Origin: Phoronis australis
Lineage: Eukaryota; Animalia; Phoronida
DNA: 64,000 nucleotides
Assembly: GCA_002633005.1 (NCBI GenBank)
Contig: NMRA01000102.1
Span: 262,623-326,622, forward strand
Direction: 5' to 3'
Under the pieces are notes generated by a model. It worked only from the letters and a program-made list of their open reading frames with translations. It did no database searches and was not told the DNA's origin. Positions 1 through 64,000 of this stretch are shown here, one piece after another. The position numbers and the translations under genes were made by a program. Position 1 is the first letter of the stretch. Every line of letters starts with the position of its first letter.

Positions 1-206
1 ATATGCTGAGGTGTGACTGTGTTCAGCGTTTGATGAAATATGCTGAGGTGTGACTGTGTTCAGCGTTTGATGAAATATGCTGAGGTGTGACTGTGTTCAG
101 TGTTTGATGAAATATGCTGAGGTGTCACTGTGTTCAGTGTTTGATGAAATATGCTGAGGTGTCACTGTGTTCTGTGTTTGATGAATTATGCTGAGGTGTC
201 ACTGTG
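1..206. repeat. 37-bp minisatellite, about 5.5 copies (runs off the window start)
   Basis: Unit atatgctgaggtgt(g/c)actgtgttcag(c/t)gtttgatgaa repeated in tandem. Confidence 0.95.
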
Positions 207-276
207 GTTGTTCAACTGTGGATGCTTAATAATCCTCTGATGTATGTTGTCTAATGAACCTATTCTGACAACAATT

Positions 277-370
277 TTGTCAATGCTGTTCTGATAATAC
301 AAATACAATATTGTCAATGCTGTTCTGATAATGCAAATGCAATATTGTCAATGTTGTTCTGATAATACAA
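277..370. repeat. About 34-bp tandem repeat, 3 copies
   Basis: ttgtcaatgctgttctgataatacaaatacaata x3, degenerate. Confidence 0.85.
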
Positions 371-861
371 ACTTTACAATATTGATTTGCAGAATGGGAA
401 TCAAATTGGATTTTTTTTTAGCGCTTTGACTAACTGACAGATTGGCAAAGTCTATTGAAGAGATTTTGTAGTTTGTGTATCGTTAAATTAATTAATGGTG
501 TAGTTCAAACTAGTTCAAAGTGACATTATTGGTGAGAAACATGATTTCATGAGATCAGAGTTTAAGTGTGGTATCGGACCTGCAACTGCTGTAATGGCAG
601 TCCTAACACTCCGTTGGTGGAGGTAAATTGACACTCAAAAAATGTAAATTCACAAGGATTGATTTCAGCGTACACCTGGCAGATGATGTTGAGAATTTGT
701 TATTTGTATTAAGAGCACAAAAACCATTGGATTTTGTTGTTTTGTAGCTCTTTACAAAGCCTATTAACATTAAGAAGCCCGCTCAATCTAACCATCTAAC
801 AACAATGCAAAAAATGCTTTATTTGGTGGTAAAATGTTCTTTTAATTCTTGTGTTATAAAA

Positions 862-1121
862 GTTCTAGGTGTTTAAGTGGCTGTGTGGAAACAGTGCTTG
901 ATGTTTAAGTGGCTGTGTGCACACAGTGCTAGGTGTTTTAAGTGGCTGTGCAGACACAGTGCTAGGTATTTATGTGGCTGTGCATACACAGTTCTAGGTG
1001 TTTTAAGTGGCTGTGTGCACACAGTGCTAGGTGTTTAAGTGGCTGTGCAGACACAGTGCAAGGTGTTTAAGTGGCTGTGCAGACACAGTGCAAGGTGTTT
1101 AAGTGGCTGTGCGAACACAGC
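862..1121. repeat. 32-33-bp minisatellite, about 8 copies
   Basis: cacagtgctaggtgtttaagtggctgtg... repeated. Confidence 0.93.
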
Positions 1122-1288
1122 AAAATGTGACCAATTTAGGACACAACACCCGAGACAAGGAAAATTCTAATTTCTCGCTTTTTCCGTAAAAGATTAACAT
1201 TTCACCTTATTATTGCTTTACCATTTCCAAGTTCAATTGTTTTCTCTGAATTTGTCGAGATTTTACGCCATTTTCAAATTCTCAATTT

Positions 1289-1387
1289 TAAGGTTGGCCA
1301 GCCCCAATAAAGGTTGGCCAGCCCCAATAAAGGTTCGCCAGCCCCAATAAAGGCCAGCCCCAATAAAGGTTGGACAGCCTCAATAAA
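1289..1387. repeat. 20-bp tandem repeat, about 5 copies
   Basis: aaaggttggccagccccaat units. Confidence 0.9.
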
Positions 1388-4110
1388 CTCTGCAGCATGT
1401 TCTTGAGTCGGTGATGGTTTTAATATTTTTGTTGGTAATAGGTCCTATGGTATGGAATATTACCAGACCCATTTTATGAGAGTAAATTCGATTTTCATTT
1501 TTACCCTGCATGGACTGTTCAATAAAAATTGACTGATGTAGTCCTACACCTCCTGCAGACAAAATATTTTAATTATTAAACACCACCTCATTGGAACATT
1601 CAATTTGGTTTCTATAGCACTGCTCACAAACTCAGTCCTTAGATAAGTCAGTGTTCATGCCTGTTTTGATTGCATCCAAGCACTACTGTCTGCCTTGCTG
1701 TACCCAGCCATTGTATCAACATTACTGTCTCATTGATTCTCCATTATGTCCTTCTATACCACCGTAGGGAGGACATTGATTTCTGTTTCCGCTGTTTTAT
1801 TTAATTTTCTGATATCATTAATACCATTATCACAGAGCTGTACAACAAAGTCAGTCGTGTGCACTGCTGTGGTGATATGGTGACCAAGAGATAGTTTGAC
1901 AAATTAGACTCCTACATTACTTTTTCATATTTTTAGTTACTTCACCCGTTTCATATGAATGGCAAAAAGAATTTTATACTTCTCTTCAAAAATTAACACG
2001 AAGAAAACTTTACTCCATGAACAAAAAAAAAGAAAATTTATTGCAACTAATAACATGGGTTGCCTTATAACACTATGTGGTACCAAATTTTGATAATTTA
2101 TTGCAGTAATGTTAGACTTTGAAAAATAGAAAAATTATGATTTACCAATAAATTATTTGGTGACTAACATTATAGTGCTGTTTGTTTGTAGTTGTTATTT
2201 TGTTGTTAAATATGTGAATGAAATACTACCAGCTATAAATTGGCTATTCTTGTATTACAATTATTAATCATAGTACTTATCGAACATGTTTTATGTCTCC
2301 TCTGCTGCCTGGTAACATGTCTAAGTACCATAAATCAGCACGTTGGCTTGGTCCCAGTTAGAATTATTGGTCTCTTACATGCTAGACTGCAGTATCTAAT
2401 TAACAAAATTAGAGCTAAAATTAACTTAATTGTTAAGGGCCTTTTTACATTCTGTGTTCTGAGGATTGATTAATTGTCACTTGTTTTTAAAAGTATTTTG
2501 TAAACCACAGCCTCTCACTGTCGTTCCTTACTAATTAAGTAATTAAATTACTCAAACAATAGGTGATACCTACAATTTCCTGGAGGAGGATGTTTGAACT
2601 TCCTGTTACCTTTGGGATTGAGTAATCACACGGGATTTTACTTGTTTAATTGGCTTGAAATAACTGCCTAGCTGGAGTATACTTAGCATAAAGACGTCAT
2701 TAAGTGGGGATTGAATCAATATTAGTATATAACATCGCCATCACCATGAAATACTTGAGACCATGCAAATTTATCTCCTGGTCAGAAAGGTCTATGGTAC
2801 TGCTGCCACCTAATGGGTAGGGCCTTTGTCTTACATTCAGGATTAGCCACTCTTTTCCACTGGGATGGGTACTTGCCCTATGTTTTAGATAGGCTAAGGG
2901 CCCTCTTGGAAAGCAGTGCTATCACTGAAGAGGCCACCCTCATTTTAAATATCACAATAATAAATAAATAAATAAATGCTACCATATGAAACATTCCTTA
3001 TTATTGGTTTGAGGTTTTTCCACAGGTCTCCTCCAAAAAGAGTCTCTCTCCCATTGAAGGGGTTGATATTGGAATGTATGTGGTTCATGGATGCCACCAC
3101 AGGTGTCTCCTTGTATTTTGTTGTGCAAGGTGCCATCATGACTGGCGACTTTTCTCGGGGGGTTTCTGTGCCCAGTTGCATGAAACAGTCCCTAATTAAG
3201 ATCTTAACCAAGTTCCCAAGCTAGTTACGGAATTCCCTATAAGGATTTTGTTTATGGAGTGTTGCATGAAGAGGTCCTACACTGGGTCCTTCTTGGGAGC
3301 GCCCTAAATCCGAAGTAGGTTCCCAAAGCCGAGCAATCCTGATGGTTGCCGTGGCTAAGATCGCTTAATATGGAGAAAATTATTATCAATACGAGAATAC
3401 CTGTCGCATTTTTGTCTTCTGTTCCACCTTTTGAATGATTGTTCAAGTAGAGTGCACAGTTAAAGTCCTTGTCTCGCGCGTTGTTAACCCTTATTACAAG
3501 GTTAGAAGATGTTATGAGGATCCAAGAAGTACCTACCCCATAACTAATATACGATCCGTACTCGAAAACAGTTTAAATGAACGCGCCACTCACGATTCGC
3601 ACCCGAAGAAACACCGCCATTTTGAACTTGCCGCGAACCCGGAAGTACAATTCATTCAGGAACCCAGGCCGAGAAAACGCCGTCAGTGCGACTCGAGCAG
3701 TGCCTGTACTGTTACCAGCCAGCAAATGGGGATAAAATGATCGACAGCGCGCCTTAATTTTAATAAAATCAAACTACAGACAATTTTATCGAATTTGCTG
3801 AAGAAATGTGGCGAATAAATTTTGACAGAAATTATTTTGCCAGACTCGGGACCGCAGCCTATCGGACCCGGTGCGGATCGAGACCAGACACTGGCGAACG
3901 GTAAATGCATGCGGTTGCAAGCTGTTTTGTCGAAGTAAAATGGTCAAATGATAAATGCTGCATATATTCAAGGGTAGTTTCAGATACTTGCATGAAATTA
4001 CGGGCTGGTTAGTCCTGTGTAACACTGCCGCGGCAGACTTTAGTTAGCCTCAGTCACCAGCAACCAGTGAAGACTATAGTCAAAATACAGCTTGTTAGTA
4101 GGCCTATACA

Positions 4111-4262
4111 GGCGTGCGTTCAGTAGACGCTAGGACCTACGCTAGGACCTAGCTAAAACCTAGTCAAAGTCACGTGTTCTTATTCAAAATACACGGCGAA
4201 ATCTCACGTATTCTCGCGAAGTCTTGCTTTTTAGCGAGGTCCTAGCGTTACTGAACGGGAGG
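4111..4262. mobile_element. Short MITE-like inverted-repeat element
   Basis: cgttcagta(g)acgctaggacct near the left end and aggtcctagcgttactgaacg near the right end. Confidence 0.5.
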
Positions 4263-6198
4263 CAGCTTTGCGCCAAGACTACCCTTAGGCCTAACTGGTC
4301 GCTGGCCACAAACACAAAAAACACGAAAATTGAACAAAGTTTCTTTTTTGTAGCAACGTTTGTCAGAATGTATCAACGTTAAATCTTCACAAATTACAAA
4401 GTAGCCGATTGAACATGCCTTTCAGTTCAGCAAAAGTCGACATTGTAGGTGCCGCCAGAAATGAGACGAAGTCCAACGGGAATTGTGAGCACATTTATCA
4501 CTTAATGAGTAACAGCTGCGAGGCTGAAATTCGGTGAACACTGCTAAATCGTGCAGAATAGTAAGTAAAGATATGTCTAACTAAATTTCACCGTAATTTG
4601 TTGGCGAAAACAATTTACACAAAGTTTTAAACTCGTAACTCATCCCGCTGTCCTCCAATATGGCCGACGCGATCCAAACAAAGTGACCCAAATTTCGCCA
4701 CAAAACTTGCAATAACTTTACAGTGCTTGCCCCGATTTTTATACTTTTTCGATTTTTACTGAGTAGAATGTACTACCTTTCCGATGATAGCAAAGTACTT
4801 TTTCAAAACGAGGAAAAAAATAAAACTGAAAAAAATAGGTTCGACCCATATTGGTTCCTAGGTTCGACCGGCCCACGCCGGTAAGGAACTAAACACCAAT
4901 GCTATTTTAACACTAAGTACGCGTAACATTCCAAAAAAAATCGACGACCACAAACTACAAACTATAAATACACTACATATGCAAACGAATCACGATATAT
5001 TACTAATAAAACAATACAATGAAGACTTTTCGAGCAAGCCATAGCACATTCAGTTACAAGGAAAAAATGGCGGCGTTCAGGACAAGTTCCTGAACTGATG
5101 AGCCGGAAATGTGGGCACGGAAATAACCGATGACAACCGGTAATCATACGCTCAGAGAAAAGGGTCAAATACGGTTGAAAAATCGCTTTTGGCAAGAAAG
5201 GCGAAAAGAATGTAAAGAAAGGGTGTCGAAAATAAGGTTTTATGTAGTAAGTATTTTCGGATACTAGAACCACATGGGCAGTTTGCAACAAGGACTTTAA
5301 TGAGCATTATCTGAGAATTTGAGTTTTCTACTGCTGTTGATAGAGCAGACGATCAATTGTGGCCACCTACACTAATGTAAATTAAAAAACAGTTAAGTCG
5401 TGGCGAACTGGTGAGAATACCAGAATCTCCGGTAGGAGTCGCCGCACTTCCCAATGCGCTTTTAAAGTCGTCTTCTCGGGGAATTAAGTGAGACGTGGGG
5501 TAAGTCGTGGCACTATAGTAATCGATAAACTCAGTTTACGATGGAACTACTAACCTGTACACTGGGTGAGATCACGGCTTTCCTGTTCGACAACTCCAGA
5601 TTCTCTTCAAGCTCTCTAACTATCATGAACATCCCAGCCCTTGAAAATCTAAATCTTTCGTTTAGCTCACTGTTGCTAAACGTCTCGAGTGGGTTAGTTC
5701 TGTCACAGAAAATTCTTTTTTCAACAGCTAATGAGCTTGATCAGCCATTTTATTGCTAGGTACTCAACTTAGGGACTAACTTTAGGTAACCCCAAAAGTT
5801 GAGTCTCTATTTAATGCCTAAACTAACTGGGAACTTTTCATGCAACAGTCCCTAAACTTTAGGGACGTCCCTAAGACTTAAGGACATCCCTAACATTTAG
5901 GGACTGTTTCATGCAACCCGGCAATGGTGTATTTTCAGGTGGGTACTTCTGCCATATATTGCCTCAGATGGATATTTTGACTCTGTGCTCAATTTGGTGG
6001 TATGGTCTTGGGTGGTTAAGATGAGAGGTGACGAACGGGAGAGGGGCTGCACCCATTTGGAAGAAGCCCCCTCAAATTAATCGTTGTCGTTGTAGTTTTA
6101 CCTGCGTGCTTGATTGAATATTTTGGCTACCACTCACTAGCATTTGCTTACATTTTTGTGCTGTCTTTCATAATGTCTAATTGGCAGTCCATACTACA

Positions 6199-9100
6199 CG
6201 AGGGTCGTTCAATAAGTTTTCGGCCTCACCCAGAAAACAACGCGATAGCAACTAATTTTTACTTTTATTTTTCAATATAATCTCCCGTTACATCAATGCA
6301 TTTCTTCCATCTGTACTCCAGTTTTGCAATGCCTTCATAAAAGAAACTTTTGTCAAGCCCCTCAAAATACTCCTCCACTGCACTCATGACGTCATACTGG
6401 TGTTAACGTAGGTAGGCCTTCAAATGTGGAAACAAATAAAAATCAGATGAGGCCAGGTCTGGAGAATAGGAGGGGTGCAGAAGGATTTCAAAGTCACATC
6501 TAGTTGCTTCAGCCACCACAACTTGGACAGTGGACATGTACGTTGTCTTGATTGAAGCAACAGCACTCCATCTAGAAACTTCTCGCGTCTCTTTTCCTTG
6601 ATTGCTTTTTTGAGTTTTTCCAAAAGTGATCCATAGTATGCCTTCCCAGTAACAGTGTGTCCTTGTTGCAAGTAGTCGATCATCAGAATATCTTCGCTGT
6701 CCCAGTAACAGTGTGTCCTCGTTGCAAGTAGTCGATCATCAGAGTATCTTCGCTGTCCCAGTAACAGTATGTCCTCGTTGCAAGTAGTCGATCATCAGAA
6801 TATCTTCGCTGTCCCAGTAACAGTGTGTCCTTGTTGCAAGTAGTCCATCATCAGAATATCTTCGCTGTCCCAGTAACAGTGTGTCCTTGTTGCAAGTAGT
6901 CCATCATCAGAATATCTTCGCTGTCCCAGTAACAGTGTGTCCTTGTTGCAAGTAGTCCATCATCAGAATATCTTCGCTGTCCCAGTAACAGTGTGTCCTT
7001 GTTGCAAGTAGTCCATCATCAGAATATCTTCGCTGTCCCAGTAACAGTGTGTCCTTGTTGCAAGTAGTCCATCATCAGAATATCTTCGCTGTCCCAGTAA
7101 CAGTGTGTCCTTGTTGCAAGTAGTCCATCATCAGAATATCTTCGCTGTCCCAGTAACAGTGTGTCCTTGTTGCAAGTAGTCCATCATCAGAATATCTTCG
7201 CTGTCCCAGTAACAGTGTGTCCTTGTTGCAAGTAGTCCATCATCAGAATATCTTCGCTGTCCCAGTAACAGTGTGTCCTTGTTGCAAGTAGTCCATCATC
7301 AGAATATCTTCGCTGTCCCAGTAACAGTGTGTCCTTGTTGCAAGTAGTCCATCATCAGAATATCTTCGCTGTCCCAGTAACAGTGTGTCCTTGTTGCAAG
7401 TAGTCCATCATCAGAATATCTTCGCTGTCCCAGTAACAGTGTGTCCTTGTTGCAAGTAGTCCATCATCAGAATATCTTCGCTGTCCCAGTAACAGTGTGT
7501 CCTTGTTGCAAGTAGTCCATCATCAGAATATCTTCGCTGTCCCAGTAACAGTGTGTCCTTGTTGCAAGTAGTCCATCATCAGAATATCTTCGCTGTCCCA
7601 GTAACAGTGTGTCCTTGTTGCAAGTAGTCCATCATCAGAATATCTTCGCTGTCCCAGTAACAGTGTGTCCTTGTTGCAAGTAGTCCATCATCAGAATATC
7701 TTCGCTGTCCCAGTAACAGTGTGTCCTTGTTGCAAGTAGTCCATCATCAGAATATCTTCGCTGTCCCAGTAACAGTGTGTCCTTGTTGCAAGTAGTCCAT
7801 CATCAGAATATCTTCGCTGTCCCAGTAACAGTGTGTCCTTGTTGCAAGTAGTCCATCATCAGAATATCTTCGCTGTCCCAGTAACAGTGTGTCCTTGTTG
7901 CAAGTAGTCCATCATCAGAATATCTTCGCTGTCCCAGTAACAGTGTGTCCTTGTTGCAAGTAGTCCATCATCAGAATATCTTCGCTGTCCCAGTAACAGT
8001 GTGTCCTTGTTGCAAGTAGTCCATCATCAGAATATCTTCGCTGTCCCAGTAACAGTGTGTCCTTGTTGCAAGTAGTCCATCATCAGAATATCTTCGCTGT
8101 CCCAGTAACAGTGTGTCCTTGTTGCAAGTAGTCCATCATCAGAATATCTTCGCTGTCCCAGTAACAGTGTGTCCTTGTTGCAAGTAGTCCATCATCAGAA
8201 TATCTTCGCTGTCCCAGTAACAGTGTGTCCTTGTTGCAAGTAGTCCATCATCAGAATATCTTCGCTGTCCCAGTAACAGTGTGTCCTTGTTGCAAGTAGT
8301 CCATCATCAGAATATCTTCGCTGTCCCAGTAACAGTGTGTCCTTGTTGCAAGTAGTCCATCATCAGAATATCTTCGCTGTCCCAGTAACAGTGTGTCCTT
8401 GTTGCAAGTAGTCCATCATCAGAATATCTTCGCTGTCCCAGTAACAGTGTGTCCTTGTTGCAAGTAGTCCATCATCAGAATATCTTCGCTGTCCCAGTAA
8501 CAGTGTGTCCTTGTTGCAAGTAGTCCATCATCAGAATATCTTCGCTGTCCCAGTAACAGTGTGTCCTTGTTGCAAGTAGTCCATCATCAGAATATCTTCG
8601 CTGTCCCAGTAACAGTGTGTCCTTGTTGCAAGTAGTCCATCATCAGAATATCTTCGCTGTCCCAGTAACAGTGTGTCCTTGTTGCAAGTAGTCCATCATC
8701 AGAATATCTTCGCTGTCCCAGAACACAGAGGCCATAACTTTGCTTGCAGAAGCACCCAACTTCAAATTTCAACTTGGGGAACCTACGTGCTTCTATTGTT
8801 TACTTTGTTGTTTTGATTCCAAGTCAAAGTGGTGACCCATGTCTCATCCTGGGTTACAAGTTTTCTGGAAAATTTGGCTTGATCTGCTTGGAATCTTCTT
8901 GAAGTTCCTTTGAAATTTGCATTGTACTCATTTTCTGATCCTGAGTTAACATTGTTGGGACCCATCGTGCACTCAGCTTACTCACGCCCAAATCTTCACT
9001 CAAACTTTTAGAGACGGACCCATTGCTGATGCGAACAGTGTTTGCCAAATGTTGAATAGTCATTTGCCTGTCTTTCATAACCATTGCTTGAATTTTCTGC

Positions 9101-9500
9101 ACATTTTCACTGGAGGTTGATGATTTGGGACGTCCTGGACGAGGGTCATCTTCAACGCTTTCTCAACCCCTCTTGAAACAAGCCGACCACTTTTTTACCG
9201 TGTAGTAACTCAGGGAGTCTTGCTCCAAGTGTTTTTTTCGCATCTCTTCATGAATATATTTTGGTTTCATTCCTTTTTTTACCCAAATACTTTATGACGG
9301 CTCTCATCTCCGTTATCTCCATGCTACTAAATGTGTTGTCTTCTGGTTTTTGAAGCAGTGCCACCTAGCGGCTGTTGACCGTACTTATTCAGCATGAACG
9401 CAGTACTGTTCTAAAAGATGAAATTTTACTACGGTGTGAAAAATTTTAACCTAAGTCCCTGTTTTCTTGATGAGGCCGAGGTCTTATTGAAGGACCCTCG
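6199..9500 (-). mobile_element. Mariner (Tc1/mariner DD34D) transposon, defective, expanded by an internal satellite
   Basis: TIRs cgagggtcgttcaataag..cggcctca (6199) and tgaggccg..cttattgaaggaccctcg (9500), with TA on the right flank and CA on the left. Minus-strand transposase motifs: SARWVPTML, LVTQDETWV, VFWDSEDILMMDYL, HPSYSPDLASSDF. Several frameshifts. Length without the 36 extra repeat units is 1286 bp, typical for mariner. Confidence 0.95.
6644..8721. repeat. 56-bp satellite array, 37 copies, derived from the transposase CDS
   Basis: Unit tcccagtaacagtgtgtccttgttgcaagtagtccatcatcagaatatcttcgctg; 6644 to 8716 = 2072 = 37 x 56. Confidence 0.97.
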
Positions 9501-9940
9501 TATGTTTGCTTGCTTGATGTATGACTCTGACTTAATTAAAGGCCTTTCCCAATGACGTCCATGCTTTGATGTTTAGTGGAGTCGTTACTGGTGGAAACAC
9601 TTAAATTTGGTCTTGGATTGGAATTCAAGTTTGCTTCGCAGTAATCGGGGGATTTAATAGCAAAGCCAGGGTCACCTTAACATTATAGTTTTCCGGGCAC
9701 AGCCGTGCACCGAGGCTTCTACCAGCATAATTACATAGCAATAAAATATATATTGTATACCAACAAGTACATATGTAGTGCAAAGGGGTATTTGTATTTA
9801 TAGGCATACCGGTACTATTGACTACTAAAGCTAATGGGAATGTTCAAGTGAACTTAACAGTTTACACTGATGCTTCACTAAGTAAAAGATTTAACTTGGT
9901 TGGAAAAGGCCATAAGATTCAGCTGATGTGCTCTCCTTAA

Positions 9941-11620
9941 AGGAGAATGCCACCCAAAAAACAACCTACTTTGTATCAGTTTAGATCGAGTAGTTCTACT
10001 CGACTACAGCACGTTCAGTTGCGTTCCTGACGGCACACGGAGGTGTTGAAATTATCCAATGACGTAATTGGTTTCACACGCAGTCTGTTCAGCAGTTCAC
10101 AACACGGGTTACTGGTGTCAGCTTATCGCTTGAATTCATCGTTTAGCACCGATAAATCATCAAACTTGAATGAAAAACCCTTAAAAATGCACCGATTCTT
10201 ATAAAAACATGTTGTTTTATTTCGCTGTTACGGATTTACTGGTATTTGGATACACCGTAGCTTGCAAAGTTCGGCAGGCCAATTTTCCAAGGTCCGTAGA
10301 ACTGAGGAGTTTGGGATATGTTCGGAGATAAATTCTAAGTATTCTTCCGTGAAATACAGACTGGAGAACCTAGATCTGTGTTGTTACACTTCCGATATTT
10401 TGAGTTCTAAACACAAAACGCTTGTTATCCTGGCCAGTGGCTCAGAACCCGATCAGGCCAGTCGCGGCCGGACTGACTCGTTATCCCGGGCTCAGAACCT
10501 GATCAGGCCCGTCGCGGCCGCCGGGACTGGCACAAACATAAACCACCTTGAGTTGGAAACTAAACCTCCAGTCACATTGTGCACATAATTATGTGAATTA
10601 GCCACGAAACTGAAAATCTACTTACTTGTCGGGGGCCGTGATGTCGGGTTCCCCTTCCACAGACCGTCAAGGCAAAGGTTGTACAGTAACAATGATTTGA
10701 ATAATGTATTTGTATTTCTAAATAAAGATTACCTAACATGTGACCATAGCATATGTAATCGAGTAATTGTTTCAGAGCAGCTTTCTGTCAGCAAACACTG
10801 AATTAGCATGCGCTCACATGGCCTTGGTGCCTGGTCAATTAGCTTTGTTGTTGGCATCAAATGCCGGTAACGCAGTGGTTTATTCATTGCTGGCTTCTCA
10901 AAACATTTGCACTCACGAGCACTCCAAGTCATTACAAATTGTATATAATTAGACAGACGTTGTTTCAGTTTCATATAAGCATTGGTTAGGATGAGAATAA
11001 TTCATTTTGAAACAGAACGCAGAATAATAAATGTCTACTTTAAATGGCAACTCGCCTTGCGCCAATCCCGACTTAGTCAAGAGCTCAGGCGACGAAGACT
11101 TCACGGGTCGGAACTTTAGGTTTCACAGGCTATCAGTTCAAACCCGTGGAATACACTAATCAAGAAACACTAGAGAGGCACCGTGAACATGCACAGGCAA
11201 CAGAACGTATGGATAATTCTTTGGTAAGCCGGAATTCGTCAGAGAAATCACTGTCGACGAAATGCCGGCCACAGGACACAGAGATGTTTCACGGCCTTAT
11301 ACTTGCTATTAACAGCCTACCTTTCATTCTTCACTACTGCGAGCCACTTCCTAAGCATATCGGGCTCGCGAGGAAGTCGAAAAAACGACATACCTGCTTT
11401 CTTCGCAGCTTCATAGTTCAGACAACTGGGAACGCTGCACCGTAATATAGCGGCATTCACTCTGCAGACGAACCACTGACGTTGCTGCATCGTTTCTCAC
11501 CTTCCTCACAGGTTAACGCGACACCTCTTGGCAAGATGAGGTCGACCGTATAAGAGGCGATGTGGATATAGACCAATTAAGATGGTAGAAAAGACTAATT
11601 AAATCGGGTGGCATTCTCCT
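9941..11620 (-). mobile_element. Kolobok-like DNA transposon (non-autonomous) with THAP remnant
   Basis: TTAA on both flanks (9937-40, 11621-24); 15-bp TIR aggagaatgccaccc / gggtggcattctcct; AG..CT termini. Confidence 0.85.
11225..11456 (-). pseudogene. Degenerate THAP zinc-finger coding remnant
   Basis: Manual translation CSVPSCLNYEAAKKAGMSFFRLPREPDMLRKWLAVV...(stop, frameshift)...CGRHFVDSDFS matches the THAP C-x4-C ... FxxP ... W ... C-x2-HF signature. Confidence 0.75.
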
Positions 11621-12263
11621 TTAATATTTCTTTGAGCATTGCTCTCATAAGTGTCTTAATTATCACACACCTACATGACTAGAAAAGTCTACTATGTTGC
11701 AAGTACATTAGTGATCTAGATGTGAACATGTTGTTGTAATGCATCAAATTGCGTGTAGTGATTATTTCATGCTTGGATTGAAAACAGTCATCTTTGTTGT
11801 CAGAATGAATGTTCATAGGTGGAGCCGTTACATAGTATAGGGGATAGAATAGTTACCTATCGCCTACCTGTTTGTGTTTACAGACCTGGCTTTTGAACCT
11901 GTCCTGGGCTCTTTGTTGAGGTACTCGAGGGAATCTTTGAGTCACATAGTCACCAGTGAATGGTCTTTGGTGATTGTCCAACACCACTTGGTGGCTGTTA
12001 CTTGTGAGTCTCAGTTCAGTTTTGTAAATGTTGAACAGCGTATGGACACATTCCACAACATTTGCAAAATTGAAAAGAGATGGTGGATATGAATTTCCAG
12101 CTATTTTAACCGAGGCCTCCTCATAATTAACAACCATGAGGTGGTGTTGGACAACCACCTTGTACCACCCATTGGTGACCATGTTACATGAAGATTCCCG
12201 CCAGTACCCTACAGATCACAGATAGGTACCTACTCTATATATCATCTTTGTTAATTGTTATGA

Positions 12264-12467
<204 letters not shown>

Positions 12468-12888
12468 TGACTTCAGTTGGTTGAGTAGGAATGTTGGGAG
12501 GAACCAAGTGGTTTGAGTAGGGGTTTTGGGGGTTGACTTCAGTGGTTTGATTGTATAATTGTATTGCTTTTAACTCTGATTCCATCATATCCAATTAGAA
12601 TAGTGGATTTTAATCTGACAATTCTGAATAAAATCATGGACAGTGTTGCGACAAATGGTTCCGTATTAGAGTAATAATCACTTACAGAGGTTCCACATTT
12701 TGAGAACCAGTTTTCTCTACTGATTATCAGGCATCAAACTGGTTCTCAAAACCTGGTACACCTGTACGTGACTATTGCCCGTTTTGATGTGGTAGTATAG
12801 TGATCAGAGTAGCTGTTGGCAGTCCCATGTAAAAAGGAATGGAGATTACAAATAGCGATCAAAACACTGTTTGAAAATAGCAACTTAA

Positions 12889-14726
12889 AGGCGAAGGCAA
12901 CCTTTTTTCATGTCTTTTTTAGCAAAAATAAGGTTCAATGATTATCCCAGACACATTTTCCACTTAATTACAGCTTTTTGTAATTTTTATGCGCCACATA
13001 TTTATATGTGGACGCATTATGCCGTCATCTCCGTCCGTCCGTCCGGGCGCCGTCCGTCCGGCGTNCGGTGCAATTGTGGGCGCATTTCAACGCTCTGCTT
13101 TGCTCTTGTAATTAAAACTTGACAAAAATGTAATGCAAGCCTATCAATGTCAACACTTGTTAACAATTAATGATCTCTCAAAGTGTTGGATATTTTGCAA
13201 AGTAATAAGAATTTAGTATTGAATTTTTACGTTAAGGTTTTGTATTGCTTGTGATTCTATAAAACAGCCAACAAATTTAATTTCTTACGAAATCATTTGA
13301 GAAAATTGACTGACATGTCTCTGTGTTCAGCTAATAGCAAGCAATTCTTTATTACTGTGATCCAGTTTGGAGGTCTGGTGATAAGCAAGACCGGCCGAAA
13401 GGTGATAGCGACAAAACCAAATTTCTGTCGTGAACATTTTGAGACTGTGAATCATTTCTGCGTGAATCGTTTTCATGACTATCCCACAACGTAGCAGTCG
13501 TAATTTGTCAGCACAATGGTAGCAAAGAATTTGTAAAAAACACTGCGAAGTTTGAGCTCAGAGTTAGTTTGGATCTTTAACAACTTCGATTATGTTCATA
13601 CGTATAGCAGGTCAGACCTAGCAAAATCAAGGATACTTTTTCAATGAATATGTTCTCCCTTTTCATACTGCAAACTTAGCTACTTGAATGTACGTGTCGG
13701 TTAAGAACACTGATTCAACTTTCACATCGGCAACTAGCCTTGCGCTCTAGAGCCTTTCAATGGTGGTCGTGAAGAACAGTAATGCCGTATGTCCTTGGAA
13801 GAACTCAATTTTGGGACCTGAAATTTGTGAGTATTTAACGCCGCACGTAAGAACATAATCTAAACATTTTCTCGATGATTGTGGGTGCATTTCAACACTC
13901 TGCATTGCTCTTGTATTAATTATTCGTTATCTACTCCGAAAGTGACGTTTTGGGAGGCAAGGATTTCGCATCAATTTCGTTTTCCATAGTCTGACTATAT
14001 GAGCGATGTTGAGTCAATCATTTATTTACCTAGGTTGTCATAAGTTCAGTCGTCGTTTGTTTTTGTTGATGAGTCAGTCAACTTGCCACACTGTTGCTGC
14101 GTACCGGGATGTACTCATTATGGTCCAAAGCCTGTAAGCAGCCCTGTTGCGATGTTGAGTAGTGGGAGTGAATACAGGCCCCGTTCAAAACCCAGTGAAG
14201 AGGACAGTTCGTCGTGCAATGAACAGATTGGTGAACCAAACTTTGATAAGTTTATTGTGGACTAGTGTACTACAGTATTGGGGCTATTTAGAAGGTGCCA
14301 GGTTAGTGGTGAGGGAGTCACACGGCAGGGTGTAAACGGTTTGTGTGCTCAGGTCACTATCAGTGGGAGTGTGTCGCGGACAATCGGGCAAGTGGGACAG
14401 TTGTTCCTCTGTCCGTGAGATGATAATGAGTACATCCTGGTACGCAGCAACAGTGTGGCATGTTGACTGACTCGTAAACAAAATCACACGATGACCAAAC
14501 TTATCAAAACCGAGATAGAACAATGACTGACTCGGCAGCTCCCATAATCAGACTATACGAAAAGAAATAGGCGGGAAATTCTTGCCTCCCAAAACGTCAC
14601 ATCCGGAGTAGACATCGAATAATTAATTAAATTACGAAAAGCTGTAATTAAGTGGGAAATGTGTCTGGGATAACCAACGAACCTTATTTTTGCTAAAAAA
14701 GACATGAAAAAAGTTTGCCTTCGCCT
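12889..14726 (+). mobile_element. Second Kolobok-like element with long TIRs, interrupted by nested insertions
   Basis: TTAA flanks (12885-88, 14727-30); TIR aggcgaaggcaa..ttttttcatgtcttttttagcaaaaataaggttc. The TIR match resumes at about 13920-13968 vs 14575-14620 after an insertion. THAP-like start PHCCCVPGC at 14083. Confidence 0.8.
12984..13110 (+). mobile_element. HINE/Helentron-like element, both ends joined across an assembly N
   Basis: 5' end ttttatgcgccacatatttatatgtggacgcattatg + (gtcc)n, N at 13065, then 3' end gggcgcatttcaacgctctgc..gctcttgt; same family as 17846-24439. Confidence 0.7.
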
Positions 14727-15291
14727 TTAACTTTTTTTGGTTAATGAAGCTTTTATTCATGAATTAGGTGTGAAATTTTTGTGAATATTTTTGCTATGAA
14801 GAGGAATCTAAGCTGCCATGTCCATATGATGACAAGACAATGCATGTTTAGATGACCCCTATTGGTTTGATTGTCCAGATACCATTTGGCAGTTCGAGTG
14901 CGAATTGCTGACTAGCACATGCGCGCAACCAGGGGGGCTCGGGGGGTGAATAAACAATGCATATGCCCTGAACAAACCCCGTTTACAGTTCTTTTTTAGT
15001 CAAAAGGTCTGCAAACCCAAAAATTCGAGACCCCTGCATCCCTACAGTTTAGGTTGGGCGCGCGCATCTGCTGAAATTCTGATTATTCCTGTGCCCTGCC
15101 CCCCCTCCAACTCAAAATCCTGGATCCGCCCTTGTTGGCTGCAGGTCAAAGTTCAGGATCAGACTGACCTTCAGTACCTAAGTTTTATCCGCATATTAAC
15201 TAGTCTTCTTTTCCAAGTGTGGTTGTTCTACAAAGTAGTTGCGACCTGGTTTCATACAAAAGTAACATTACTCTGTTCTTTTCTTGTTCAG

Positions 15292-15391
15292 GATGTGTTT
15301 ATGCTCCTCGATTTACTTGGCACCAGTAATCCTACGTTTTTATCGTGGTTTGAAAATTCTCAGCACCTCTTTGACAGAATAACAAAAATAG
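15292..15391 (+). CDS. QPCT: Glutaminyl cyclase internal exon
   Basis: ttcag|GAT...ATAG|gtaggt, 100 nt, phase 0 to 1; DVFMLLDLLGTSNPTFLSWFENSQHLFDRITKI (LLDLxG motif). Confidence 0.93.
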
Positions 15392-15563
15392 GTAGGTAAG
15401 GACAAATTAACTTTAACGTGAACATTTGCTGCTTACATTAATCATTGGTATTTGTTTTAAAAAGAGGCTTGGGTCTGTTTCATGAAAAGTGACTTAAGAC
15501 TTACGGCGGCAGACATTTTGATCTTGCGCGGCACTCAGCTATTTGTGAGACTTATGGGCACAC

Positions 15564-16344
15564 TGTCACGTTTTTCCCCGTGTGTGGGTGGGCACAGGTT
15601 GTTACAGACCGGTGCTAATAGCTTTCGGTGCGAAGATTGACTGAAGACTGGTTCGAGTTAATCCTTTATTAATCCCGACCGTACATTCACAAGCCTACTC
15701 AAACAAAACATCCGACGTAATGTCTGTTTTATGCTCCAGCCAGTGCTGCGAAGCCTTGACTTGTGATGAACTTCTGAGACACGTTCAGCTACTGTTACAC
15801 TCGTAGGTTCAATAACCTGCTGTCTCTATAGCTGGCTCTCTATTGACTATCGCTGTAACTGCTGATTCTCTTCACTGCAACTCAACTGTAGTTCTCCTGA
15901 TAAACTTTCTTGAACTGGCTTGATGTCACTTGATCTCCCGACTTGATCTTCCGACTTGATCTTCTTGGACTCAACTGACTAACACAAACCCGTGCTTGTG
16001 TATTTATAGCCTAATGCATTGTTCTAGAGCTTTTCATCAATTCAAGCACATACCAGAACTTTCTGGAACCTACCCAATCATTCTACAAACATGTACCAGT
16101 CTCTAGAGTATTCCAGACTGCATTAATCACTGTCATGCTAGAGTCTTATAGAAAGTTCCACACTATACTGCAGTAAACAAATTACAATATCACTATTCTG
16201 ACCTCAGTCTTCTAGAAAGTTCCACACTATTTTGTAGTAAACATATTACATCATCACTGTACTTAACTCATGGGTCATGCCAATCAAACAGAATAACAAA
16301 ACAAAACAATGCAACTGAAAATACTGTCAGACTATATTCTGACA
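15564..16344 (-). mobile_element. Solo LTR of an LTR retrotransposon (781 bp)
   Basis: TGTCA...TGACA termini; 5-bp TSD cacac/cagac (1 mismatch) splitting a 48-bp repeat unit; minus-strand TATA (tttatag near 16003) and AATAAA (tttatt at 15665). Confidence 0.75.
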
Positions 16345-16573
16345 CAGACATTTGGTCTTACGCTGCACACAACTATTTGTGAAACTTACGGCCAGACATT
16401 TGGCCTTACGCTTCACACTGCTATTTGTGAGACTTACGTCCAGACATTTGGTCTTACGCTGCGCACAACTATTTGTGAGACTTACGGCCAGACATTTGGC
16501 CTTACGCTGCACACAACTATTTGTGAGACTTACGGCCAGACATTTGGTCTTACGCTGTACACTGCTATTTGTG
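16345..16573. repeat. 48-bp tandem repeat, about 4.8 copies (another unit at about 15510-15563)
   Basis: cagacatttggtcttacgctgcacacaactatttgtgagacttacggc. Confidence 0.92.
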
Positions 16574-17845
16574 AAAGGAATTAATTCTGACTTAAGGATA
16601 AGTGCAAACTTTCTGAGAATATACGCATAACAGATAGTTATTAAGATAATTTCTTTATATTATTATTTTCTAGACTGTATTGTGGTCATGATTACTCGAC
16701 TAAATCAGTAGTTGTAAAGTGGGGTTGCAAGAACATATTTCTGTCTTAAGTCACTTTAATGAAACAGTCTCCTGGGTTTTACCATGTTTTACTTTATTAT
16801 CAAGTATACATTTATTGCTGTGAATAATGACTGAGAGTCTTAACAAATTACAATACTTGTCTGGGTTCAAGCCTACTGAGAAGCTCAAGAATTGTGGGTA
16901 TGAAATACAGCCAGGCAATAGTCACTTTCAGGGGTCTCGGATTTTGAGAATAAGTTTGATGCCAGTTATTCAGTGGAGAAAACTGGTTCTCAAAATGCAA
17001 GTGACTATTACATCCAGCCGAGCTTGGCCATTTAAGAACAGAATTTTTTGAAAAGTCTGGATAGGCGTTTGCCCGAGCTACCAATTTGGGTTAACACTTA
17101 TGTATTAACAGATTATGTTGATCACTTCGCATGAGCTGAATATACACAATGTACTGTTATTAATGGAATTCCATGTATTTTTTGGGCCTTGCATATTATG
17201 GGCAGTTTTTAAGGAACTTAAAGTGTGTTTGAATGGTCAAACAGTGGTGTTTGTAAGTAAACGTTATGAAAATTTCAGGTTTACGTTCATCTGCTTGACT
17301 ACCATGGTATGATAAACATTCTTCAATATTGGCGGCCTTTAGAATTTGAGACACGGAAACTCCAACAAAAAATTTTCAGGATTCTGGAATTTAGGACAAG
17401 GGCAATTTTGGCATTTATCATATTTTTTAAATTTCGAGCAATGTGTTTTCAATCTACAGAGAGGGTATTGAATTTGGGCAAGCCAATTTTGTCCATTTCT
17501 AGAATTTGGGGTAAGCTCTGACCGCGAGGAAAACAATTAATTTCTCACTGTCCCAAGTTGGAGAATCTTTACTGTACATTAATAGTGTTATGGGTGTAAT
17601 GCAAAGGAAATGTTGCGTGAATGATACAAAGGAGGTGCTGCATGAATGATGCAAAGGAAGAAAGGGAGTGGATGGGGAAGAAAAAGGTAAATCAGATATG
17701 AGGATTTATGTGTCCCATGTTTGTGGTCTAGTCTTAAATGACAGCAATCTCACTGACCTTAGGCTAGAGTCCTTGTTTGTATTTTGCCTCTCAAGTCTCA
17801 ATCTGTTACATTTGTAGACCATAGCAATTTTTTTGAATGGTTGTA

Positions 17846-20800
17846 TTTTTACGCGCCCACATATTTGTATGTGGACGCATTATGCCGTCGTCTCCATCCG
17901 TACGGCATCTGGCGTCCTCTGCTCTATCTCCAAAACACCTTAACGTATGTTTATGAAATTTTACTCAATGTGTTCCTTCTGTGGATGGGACGGCATGAAA
18001 CCAGCTTTCCTACGGATCCGTCTACCAGTGTGCCCCCTAGTGGCAATTTTAGTTTTTTACGTTTAGCTCTGTATCTTCAAAAGTCTTGAACGGATTTTCA
18101 TAAAATTTGGTATATAGGCACCTATTAGGGAGATGACGATATCCTTCCGTTTTTGGATGGATTTGCCATAGTTTGCGCCACCTAGTGGCCATTTTTACTG
18201 TTTTCGATTCTGTTTCTTTGGGTCCACCCCTCTACCAACCAAACCGCTCAAAGGTTGATTGTGAAAATTGGCATGTATGTTCTTACTATAAAGTGGACGG
18301 CTGACGATGATTTTCTGACGACTTCGACTTCTGTGGCGCCTCCTAGTGGCATTTTTGTTTTTTTGCGCCTATGGCTATATCCCCTAAACCATTCGTAGGA
18401 TCTTTACTAAATTTAGTAAGTGTATTGATATGATGTTAACAACAAAGGACGACGACTTTCAGAGGGATCTGACTACTGGTGTGCCACCTATCGGCAATTT
18501 TTTTTTTTTTACGTTTACCTCTGTATGTTCCAAGGTCTTCAACGTATTTTCATAAATTTTGGCATACAGGAATCTGTTAATGAGATGACGCTATTTCTTC
18601 GTTTTCAGGTGGATTCAACCTAGTTTACGCCACCTAGTGGCCATTTTTACTATTTTTGAGTCTGTTTTTTGGCGTCCACTCGTCTATCAACCAAACGGCT
18701 TTCAGGATAATTGTGGAAATTTGAATGTATGTGTTTACTATGAAGTGGAAGGCTGACGACAATTTTCTGATGAGTTCAACTACTGTGGCGCTTCCTAGTG
18801 GCAGTCTTGTTGTTTTTGCGCTCATGGCTATAACTATTAAACTGTTTGCAGGATCTTTACTTAATTTAGCACGTGTAGTAATATAATGTTGACAATGAAC
18901 AACGACGACTTTCAGACGGATCTGACTTCTGGTGTGCCCCCTAGTAGCAATTTTAGTTTTTTATGTTTACCAGTTTGTATCGTCAAAGATCCTCAACAGA
19001 TTTTCATAAAATTTTGATTATAGGCATCTATTGGTGAGATGACACTATCATCCTGTGTGGATGGAATCGAGGTATTTTGCGCCACCTGGTGGCCATTTTT
19101 GCTGTTTTCAAATCTTGTTTTTGACGTCCACCCCTTGATCAACCAAATCATTCTAGGGATGGTTTTGAAAATTGGCGTACATGTTTTCAGTGTGAAGAGG
19201 ACGTTTGATGATGGTGACTGACTACTGAAGCGCCTGCTAGTGGTAGTTTTGTTTTTTGTTTTGTTTTGCGCCCACAGCTGTATCTTCAAAACCCACTACG
19301 GATCTTTATTAAATTTAGTATGTGAATTTATATGAAGATATCAGACGACAACTCCGGCGGATGGAATGGACGCTGTGCCCACAGGTGGCAATTTCATTTT
19401 GTTCTGTTTTCCTTTGTTTCTCTGAAGTTCCTTGACAGATTTTTATGAAATATGGCATGTTCCCGTTTTTGGATGGATTGTACTTTTTTGTGCCATCTAG
19501 TGGCCATTTTTATGATACAGATAACCCTAAAAGCACACCATTTGCGATACATTTGTGGGCGCATTTCAATGCTCCGCATTGCGCTTGTTGTTAGCAGGTA
19601 TTGTCAGTCAGCCATTGAGATGAACTGCTGTTTTTATTTAATGTTGCCAACTAATTTTTATGCACCCACATATTTATATGCAGGCGCATTATGCCGTCAT
19701 CCCTGTCCATTCGTCTGTCTGGCATCCACTGCTCTATCTTTAAAACCCTTTTACGTAATGTTCATGAAATTTCGCACATATGGTCCTTTCATGGACGGGA
19801 CGGCATGAGCGAGTTATGAGACAGATCCAACTATCTGTTCGCCCCCTAATGGTTATTTTAGTTTTTTACGTTTAGTCTATATCTTCAAAGGTCCACAACG
19901 GGTTTTCATAAAATTTGGCAAATATTTATCTTATAGTGAGATGACGCTACCTTTCCATTTTCGGATGGATTCAAGGTATTTTGCGCCACCCAGTGGCCTT
20001 TTTTTACTGTTTTTGAGTCTGTTTTTGGCACCCGCCCCTCTATGATTGTGAATATGTGTATATATGTTCCTACTGTGAAGAGGACGACTGATGATGATTT
20101 TCCAACGACTTCATGTACTGTGGCTCCTTCTAGTGGCAGTTTTGTTTTTTGCGCCCACAGCTGTATCTCCTAAACCCTCTGCAGGATCTTTATAAAACTT
20201 GGCATGTGTATTTATATGAAATTGACAACAGACGACAAGGACTTTTTGTCGGATCCGTAGAAAGCTTTGTCCCCTAGTGGCAATTTCATTTCTCATATTC
20301 CTCTCTTTCTTTGAAGGTCCGTGACCGATTTTTATGAAATTTGGTTATAAAATAGCTTTCTTTCAAAGAAACTGTAATGTGTCCCGTTTTTGTGTGGATG
20401 TGGCATGCCATATTTTGCCATGTAATGGCCATTTTTACTGTTTTCTAGTCTGTTTTTGGCATCCGCCTCTCTACCAACCAAACCTCTCTAAACATGATTT
20501 TTATGCGCCCACATATTTATATGTGGACGCATTATGCCGTCATCTCCGTCCGTCCGGGCGGCGTCCGTCCGGCGTCTGGCGTCCGCTGCTCTATCTCCAA
20601 AACCCTTTGACATACGTTCATGAAATTTGGCACATATGTTCCATTCATGAATGGGACGGCATGTGCGAACGTTCGGACGGATCCGACTACCGGTGTGCCC
20701 CCTAGTGGCAATTTTAGTTTTTTACGCTTACCTTTGTATCTTCAAAAGTCCTGAATGGATTTTCATGAAATTTGGTATGTAGGCACCTAGTAGTGAGATG

Positions 20801-23800
20801 ACGCTATCCGGCCGTTTTCAGATGGATTCGACATAGTTTGCGCCACCTAGTGGCCATTTTTAGTGTTTTCGAGTCTGTTTTTGTGCGTCCACCCCTCTAT
20901 CAACCAAACCGCTCAAAGGATGATTGTGAAAATTGGCATGTATATGCTTACTATGTAGAGGACGGTTGACGATGATTTTCCGACGATTTCGACTACTGTG
21001 GCGCCTCCTAGTGGCAGTTTTGTTTTTTTGCGCCTATGGCTGTATCTCCTAAACCGTTCGCAGGATCTTTACAAATTGTGTAAGTATATTTATATGATGT
21101 TAACAACGGAAGATGACGACTTTTGGTCGGATCCGACTACCGGTGTGCCCCCTAGTGGCAATTTTAGTTTTTTACGCTTACCTTTGTATCTTCAAAAGTA
21201 TTGAACGGATTTTCATGAAATTTGGTATATAGGCACCTATTAGTGAGATGACGCTATCCTACTGTTTTCAGATGGATTCAACGTAGTTTGCGCCACCTAG
21301 TGGCCATTTTTACTGTTTTCGAGTCTGTATTTTTGCGTCCACCCCTCTATCAACCAAACCGCTCAAAGGATGATTGTGAAAATTGGCGTGTATGTGCTTA
21401 CTATAAGGAAGACAGCTGACAATGATTTTCAGACGATTTGGACTACTGTGGCGCCTCCTAGTGGCAGTTTTGTTTTTTTGCGCCCATGGCTGTATCTCCC
21501 AAACCGTTTGCAGGATCTTTACTAAATTTAGCAAGTGTATTTATGTGATGTTGACAACGGACGATGACGACTTTAGGATGATTCTGATTACCGGTATGCC
21601 TCTAGTGGCAATTTTAGTATTTGCCTCTAGTGGCAATTTTAGTATTTTACATTGACCTCTGTATTTTCATAGGTCTTCAGGTGTATACTTTGTGTTACTT
21701 CGTGACTGTGAAGGAAAAGTTCCAAGTAGAAATTTGTTTCTGGCATTCTAATGCTGTGCTAATCTCGTATGTTGGTAAATTTGTTTTTAATTCTATGTTT
21801 CTGTGGTGCTTTAAGCAACTGGTGTATAGGATGTGCTTGTATTATGAAGATTACTCACATTTTGCCCCTAGCCTATTGAGGAGACAAGTACCATGCCTTT
21901 CCATTTTGCAAAGTACAACATACTACATATATGCCCTCTACTGGCCACTTTATGGTACCAATAAACAACCCTAGAAGGATACCGTATACGGTGCAATTGT
22001 GGGCGCATTTCAACGCTCTGCGTTGCTCTTGTTAAAATTGGCGTTAATGTTTCTACTCTGAAGAGGACAGCTGATGTTCAGACGACTCTGCTAGTGTGCC
22101 ACCTCCTTAGGCACAACTAAGTTGCAGTATTTTTGCGCCCATGGCTGTACCTCCAAAACCTTCGGCAGCAACTTTATTAAATTTGACGAGTGTATTTGTA
22201 TGAAGTTGACCATAGACAATGACGACATTTGGACGGATTCGACTGCCACTGTGCCCCGCTAATGGCAATTTTATACGCCCACATATTTGTATGTGGGTGT
22301 ATATTGCCGTCATCTCTGTCTGGGCGTCCGGTGTCCGTGGCTGTTGGCAGGTGTGTTCCTATGGAGTTGACGACAGGCTGGCGAGTTTCGGACCAATGCG
22401 AGTATTGCTGTGCCCCTAAGTGGCAATTTTTTTTACGTTTGCCTCTGTAGCCTCAAAGGTCCTCCACCGATTTTCATGAAATTTGGCACATAGGCATCTA
22501 TCCTCCGTTTTTGGATGGATTCGAGATATTTTGCGCCATCTAGTGGCCATTTTTACTATTTTGGAGTCTGTTTTTTTGACGTCTGCCCCTCTATCAACCA
22601 ATCTACTCTAAGAATGATTGTGAAAATTGGCATGTATGTTCTTACTTGGAATAGTACGGTTGATGGGGATTTTTCGACGACTTTGACTACTGTGGCACCT
22701 CCTAGTGGTAGTTTTGTTTATTTTTGCGTCCATGGCTATATCTCCTAACTGCTCTACAGGATCTTTATTAAATTTTGCAATTGTATTTATATTTACATGA
22801 AATTGACAATGGACGACAACAACTTTCAAACAGATCGAACTACCAGTATACCCCCTAGTGGCAATTTTAGTTTTTTTACCTCTGTAACTGCAAAGACCCT
22901 CAACGGATTTCCATAAAATTTGGTAGATAGTCATCCATTAGTGAGTTGATGCTAGCCATTCATTTTCAGATTGATTCGAGGTATTTTGCTCCACCTAGTG
23001 GCCATTTTTGTTGTTTTCGAGTCAGTTTTTTGGCGTCCGTCCCTCTGCCAACCAAACCACTCTAAGGATTATTGTGAAATTTGGCATGTATGAAGAGGAC
23101 GATTGACGACATTTTCCTGATGACTTAGACTACTGTGGCACCTGCTAGTGGCAGTTTTTTTTTGCGCCTATGCCTGTATCTCCTACGCCCTCTGCAGGAT
23201 CTTTATTAAATTTAGCATGTGTATTTATATGCAGATAACAACGGAAGATGTCGACTTTCAGATGGATCCGACGAACATTGTGCCTCCTAGTGGCAATTTC
23301 ATTTTTTTTCCCTTTTCCTCTGTTTCCTTGACGAATTTTCATGAAATTTGGTAAATAGCTTTCTTTTAAAAGAACATGACATTTTGCGGTTTTCAGACGG
23401 ATTCGAGGAATTTGTTGAAAACAGACGCCAGGATACGGATTTACTTGTGTTTTTGAATGAGAAAAGCCAAGTTTTTACCTACTTTTGATGCAAACCGGTG
23501 GCTGTCATTTGCTATCAACCTCTGTCGTCTGCCGTCCGGGTGCGTGAACAAGACTGCAGCCTATTTCTTACTGCTTTCTTCGCTACTCACATGAATGTTA
23601 TCGTGTTGTTCATAATTGCCGCCTTAATAGTCATGATTGTCGTCATCCTCCCCATCGTCTTCTTTTCGATTAATTTCGCCAAGTGTCACTCCTCCGAGCG
23701 CTCTCGTTTATGAAATTTGGAAAACAAATTTCTATTATGAGGACAACAGCAGTTTTCCTTTTTGTGATGGATTTGATGTATTCTGCACCAACTAGTGGCC

Positions 23801-24439
23801 ATTTTAATTATTTTTAGTCTGTTTTTTGTCTTTTGTTTCTGTAAGTGCCAAACTACTCAGAGGATCATTATGAAATTTGACAGATGTGTTCCTACTGACA
23901 AGAGCATGACTGACGTGGGTTTTCAAACAGGTCCAACCACTGTGGTGCCCACTAGTGACAATTTTTGCATCTGCGGATGTATCTCTTAAACCCCTTGCAT
24001 GATGTTTTTAATTTAAATTTTGCAGTTGTATTCCTATCCATCTGGTGTCAGTTTGTTTTTTCTTTACGTTTGCCTTTGTATCTTTGGAGTTCTTTGATAG
24101 ATTTTCATGAAATTTGACAAATAATTTTGAGAGACGTCACCTTCCCTTCCCATTTTTGGTTGCGTTCAATGTATTCAATGTCATCTAATGGCCATTCTTT
24201 ATGATACAAATAAACACCCCTAGAAGCAATACCATTTGCAATGCAGTCATAGGCAATGTCATCTAACGGCCATTCTTTATGATACAAATAAACACCCCTA
24301 GAAGCAATACCATTTGCAATGCAGTCATAGGCAATGTCATCTAACGGCCATTCTTTATGATACAAATAAACACCCCTAGAAGCAATACCATTTGCAATGC
24401 AGTCATAGGTGCAAGTCAACTCTGTGCGTTGCTCTTGTT
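17846..24439 (+). mobile_element. Cluster of tandem and nested Helentron-associated (HINE/DINE-1-like) elements with internal 450-bp satellite
   Basis: Repeated 5' ends ttttatgcgcccacatatttatatgtggacgcattatgccgtc(gtcc)n at about 17846, 19655, 20498, 22268; 3' ends gcgcatttcaa..gcgttgctcttgtt at about 19589, 22033, 24439; internal period 450 bp (20681 vs 21131) made of three roughly 150-bp subunits. Family assignment is by structural analogy. Confidence 0.7.
24175..24408. repeat. 78-bp tandem triplication
   Basis: caatgtcatctaa(c/t)ggccattctttatgatacaaataaacacccctagaagcaataccatttgcaatgcagtcatagg x3. Confidence 0.93.
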
Positions 24440-24471
24440 TGTAAACACAAGATTGTCGTGTTGTTTTACAG

Positions 24472-24591
24472 AGAAACGACTTGAAGACATAAATGCATTC
24501 GAAGGCCACACACAAAGCTATTTTTCAAAAACTAAAGGTTATGAATTCAGTGGTGGAATAGAAGACGACCACAAGCCTTTTGAAGAATATG
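24472..24591 (+). CDS. QPCT: Glutaminyl cyclase penultimate exon
   Basis: tacag|AG...TATG|gttagt, 120 nt, phase 1 to 1; EKRLEDINAF...GGIEDDHKPFEEY (EDDHxPF motif). Confidence 0.93.
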
Positions 24592-25569
24592 GTTAGTTCA
24601 TACTGGTCTTAATTTAATAGCCACTATTTAGAATGCTAACAACCTCTGTATGCTGTTGTATAATAGACGACCACAAGCCTTTTGAGGATTATGGTTGGTT
24701 CACACTGGTCTTAATATTCACTATTTAGAATGCTGGTGCCAACAACGTGTTTTATTTGTTTACACTGATGGGTGATTTTTATTCTGTCACATACGAACTT
24801 GGTATTTGAATTGATTAGTCATACAACATGAAGACTTGCCTACTGGTTCCAATTATCATTCCTACTTATACATGATGAAACCATCGACCGACTTCATTAA
24901 TTACCTCCATGACAAGTTTCATTGATGCTTACTGGATTTATTCCAGTTTTAAGTTTGCGATTTTGGTTTGACCTAATTACGGCTGTGTGAGTCGTTTATG
25001 AAAAAATAACCTCTCATGGGTGTCAAGTAATGACCGATGTTTTCTCTTCCAGATTGGAACGTGAGTAGAAATTAAGTGTAGTTGACATAGGACACACCTA
25101 ACCTAGTTTGTGTGATATAGAACATAGGTCATTCTTGGGGGTCATTTGTGATATATGTGGCAATGTTGCCATAAAACTTTTAACAAATGTTAGAACTTTT
25201 CATGAGAATATTTCATCAGAATATGTGTTTTCTTTGGGAGCACTCTGACAAGTGGTGGTGTAAACACAAGTGGTGCTGCCCCCTGGTGTTGCTCAGGCAA
25301 GTTACATGATAGAGGTTGGGGACATCAATTACAGTGTGTATTCTTCCGTTGTAGTCGACTGATTTTTGCTGTTCAAATTATGAAAAAGCTCAATTTTCAA
25401 TGGGGGATTTAATTTTTGTCGTCCACAGTGTCTAAAATGACCTGGGAAGAATGTTGCCACAAACAGGCAAGGCTATCACTGACCCCACATCTCTGTTCTA
25501 TAATCCCCAAACAAAACAAGTCAGTCATAAAAGTCCAGGTGCTGTTATAAGTACCTATTGTAATCCTAA

Positions 25570-25818
<249 letters not shown>

Positions 25819-27735
25819 TCATCACATTATTTTGTTTCTTATGCCATCTTTAGTTCCAATCAGTACTGTAGTGGGGCGTAGGCGCAGCCAACCACCTTTT
25901 GGCATTTGAACTTAGCTTCTACGCACCGTAAGTTACGTTCAGTGCTCAAGGTTATACGGTGGGCTTTGGGCACCTACTTACCTCTAATTTTACCACTAAA
26001 GCTCTGGTTCCAATGCCCATTTTCTTTATAACCAATAATTTTCCATAATTGATATGGCACTGACATTTTGTCAGCGCTATCAAATTGTCTCAGTTGTTTA
26101 CTAGGTATTACATTAAAGTGACACAACATGGATATTTTCTGGTTCAAAGGATGATTTTGGATGTGGTGTGCTGCTTAATATTTGGAATTATTTGGTGATT
26201 TTTCTACTGACAATACACTCAGTCTTGGTTGTCACTTATGAAATACTGCAGTCTAATATGTTTTACTCAACAAATGACCTGCATCAAAACTAGAGTAAGC
26301 GGACGGAAATATTTTTTAAGAGTAAGATGAAGTTCGGCTCTGAAAGTGCAAGTGCGTGAACAGAAGTCAGCGCACCGCGCAACTTAATTTAAGCTAAACA
26401 AAAATGTGACTCATACTTGTCCAACTTATCCACGTTTTACTGTATTCAGAGACATGTTTTTGTCAATCACACAGTATTGAAATGCAGGACAGACCTGGGT
26501 CAGGTTTACCGTTGTTTGTTCACCAAAAGAGGGAACAAGTTTCCCACGAATGCGCTGCAATAGCCCCTTAAATTGAGTGGACCAGGTATGAATGGTTGCC
26601 GTAATTACGTTTGTAATTCCTAATGATATCCCAGTTATGTCACAAAACCATTGTCTGTCAGCCGCCAGTAAGAGGGCTGGCTTGTAAGCAATTGAGATTT
26701 CATGGGAAAATTAGGTGTCATAAACGTTTTTAAAGTTCTTCCTAGGTTAGAAATTAATGGTTTGAAATTGTGTGCGATCAAAGTGCAATCCAATGAGGTT
26801 TATGGCCACTTCTTTGTAGAAAGGGTCATAAATCTCACTGGATTAAAACTGGGGTTGCAACAGGTTTTGGCATTCAATTGTGTAGGTGTAACTGAAAGGT
26901 TCACTTCAGTGCGCACATGTAATAGGAGTTTGGCACATAATTTCACCAACATCAGAGCCCCCTGGGGGTTTGATTAATCAAAAAGTTTCAATTCCACTTG
27001 ATTAATTCATAAATTAAACATTATAACTTTTGACTTCAGGAGCAGTGAATTGTGCTAGATTATTTTAACGACATCTCATGTCTGTCATTTGCCATTATAT
27101 GACGACATCATTTGTTGTTAATTAAACACTTTGTTCAGCTTAAAAAAGGACGCAACAAATAATGTAGTTGAGATGAGCCATCAGCAGAGTTTCAGGTTGG
27201 GGTCGTTATGTAGACTGTAGACTCGTTCCATTCTGTAAGGACTGGTCTTCTCATTCGGCCACAATGTTGGTAATTTTCAGGGCAAGATACACGCACACCA
27301 TACATGGTAGATTTCATGCTCATAATCAGAGTCATAAACTGGTGTTAAGCTGCGCTCGGCTCATCTAGCCACTCAGAGTGTAATTGGTTTATGGTGTGAT
27401 GGATATAATAATGGAACAACTTGTGCTAGCCGAGGTTCTCACCATTTCTTGTAATTCAACTGGGATGGAAGGCCGCAGGACTTTTTGAAATGTTAGAACA
27501 CAATTTCAAACTGATTTCTAGAAATTGTTGAATTCATGAGTAAAAAAGTGTAAATAAATGTCATAGACACTCCAACACAAATTTTCCATACATATTGTGA
27601 TCTTGGTAAAAACATCCAATAACCAAAGGTCACAAGTTTCTCGTGACGTATGGTTTACATGGTTTTTGTCCATCAACTATAAAATCATGTGGTAAATGAT
27701 CCCAGTATTTCAGAGTTAAAAGTTGTGCTGTGTTG

Positions 27736-27941
27736 TATAATTTGTGTTTGACAGACCAATCAGAAGGATACACTCATATAATTTGTGTTTGACAGACCAA
27801 TCAGAAGGATACACTCATATAATTTGTGTTTGACTGACCAATCAGAAGGATACACTCATATAATTTGTGTTTGACAGACCAATCAGAAGGATATACTCAT
27901 ATAATTTGTGTTTGACAGACCAATCAGAAGGATACACTCAT
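27736..27941. repeat. 41-bp minisatellite, 5 copies
   Basis: tataatttgtgtttgacagaccaatcagaaggatacactca. Confidence 0.95.
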
Positions 27942-28576
27942 CTTCTATTTTCTCATTGTGGCACTTTGGGATCAATCATTGCTGGCACCAGAATGTCTGG
28001 CGTGAACCCAAGGTTGGTCATCATGCTGTGTACTTAAACCTGTCTCGTTATATTCTAGATTCATTTTGTTGACAAGAGAGGGAACCATCTTCGGGTGAAT
28101 CTTATTTATGTGTTTAAACTGCAATTGCTATGGAAACTCATTCACATAAATTGTATTATTGATCATAGGTTACAATAGCTATGTTTGTGTCCTGGAGTTG
28201 CCAGTAGTCTGCCTTTGGAAGCCATAGTGTCAATGATAAGTTCAGGTGCTTGAATCATATAGCTAAAACTGCAACTTCAGAATGCGAGTTCATAAAGTGA
28301 CAATCTGAAAATGACAAGACAGATATTTTCATGTTCCCCATCACCTTTAGGTTTTAATAAGAAGTTCAATCAAATGCTGAATTTTCTAGGTTTGGCAGAA
28401 AATTGAAAAGTTGTGTTCATTCTTTAGTCAAACAGCAAGACTTGTTCAAGTGAAAATGAGGGAGCAATCAACATGTCTACTTGTTGAGTGCCTTCCACAC
28501 TATGAGTTAGTCTAGGATAACCCCTGTAAAGAGTTGTCACCAGGTTTAGTTGTAGTGTTGACATTGTTTGCGCTGG

Positions 28577-29054
28577 GACAACTTGACACACGTGTGACAA
28601 CTTGACACACGTGTGACAACTTGACACACGTGTGACAACTTGACACACGTGTGACAACTTGACAAATGTGTGACAACTTGACACACGAGTGACAACTTGT
28701 CACACGTGTGACAACTTGGCACACGAGTGTCAACTTGGCACACGTGTGACAACTTGACACACGTGTGACAACTTGACACACGTGTGACAACTTGACACAC
28801 GTGTGACAACTTGACACACGTGTGACAACTTGACACACGTGTGACAACTTGACACACGTGTGACAACTTGACACACGTGTGACAACTTGACAAACGTGTG
28901 ACAACTTGACAAACGTGTGACAACTTGACACACGAGTGACAACTTGTCACACGTGTGACAACTTGGCACACGAGTGACAACTTGGCACACGTGTGACAAC
29001 TTGGCACACGTGTGACAACTTGACACGTGTGACAACTTGTACAGGTGACAACTT
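28577..29054. repeat. 19-bp minisatellite, about 25 copies
   Basis: gacaacttgacacacgtgt; explains the repetitive ORFs in all three minus frames. Confidence 0.97.
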
Positions 29055-30925
29055 AAAGTATCCAACCTGATCCGGTAGTGTTGGTGTAAATGTTCAGACA
29101 ATGAGCAAGTAGTTACCAGCTCTTCGCTGGCTCAGTCACGGTTATGCACGTAGTGTTGCCTGATTATTTTGGTGCCTGATTATTTTGGTGCCGTCTTTGC
29201 CATATTGTGTGGTGTACACACCTCATTCAACTGGGACTAGTTACTCCAAGCTAAGTTAATCAAGGGAAGTAGTAATGTTGACACAACTTTGGAAAGACCC
29301 TCCCTCCCTTTTCAGTAGCTTTCAAGTAGGTAATATCCTGTTAAAGATTTTTGATTAACTTGTGATCATTAAATAGAGTTGTTGCCAATTATTTTGTGAT
29401 AATGTAACTCCATCAACACCAAATAGTGAAAAGTTCAGCTGTTAGGTTTTGTAATGAATTGATGTTGTATCCAGTGAAAGGGACATTTCCTTCCCACTAA
29501 ATCTCAATTTAGAAACCACATAGGATTGGCCAACCCTTACTTACAATAATGGACTACTCGGTCTGTTATTGAGTTGGTAGTGACCTCTCAGTTTATTTAT
29601 ATATGGTAGAAATAAACTGCTGTTGTGGAAGGAATATGGATAAAAGTGGTTTGTTAGAGTTAATTGACTTATACCATTATTTTCATGTTTGGTCATCAGT
29701 AGGATGGAAATGTTACCATAGTAAAAGTTTGTTATCAATTATTATTGTTGGTCATAATTCGATAATGGATATCCATGACAAGTGTGTGTATTTATTGTAT
29801 TCTAAACTAGGTTGTTGAAAGTGTCGTGTTATTTAAAAAGTAGGATACAACAAGATTGTATGTGTGTATGTATTTACGCATTGGAATTTGGTCAAGTCCT
29901 CTTGTGGTTCTTTTTTCTATTTGTTTCCAACAAAGTATTCCCAGAACGATTGGACGACAGAGAGCTTGTATAAACTAACTCTTAGTCTCCGTTGTCGCAT
30001 GGTTGTGATGTGCGCTTGTGCTTTATATATCTGTATTCATCACTGTTTGAATTGAGAAGGTAATAATTGTTATCAGAAATGAAATAAACGACTTGTTGTA
30101 GCGAGACCTTTGTTTCAGAACGCATCTCACAGAGGTCGCTGAACGTGGATGAATCGGATGCATCGCCATTCGCAGTTCGGTTCCTCACTATGATGCATTC
30201 GTCTTTTCACAACTAGCTGTATCTCCTTCTTCATATCCGGCTGTCGATTGTCGTATCTCACAACTAGCTGCATCTATTCTTATAATTCATACCCGACAGT
30301 CGATTATCTTATCTCAACTCTCGACCCGCAGCCCACAACCCCATCGAACCACTGGCAGCCTACACATGCTCGACTCGATGTCATGAAAGAACAAGCGCTA
30401 ACTTGCAGAACCAACAAGTCGGACCGTGAGCTCGACTGGCTTTTCCTTGTTTTTTGCAATTAAGAGAGTCGATTCGGCAAGTTTGAAAGCTAGAAACAGA
30501 AAAAAAACGAGACCAAATCGAATCAAAGACTTACCGACGTAATGTCGGTCCGCGGGCAGAGTGTAATCGTCTCGGGTGGTATTTCCGCTTTTTGCAATCC
30601 AGAGAGTCGATTCGGCAAGTTTGGAAGCCAAAAATAGAAAAAAACAACGCAATCAAATCAAAGACCTACCACCGTTACAAATGTCGTTCCCGCCCGGCAA
30701 AGCGTAATCGCCTCGTCTGCTTTTCAGTGGTCGATGGCAGATTCACTAGCTGTTTCGGGGACTCGCTGAGTTCGAGGAACCCACGAATATGTAATTTCTT
30801 CTCAACGTTACATGAATTATATTGTAACAGAGTAGAAAACAGAAAGCACTGATATAATGAAAATGTGAAAATACCGGTACGTCTATTCACGTTAACGTAT
30901 TCTCTCCTTAGGTTTCGTCCAACAT

Positions 30926-31484
30926 TGGCACGATATAGGGTATAGTGAAAACGCGCATTTTAAATTGTGTCGATTATTGAGGGTGAAATCGACACATTTC
31001 GTTTCGCGACCAAAACCCGCGGAAACTTCCTAATCATGCCCGGAGTAACAAAAGTCCGCAAACCTCAGATCTCGGTCCCGTCCGCTCCGCCAACTCAAAG
31101 AGAACGTACCCGTGCGCCCCCTGTCTTCAACTCAGTGCCCAGTACTCGCTGGTTACCCGCGTGCATAGCCCAGCCAGCACGCAGGTATCACGCAGTGGCA
31201 CACGCTTTAGCATTGGTCGATGTAACCTCGGCGGTCATTGGTTAGCTTCACAACAACGTGAAAAAATGGCGGCGGGCTGGGAACTACGATTTTTAGCCTT
31301 GTCATGCAAGTGGCGTCGCAGAAACTATTTCGTTTCTGCAGTGATGTTTAATAGCCGCGTGCTTGAAGCACATACATGTACAATAAACACATATCTGGCC
31401 GATTTAACCGGTGTGTGTTGATTTCACCGTCAAAAACCGACACATTTTAAAATGCACGTTTTCACTTTACCCTATATCGTGCCA
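30926..31484. mobile_element. MITE with about 47-bp TIRs
   Basis: tggcacgatatagggtatagtgaaaacgcgcattttaaattgtgtcg / cgacacattttaaaatgcacgttttcactttaccctatatcgtgcca; the internal segment recurs at about 40503-40742. Confidence 0.8.
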
Positions 31485-32132
31485 TATATCGGTTTCGTAG
31501 ACTAGTAACAGGGCCATTGATAGCCGCTCGTGGAGATATTTCCGTGGCAAGGCCTAACACGCTCACAATTCGCTATAGGCCTACCAGATCATGTTCTCTG
31601 TTTTTAACACCAGACTTGAGCCAGAACAGATTCGCGTGTAGATAAGTATTATGGGAAAGTCGTCATTCAGCGACGTAACATGATTATGAAATAAGTGCAA
31701 ACATACACCATAGATTATAGACTATAGTCTATGGTGATACACCTATTGGTAGTCGTGGGTCGAGGGATTGTGGCAAGCAGTACTAGTACTACACTCCGTG
31801 GTTGTGGGTCGTGGGAATTGCGGGTCGAGGGGGTTTTCCCGTTCAGTGACTTTACCAGACGTAGGGGGTTCTGAGCGTGTGATAACATCTAGCTTTTTTG
31901 TTAACTGCCAAGCACACTCTTTTGTCTGTTATGACAACAAGCAGGCCAGTTATCTACCAGGCTTAATTATTAGCCTACAGAACACAAACTCAAAGTGAAT
32001 TGATGTATTCGGGCCGGGAAGAATAGATTGTCGTGACGGTAACTTCGGTTGCAGTTGGGCGATTTTGGCGATTCAAAAACTAAGCATGATCACCATTTGA
32101 CGAAGATTTCAGAAATGCAATTGTTTAGATAT

Positions 32133-32252
32133 GTTATAACCACAGGCGCTTGGGTTTATCGCAAATGACGTCACTCAATAATATATATAAGAAAACATAT
32201 ATATTATTGAGTGACGTCATTTGCGATAAACCCAAGCGCCTGTGGTTATAAC
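32133..32252. repeat. Perfect inverted repeat, 56-bp arms, 8-nt spacer
   Basis: gttataaccacaggcgcttgggtttatcgcaaatgacgtcactcaataatatatat-aagaaaac-reverse complement. Confidence 0.95.
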
Positions 32253-33582
32253 TTAATTTTTCTTTTTAACGGCACAACCCAGTCGGAGATTAGCGCAATT
32301 ATCGAACATTGAAAAGAGAGCTGGCCCTCCAACCATTAGTAAATGCCAGAATGAAGTTAATCAGTCGTGTAAGATATTGGCTACAGGGGTAAACTTCCCA
32401 ACTTGTTGTTGGGCTATGGAATGGAACGAGTTGGGAGCAACGGGAAAACACCATAATGCGTGGGGTGTGGAGGTCGAGCCTTGAGGGTTTTTTTAGTTCA
32501 GCTTAAATGGGAGAGCATTCAAGCTTTTTTGGGAGAGTGCGAGGAACCGACGAATATGTAATTCCTTCAGCACAGTTTGAAAAAACAAACTGTTAACTAT
32601 AAAGTATCAGTCAACTTTACATGGAGTATATTGTCAACGAGCATACAACAGAAAGCAAAACACGTCATTTTCACGAAAGACGTCCGCGGCTCTAGTCGGC
32701 TGGCCGGCCAGACTGATAATACACGCAAGTCATTTGGCTTACGTAGTAGTAAACGCATAACGCACTCTCTCCTTAAGTTTAGTAGAACAGGGACAATGGT
32801 AAATGCTCGTGGAACTATTCATTCCGTGACAATGATAGCACGCTCCTAATCCGCTATTTTAGGTCATGTTCTCACGCCACTTTCTGCAGGTGTTTTTAAC
32901 CACATGAGACTTGAGCCACAGAGAACAGGTTCGCGTGTAGTTTCGTCGCTGAATGACTTTCACATAAGAGCCTCATGTGAAAGTCATTCAGCGACGTAAT
33001 ATCATGCGCGCACCCAGCCTTTAATATGGGGGGGCTCGAATCTCTCCGCACAAAGTGGACCTTTTGCTAACAAAAAAGCGGGAGGACTAAAAAACGGGGT
33101 ACCACCGACCTTCAGGTATGTGAACTGTGCGTCTGCGCCTTTTCAGTGGACTTTTGTCTCGTTTTCTCCTATACTTTTTATTTCTCCGAGGCGGACCTTT
33201 TTACCCACTTCGCCAAATGGGGGACCCCCCTGGGTGCACGGCGTATGAATATGATTATGAAATGTGTAAATAGCGCAAGTATACATCTATTGCCACAGGT
33301 CGTGGAGGGAGTCGAGGGGGTTGTGGGTCGTGGGCCCGGGGGGGGGGAAGGTCGAGGTGGTTGTGGGTTGTGGGTCGAGGGGTTTTAGAACAATCCCAGT
33401 AGTCGATTGCTTTCATATTACGGAAAAATCTCACCAATTTAGGACACAATACGACAAGTGAAATTTTACTTGATCATTTTCCATGAAACATGAATAGTGC
33501 CAAAGTAAATGATTTTCTATATTCAAGTTTTGTACCATGGGTACCATCAGACAACGTTTTGTACCATGCGGGGTACCATCAG

Positions 33583-33893
33583 CCCATACGAAAATATTCA
33601 ATAGGATTTCCTATAGGATCCAATGGGAAATCCTATAAGATTTTGTATAGGATTCCTATAGGATTCTATAGGATTTCCCGTAGGATTCCAATAGGATAAT
33701 GGGCCAAAATCCAATTGGATTCCTATAGGATCCTATAGCATTCCTATAGGATTTCCCGTAGGATTCCTATAGGATTCCAATAGGATAATGGGCCAAAATC
33801 CAATTGGATTTCTATTGGATCCTATTCATGGATTTCCTATAGGAATTCCTATAGGAATCCAATAGGAAATCCTCTTGGATTTTTTCGTAAGGG
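33583..33893. mobile_element. Non-autonomous element with CCC..GGG ends (EnSpm/CACTA-like), filled with ggattcctata subrepeats
   Basis: ag|cccatacgaaaa ... ttttcgtaaggg|ag, 2-bp TSD; inserted into a short tandem repeat ttttgtaccatgggtaccatcagacaacg. Confidence 0.7.
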
Positions 33894-34800
33894 AGACGTT
33901 TTGTACCATGGGTACCATCAGACAACGTTTTGTACCATGGGTACCATTAGGCATTCACAACAATGTCAGAAGCCCAATGCAAAAGTGATGTTTTTGGCAG
34001 AATTTGGTGAAATTTTACCTTAGCATATTTTATCTGTTATAAAAGATTATGAGAAAGCAACGTCGGCCAATGAGCCCTGAAATCTGGCCTACGTTACAAT
34101 TTTGAATTTTAAAACAGATTTCTGACGCCGCCAGACGGCTCAGCATTTACTCTGCCCCGGCCTCGAGCTATCTTGAGCCACGTCTGGTAACGAAATAAAG
34201 ACAAAGCGTCATTTGGCAATCACATAGGCACTTCATCACTGGTGAATCCATGGCGCGTGCACAGGCTGGTCTGGATTCTGCAATATAACTAGAGAAAGAC
34301 TTCTTCGAGGGATTATACAAGTAGGCTACAGAGATGCATTTTTTCAAATAAATAATTTCAAGTGTAGCCTCAGTGTTTGGATGCCCCAACCCATTAAGCA
34401 CCCGGCCGGCAATTCTCAGTCATGTCAAAATAAGAACAACTTTTGAATTTATACCCCCGGCCTGTAAATATTGATCTCGGCCTTGACTCCCATTAAAACT
34501 GGTTTGCCGGCTTTGGTATTGAAGTCCTTAAGGAATTCCTCAGTTGTACTTTCATGCAACAGAAGTTTCATGGATTGCGTTAGTTCGGCGAGATGGGGTC
34601 ACAGCAACTATAAAGAAAGTCATTTAGGTACAGTAACTCCTCCGTTACTTCAAAACAGAAATAGTGTGTGTGAATGGCTTCTTCAGTAAAATTCAAGGGC
34701 ATTTCCCACGCACCCTTTGTTATATTTTTGGCATGCGTGTTTTTTTTGTCTTTTTTTTGATGGCGACCCGATGATGCGTGTCTGACGGCAACATGACTCA

Positions 34801-34853
34801 ATGGAGCTTGTTTTCGTGACTCCTATCATAGGAGTCACGAAAACAAGCTCCAT
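34801..34853. repeat. Perfect palindrome, 26-bp arms, 1-nt spacer
   Basis: atggagcttgttttcgtgactcctat-c-ataggagtcacgaaaacaagctccat. Confidence 0.95.
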
Positions 34854-36084
34854 AATGAAATCAAATGGTCAACTCTAGGGTCATCGACTCAGATCTTGAA
34901 AAACTTGTGTGTACATACATCGTGATGGGATATATCAAAAATGCTTATTTGAAACTTTTTTGGGCCATTGATGTCGTATGGATTTCGCCAGCTATTGTTT
35001 AAGTTGCAAGATCCAAGCGACGGACGCAAGCACGTCGCATTGTTATCGCTTATGGGACGCTACCAATTGTTTTCCTTTGTTGCGTCATTGTTGGATATAA
35101 TACATTTCGCACGGATCTCCTGTCTTGGGCGCCCATCAGCCGGTTACCGATAAATGCTTACCATTATCTTTATTATAAGAAAGAAAAACAAAGTGAACAA
35201 TAGATACGCCTATCTATCGATGTCTATGCTGCGAGCTTGCGCCCTAGTTTCCCGTGGATAAAGCATCATAAGTATTTTGACCCAAAATAGCTCATTTTTG
35301 GTTCAAAAAAATTCAGTTAGTGAAGTTGTTTTAAAACGGCTTAAAAGAACGGGAAAGAAAAAATATTTATAATGTTTATGTAGACATTGAACCTCTCTAT
35401 CAGAAGACAGTTTTTGAATTTTTAAAGTTTTTGTTAACCTTCAATTCACTACTTGCACGAATTCGCCATTATACTTAAAAATGAGGTGTTGTGTGTAAAC
35501 TACAATGGTTCTGCATGTTTGGAACATGCACGCTTTCACGTTTGCGATGTTAAAACGAGAAATTGTGTCCTAAACAACAATTCACAACAATAATTTTTGC
35601 AGCGCCACCAAAGTGTGCAAGCAGTGAATGGAATGCCAAAATTCGATAAATTTTGCCCAATTTTGTGTCTTTGATTTTAGCTATTTTTGAGGTGCTTCGG
35701 GGGCAAGTTCGCGGTGTGCTGGAGATTTCTAATGATCTTTTTTATCAGTTTGCTGCCTGACTAAGAAAATAATGAAATAAAAAATATGGGCTTTTTGTTA
35801 GTTTTCAAGCAACAGACGATAGAAAAGACATACCATCGCGTATTTTACGCCGAGTGCCTGACTACGGGCAGTATGTAGCTGTATCTCATAAACCTCATTA
35901 AGGGGCTTCATTAATTTTAGCAAATATGTTTCTATGGTGACCAAATCAGTCGACATCAATTTTTAAATACTTTGACTACTCCTGGGTCCATTGCAGCAGT
36001 TTATATAGGTAGATTCTTTGGTTGAAATTTCATGAAATTTGACCAAAACGTTTCCATCGAGGAAACGATGAGACATGCATGTTT

Positions 36085-36261
36085 GAGAACGACGTTTCGA
36101 TATTAATCTAATTCTGTTACAATATTTTGTTTTCTGTCTACTATTGTATCTGAGGACGGTTTTTGATTAATATCGAAACGTCGTTTACATGCTGCACTCT
36201 AGCGTCGATTTCTTTGCTTTCCACTTCTAACTTCTAATTTAGTCAAAAACTAACATTATTT
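36085..36261 (+). mobile_element. Penelope-like retroelement fragment
   Basis: Flanked by direct repeat acatgcatgttt (36073-84, 36262-73); inverted partial copy aacgacgtttcgatattaatc / gattaatatcgaaacgtcgtt; hammerhead core inside. Confidence 0.55.
36145..36189 (+). ncRNA. Putative minimal type I hammerhead ribozyme
   Basis: tgtat-CTGAGGA-cggtttttgattaatatc-GAAA-cg-TC-gtttaca: CUGANGA/GAAA/GUC core, imperfect stem II, short stem I, no full stem III. Confidence 0.55.
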
Positions 36262-37944
36262 ACATGCATGTTTTCTAATGAGTCTAACTTGTACTTCCAC
36301 ACCAGTGACAGTTTTAGTACTTTGGAAACTGTCCGTGCGTCTAACATGTGCCCAACCCCCCCCCCCCTCCCCCACCCCCGTCAGCTGGTGCCCTGGTAGT
36401 ATCTACCTTTTTACCCGATAACCATTACATAAAATATATCAAATCACTTTAATCTGAGTTTTGTCATTTTTAAAGGATGCTACTAGTTTAATCGTGTCCA
36501 CCCAAATCTGATTTTGTTACTTTGTTGTCACACTCCCATGAGAGATAAAAATGACATTCACATCTCTTACTCATAAAAACATTGGACGCACGGGTTTCAA
36601 AATGTCCATTTTAACTAAGGCTTACACCCAGCAAAGTGATAGTACAAATTAACACGCAAACTAAAATGGTCCTAACAGTCTTTTGCCACAGAAAGTAACT
36701 TAGAATGTCCTTTGGAAATTTTCAGCAATACATGGCGACTGAGTACTATAAAAGTTTTCGTCCTTAAACCAGAACTTGACTAGCATGATAAATGATATAA
36801 TAAAGGTATGACGCAGAAGGATTGGAATAAGCTTCACACTTCATAATCCAAACGTAACCCATTTCTGTAAATCACATAAACAAAAATTAAGCTGAGCTGA
36901 ATCTAGAAGATGACCCCTGAGAGTGATTTTTTGAATTTCTTTCGATTTTCTTGTGGAGTGGCTCTTAAGCGGTGCAGCACCATTTTCAAAAATTTGGTTC
37001 TTGTTTTTGGGGCGGACTCCTAATTTGTTTTGGTTCTGTACGGAGACGGTTAGCCTTCCAACTAACAGTGGGGTTCAGATTGCTTCAACCCGGATCGAGT
37101 AGCGTTAAGATTGCTTCAACCCCGCGGATCAAGTTCATCACCGCCTCCACTGACTTGATTTATATGAGTTTGCGGTTTATGATTTCGCCTTCATCCAGTA
37201 AGTGCTGCGTGGGATTTTAACGTTACGAAATTCGGTTGCATGCTACCGACTCAATACTCGGTTCACATGCTAGTTAAAACGTTAGCATTTTCCTCATCAT
37301 TGCTGAGCCCTATCGCTATAGCAGCAGACGCCAACGGTTGCACTAAGGGTCACTATTGCTGACGCTAAAACTGCAGTAGTTTACATCGAGGACTCTTAGT
37401 CCGGGTTTGGTCCACTAGTCCTTTAGCTTCGCACTCTCCGACCCCCAAGTCACATGCTGGGTACGGACAAGCATCCCACTTGCACCTGCACTCATTCAAT
37501 TGGCCATTAGCCCGCGCGCCAACTAAAGGTTTCGTGTTCAGACTCCAACTGATATCTGTAATATTGGCTTCATCAGTCATGAAGTGCAAACTACGCCATG
37601 CAGTCACTCACGTAAACCATTTAGGGGAAAGTTATTGGTTTCGTACCACTTAAGGATGCACCCCTCTGTACGCCACGCTGAACTAGCCACGGAATCGGGA
37701 GCTATCTCATAGCCTTAAGTGGCTTCACACGTATAACCGCACATGTGATTTAGAAGAATAATGATTATGTTTTAGCTGCAAAACACGGTTGTAGAAAATT
37801 CAATAAAAGTACGATTCACATGACCGGTTTTGTAATTCGTACCTGTCAGACATCAGAATCGTACCAGTGGTACTATATACTATTGCCAGGTTTATGTAGG
37901 TTAATCAGAGTCTCCATCGGAATCACAATTATGACTTCAAAAAG

Positions 37945-38275
37945 CTAACATCTAAGGGTTGGAGCCTGTGGTTGTGTGATTGGGGGAGGAGAAAATGAAA
38001 ACACCATTTTCCCGCGCTAACTGAATGGCGTCAAGGTTTTTTGTGTGGGATGCATGTCCGTGGAGTAGAAGACGGACTTTATTTTCAACTGACGCATTCA
38101 CTGATCGGATAAAATGACGAAGCCATTCAATGAAAACTATAGACTCAATCCATCCTGAATTAGTGCAGGCAAAAATTGTACCAGTGGGTGCATCAACTTT
38201 CAAGGAATCACACAGTCTTTTCCACTTGAAGATGAGCATCCGAGGGATGTATTGGCCAATGGCAGAATGACAGTG
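37945..38275 (-). pseudogene. pogo/Tigger-type DDE transposase fragment
   Basis: ..SGWIESIVFIEWLRHF..KVRLLLHGHASH..AIQLARENGVFIFSSPNHTT resembles the DDE_1 LLxDGHxSH / PxHTT motifs; catalytic D replaced by H, frameshifted. Confidence 0.85.
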
Positions 38276-39421
38276 GACACCAGTAGTATTTGTTNCTGGT
38301 ACGGAACCGATAACTCTCCCCTACTTGACCTCAGAATTATAGAAAATTATCCGATAAGATCGCACAAAGGTAGAAAGTACAATGCCAAAAATAATTTCGA
38401 TTTTAAATACAAAGATTTGACTCCGGCCATGATAAAGGCGAACCCGAACTCATGGTTCTAGCTCGTTCACACACTGACACAGCCAGGGCAATTATCCTAC
38501 CACCCTTCCGAAGTGTGGCTCCACTTGAACTCATCGCGGCGAGACCCCACGAGGAGTAAGCTTCTTTGCGCTTTCTAATGGACTTAACTTTCGTGATAAA
38601 CTTAAAAAAATACGATAATTGCTCTGCTTCACACACAAAGAACTTAATTAGTTTAGCATTGGTTTGGCGTTGGTGGTTCTTGTACACTACTTGGGTACCA
38701 CGGAACGGGTAGTGTTTGTGACTAGTGAGCACAACTGAGGCGTTAATGTGAGACAGCTCGCACACTATGGCACGCTGGAGCCGGACGGATTTACTGAGGC
38801 ATAAAGCTTGAACAAGTGGGAGTAGTAATTAGAATCAGAGTGGAAAAATTTAGAAAGTAGTAGAACGACACGCGACGGCCTCATCCAGTGGATCGTAATA
38901 GTTTCAAAGTTTATTTTATATTCCAGTTAGGCTACTTTAGTGACACTGAACATTGCTTGGTTTCTGAACCGAACCGTACGTAAGTAATGAAACAGACCAA
39001 TGAGCTATCCTGGTATAGCTCATTGAACAGACCAACATGACCGTGTTTTTAAAATTGAAAAAACTATAGCCGAGATTAGCAAATAGATTTTCTTCAGCAT
39101 CACGGCTTAGCAACGAGTATTAATTCAGTTATGAATCGATTATGACGGGCTAGTCACAGTCTGGCTTACTCGCTTAATAGATGGAAGATCATTAATTTAA
39201 GTCCGGCCGCTCGGCGAGTCCAGTTGAGTGAACAAAGGAACAGTCAGCACGACCGGCCAATATGGTCGTGGCTTATCATACGTTAAATCAAACTTTACAA
39301 CAACCAAAAAAGTTGTTTTGCATGCTTAAATTGCATGTTGTATCTATTGTGTCCATATAAATGAAAAATATTGGACTTCATACTTTTGGCTCAACGTTGG
39401 CTATAGATAGTAGTTACCATC

Positions 39422-39599
39422 ATGGCGGCCCCGGTGAATTTGCTACTTGGTCTGCGAAAAACTGTATCGTTCTGCTTCCAAAATACCAGAAGTTTTGCCA
39501 AATGCTGCTCCAGTTTACATTCGGTTATGAAGATTTATACGGATAATTCGTGTCGGAGTCGTTGTTTTTCGACCACACCTCAAAAGTCTTTGAAAGAAA
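39422..39599 (+). CDS. MRPS18A: Mitochondrial ribosomal protein S18A (mL66), exon 1 (targeting peptide)
   Basis: ATG GCG GCC...GAA A|gtaagt, 178 nt; R/S/L-rich, acid-poor presequence ending RCFSTTPQKSLKE. Confidence 0.88.
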
Positions 39600-39718
39600 G
39601 TAAGTTGAATAGTCCCCTCATTGGTTCCCTGTGTAGTATATTAACTAGTAATATTTCCCAAGTGTCTTACCTTGTAATAACACTATAGGTGCTCCTAGGT
39701 TCCTAGGGTCAATATGTG

Positions 39719-40224
39719 CAGGGCTTGGAATTTTCCGCAGAAACGCGGATTTCCGCTTTTTTCAAATGTGCTTTCCGCTTTTTTTATAATATTTCCGCGT
39801 AAAAAAATCGGATTTGATATAAAATTTCCGCGGCAAATTCCTTTCTTACCGCGGCGTTGCAGACGACGTTCACCTCGAAAAGCGGAAGTTGCTCTTTATG
39901 TTTCGGAGGAACGTAAATTGTCAACATTGCCGGGGCATCTGGGACAGCGTGGTGTGATTTTCAATGGCGTCTCGTGTTATTGTTAAGCGCGGCGGCAAAT
40001 ACTACCGCTCTGCAGCCAAAAATGTGTGGGTTGGGAGTGGACGGGCGAGCTAAAAGGACGCAGACGCATGCTACTGATGGTGGTAACGTTTTTTTTTTAG
40101 TCCTCCCGATTTTTGTCGGGGAAAGGTTCACATTGACCATTTCAAGACTGTTTATCGGGCATGATTTGGACCGTAAAAGTTTCAAAGTTTCCGCGTTTTT
40201 TGTCATTGGTCATTCCAAGCCCTG
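39719..40224. mobile_element. MITE with CAGGG..CCCTG ends (hAT/P-like)
   Basis: TIR cagggcttggaa / ttccaagccctg; 7-bp TSD atatgtg on both sides. Confidence 0.85.
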
Positions 40225-41381
40225 ATATGTGAGTCAGTTGGGTTCAATCGTCTGTGTTCCTAAAAGCTCTCCTCCAGTCCCTGCGCCAGCCTTTTGTATC
40301 GGCCGCAGAAGGGCCGCTGAATATTCATGTCGCGCCCCCATTGGCCATCGGCATATGGGCCGGACAGCCAAAGTCAGCAGTCCCCAAGACGAACCACAGT
40401 CGTCTTTCGATGCCGACAGAGGGCGCGCACGGCTGAAGGCCAGCGCAGCAGTAAGACACGTCGAATAACGTCTCACTACACCTGTGTGCTTAGCCGCTCT
40501 TAGCCCAGCCAGCACGCAGGTATCACACAGTGGCACGCGCTTTAGCATTGGTCGATGTAACCTTGGCAGTCATTGGTTAGCTTTACAACACCGTGAAAAA
40601 ATGGTTGACTGAACGATTTTTAGCCTTGTCATGTAAGTGGCGTCGCAGTCTATTTCGTTTCTGCAGTGATGTTTAATAGCCGCGTGCTTGAAGCACATAC
40701 ATGTACAATAAACACATATCTGGCCGATTTAGCCGGTGTGTTATTCATACTGTATGAATACAGGACACTATCATAAACAAAAGTCATCGACAGTAGAAAG
40801 ATGCATTCCGAAAAGGTGCAATCACAATTTCTAGGCTTCACATTTCCTGAACATAAATTTTAAGCACCGATTTATCTGTACAACAAACACCACATTTACA
40901 CTTCAGTCCATTAGTCATGCCAGTTTGTTTGCTTATGACTAGCCAATCAGAAACACCTGTGTAAAAAATTTTACCAAGGAAAATTAAGAGATACCTGCGT
41001 GCTGGCGCGGCTACTGCCCCACCTAGCGGCACGCAGGGAACCAGCGAGAATAGTCCCACGCTTCAGTCACGCCGACAGGAGGCAGCACAAACGGGGGACC
41101 TGTTTATTCACTGAGCAGCTAACTACTACAGTGCTCGATTTGGTGACCTGAAGTTGTCCAAATCAGCATTTTTACACAAATTAACACCTCGTAAATGCAT
41201 GAATAAGAAGAGCCTAATTGATACGAGTAATACCTTTTTGGAATCACCATGATCACCATTGCCAAACTGCATTACGTCATTGCGAGAGGAATCAGAAAAT
41301 ATTAATATCAACTATGTACGTTAATGGAGTCAGACTGTAAACAATAACTGTGAGTGCTCCTATTTTTACACTGGTGCTGGC

Positions 41382-43886
41382 AGTTTTAAAATCCAGCACG
41401 CATTCATTAATGCCAGGTCGCAAAGTTTTCCCACAATTTTACTCGCCAAAATGGATTTTTTAGATCATAAAGAAAATATTTAGATTATGCCCTTGCCTGC
41501 AGCATTAAATACTCACAAATCTCAGGTCGCAAAATTGAGTTGGTTCATGCAGGTTTGGCATTACTGTTTTTCACGACCACCATTGAAAGGCCCTAGAGCG
41601 CAAGGCTAGTTGCTGACGTTAAAGTTGAATCAGTGCTCTCTAACTGACACGAGCATTCGAGTAGCTATGTTTGCTATGTGAAAAGGGAGAAAATGCCTGT
41701 TGAAAAATTATCCGCGATTTTTCTAGGTCTGACCTGCTATATAGCTGTTATCAAAGTTGTTAAAGATCGAAACTAACTCGGAATGCAAACTCCCTCTATT
41801 TTTTGTTCGCAGCAAAAAAATTTGCAACCTGACCCGACGTTTGAGAAACACCTGTACAAAAAAATCTGTGAAATGATGCCCGAACCAAATGACATATTTG
41901 GATTCGCGAGAACAATTCAGTGCAAATTTCTCAACAAAAATGTGGGACTTATGCTGTTTATGTGGTCAACAATTAGTTTTCCATAAAGTGAATAGCCTCG
42001 AAATATTTCCCGACTGCACGCGGGTTTCCATCATGTAATTCCAGTTTGCTCCTCAATATCTTCCATGTACGGGAAAAATAGGTCAGTCACAAAACGAAAT
42101 GCATATCACTAGTGTTAAAACACTTGCGTGTCGTTAAAGATCCAAACTAACTCGGAGTGCAAACTCCCTCTTAAAAAAGTTAAAACTTTCTTTGGGAGGT
42201 ATAAAAGAAAGCCGGGGTTCGGTTTTTACATGTTGAGAAAAGACATTTTTTGAAGACTGAATTTGTTAATGTGTAAAATGAGAGTGACTCACTATATAGA
42301 CTGCGTGTCAATTTTAAAGCACACGCGGTCGTTTGTAGTGAGTGCGCTATGATGCGCGATAGCCTGAACTGTGGGCGCTTAATTGGAAATTCTCAAAAGT
42401 TGAGGGGGAACGCCTAGTAGATCAGTGAGCGCTTATTATGAAACACTTCAAAGGTAAGGAGTAGGCGCATGCGTGAGCATAGTCATTAACCTGAGTGTTT
42501 GCGGTAATAGGATATTTAAAGACTGCAATGGTAAGAAATGTTATTATATTATGATTTTGCGAGGCAAAGTCCATCTAGTAGGGGTGACTTTCTGGGTATC
42601 ATTACCACTTACACTGTACCCTTTTTAGCCATCCGGAATAATTTTGTTTTTTGTTTTTAATTTCCCGCTTCAGCCGGAACAAGATTGTTTCTATTGGAGT
42701 CTGAACATTTTACGCCGTTATGCCGGCGGTGGTCTGGGGAGCGAAAAATTGGGGGGGGGGTGTATGAAGAGAAGAATAAAAAGTTCGCTTACCACAATTT
42801 CGCATCTACTCGTTGCAATAGCTGGCTACGGGCATAGAATATCACCTTTAGGGAACATCAACTCCGGGAAACATCGGAACAGGAAAATATCAGTTCTGGT
42901 TTATATCGATCCCGGGGAATATCGTAAAGCATCGGGTCTTTTATAACTGCCAGGAATCTATTAAGTTCCTTTTCAAATAAACTACTGGCACCTGGGTGCT
43001 TAACAGAGCCAAGCCGGTATACTCTTTCATTTGGGACTGTCATTGTTCTCTTTTGATGTGCTGCCGCTGAGTGGTGCGCACACGTAACTTCACGTACTTG
43101 AATCATTGGAGTTATAGCTTTACGTTGGCAACAACGTGTGACAGGAAATCATATTTCGCGCACGTATAGTCCCAGAAACTGTAACAAGTGAAGTGGTTTT
43201 AGAATTTCTTGGCAACTCAAAAACTACTTTGTTGAAAGTAAAGACGTGGCCGTCGTTTGGCGATTAATGGGATTGTCATTTTCACCTTTGCTGTCTTATA
43301 CGATAAAAAACGAGACGTCCAATTCTAAGTCACGATTGTCTGCCAGGACGGCTTGCGCTTTAACAACGGGACCGACTAGTGCCGCAGTGCGATATCAGGG
43401 ATATAGTCGTGGATATTTGGTAATAAGGACATCTTGCGCAAAAACATGTTTCTCCACCACAAACTTTTAGTAAGTTGATCACTTAAAAATTAGTAGAAAC
43501 ATTGCTGTTTTGTTATGCTGTGTACCGAAACTTTCTGCGGTGAATACGGAAATTTGCAAAAGTACTTGAAAATGTTAGCCAATGAAATGCGTCAAAGACC
43601 GATTCTGCATTATCCCATGTTCACCCGACATGCTACAAGTTATCGGGAGGGCTGTTCTCGGTTAGTGTTCTTTTGAACTTGATTTGGCTACAACCAATGC
43701 GGTTGGATTCACAAGAGTTGCTTTATATTTGCCAGGTATCTGCCGAGAAGTGTAAAAACTCAGCTCGCATACGTCGGATATTCCAGGTCGCATTTTCCGA
43801 CTTGATATGAGCTGACAGAAATCTCAGCTCGCATTTCCAAATTTCTGGTCACAAATGCGACCTGCAGCTCGTTATGTCAAGCCCTG
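41382..43886 (-). mobile_element. About 2.5-kb non-autonomous CAGGG-terminal DNA element, copy A (MRPS18A intron 1)
   Basis: Ends gttatgtcaagccctg; colinear reverse-complement similarity to 56611-59126; left terminus missing; no coding capacity seen. Confidence 0.8.
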
Positions 43887-44446
43887 ATAGGGCCTTAATA
43901 CGCTGGAATCTTTTTGGTGAATTGTGCCTCACACTAATTAAACTATCAAAGTCCTGCTGCTATAAGTACCTTTTGTGCATAGAGGGATGCCTTAGGAGGC
44001 CGTTGATGTCTTTAATTTCTTCCAGCTCGAACAAATACTCCCATAATCAAACTTTTTCAAGCAATCCTTCATTCAGTTGCCCAAATCAGCCATTTTTACA
44101 CTGCTTGGCTTGTGCTCGCACCAGAGGATATCAAGTGTTTTGTTGACATTGTTCCTCCATCCATTACAATCTATTAAATTGGGTATTCTGCCTTTGTGAC
44201 CCTTTCCTTACCTTTTTCCTGTTTAAAGTGACTTATAAGCCGAATTATGATAATATGGTGTTGGGTGTTGGCTGCTGTTCTTCCATTACTGTTTGTGTAT
44301 TATACACAGTGCTCTGTTAACAAGTTACTGCTGCTTGGTGCGACTGAAAAAGGCCATGAAAACATAAATATCTTACCTTTAATGCTCATCTTACATTGAC
44401 TATTAACGGGGTGTTTTTAAATGTCTTGTCCTTTTCTTTGTTTCAG

Positions 44447-44478
44447 TTCATTGGACAACAGATGGAGATATCACAGTT
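44447..44478 (+). CDS. MRPS18A: MRPS18A exon 2 (32-nt microexon)
   Basis: ttttctttgtttcag|TT CAT...GTT|gtaagt; (I)HWTTDGDITV; restores phase 1 to 0. Confidence 0.85.
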
Positions 44479-45011
44479 GTAAGTGTCATACGCATCAAAA
44501 TGCTTTGTTTAATCCAACTAATGCCAATCAATCTCATCCTTTCCAGCTTTCGCTGGTGTCCTACAATACAGTTTATTTGGACCCAACTAATCCCAAGTAA
44601 TCTCAAATTATCCAGCAATTGTGCTGACCTCTGATGTCATTCATAAGAGTTGGATCCAAATGACCCCTATCAATGTTGACCTATCCAGAAATTATTGCTT
44701 CCTAAAAGCATTTTGCCTAAAGAAGCATTTTAGCTGAATCATTCTTTTAGTGCTCGTGTGACGTACTTCTTTCATAACATGGTGAAATTTCTCCAGCTTG
44801 GGACACAATATGAAGGAGAAGTTAAACTTTATTTTTTCATTTTTGTTTCAAAAAAGATGTTTGTCTTTCACAAAAAGTGTTGGAAGCCTTTGAAAAATGA
44901 AAATATCAATTTTGGCGATTTTTTGTACGACATTAGTAAGATTTTATCATCGTATGTTACAGAAGTAGTGTTGGTTGCACCTCCTGCTCAAATATTCTGT
45001 CTTTATTTCAG

Positions 45012-45119
45012 GTAGAGGGTGTTCAGGTGAAGTCTGCCCGAGAGGGACTTGTCATAGATGTAGAAGACCCACATGGTTCATGTGGGCTATGCAAACTAAA
45101 CCTTAATTTAAAATACACA
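45012..45119 (+). CDS. MRPS18A: MRPS18A exon 3
   Basis: tttcag|GTA...ACA|gtaagt, 108 nt; VEGVQVKSAREGLVIDVEDPHGSCGLCKLNLNLKYT (CxxC). Confidence 0.92.
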
Positions 45120-45702
45120 GTAAGTTGGAATCTTGTTGACATTCAAGCATGTACCTCATTATACACCAAGTATAGTAAAAGTCACAACAGCCGTGATGAT
45201 ACTAGTAGTGACATCTCTTATTAAAGTCGAATGTTAAATTAATTTTTTAAAGCCATGAACCCGCCATTCACCAAATGGCAATTTTTTTAATTTCAGACAA
45301 GTCACAGCATCTTAAACACGACTCTCAATTTGACATGTTTAATAGGGAAGTCTTTGAAAAATGCTTATTTTACAATAATCTAAAATTCGAATATTTTAAT
45401 AACACATGGCCCCCTATGGTATTTGTATTTGAGGCAGTTTATTTTTGATTTGTAAATGACCCCAACCACAAATGCGCATGTGCGTATGTGTGCGGGTATG
45501 AATGTGTTTTTTTCATTGGTAAAAAGTACAATGTTGTAACAGAGTAAATCTGCAGTGAATTCCTGAATGTGTGTTTCACGCATACATTTCAACATAACAA
45601 TAAACGAAATACAGGTGCTAACGTCTGGTCGCATGTTTAATAAAAAATTAAGATTTTTATGTTTAATCAAAAAATATGGTACTATGTTTAATTCTATTCT
45701 AG

Positions 45703-45826
45703 GATGTTTTAATACTAAGCCAGTTTTTACGACCAGATGGCTGTGTACTACCTCGGCGTGTCACAGGACTGTGCATGAAACAACATAAGAAGATAATGAA
45801 ACTAGTGAATCAGGCACAGCGTGCTG
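45703..45826 (+). CDS. MRPS18A: MRPS18A exon 4
   Basis: ttctag|GAT...GCT G|gtaagt, 124 nt; [41 protein letters not shown] is the S18 core. Confidence 0.96.
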
Positions 45827-45854
45827 GTAAGTGAAATACACTAGAATTATACTA

Positions 45855-48645
45855 CCGTAAACGTTCGGCCTGGGTGGTTAAATTGGCAAACCCAAAAAAT
45901 CGGGGGTGGGCGGTTAACCAGACATGGGCGCTTAAACGTGAAATTTCAAGAAATCCAGGGTGGGCGGTTAACTGAGCATGGGCGCTTATTACGACAGACA
46001 ACCGCCCTGGGCGGTTAATTTTACCTCATGATCAGAGTACCACACGACACACGTACTCGGAACGCATAGAACTTTTCTAAGATCTTTGGTGTCAAGTCGC
46101 CAAATGCCGCTAAAAGTGTCATAACAGCGGACAATTCCAAAAAATGTTCTGTTGCCCACAGATTAGTCAATCACAATTAAATTTACAAAATTGGTGAGTA
46201 ATAGCCCTGTGCCGTCTTGTGATCTTATTAGAGCTGTAGTGCGCAGACGACCAGTAACAATAACTTGGATTGCAACTATTCTCACGGGATGACACTTTAG
46301 AAATGTGTGCGTGCTTCACGTGTTGCAGAGGTCACAGCAGACATCAAATTTATGGTGCTTGCTATCAAGTTCCGAGTCAAAGACCAGTTTTAAAATTAAT
46401 GATGTAATAAAAGTTTGAAAAACAAATTCAGGTGTTTTTTGTTTTTGGGATGTTTATGTTGGAGATGAAATTAGATTAGATTAGACTCTGTGACTCATTT
46501 TCAACGTATAGTTCTGCAGCTAGCTGTTTTATCTCGACTGCCCGGCGTTGCCCACTTCCAATTGCGTGAAACATGCCACGCAAAGAAGATGAAAATCGGG
46601 GGTAAGCGGACATGAGCCAGTCGTCAATCAAAAGTTACCACAAAGGCATTACTCAAAAACAAGCATTTGCTTAAGATGACTATGACACTATGACACTATG
46701 ACACTATGACTATGACACTATGACTATGACACTATGACTATGACACTATGACTATGACACTATGACTATGACACTATGACACTATGACTGGGGATGAGTC
46801 TAGTGAGTGTGTACAGTAGCGTCCGAGGAAAAAATTACCAGTTCGTACACATATCTGCGTCAGTAAAAAACAATTCATAGATGTAGCCCCAATTCTTCGG
46901 GTAACCGGCATCCATGGTTTGCGCGGCTATACGACTAAATTAGTGAAGAGCTTCAACCAGCAACGCGTCCTTTCCGAGTCAGTGGTTTGCAACCGAGACT
47001 CCGTGCAGCGGCATAACAAACTGCAGGTCGCATTGGCAACATCAAATTTGGAAATGCGAGCCGAGATTATAGACGTCTTGTACCTGCCACCGGCAAATTC
47101 CAACCTACGTGAGTCGTTTTTTTTGGGTAAAATAGATAGGCCTACCTGGCAAACATAAAGCAACTCAAAAAACACATTTATTTTACACAAAATATTTACA
47201 GATTATCCTATTATAATATCACCTACGGCATTATCTCATTGCAGCACTGGTCGGTCACGCTGTTTGTAGACTTGGAAATGCCGTCAAGTAATTTAACAGC
47301 CTCTTTTAATATGGGTCTTGTTTTATGGGACAAAAGACAGCGGCTGGATTCAGCATGCGCATACGTATGAGTCACTTGTCAATCACATATGTTGTTGTCA
47401 AGGTAACGTGCACTCCAGAGTGTGGGAACTTACACGCGTGTGTACCACTTCGGAGATCGCACATCAAAAGAGAACAGCGACAGCCCTACGTAAAGGAGTA
47501 CTCTGGCGCGACTTTGTACTTTTAAGATGTTGTTACAAAAAACAGTGTTTTACGATATTCCTCCGTTCCAATGACCCAAAACTACAATGTCAAGTCTGTT
47601 CCAATAATTCCCGGCTCGATGATACCTGGACTCGATGTTCCATGCCCGTAGCTAACTGCGTGCACGTCATTACCACTGCCGCCAATTTTCAATCAGTTAC
47701 GTCGTAGATGTCTCAGACTCGAATGGTAAGAATTTTGTTCAGGCTAAAACTGCCCAATGTAGAAACAAAAATATTCGGGAAGCTAAAAGGCTTGGTGGAT
47801 ACGATAATGCACTGTTCGCAAGAAATCATACTATAAAGAACGGCAAGCGACTTTGGCAGAATTTGCTAACGCCAACTTGTTTGAGATGCAATAAGCGAAA
47901 AACAAAATTTGACTTGCATTTTTTTTATTTCTTCAAGATGATATACAAACATCCAGTAACATATTTCCAACCTTTGAATTCAGAAATCGAGAGACAAGGT
48001 ACATTGTCCGTTCGGTCGCTACACATCCTCGATAACCTGGCAATTACACTCATCAAAATAGGGAGAATTTGACATCTGTCCGTGAGTTATGGAAATTCTT
48101 CAACATACGAGAGCTTCCTATCAAAAGCGAATTGGAAGGGTTGGCAAAACCACTGTCACATTTCTCTGGCCCGATTTTTTTCGAATATGTTTTATCTAGT
48201 GCACTGCAAACAGAAACTCAGCGCGGCAGACCGCGTTGCTAAAAGCGGCGGCATTTAAGCCGGCGGTGTTCTTAAACTTTGCGAACATGGGAAGAAAATA
48301 AAAGTGACAAAACGTTCAAGTATTATATTCTGAAGTAAATCCATGACCCGAGACAAGAATTCGTTTCTGGTATTATAATTCACATTGCCAAACCGCCGTC
48401 TCGGAGGCCGTAGTTGTACTGTCTCTAGTTGTGATCATCGATCTAAAAGTCGGGGAATAGCGCATTTGTGTAGCACCGGGCACTAAGTGTTCAATCTTTA
48501 AAAGTCGGGGATGGGCGCTTAACTGAAAGGTGGGTGCTTAACTGGAAATCTTCAAAAATCGCAGATGGGCGGTTAACCGAGCAGTGGGCGGTTAAATCGA
48601 AAATCCACCTAAAGTAGGGGTGGGTGTTAACCCGAACGTTTACGG
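45855..48645. mobile_element. Non-autonomous Tc1/mariner-superfamily element (TA TSD) in MRPS18A intron 4
   Basis: ta|ccgtaaacgttcgg ... ccgaacgtttacgg|ta; subterminal gggcg(g/c)ttaa repeats at both ends. Confidence 0.85.
46676..46789. repeat. Compound microsatellite (tgacacta/tgacta)n
   Basis: Direct reading. Confidence 0.95.
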
Positions 48646-48779
48646 TAAAAGTCAGTGCCGTAGGCGTAGAGAGATGCTGATTGAAGTAAGGAACCATTCA
48701 CGGCATCAAAATTTGCCACTTTTTACCCCCTCTATCATCCCGCATAGTCATCAATTAGCCCCCCCCTCCTATGATTATG

Positions 48780-49320
48780 ACGATTTTGTTTTTTGCATCT
48801 ACAGCCAAATCTCCTTGAAACCCTTTGGAGGAACTTAGTGAACTTTGCAGACTACAAACATTAACAAGTGTCGAACTGAACCAAATACCACTGTGCTCTG
48901 TAGTGGCAAAATGTTTTTTACATTTCCCTCTGTATAATCGGAGTTCATGAATGCATTTTCATGAAATTTAGCAAAATATGTTTCTATTAAGGAGAGGAAA
49001 ACGCCTTCCCATTCGCAGACAGACTTGATGTTTTTTGCGCCACCTGATGGCAACAGATGATGATTTTCAGACCAATCAGACTATAGCTATGCCCCATAGT
49101 GTCCATTGTGGTTTCACGTTTACCTCTATGTATTGGGAGTTTCTTGGCTTTTTTCATGAAATTCGGCAAATAGTTGTGTATTACAGATACAGCGCCTCCT
49201 TCCCAATTCAGATGGGTTTCATGCATTCTGCTCCATTTAATGGTAATTTTTATGATACCAAAAATAGAAGCACACCATTTGCAGTGTTGTCATGGGCGCA
49301 TTTCAATGCACTGCGCAGCT
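48780..49320 (+). mobile_element. Degenerate HINE-family fragment
   Basis: ttttcatgaaattt, gcgccacctgatggc and 3' gggcgcatttcaatgcactgcg are shared with 17846-24439. Confidence 0.6.
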
Positions 49321-49365
49321 CGTCAAAAAGTTGTGTTGTTATAATACAACTTCTGTCTGTTTCAG

Positions 49366-49466
49366 GACTCATGCCTACTCTCCGACCACCGGGTTGGGAC
49401 GGTAAACCCAAGTCACACATGAAAAGTCCATACAAGTGGAAAAAATACAATTGTTATTTTGAGTAG
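49366..49466 (+). CDS. MRPS18A: MRPS18A exon 5 (stop)
   Basis: tttcag|GA CTC...TAG; GLMPTLRPPGWDGKPKSHMKSPYKWKKYNCYFE*; total CDS 543 nt = 180 aa. Confidence 0.92.
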
Positions 49467-50069
49467 GACATTCCTTTAGTGCGTGGAGTGATAATAGAGA
49501 CAGGACATGCAGTTGCATGAAGTATACTGTGGAAATACTTGCATCAGGATGTGATGCCATGTGCTTTTATCAACATTAGCCAATGTAATTGAGTGCATTG
49601 AGTGGGGTGCTACTGAGCCCAAATGTGCAAATGCATTCTATTGATAGTGTGTGTTCCAAGTTACACAGTAGACACCAGCACAGATTCAGAAAGAGGTTCA
49701 AACCTTTTGCTTGCATTGTGGTGATAGATCCTAAATTGTTATTTTGGGAGTGGTCATAGTATGAAGATGAAGTGTAGTAAATGTTAATGGTGCTGTGTAC
49801 ACTTGTGCTTACAAATATAGCAATTGTCAGATATAATGTGCCCACATTTTGAGAACCAGTTTGATCCTGGCTATTCAGAGGAGAAAACTGGTTCTCAAAA
49901 TGCGGGCGTGTTATATTCGACTGTTACCCACAAATATTGCAGCTGGCAACTCATTCAGAAATGAGATGGAAATTCACTTGTGATGCTTCTCAGGTACGGA
50001 CTTGCGAAAAAGCTATTTTGCATTGTCTATATAGATTTGTGAATAGTGACTGCTGTGTCAAGCAGAGTG

Positions 50070-50093
50070 AATAAATGAGTACTACTTTTTATT
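50070..50093. terminator. Opposed polyadenylation signals, candidate shared 3' end of MRPS18A and RSPH9
   Basis: AATAAA on + at 50070-75 and TTTATT at 50088-93, between the convergent stop codons. Confidence 0.4.
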
Positions 50094-50730
50094 TGTGGTT
50101 TTGAGTCAGTTCTTATGTTATTTAGGTTATAGATTAGCTGCTAGTCTGTTTCTCCTTACAGCAATAATCACATGCAGGGGTGACAGATTTTGAGAACCAG
50201 TTTGATGCCCATAGTTCATATAGGAAGAAACTGGTTCTCGAAATCTGTGTTCGCTGTAAGTGGTAGTCCTAAAGTCTCCTAGACTGAATCTTAGGCGAAT
50301 GTGTTTTCCATTTATGCATGTGTCCAGACATTATAACATTCAGATAGGTTCATACCTTCAGACATTTAAAACAAATTATCCGGGCTCGGTTGCATAAAAG
50401 TTATATGCTGGTTAGCAACAAAGTTATACGCTGGTTAGCAACAACACCAGCATCAATCCGTCTCAATATCACACTGTCATTGTTTATATTTGACGTCATG
50501 CAACAAGCAAACTTATCCAGTGGATAAACTTTTATGTAACTCAGCCTAGTAGATGAAAAGCAGCTTACACAATGATAAAGTAATTTTGGTATATTTACAT
50601 TATTTATCAGATGTTGAACGTGGAAAGTAACATAGTTTTTTATCTAACACATTTAAATTGGAAATAGATGCAAAACGCTGTTTCCAAATACAAATCCAAA
50701 AGTCAGTCCATTCTGTAGTTTGACATATGT

Positions 50731-50891
50731 CTACAACATGAATGGCAAGTCCAAATTTTTCTCTCCGGTTCCGTCATAAACAGATCCAAACTTGCGTGTT
50801 CCTGGAACGTGATAAAAGGTGAATCCCTGCCACAGTAAACTTCTCAAAGTCACCAGCCCACTACCTCGCTCAAATTGAATACTCCAAGAAC
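50731..50891 (-). CDS. RSPH9: RSPH9 exon 5 (stop)
   Basis: tttcag|GT TCT...TAG; GSWSIQFERGSGLVTLRSLLWQGFTFYH..YDGTGEKNLDLPFML*; total CDS 834 nt = 277 aa. Confidence 0.96.
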
Positions 50892-51167
50892 CTGAAAGAC
50901 AAACCATCAGTAATTTTGTCAAAAGACGATGTGTTAGTGATATGTCACAGTTTTAACTAGGACTTGCATTATTATGTTTAAAAAAACCCAATGTCTCGTG
51001 AATGAATAACAACGAAAACCAGAATTAGGAAATGTACATTCACTGTTAATAAAATGGTTTATTTATAGCACCAGCGGGCTAGGAGCTGTTGTTTTTTCTT
51101 AATTTCACATGTAAAGCATTGGAATTAACAATTTATGAAGTTTTTTATCAATGAGGCAGACGCTAAC

Positions 51168-51314
51168 CTTTTGGAATATCTTCTTCAATCACATCAAGAA
51201 AGTCTATTGCTCTGTCCATGTTAGCCTTTTGTAGTAGTGACTTCTCTGGTAGCCACTTTGGCTCTCGGAAATGAAGGTATGAAGAAAACTTCCCACTGTC
51301 AGATACACTCAATC
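51168..51314 (-). CDS. RSPH9: RSPH9 exon 4
   Basis: ttacag|GA TTG...AAA G|gttagc, 147 nt; GLSVSDSGKFSSYLHFREP..IDFLDVIEEDIPK. Confidence 0.95.
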
Positions 51315-51662
51315 CTGTAAAATATTAAAACATATCTGTGTTTTCAAAATAGCATAACTCATGACACACACAAAATAATTTAAATATTCAAAAACTGATC
51401 CACAAAGTATATACAAAAGTGTCTAAGTGTACATAAAAACATTTATAAATCAGAAATGGTCCTTAAGAAAAACAACTGACAAAGCACAAGCCAGTCATTT
51501 ACAGTTTTGGGTCAATAGTTACTCCTTCCTATACACAAAATACAGAAAAAGTGAAACTATTAATTAACAAAGGTGTCGTATGTAATGCCGTGCTCACAAC
51601 TTAAGAGTTTAAAATTCATAAAGAAGGAATGTTAGTGCCATAATGAAAATACCTCAAGCAGA

Positions 51663-51847
51663 CAACCTACCTTCAAACCTGCGGTTGGTAACCACCTGTC
51701 AACCTACCTTCAAACCTGCGGTTGGTAACCACCTGTCAACCTACCTTCAAACCTGCAGTTGGTAACCACTTGTCAACCTACCTTCAAACCTGCGGTTGGT
51801 AACCACCTGTCAACCTACCTTCAAAGCTGCGGTTAGTAACCACCTGT
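51663..51847. repeat. 37-bp tandem repeat x5 spanning the RSPH9 exon 3 splice donor
   Basis: caacctaccttcaaacctgcggttggtaaccacctgt at 51663, 51700, 51737, 51774, 51811. Confidence 0.95.
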
Positions 51848-51948
51848 CCCAAGGCTGTCTTCATGTAGGCGCCTCTTGGTACAATACAAACATCCTCGTC
51901 AATTTCAGCAATGGCAGCTGACAGACGGTCCTCCTCTTTTATAGTTGT
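51819..51948 (-). CDS. RSPH9: RSPH9 exon 3
   Basis: aacag|ACA...GAA G|gtaggt, 130 nt; TTIKEEDRLSAAIAEIDEDVCIVPRGAYMKTALGQVVTNRSFE. Confidence 0.95.
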
Positions 51949-52550
51949 CTGTTATCAAACAAGATGGAAATATTACAAAAATCTATCCTTTGAAATTTGG
52001 ATGATCTTTCTAAAAGTCTCAACCATAGTTTTGTAAAATATGATGATTTTTTTCAGTCACTCCAAAAAGAATTTGAATTATTTACAAAATTCTGTGGGAT
52101 CACCCTGTATTATTATGCCAATTGTGCCTTTAAGGCGATGATTACAGTGATGGGTGATGTTCAAGTTGAAAAATGTCTTAAATTATTTGAATTATGAACA
52201 CTTGGAGCAGAGACTTGATGCTCTTTTATATACCTATGGGCTCATAACATAAAGATACAACTTATATGTATGTTTGTAATAATGTAGATAGTTTAACTGG
52301 GTTAGCCTACAGAAGCACAGCTCAAAAATACAAATTTTGATGAAGTGTAGGTGAATGTGTAAGTATAGGACATGCTAGCAAGTTAGCATTTACCATTTAT
52401 TACCACTGGACAATAAAAATAAGCGACGTACACGGTGTCATCTGATCAGCAGATAAAATTACTATAGAAAATATTTTTCTGACACAATGCTCTGACTAGT
52501 GGTTTAAATACTTTACTTTCAGCAGAAAAAAAAATAAACAACCAACATAC

Positions 52551-52719
52551 TGTCTCCTCCTCTTCCAAGACTTCTTCGTTGTCAGCCAAAGTCTTCTTAA
52601 TCTCGACGTGTTCAAACTCGTAAGATGGATCTCCTGTGAAGCGGCCTTTAGCAAGTTTTGATTCTTTCTTCATTTTTTCAGTGGCGGGTGGGAGCAAACC
52701 CCAACTGACACAATCTTTG
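52551..52719 (-). CDS. RSPH9: RSPH9 exon 2
   Basis: ttctag|C AAA...ACA|gtatgt, 169 nt; KDCVSWGLLPPAT..KGRFTGDPSYEFEH. Confidence 0.95.
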
Positions 52720-53294
52720 CTAGAAATAACAAAAAGTAAAATTCAGTGGTTAATGTTCTTCAGTTGAATCGAAACCGATCCTATCAACAAGGAACAAGGG
52801 CAATTTCTGGGGGATGAAATGTACCCTCAAAGATTAGCCATAAAAAATGAAGTTTTCAACAATTTTGTGAACAAATGAAAGTTGTAGTAGTGCAAAGACA
52901 AAAGTAATGACTCTTTCACATATCCTAGATTTTGTTTTTAAGTCAAAGTCTCTATATTGACTCTATAGCTTCAACAAAATAACATATGAGTGAGTTTTTA
53001 CCAATGCACTTCATGATATTCTTAGTTTCAACTCGAGGCAATTCCTACATCACTTATTTCTAAGGTAAGTTTTTAAGTGAAGTGGTGTCTGCTCAGATTG
53101 GTGTTCAAGTGCTGAGACAAAGTCAAAGATGACTATGTATGAATCACAAATAGTGCATATTATTGTACATATCTTTCTCTTTTGCTTCAATGACCCCACT
53201 CTCTGAAATAACATGTTTCACTAAATGAAAGTGCACCTACATATTTGCTACATGCCTACTAATGGTACTATGGTATTTTAGTCCCAGGGTTTAC

Positions 53295-53521
53295 CTGTAT
53301 AAGGTTCTCTTGTCCATTAATTCGTCATTACCAATGCCCTGTGCGATGTGGTAGTCATCCTTTAGTCCTTTGATTCTGCCCCAGTACTTCACTTTTTTGA
53401 ACTTGTAGTTTGCCTTGAGAATCGCTAGAGATGTTTGTAACGCAGCTTTTTGCTCCACAGACCGAAGAATACCAGAGCTTCCGACATAATCAACATTTAA
53501 ATTAAAACTTTCTCCGTCCAT
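53295..53521 (-). CDS. RSPH9: Radial spoke head protein 9, exon 1
   Basis: MDGESFNLNVDYVGSSGILRSVEQKAALQTSLAILK..YWGRIKGLKDDYHIAQG..KRTLY; 227 nt, AG|gtaa. Confidence 0.95.
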
Positions 53522-54103
53522 AATCGCTTTCAAAACGAATTTTACAAGACTTGTGATATTTTACCGACTTCCACTCTCAGTCTCCAACCAAATGTTGTTT
53601 GTGAAAAATCACCAAGGCAATAAACGCATGCGCATTGATTTCTTTTCGATATCCGGCAATAGCTTTATCCAAAACGTTTCAAAAATGTAGCATAATACAA
53701 TAAAAGGTAATTATTCTAAATTTAAAGTCTTTGAAAACTTTTAAAATGGTTTATATGATATAACATAAAATTATATGTTGTTATTTTGTATTTTTCCAAA
53801 GCATAATCCTTTGATTTACGGAAGCGGCTTCCGGGAGATGTTTCATGGCGAAAGCGGGGTTGGTGCTACATATTTGTATTAATTAGTGGGTGAGAAGTTG
53901 GTGTTGTGGCCTGTCTTTCATCGTTTATTTTCAAACAAGAGCACCTGTTGTATTTATCTGATTATTACTGCCTCAGAACTTAATCAGAACTCATTGACTG
54001 TACTCAGTGGATAACCGGCTAATTCGATACTTTGATGCGACCACAGAGGGCGCCCTCGTCTACAGCTTACCAACGTATCCTGGATTAGTACGTGTACCGT
54101 ACC
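53522..54103. promoter_or_regulatory. Bidirectional promoter region between RSPH9 and MRPL33/NUDT22
   Basis: Head-to-head start codons with 582 bp between them; X-box-like atcaccaaggcaat (53608-21), NRF1-like cgcatgcgca (53625-34), ETS-like ggaag/cttccgg (53820-34). Confidence 0.6.
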
Positions 54104-54298
54104 ATGTCTAAGGGTGGGAAAATTGTTATGGTTCTCTTAGAAAGTTTGGCAGGAACTGGCCATAAAGTTGTGAAACTGCGCCCTAAACTAGCTGATAAAA
54201 TGGAAATTGTTCGTTTTGATCCATGGGTCCAAGAAAGCGTTGTTTATAGAGAGGTAAAGAAAATAAGGACTATGAGAAACATTGGTAAACGTTATTGA
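54104..54298 (+). CDS. MRPL33: Mitochondrial ribosomal protein L33 (bL33m), intronless CDS, 64 aa
   Basis: accATG; MSKGGKIVMVLLESLAGTGHKVVKLRPKLADKMEIVRFDPWVQESVVYREVKKIRTM.. carries the SxAGTG and (Y/F)DPxV...xE signatures of the zinc-less L33 type. Confidence 0.92.
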   Translation: MSKGGKIVMVLLESLAGTGHKVVKLRPKLADKMEIVRFDPWVQESVVYREVKKIRTMRNIGKRY

Positions 54299-54402
54299 CA
54301 GACCAGAACTTTAGGTACTAATCGAACAGTACAAAGAAATAGTTTGGGATTTGCTTGAAAGACACGGACATCTATAGGAAACTTTGTTTTGTGATATACA
54401 CT

Positions 54403-54876
54403 ATGTGTTCCAATTACAACAATGAATTTGAAAACCCTTTGGGAAAATTGATCGGAAAAGAAGATGTCTGTGTTAGTGTCAGTGAACAGTTCAATCGCAA
54501 GCAAATACGTGGAAATTTGGAAAGTGAAATTGAGATGGTGTGGCAAAACAGATTGATGGACAACCCTCGTCTGTTTAATGGAACCAAATTTCGATTGCAT
54601 TCAGTGAGGAAAAGCGAAAGCAATAAGCTTAATCTGTGCATTGGTGTAACTTGTTACAAAGACTTCTTGGGCACAAACTACTCACCGCAAGCAAAGATGC
54701 TGCAAGAACTTGGTATTGAGCAATTCCAAAATTCTCAAGCCTTCTTGTCTGAAGCTATCGGTGTAGGTGCCTTGTTGTTAACATCTGATGACCGAGTGGT
54801 GATAATCAAGCGAAGCAAGCATGTTGCTGAGGATGCTGGGAAATATGATCGACCTGGAGGTCATGCAGAACCGAGC
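54403..54876 (+). CDS. NUDT22: Nudix hydrolase 22 (UDP-glucose pyrophosphatase-like), first large exon
   Basis: W.NRLMDNPRLFNGTKFRLHS..GVTCYKDFLGTN..AIGVGALLLTSD..KRSKHVAEDAGKYDRPGGHAEPS|gtaagt; true start uncertain (frame open from 54343). Confidence 0.92.
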
Positions 54877-55997
54877 GTAAGTTGAAACAGGGAAAAGTGG
54901 AGAGAGATGATAATCCACTCTAGCTAAGTGTGACCAGTAAAGGGAAACTTGCTCACAGTAACTCGCATCCTTGTGCACTTACAGATTTTAATGTGCAAAT
55001 ATGGTAAAATTCAACCTATCTGAAATGACAAATGCACAAATTTTGAATCATCTAACGGTCAAGCTTTGTCCAAGTTATCGCGCCAATTTCAGAAAAAATA
55101 GCTGCCAAAATTGTGCACTTTTCCATTTTTCATAGGTTTCTAATCTTAACAGTGGATGTTTCCAATGGTCTGTTGATAGTTACCATGGTTACTTACAGAA
55201 CTTGAATATGGCTGAGCACTATTTTGGTATAGTTACCATTATACCATATTGTTAGGTACAGAACTTGAATATGGTTAAGCACTATTTTGGTATATCATTT
55301 ATGAAAAAAAGAGAAAATTAAATTTCACCTGTCTACCGTAATGTGTCCTAAATTTGTGAGATTTTATCATTAGCAAAGATCCACCTTTGCTAAAGTTTGA
55401 ATTAGGTACATGTCTGTATCCGTGGTTATTTTGGGAAAAAACAATTGGCTTTACACGTACATTCCCTGGTAGTTACTTACCGGTTTTTTTTTCACTGAAT
55501 AATGAACTTCAGAGTGGATTGCAAAATTTGGGCCCCCTTTAAGTGGCTATTGCCCAGTTTCTGACCAATCTGATGCACATCACATTAGGTCTTGATGCAC
55601 TATCTTGAGTTCTGCCATATTGTAACGTAGTCTGGCCTTTGGATTTTGAAGTCAAGAGCCATGTTATTTGTTGTGTTCAATGACTTTAGTAGTTGGAAAG
55701 ACCAGATATGGGGGGTTTGAATTGACTCCCAGCAATTGTTGCAAAAAATGACATGATTTGTAATTGTTTTCCATGAACAGGATACAAATTTAGCTTTTTC
55801 ATATGTATTTTCAAATATCACCCTGTTTTGAATTCTCATTGTGGTTGGTGTTTCTAATCACTGTGAACCAAAAGCCAGGAAACTGTTCTGAGACCTAGAA
55901 AAACTGACATCAGAGTGAGCAACGGTGAACAAAATGAATTGGTGTTTGATTAATTTACTTTGCATGATGTTCAACTCACATGTAATGTCATTTACAG

Positions 55998-56203
55998 GTA
56001 CTAGTCGGAGATCAGCCTCTTGACCAAATAAACGTTGAACAGTTGTCACCGACAGCAGTAAGGGATGAGCTGTTTAACTCAATAGTTTGTGAAGTTCGGG
56101 ATGAAGTGAACATCCCAGAGACAGTAGTGTCTGATCCCCTGCTACTGGGTGTCTACCGTAACCCTGCAAGTGCTGGCAGACCTGGTCTGGAGTTCCTTGT
56201 CCG
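55998..56203 (+). CDS. NUDT22: NUDT22 exon
   Basis: ttacag|GTA...CG|gtgaga, 206 nt; ..VRDELFNSIVCEVRDEVNIP..LLLGVYRNPASAGRPGLEFLV. Confidence 0.93.
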
Positions 56204-56610
56204 GTGAGAAATTAGTCACATTTTGCATTCGTTCAGTACATCTTCACCTATTTTGCATGCTTATAGGTCAGTTATTGTAATTACCATATAAAAAATGATA
56301 TTGCACTTTTCAATTGAGTGTAGCATAGAAGTTAGGTATGTTAGTGTTTGTGAAATGAAAATTACAAATTTGGAAGTTATGTGAAAAAAGCTGAAAAGTT
56401 ATGGAAAGGGTGTGGTGAGGAGACCCAAGCCCCTTGTTGTTCACACTGTCAATATAAGACTTCACTCAAATGTGATTATATAAGTATTAGTTGTTATGGG
56501 TTAGATATTTTACATTGCGAGTCTTCCTTGTTTGACGTTAAGATGAAAACTGACTTGTGTAATTTTTATTTAAAACAGAATTGGCTTGTTTTGCCTGGTG
56601 TCCTTCAATA

Positions 56611-59126
56611 CAGGGCTCGACATAACTAGCTGCAGGTCGTATTTGCTACCTGAAGTTTGAAAATGCGAGCTGAGATTTTTGCCAGCGACCTGGCATTTCC
56701 AACGTATGCGAGCTGAGTTTTCACACTTCTTGGCAGATGTCTGGCAAATATAAAGCAATTCGTGTGAATCCGACCGTTATTTGGTTGTTGCCAAATCAAG
56801 TTCAAAAGAACACTAACTGAGAACAGCCCTCCTCATGACTTGTCAACATATTGCACAAACATGGGATAATGCAGAATCGATCTTTGACGCGTTTTATTGT
56901 CTAACACTTTTGGCTACATATACAAATTTCCGGATGCGCCGAAGAAAATTTTGGACCACGGCTTAACACGTGATTTAATGTCACAAAACAGCGGTGTTTC
57001 TACTAATTCTTAAAGGATCAACATATTACGTTTTCAGATAAGATCCCCTTATTATCAAATATCTATGACGATATCCCTGATATTGCGCTGCGACGCTGGT
57101 CTATCCCGTTGTGAGCGTGCAAGGCGTCCCGTGGCAGACGATTGTGACTTGGAAATGTGCATCTCAGCGTCTCGCTTTTTTATCGGAAAAGTCTGCAAAA
57201 ATAAAAATAACCACCCTATTTAATCGTCAAACAAGAGCCACGTCTTTCTACTTTCAGCTAAGTAGCTTTGAGTCGCCAAGAAATTCTCATACCATTTACC
57301 TGTTTTTAAGGCTACGTTCGCGACATATGAGCCATCTGTCACTTGTTGTTACTGACGTAAACTGCAGGCTTACTCCAGCAATTCAAGACCGTGAACTCAA
57401 GCGTGCGCACCACTCCAAAGCTGCATAACAAAACACAACAGCAACAGTCCTAAATGAAAGAGTATACCGGCTTGGCTCTTTTAAGTGCCCGGGTGACAGT
57501 GGTTTACTTGACAATGAACTTAAAGTTCCCGGCAGTTATAAAATAGCCGATGCTTTACGATATTCCTGGGGAAGGATGTAGCTCAGAACTGATATTTTCC
57601 TGTTCCGATGTTGCCCAGGTCAATGCTCACTAGGTCCAAAGTTCTATGCCTGTAATCAGCTATTCGGCAACTAAATGGGAAAAAGTGAAATTTTGGTTCG
57701 CGAACTTTTTAGTCTTCTCTTTTTACATCCCCCCGTCAAGTTTTTGCTCCCCAGACCACGCAGTAAAATTAATTTTCAGACTCCAATAGAAAGAATCTTG
57801 ATCTGGCTAAAGTGGGCAATTACAAACAAAATTATTGCGGGTGGCTAAAAAGGATACAGTGTAGGTGGTAATGATAGCCAGAAAGTCACCCCTACTAGAT
57901 GGAGTTTGCCACGTAATAATAACATTTCTTTCCATTGCAGTCTCTCAATATTAACACTCAGATTAATGATTCTGCCCACCCATGTGCCTACTCCCTACCT
58001 TTGAAGTGTTTCATAATAAGCGCTCACTGATCTACTAAGCGTACCCCTCAACTTTTGAGAATTTCCTATTAAGCGCCCACAGTTCAGGCTAGCGCCCATC
58101 ATATCGCACTACAAACAACGGTGCATGGTTTGAAATTGACACGCAGCTGATTGTGAGCCACAACAACAAATTTAATTTTCAAAAAACGTCCTTTCTCAAT
58201 TATGTAAAAACTAAACCCCGACATTGTTTTTTGCCTCCGAAAGAAAGTTACCACTGGTGGCATGCGTGTCATTTGTGACTGACCTATTTTTCCGTACATG
58301 GAAGGTGTTGAGGAGCTAACTTGGATTATGCGATGAAAATCTGCACGGAGTCTGGAATTATTTCGAGGCTTTTCATTTCACGAAAATTAAGTGTTGAGTA
58401 TGTAAACAGCATAGGTACCACACTTTTGTGAAATTTGCACTGAATTGTACTCGCACATCTGAATCTGTCATTGGGCTAGGATAACGTTTCACAGATTTTT
58501 TTCGACAAGTGGCGAGTTAAGTTGAAAAGTTTGGGCTACAAACATAAAAATGGAGAGAGTTTGCACTCAGAGTTAGATTGGATCTTTTACGACTTTGATG
58601 GCTGTCATATATCAGGTCAGACCTAGCAAAATCGCGGATACTTTTTCAACAAGTATTTTCTCCCTTTTCACATTGGAAACTTGGTTATTTGAATGCTCCT
58701 GTCGGTTAGAGAGCACTGATTCAACTTTCATTTCGGCAACTAGCTTTGCACTCTGGAGCCTTTCAATAGCTGTCGTAAAGAATAGTAACACCGTACCTGT
58801 ATATAACAACCGAATTTTTGACCTGAAATTTGTGAGTATTTAACGCAGCATGTAAGACCATCATCTAAACATAAATTTCTTGATGATCTAAAAAAAATCG
58901 ATTTTGGCACGTAAAAATGGCGGGAAAGTATTTAACGTTGCATGTAAGACCATCATCTAAACATAAATTTCTCGATGATCTAAAAAATCAATTTTGGCGC
59001 GTAAAAATAGCGGGAATTTTTTGCGACCTGGCATTTATGAATGCGAGCTGGATTTTGAAAATGTAACCTGGGATTTTAACTATGTCGCAAAATGCAACCT
59101 GGTGATTTTCATGACGTCAAGCCCTG
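56611..59126 (+). mobile_element. About 2.5-kb non-autonomous CAGGG..CCCTG element, copy B (NUDT22 intron)
   Basis: Termini cagggctcgac / gtcaagccctg; no clear TSD; inverted relative to copy A; a further fragment lies at about 13550-13880. Confidence 0.8.
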
Positions 59127-60002
59127 CAGTTCTAATGACGTTACTACCTATGCATGTTTGAACAGCCTAAAATTATTTCAGCTCCACATGTTTTTTGCAT
59201 ATTTACATTGTAGATACGTTTATTGTTTTGATAGTCACATGTTAAGCAAGTGAAAATAATACACAAGGCGAAATCAGATTTGCCATAAATTATTGCGGTA
59301 AATTGGTTTCTCACCGCGACATTGCTGACAACTCGAAAAGCAGAAACCGCTCTTTATGTTTCGGAGGAACGAAAATTGTAATTGCAGGTCACAGGTGCTC
59401 GAATTTGCTGATGACGTAACCATATATAAGAAACGTTTTCTTAGTTGTGACATCAGTGGCAATCAAGGAACAGATATATTCAAGCGCCTGTGCCTGGGAT
59501 AGCGTGGTTTATCAATGGTGTCTGCATTTGTTATAAAATCGCGGTGACAAATAGTACGATTCTGCAGTCAAAAATGCATGGAGCATAGAGTAGACTGAAT
59601 ATTTTGTTGAAAAAGTGGATAAAAGAAACTGTCAATGTCTTCACAAACCAAGGTTTGTGCTCTGTAAACTTTGTGAGAGGAACAATAACGGAGTGCGTGG
59701 CCCAGTCGCCTTGGACTAAGTTGGGAGTCAGAGGGCTGACTGAAAACGATGAAACACTAGAAATAACAAGGTTTCCTGAAAGGAAATTCAACCGTAACCA
59801 GTTATTCATTGGATTGGAATCATGGGATGTGAGTGATGTGTGAAATTCTTTTGTTTGATCCCGCATGCACGCCCGTTGCTGTTGGCTGCTAGACCTGACC
59901 GCCTGAGTGCGATTTTCTACGTGCCGCCGAAACGGGATACAAAGTGCTATTTTCGTTACTGCAAACCCAGATTATGTCGTGAAAGCACATAATACAGTTT
60001 GA

Positions 60003-60193
60003 ACTTTGGTTGAGGAGTGTCCCCTCTGAGTACCCAACCTGCTCTTTGGTTGAGGAGTGTCCCCCCTGAATACCCAATCTGCTTTTTAGTTGAGTGTCCC
60101 CCTGAATACCCATCCTGCTCTTTGGTTGAGGAGTGTCCCCCCTGAATACCCAATCTGCTTTTTAGTTGAGTGTCCCCCTGAATACCCAACCTG
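60003..60193. repeat. Compound minisatellite of about 34-40 bp
   Basis: ctttggttgaggagtgtccccc..gaatacccaa(t/c)ctgct units. Confidence 0.85.
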
Positions 60194-60246
60194 TGCTTCA
60201 AGCTAATGCTAGTTCTGTGATTTATTTTCTGTCTAATATGTTTCAG

Positions 60247-60427
60247 GTGTAGCCTGACATCTCAGCAAGTGTTTGAGCTCTACAGCAAAGGAACTCAAGT
60301 GGAGGCAGATGAATCAACGGCCATCAAATTCTTGAGTCTCTTGGAGTTGAAAAGTGACTTTCAATCAGATAAAATGACTAACAGCTTGAAGTCTGTGCTG
60401 GAGTACTACATGACATTAAAGGCTTAA
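60247..60427 (+). CDS. NUDT22: NUDT22 last exon
   Basis: tttcag|G TGT...TAA; CSLTSQQVFELYSKGTQVEADESTAIKFL..YYMTLKA*; phase 2 fits; total 861 nt = 286 aa from ATG 54403. Confidence 0.9.
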
Positions 60428-63400
60428 TAAAGTCTGTGCTGGAATACTACATGACATTAAAGGCTTTACAGGTTGTTGTTTATGGTGTTTTTGGTTAGTC
60501 TGGGGCATCATATTGCTAGACACCATGTATATTGCTAGACAACATGTTCTTGAGGTATTTGTATAGGTAGTATTATCATGGACAGGAATGCTTAACTTGG
60601 AATATAAACCTTTCTTGGACAGAGGTTACTTTGGAAATTCAAAAACTAAATGTGAAGTTTGGATTTAAACTGACATATGTGCACTAGTGCATCATGTTTT
60701 GGGAAATTGTTTTTATTCTCTAGTAGTGTTGCCATAAATTTTTGAAGTAATGTTGTCATAAATAAGAGCAGTTTGAAAAAAAATGGCCATATTGGCACTT
60801 GTGAGTACTAAACACCTGTACATAGCATACCCTGTTTCCAATAGAGTTTTTAGTCACAAATGCAGAGGTTCATGGCGTAACTTTATTTGTTCTTTAAAAC
60901 TAACTAGGGCACAGCGCCATTATAGGCAAACTAGGGCACAGCGCCATTATAGGCAAACTCATACATGCATACGTCAATGTGTAGATCAGACTTTTACTTC
61001 ATGTGCAGGCCCATAGGAAGGTAAAATTACTCCTACCTGGAATTTCCGTAGATAAGCCCTGGCCATGGGCATGTATTTGGAAAATGGGGCGTGTAAACCG
61101 AAAGCCACTATTTTACTTACAACTGCGTTTTTAAATTTTTTGTTAAATGCATAGTTCACCAATGCCTTGTTAGTTTTTATAAATGATAAATTCTCCATAA
61201 AACTGAATTTGTGACAAAAAGTTGATGCTGAGTGGGCTTTTAGGAGGAAAATTTCCAAATAAATGTCCCACTGTATGGACACTTGACACCAGAAGTTGTA
61301 ACACCAAATAAACACCCATGAGCATGTATTTGGCATAATTTTCTGAAGATACACCCATGGGCGTTTCATCAGGTGGTCTTATCTATGGAAAACCCCTTTA
61401 GCAGTATAGAGACATTCAACTTCGTCATTATCATAATTAAAATGGAATTGTGTCAGCAAATGCACATTCTGCACCATTTTAATGGGAAATCCATAAACAA
61501 GCCTTACAATTAAAAACTCCACAAAAATGGTAAAGCATATAAATTTATTACAGGACAACCAAGTTAAAACTGAGTGAGAGCGCTGATTGTATTACCGAAA
61601 TTGTAGCTTTGCTTTCCTGAATGGGAATTGGCTCCTTTATATACAAGTTCTATTTGCTATGCTCTGTTGTTGTTACCCCAGTAGAGTTGGCCTTGCTGGT
61701 TAGATTAGCAATGCAGTATACACTCTGGATCTATTAAACACTGCGAAATGCATTTACTAAAAGTTTTATTCATGACGAATCCAAATTTGTTTCACAGCAT
61801 GTTACCAAACGCTGTTGAGGCCCAAGTTTTATCCCGAGAGACACCGAGATGGATAGATTTCAAGACTCGCACATTTACCGAAACGAAACTTTCTTCTGCT
61901 TGTGTTAGAATATGAAATTCCGTCGCGAAATCACGGAATTTGTTAGAAAACTTTCAAACTGAACTAAAATTTTCATGCCACGATATCACGTTCAGATTCA
62001 GACGGAATTTAGGAAAACCTGGCTTGTAATCGAATTCAGCGCTTCCGAAAGGGTTAGACAGCCATCCGGGATAACTTTTTTACGAAGCGTCAATTTTCAT
62101 TTGTCTTAAAAGCTTATGTGCGTTCTTTGTGGTAAAGAGGCATTATCATCGTGGATTAAGGACCAATTTGCCCTGAGGGATAGTGTACCCGGTAATGCAT
62201 CCGATAGTTATAACAAGCAAATGCAATTTTGATTCAGTCTTGGGCGGATTTTCCTCCTCGACCGTAAGCAATAAGTTTATGCCCCATTTTAGACGATTGC
62301 GATAATCTAGAAAGCAAATCGTTGATCCAGCGGCTTTGTGTCAAACATTCGTTGCTGGCCAGAAAAAATGTTCCTCGTGTTTTTTGTCCAGTATTTCGCA
62401 CAGATCAAATTTCTCTCAACAAATGTTGAAACATTTCTAAATTACAGGCTAGGCAAGCCAAACTGATACTTTTACTTTAACTATATATTTTGTAAGTTCA
62501 TTAGAGTCAAGTGTCATGCATTTCTTACGATGTCGGTAACTTTTTTATTTATTTTTTTTAACAAGTGTCTATTCAAATTGGAGAAGAAACATATTTTGTT
62601 GAAAGTGAGATTCTTTTCTATTTTGGCGCTGCTTCTTCTCATCTTATGGTGCATTTCTAATTTGTTTATAAAAAGCTACAAAACAAGGAAATTAACCTTT
62701 TAGTTTGTACCAATAAAATAATTAAATTCAAAATTCAAGCCTGATTTTTTAAGAGTTTCTGAGTTTTTTTAACCCTTTTTACGACCACTTGGTACTTTTT
62801 CTGAAAAATAGCAAATAAAAGTACTGGGAAGTATGTGACTTTTTGTCAGCAACAACACATCATTGCTTCATGCTATAGAAAAAATAACTATATAGCAGAA
62901 AGAAGAAAGAATAACATACAAGAAAAATTAGTTCGGGTGGATTTATTGATTTTTATGTCCTCCCATTTTAGCCTACAAAAATGTCATTTTCACTGCTTAT
63001 TATTAAGGCCATTTTTACGCATTTTTATCGCTCTCCCAAATCTATATCGGATTTTCAGTTTTTCAGTTTTGCTCGTGCAAAAATAAAAATCTATTATAGG
63101 ATTACAGAACTCAAAAAAGTCAATTTTAATGTACTGCTGAGTTAATAATACAACTCCCATCACCATTTCATACTTCGGAGAAGCAGGTTATATTCTTATT
63201 AAGGGTGTCCATTCCCCCTTGCTTGGTCACTGTTTTTGAACACCGTAATGGACGAAGAATCCCACACATTGCCTGCAGTGCATGCTGCTCCATTTTTAGA
63301 CCTCCTGGATAGTCCCTGTATATGCGCTTGAAAAGACCTCAAAAACTATTAGCAAAGTTCATACTAAAACTAATCAAGATCTTCGAGATCACAAGTGAAA

Positions 63401-63879
63401 AGAGGACGGTGGATACGAGCAGAAGTGTCGTGTTATTGACATACAAAGGGTCACGCAATGCTTCTTGTACTACACAAAAGCGGCCGAGCATGGTGGCAAA
63501 GCGCCAATGGAATTTGCAATTTCAGAAAAACAACAGGTACGGACAGTTACGATTGAAAACATAATACTCTCAGTGATATCTAAGTTACCGGCTTTCCAAA
63601 CCAGTATTTATCAATTGGGTGTTGCTGCGACTTACCAGCTAAAAGTTTCACAATAGGTAAAGTCCGTTCATGCGGCGGACTCGAGACCAGTTTTTTGAAG
63701 GTAGGCTCGGTTTAGTGTATGATGCATTTCCACACAACACTTAAAACTCGCAAAATACGTCGAATCCATCCGAAAACGGGAACATTGTTTCTTTAATAGG
63801 AAGCTATTTACCAAACCCAATAAAAATCCGTCAAGGAGCTTAGAAGTACGAGGAAAACAAAACAATGAAATTACCACAA

Positions 63880-64000
63880 GGGGCAGAGATTCATTGGAAA
63901 GTCATCGTCGTCCGTTGTTAACTTCACATAAATACACTTACTAAAATTAATCAAGATCCTGCAGTGGGCTTAAGAGATACAGCTATGGGCGCAAAAAACA
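63880..64000 (-). mobile_element. HINE-family satellite fragment running off the window end
   Basis: Reverse complement matches tttttgcgcccat.gctgtatctc...gcaggatctt of 17846-24439. Confidence 0.6.

What the first reader, a model, noticed from the sequence alone, without database searches (positions are those of the whole stretch)
53820..54876. Intronless MRPL33 immediately upstream of NUDT22: candidate bicistronic or nested gene unit
Seen: a complete 64-aa L33 ORF (54104-54298) ends 104 nt before the first in-frame ATG of NUDT22 (54403) on the same strand. The spacer has no AATAAA, no ATG and little room for a promoter, and the only evident promoter is the 582 bp shared with RSPH9. Known: vertebrate MRPL33 has introns, and animal bicistronic mRNAs often carry a small mitochondrial protein as the upstream ORF (e.g. 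the MIEF1 uORF). Inference: one pre-mRNA yields both a mitoribosomal protein and a Nudix hydrolase, by reinitiation or leaky scanning, operon-like processing, or alternative splicing. MRPL33 may have retroposed into the NUDT22 leader.
Basis: partly seen in the sequence, partly recalled or inferred. Interest (0 to 1): 0.82.

Follow-up and report, generated by a model that had tools for sequence, protein, structure and literature searches.

The report
Mitoribosomal gene inside NUDT22's leader
In this invertebrate an intronless gene for mitochondrial ribosomal protein L33 lies in the transcribed leader of the enzyme gene NUDT22, at a spot that holds no L33 in other animals examined, so it was likely copied in from an mRNA and one message likely makes both proteins, a new example of a known kind of two-protein mRNA.

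Summary
Observation confirmed. A 64-codon bL33m ORF (54104-54298) ends 104 nt before the first AUG of a three-exon NUDT22. Three stranded RNA-seq runs cover leader, L33, spacer and NUDT22 exon 1 without a break and at equal pooled depth (100/93/104/99). No joint skips L33, and the spacer shows no poly(A) or spliced-leader loose end. A second allele differs in L33 only at synonymous sites (3 of 3). RSPH9 and NUDT22 are head-to-head without L33 in 4 of 78 related loci, and none of the 78 carries L33, so L33 is the incomer. It likely lacks an intron that many relatives have. Best reading: a retro-inserted L33 on one bicistronic mRNA, with NUDT22 likely made at low level by reinitiation; four AUGs inside L33 argue against plain leaky scanning. 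Single-molecule continuity and translation are not shown. The kind is known (Drosophila mRpL53-CG33155; human STREMI-SLC35A4); I found no report of this pair. Extra lead: the spacer encodes, in frame, a match to NUDT22's conserved N-terminal motif (0.4% of controls), so NUDT22 may start at UUG/CUG.

The parts
53294..53521 (-). RSPH9 coding exon 1; its transcript 5' ends pile up at 53580-53586
   Evidence: Pfam Radial_spoke E 1e-4; RNA reads on the opposite strand with a splice loose end at 53295; 58-63% identical to exon 1 in L002, L003, L005, L071
53587..53822 (.). untranscribed gap between the two divergent transcripts: likely bidirectional promoter
   Evidence: zero depth at 53674-53779 in all 4 runs; promoter role inferred
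53823..54103 (+). 5' leader of the L33-NUDT22 transcript (coverage ramps up over about 53823-53950), with AUGs at 53838, 53845 and 54035
54035..54088 (+). 17-codon uORF in weak context; peptide unconstrained (3 of 3 allele differences change residues)
54104..54298 (+). intronless MRPL33 (bL33m) ORF, 64 aa, four internal AUGs (54128, 54200, 54223, 54272)
   Evidence: 3 of 3 allele differences synonymous
54299..54402 (+). 104-nt AUG-free intercistronic spacer, fully transcribed
54343..54402 (+). stop-free 20 codons in frame with NUDT22 that match the family's N-terminal motif; near-cognate codon TTG at 54355 (CTG in run X1)
   Evidence: translation not shown
54403..54876 (+). NUDT22 coding exon 1, counted from the first AUG
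   Evidence: joint 54876>55998, GT..AG, in 4 of 4 runs
55998..56203 (+). NUDT22 exon 2
60247..60427 (+). NUDT22 last coding exon to TAA (286 aa in all); AATAAA at 60426
   Evidence: loose ends at 56206 continue into this exon in 4 of 4 runs; spliced product scores 367 bits on a homologue profile

Best explanation
An intronless, expressed MRPL33 ORF lies in the transcribed 5' leader of NUDT22, likely placed there by retro-insertion, so that one mRNA from the RSPH9-shared promoter likely yields L33 as its main product and NUDT22 at a lower level, likely by reinitiation across the AUG-free spacer. Shown: the ORFs, continuous stranded coverage at even depth, NUDT22 splicing, constraint on both ORFs, and the L33-free RSPH9/NUDT22 pair in other animals. 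Inferred: that single molecules carry both ORFs (about 0.85); that L33 came via a reverse-transcribed mRNA rather than a DNA move (about 0.65); that it is the working, perhaps only, MRPL33; and the route to NUDT22 (reinitiation, alone or after the short internal ORFs, about 0.55). In this model scanning ribosomes pass the weak 17-codon uORF, start at L33 (A at -3) and terminate at 54298. A minority of 40S subunits keep scanning, reload initiator tRNA and start NUDT22.
For: Coverage: every bin from 53823 to 54888 is covered on one strand in X2, X3 and X4, and the lowest bin over L33 and spacer has depth 10.8. Pooled depth is 99.6 (leader), 92.8 (L33), 103.9 (spacer) and 98.7 (NUDT22 exon 1). 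No joint lies within 53700-54900, and the only loose ends are the exon 1-2 splice and one 5' piece in X4. One X1 contig of 1731 nt runs 53891-54876 into exons 2 and 3. Selection: L33 3 of 3 differences synonymous (P 0.01-0.02); 0 non-synonymous against about 5 expected from the flanks (P about 0.006); NUDT22 6 of 7 synonymous. Polarity: RSPH9 lies head-to-head with NUDT22 in L002, L003 and L005 (200-216 nt between ATGs) and in L071 (748 nt; groups with Mya, 96/87), and an L33 profile finds nothing in 78 of 78 loci. Intron: 55 of 180 L33 hits lose similarity right after the DP motif and 39 of those 55 continue with Gly, as a phase-1 intron read through would give; the window is uninterrupted there. 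No divergent L33 reads at 80% cut-off. Precedent for retroposition-born bicistronic mRNAs: PMC13303939 (passages).
Against: Short reads and a contig cannot prove one molecule. Per-run depth is uneven: X3 dips to 11-16 over the second half of L33 against about 28 on either side, and X2 falls from 38 to 26. No poly(A) remnant is visible, and the only flanking direct repeat is 8 nt, about chance level. In Mytilus and Mactra, MRPL33 and NUDT22 sit on contigs of identical length, i.e. likely the same chromosome, which a local DNA rearrangement explains as well or better. RSPH9-NUDT22 pairing is seen in only 4 of 78 loci (absent from L001 with 5.8 kb upstream). The intron is inferred from unnamed ORF calls, not from DNA; 41 of 180 hits were unparsed. 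Reinitiation after 64 codons is expected to be inefficient (PMC11892635, passage). In Drosophila only 45 of 159 dicistronic loci are exclusively dicistronic (PMC4528330).
Confidence: 0.65

Rival explanations
1. The long mRNA is in practice an L33 message with a long spliced 3' part, and NUDT22 protein comes mostly from a minor shorter transcript that starts inside L33 or the spacer (as for the partner of Drosophila mRpL53).
For: CG33155, downstream of mRpL53, has a monocistronic form from an alternative promoter (PMC4528330 File S1 rows 168-169). Depth rises from L33 into NUDT22 in X3 and X4. Six AUGs between 54035 and 54272 precede NUDT22.
Against: No sustained step in pooled depth (93 over L33, 99 over NUDT22 exon 1). 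No pile-up of molecule ends in L33 or the spacer. X2 falls rather than rises.
Confidence: 0.2
2. Same bicistronic mRNA, but L33 arrived by a DNA-level move within the chromosome after losing its intron(s) in place; no retro-insertion. This rival concerns origin only and overlaps with the best reading on expression.
For: No poly(A) or convincing target-site repeat.
Against: The incomer brought little flanking DNA (881 nt between the RSPH9 and NUDT22 ATGs, against 200-748 nt elsewhere), no separate promoter gap and no 3' end of its own, as an mRNA copy would.
Confidence: 0.3
3. Two separate, overlapping transcripts (L33 mRNA ending inside NUDT22 exon 1, NUDT22 mRNA starting inside L33) whose depths happen to sum to a flat profile.
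For: Cannot be excluded with 151-nt reads; weak hexamer variants lie at 54334 and 54421.
Against: No canonical poly(A) signal in 54104-54900. No poly(A) loose ends or end pile-ups in 3 of 3 raw-read runs. It needs matched abundance in three samples.
Confidence: 0.08
4. Operon-like pre-mRNA resolved by spliced-leader trans-splicing, or alternative cis-splicing that removes L33.
For: A foreign 5' piece is joined at 53974 in 9 reads of X4, beside an acceptor-like site.
Against: That piece has median length 72 nt, occurs in 1 of 3 raw-read runs and joins upstream of L33. No loose end or joint at any spacer AG, and the spacer acceptors are pyrimidine-poor (0.25-0.5).
Confidence: 0.03
5. The L33 ORF is a transcribed processed pseudogene or a bacterial-type L33 passenger.
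For: Intronless; Pfam score below the curated cut-off.
Against: Intact ORF, only synonymous allele differences; nearest named relatives are animal bL33m at 61-66% with the same short N-terminus.
Confidence: 0.02

Closest known systems
Drosophila mRpL53-CG33155 dicistronic locus (PMC4528330, File S1 rows 168-169)
   Same: A mitoribosomal protein gene found only on a dicistronic transcript with an unrelated partner; the 104-nt spacer here lies within the -34 to 319 nt range given for exclusively polycistronic loci.
   Different: Different genes; 8-nt spacer there; the partner there has a monocistronic form. In a search of 12 supplementary files (file 1 not searched) mRpL33/CG3712 did not appear.
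Human bicistronic transcripts STREMI-SLC35A4, MIURF-MIEF1, PYURF-PIGY, ASDURF-ASNSD1 and the 'gene symbiosis' model (PMC13303939; abstract and passages)
   Same: Small protein upstream (mitochondrial for STREMI; for MIURF and PYURF by recall), larger unrelated protein downstream, both conserved; origin by retroposition into an active locus; in SLC35A4 the downstream ORF is repressed by the upstream one.
   Different: In SLC35A4 the downstream CDS is the retroposed part. Here the upstream ORF is the intronless incomer, it is a core mitoribosomal subunit, and the empty ancestral state is visible in other animals. 'MRPL' and 'MRPS' occur 0 times in that paper's main text; its datasets were not read.
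Conserved-peptide uORFs of Drosophila such as Tim9b-CG12788 (PMC2276209; passages)
   Same: Known small mitochondrial proteins encoded upstream of an unrelated ORF on one mRNA.
   Different: Those pairs are conserved across dipterans; this pair was found in no other locus examined.
Green-algal bicistronic loci translated by leaky scanning (PMC11892635; passages)
   Same: Two ORFs on one nuclear mRNA with an AUG-poor spacer.
   Different: They have short leaders, a weak first start and AUG depletion in ORF 1. Here the leader is about 250 nt, the L33 start has A at -3 and L33 holds four internal AUGs (3 internal Met against a mean of 1.65 in 20 homologues).

Membership tests
bL33m / MRPL33 | sequence similarity to animal mitochondrial L33 above bacterial L33 | tested here: met
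   top PDB hits bL33m; nearest named proteins Babylonia 66%, Bulinus 61%, Ridgeia 61%; Pfam PF00471 20.7 bits, under the 25-bit cut-off
NUDT22 | full-length match to the NUDT22 family and fold | tested here: met
   5LF9 E 6e-28; spliced product 367 bits on a homologue profile; exon-1 model aligns to human NUDT22 at Z 14.5, rmsd 4.2, 151 residues
animal bicistronic mRNA | two non-overlapping ORFs on one mature mRNA molecule | tested here: inconclusive
   unbroken stranded short-read coverage and one contig across both ORFs point that way; no long reads were available
animal bicistronic mRNA | no dominant monocistronic isoform (no internal 3' end, start or skipping splice) | tested here: met
   no joints, end pile-ups or poly(A) loose ends in L33 or the spacer in 3 of 3 raw-read runs, pooled depth flat; minor isoforms not excluded at depth 10-60
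animal bicistronic mRNA | both ORFs under purifying selection | tested here: met
   L33 3 of 3 and NUDT22 6 of 7 allele differences synonymous; one allele pair only
animal bicistronic mRNA | both ORFs translated from that mRNA | not testable with these tools
   needs ribosome profiling or reporters
retrocopy / retrogene | loss of introns present in orthologues | tested here: met
   55 of 180 L33 hits break off after the DP motif, 39 of 55 with Gly next; window uninterrupted; intron inferred from protein fragments, DNA not seen
retrocopy / retrogene | new genomic position relative to the ancestral gene order | tested here: met
   RSPH9-NUDT22 head-to-head without L33 in 4 loci; L33 in 0 of 78 loci
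retrocopy / retrogene | poly(A) remnant and target-site duplication | tested here: inconclusive
   no poly(A) run seen in the spacer; one 8-nt direct repeat at 53974 and 54304, about chance level; such marks decay in old copies
retrocopy / retrogene | intron-bearing parent gene elsewhere in the genome (or its loss) | not testable with these tools
   no whole genome held; no divergent L33 reads at 80% cut-off
spliced-leader operon | short constant leader trans-spliced to the downstream gene | tested here: not met
   no loose end in the spacer or at the NUDT22 start in 4 of 4 runs
leaky-scanning bicistron (green-algal type) | weak first start and AUG depletion in ORF 1 | tested here: not met
   L33 start has A at -3; four internal AUGs, two with purine at -3 and G at +4
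non-AUG-initiated N-terminal extension | conserved coding signal upstream of the first AUG, and initiation at a near-cognate codon | tested here: inconclusive
   motif score 7.0 bits against -7.2 for the AUG register, 0.4% of 3000 controls; whole-protein HMM scores equal; AlphaFold placed neither segment confidently

The most novel reading that the evidence does not exclude
The animal's only MRPL33 retroposed into the leader of NUDT22 behind an old RSPH9/NUDT22 bidirectional promoter, and the host enzyme is now started not at AUG 54403 but at a UUG (CUG in another allele) 56 nt after the L33 stop. The 'spacer' would then be partly coding and supply the family's conserved N-terminal motif: a natural bicistronic mRNA whose second cistron uses a non-AUG start behind a 64-codon essential ORF.
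Probability: 0.2. Interest if true: 0.65.

Novelty: new member of a known kind. Interest (0 to 1): 0.43.

Why it matters
It is a polarised example of how animal bicistronic mRNAs can arise. The empty ancestral locus (RSPH9 head-to-head with NUDT22) survives in other animals, so here the incomer can be named: the upstream ORF, a core mitoribosomal protein, which took the first place on its host's mRNA. That extends the retroposition ('gene symbiosis') model, argued from vertebrate cases, to an invertebrate and to the upstream position. It also gives a compact system for asking how a second ORF is reached behind a long, AUG-rich first ORF. In practice, annotation would likely drop this L33 as 5' UTR. 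It does not overturn anything: dicistronic mitoribosomal genes are on record in Drosophila.

Tried and rejected
No whole genome is held, so copy number of MRPL33 could not be tested. The word-index search with L33 alone found nothing; the HMMER search did (110 hits). One search listed no holder on record as RNA; that blank is not used as evidence, and the lays of X2-X4 are. Conserved adjacency: contig lengths first suggested L33 next to NUDT22 in Mytilus and Mactra, but accession numbers are about 490-2050 apart, and Batillaria and Plakobranchus carry them on contigs of different length. This is indirect, as no DNA of those genomes was seen. L33 profile on 78 NUDT22 loci: best hit E 1.1; 45 of 78 hold 400 nt or more upstream, 26 hold 1000 nt or more, and many are redundant or non-animal. 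Target-site repeat search: one 8-mer, chance level. AUG-free spacer as a sign of selection: not significant. NUDT22 tree (33 rows, 21 of the 24 hits plus 11 loci): the window's animal is in no starred group, so its phylum is open. N-terminal extension: whole-protein HMM gives no gain (367.0 vs 366.6 bits). The AlphaFold model of extension plus exon 1 leaves residues 1-30 under pLDDT 50, and its AUG-register residues take the place of human residue 5 onward (the alignment was in that register). The same half-domain of homologue L001 has pLDDT 78-89 at its N-terminus against 36-68 for the window's AUG register, so the AUG-started end fits poorly but the extension is not placed: no verdict. The spacer's allele differences fall 6 in 57 nt before 54356 and 0 in 47 after (P 0.024, boundary chosen after seeing the data). 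The X4 5' piece is not in the window at up to 3 mismatches. Literature: MRPL33+NUDT22 0 papers; dicistronic+mRpL33 1 unrelated paper (passages); RSPH9+NUDT22 2 expression studies with one mention each (listing only); some searches gave the precedents cited or nothing relevant. PMC4528329 was the wrong companion paper. PMC9082881 passages added only that MIEF1, MKKS, ASNSD1 and SLC35A4 uORF products are functional. Earlier findings of the scan: no match by words, place or sequence.

Full report
1. What is in the sequence. The window is animal DNA; no whole genome is held for it. Its NUDT22 has molluscs, a nemertean and a brachiopod among the named hits, but a 33-row tree does not place it in any supported group. 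RSPH9 exon 1 starts at 53521 on the minus strand. A 64-codon ORF lies at 54104-54298, followed by a 104-nt spacer without ATG, AATAAA or ATTAAA and the first NUDT22 AUG at 54403. The small ORF is animal mitochondrial L33: the best solved structures are bL33m and the nearest named proteins are gastropod and annelid bL33m at 61-66%, with the same short N-terminus. NUDT22 is complete in three exons (54403-54876, 55998-56203, 60247-60427; 286 aa). The AUG-free spacer alone is not unusual (P about 0.12).

2. Expression. Four runs were laid: X1 as contigs (RNA is the tool's guess) and X2-X4 as stranded raw reads, of which about 18-19% were read. RSPH9 and the L33-NUDT22 unit read on opposite strands with an empty gap between them. 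RSPH9 ends pile up at 53580-53586, and plus-strand coverage starts near 53823. From there to the first donor at 54876 every bin is covered in 3 of 3 raw-read runs. Pooled depth is 99.6 over the leader, 92.8 over L33, 103.9 over the spacer and 98.7 over NUDT22 exon 1 (from the table). Single runs are less even: X3 dips to 11-16 over the second half of L33, X2 falls from 38 to 26, X4 rises from 40 to 45-51. The narrow lay lists no joint and five loose-end rows: four are the exon 1-2 splice, and one is a foreign 5' piece at 53974 in X4. No poly(A) or short constant leader appears in the spacer. One X1 contig of 1731 nt runs from 53891 through both ORFs into exons 2 and 3. This is what a single bicistronic mRNA would give, but short reads and a contig do not prove one molecule, and a minor NUDT22-only form cannot be excluded at this depth.

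3. Function of the L33 copy. The X1 contig differs from the window by about 2%. In L33, 3 of 3 differences are synonymous (P 0.01-0.02). At the rate of the flanks (11 in 317 nt) about 5 replacement changes would be expected and none occurs (P about 0.006). NUDT22 has 6 of 7 synonymous; the 17-codon uORF has 3 of 3 replacements. This rests on one allele pair. At an 80% cut-off no divergent reads were laid on L33, so no similar second copy is expressed in these samples; a much older parent would be invisible.

4. Origin. A scan of metagenome contigs gave 78 NUDT22 loci (the best 80 of 114 confirmed stretches). An L33 profile hit the window at E 4e-32 and none of the 78 loci (best E 1.1); 45 of 78 hold at least 400 nt upstream, and many are redundant or non-animal. 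Four loci carry RSPH9 exon 1 head-to-head with NUDT22: L002, L003 and L005 with 200-216 nt between the ATGs, and L071 with 748 nt, against 881 nt here. L071 groups with Mya (96/87); the other three fall in a separate supported clade of unnamed sequences. The pair is absent from others, such as L001. So RSPH9-NUDT22 is an old pair and L33 is the incomer. Of 180 L33 hits, 84 are complete, 41 were unparsed and 55 lose similarity right after the DP motif, 39 of them with Gly next. I read these as genomic ORF calls running into a phase-1 intron that the window lacks; this is inference from protein fragments. Against retroposition: no poly(A) remnant and only a chance-level 8-nt flanking repeat. Also, in Mytilus and Mactra the two genes lie on contigs of identical length but with accessions about 490-2050 apart, so a DNA move within a chromosome is a real rival.

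5. How it likely works. The promoter between 53587 and 53822 likely fires both ways. On the plus-strand mRNA, ribosomes would mostly pass the weak uORF and start at L33 (A at -3). To reach NUDT22 by leaky scanning alone they would have to skip six AUGs from 54035 on, two of them with purine at -3 and G at +4. L33 is not Met-poor (3 internal against a mean of 1.65 in 20 homologues), unlike the first ORFs of leaky-scanning bicistrons in green algae (PMC11892635, passages). Reinitiation across the AUG-free spacer, after L33 or after the 8-codon internal ORFs, is therefore my preferred route. It would be inefficient, as that paper notes for long first ORFs, making NUDT22 the minor product. None of this is tested.

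6. A lead on the NUDT22 start. Most homologues begin with an acidic-hydrophobic motif (consensus MDPDVEIMF). The residues after AUG 54403 match it badly (-7.2 bits), while the 20 in-frame codons upstream, inside the spacer, match at 7.0 bits with a two-residue gap. That is within the range of the 36 homologue N-termini (0.6-27.7), and 0.4% of 3000 stop-free control 20-mers reach it. I noticed the match by eye before testing it. A TTG at 54355 (CTG in X1) opens the motif, and no allele difference falls between it and the AUG. Against it: the start context is weak, a 13-residue insertion is needed, whole-protein scores do not improve, and AlphaFold placed neither segment with confidence. A homologue's N-terminus in the same set-up was confident. 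The segment may be a live non-AUG extension or a relic.

7. Comparison with what is known. FlyBase lists 159 dicistronic loci, 45 exclusively so, with spacers of -34 to 319 nt in that class (PMC4528330, passages). Its File S1 has mRpL53 as dicistronic-only with the unrelated CG33155, which also has its own promoter. Mitochondrial proteins are enriched in Drosophila uORF pairs (PMC2276209, abstract and passages). PMC13303939 (abstract and passages; datasets not read) lists 14 human bicistronic transcripts and proposes origin by retroposition next to an active gene. So the kind, the mitochondrial bias and the origin model are all in print. My searches found no paper on the MRPL33-NUDT22 pair; the library lacks most subscription papers. 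That human MRPL33 has introns is recalled, not checked. One earlier AI note on this genome also calls the animal an invertebrate with mollusc- and worm-like relatives; it is not used as support.

8. Verdict. Real, expressed and very likely bicistronic; a new member of a known kind. Its merits are the clear polarity (empty ancestral locus, upstream incomer, core mitoribosomal subunit) and the possible non-AUG start of the second cistron. Interest 0.43; 0.65 if the non-AUG start holds (probability about 0.2).

Noticed in passing
window 53521(-) and 54403(+); L002:4702/4919, L003:5740/5944, L005:668/869, L071:1446/2195: RSPH9 and NUDT22 form a head-to-head pair kept in at least two animal lineages (a Mya-like bivalve and an unnamed clade) besides this one; I found no paper on it.
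   Followed up: yes
window 53974: In run X4 only, 9 reads join a foreign 5' piece (median 72 nt, not found in the window) beside the most acceptor-like site of the leader: an alternative first exon from outside the window or an allele-specific insertion.
   Followed up: partly
window 54343-54402: In-frame codons upstream of the NUDT22 AUG match the family's conserved N-terminal motif better than the AUG-started residues do; possible non-AUG start or relic of an older N-terminus.
   Followed up: partly
window 53250-53600: RSPH9 depth is about 8-fold lower in X4 than in X2 and X3, while the L33-NUDT22 transcript is not lower, so the two sides of the shared promoter vary separately.
   Followed up: no
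window 54077-54079: The X1 allele gains a new upstream ATG inside the 17-codon uORF and a 9-nt insertion behind 54014: the leader tolerates new AUGs.
   Followed up: partly
window 60395-60468: A tandem duplication of about 37 nt spans the NUDT22 stop codon (seen); the C-terminal helix lacks the Trp that is common in homologues.
   Followed up: no
L024-L057 (e.g. L037, L048) and L071: Many related loci have an extra NUDT22 intron near codon 112-115 that the window and L001-L009 lack.
   Followed up: no
named genomes: MRPL33 and NUDT22 appear to share a chromosome in Mytilus and Mactra without being neighbours.
   Followed up: partly
window 55255-55370: A short intronic repeat attracts divergent reads from both strands.
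   Followed up: no
window 6400-6800, 28500-29130, 37950-38320, 60010-60180: Degenerate transposase-like frames (mariner-like at about 6.4-6.8 kb, DDE-like at about 38 kb; labels recalled, not tested) and tandem repeats.
   Followed up: no
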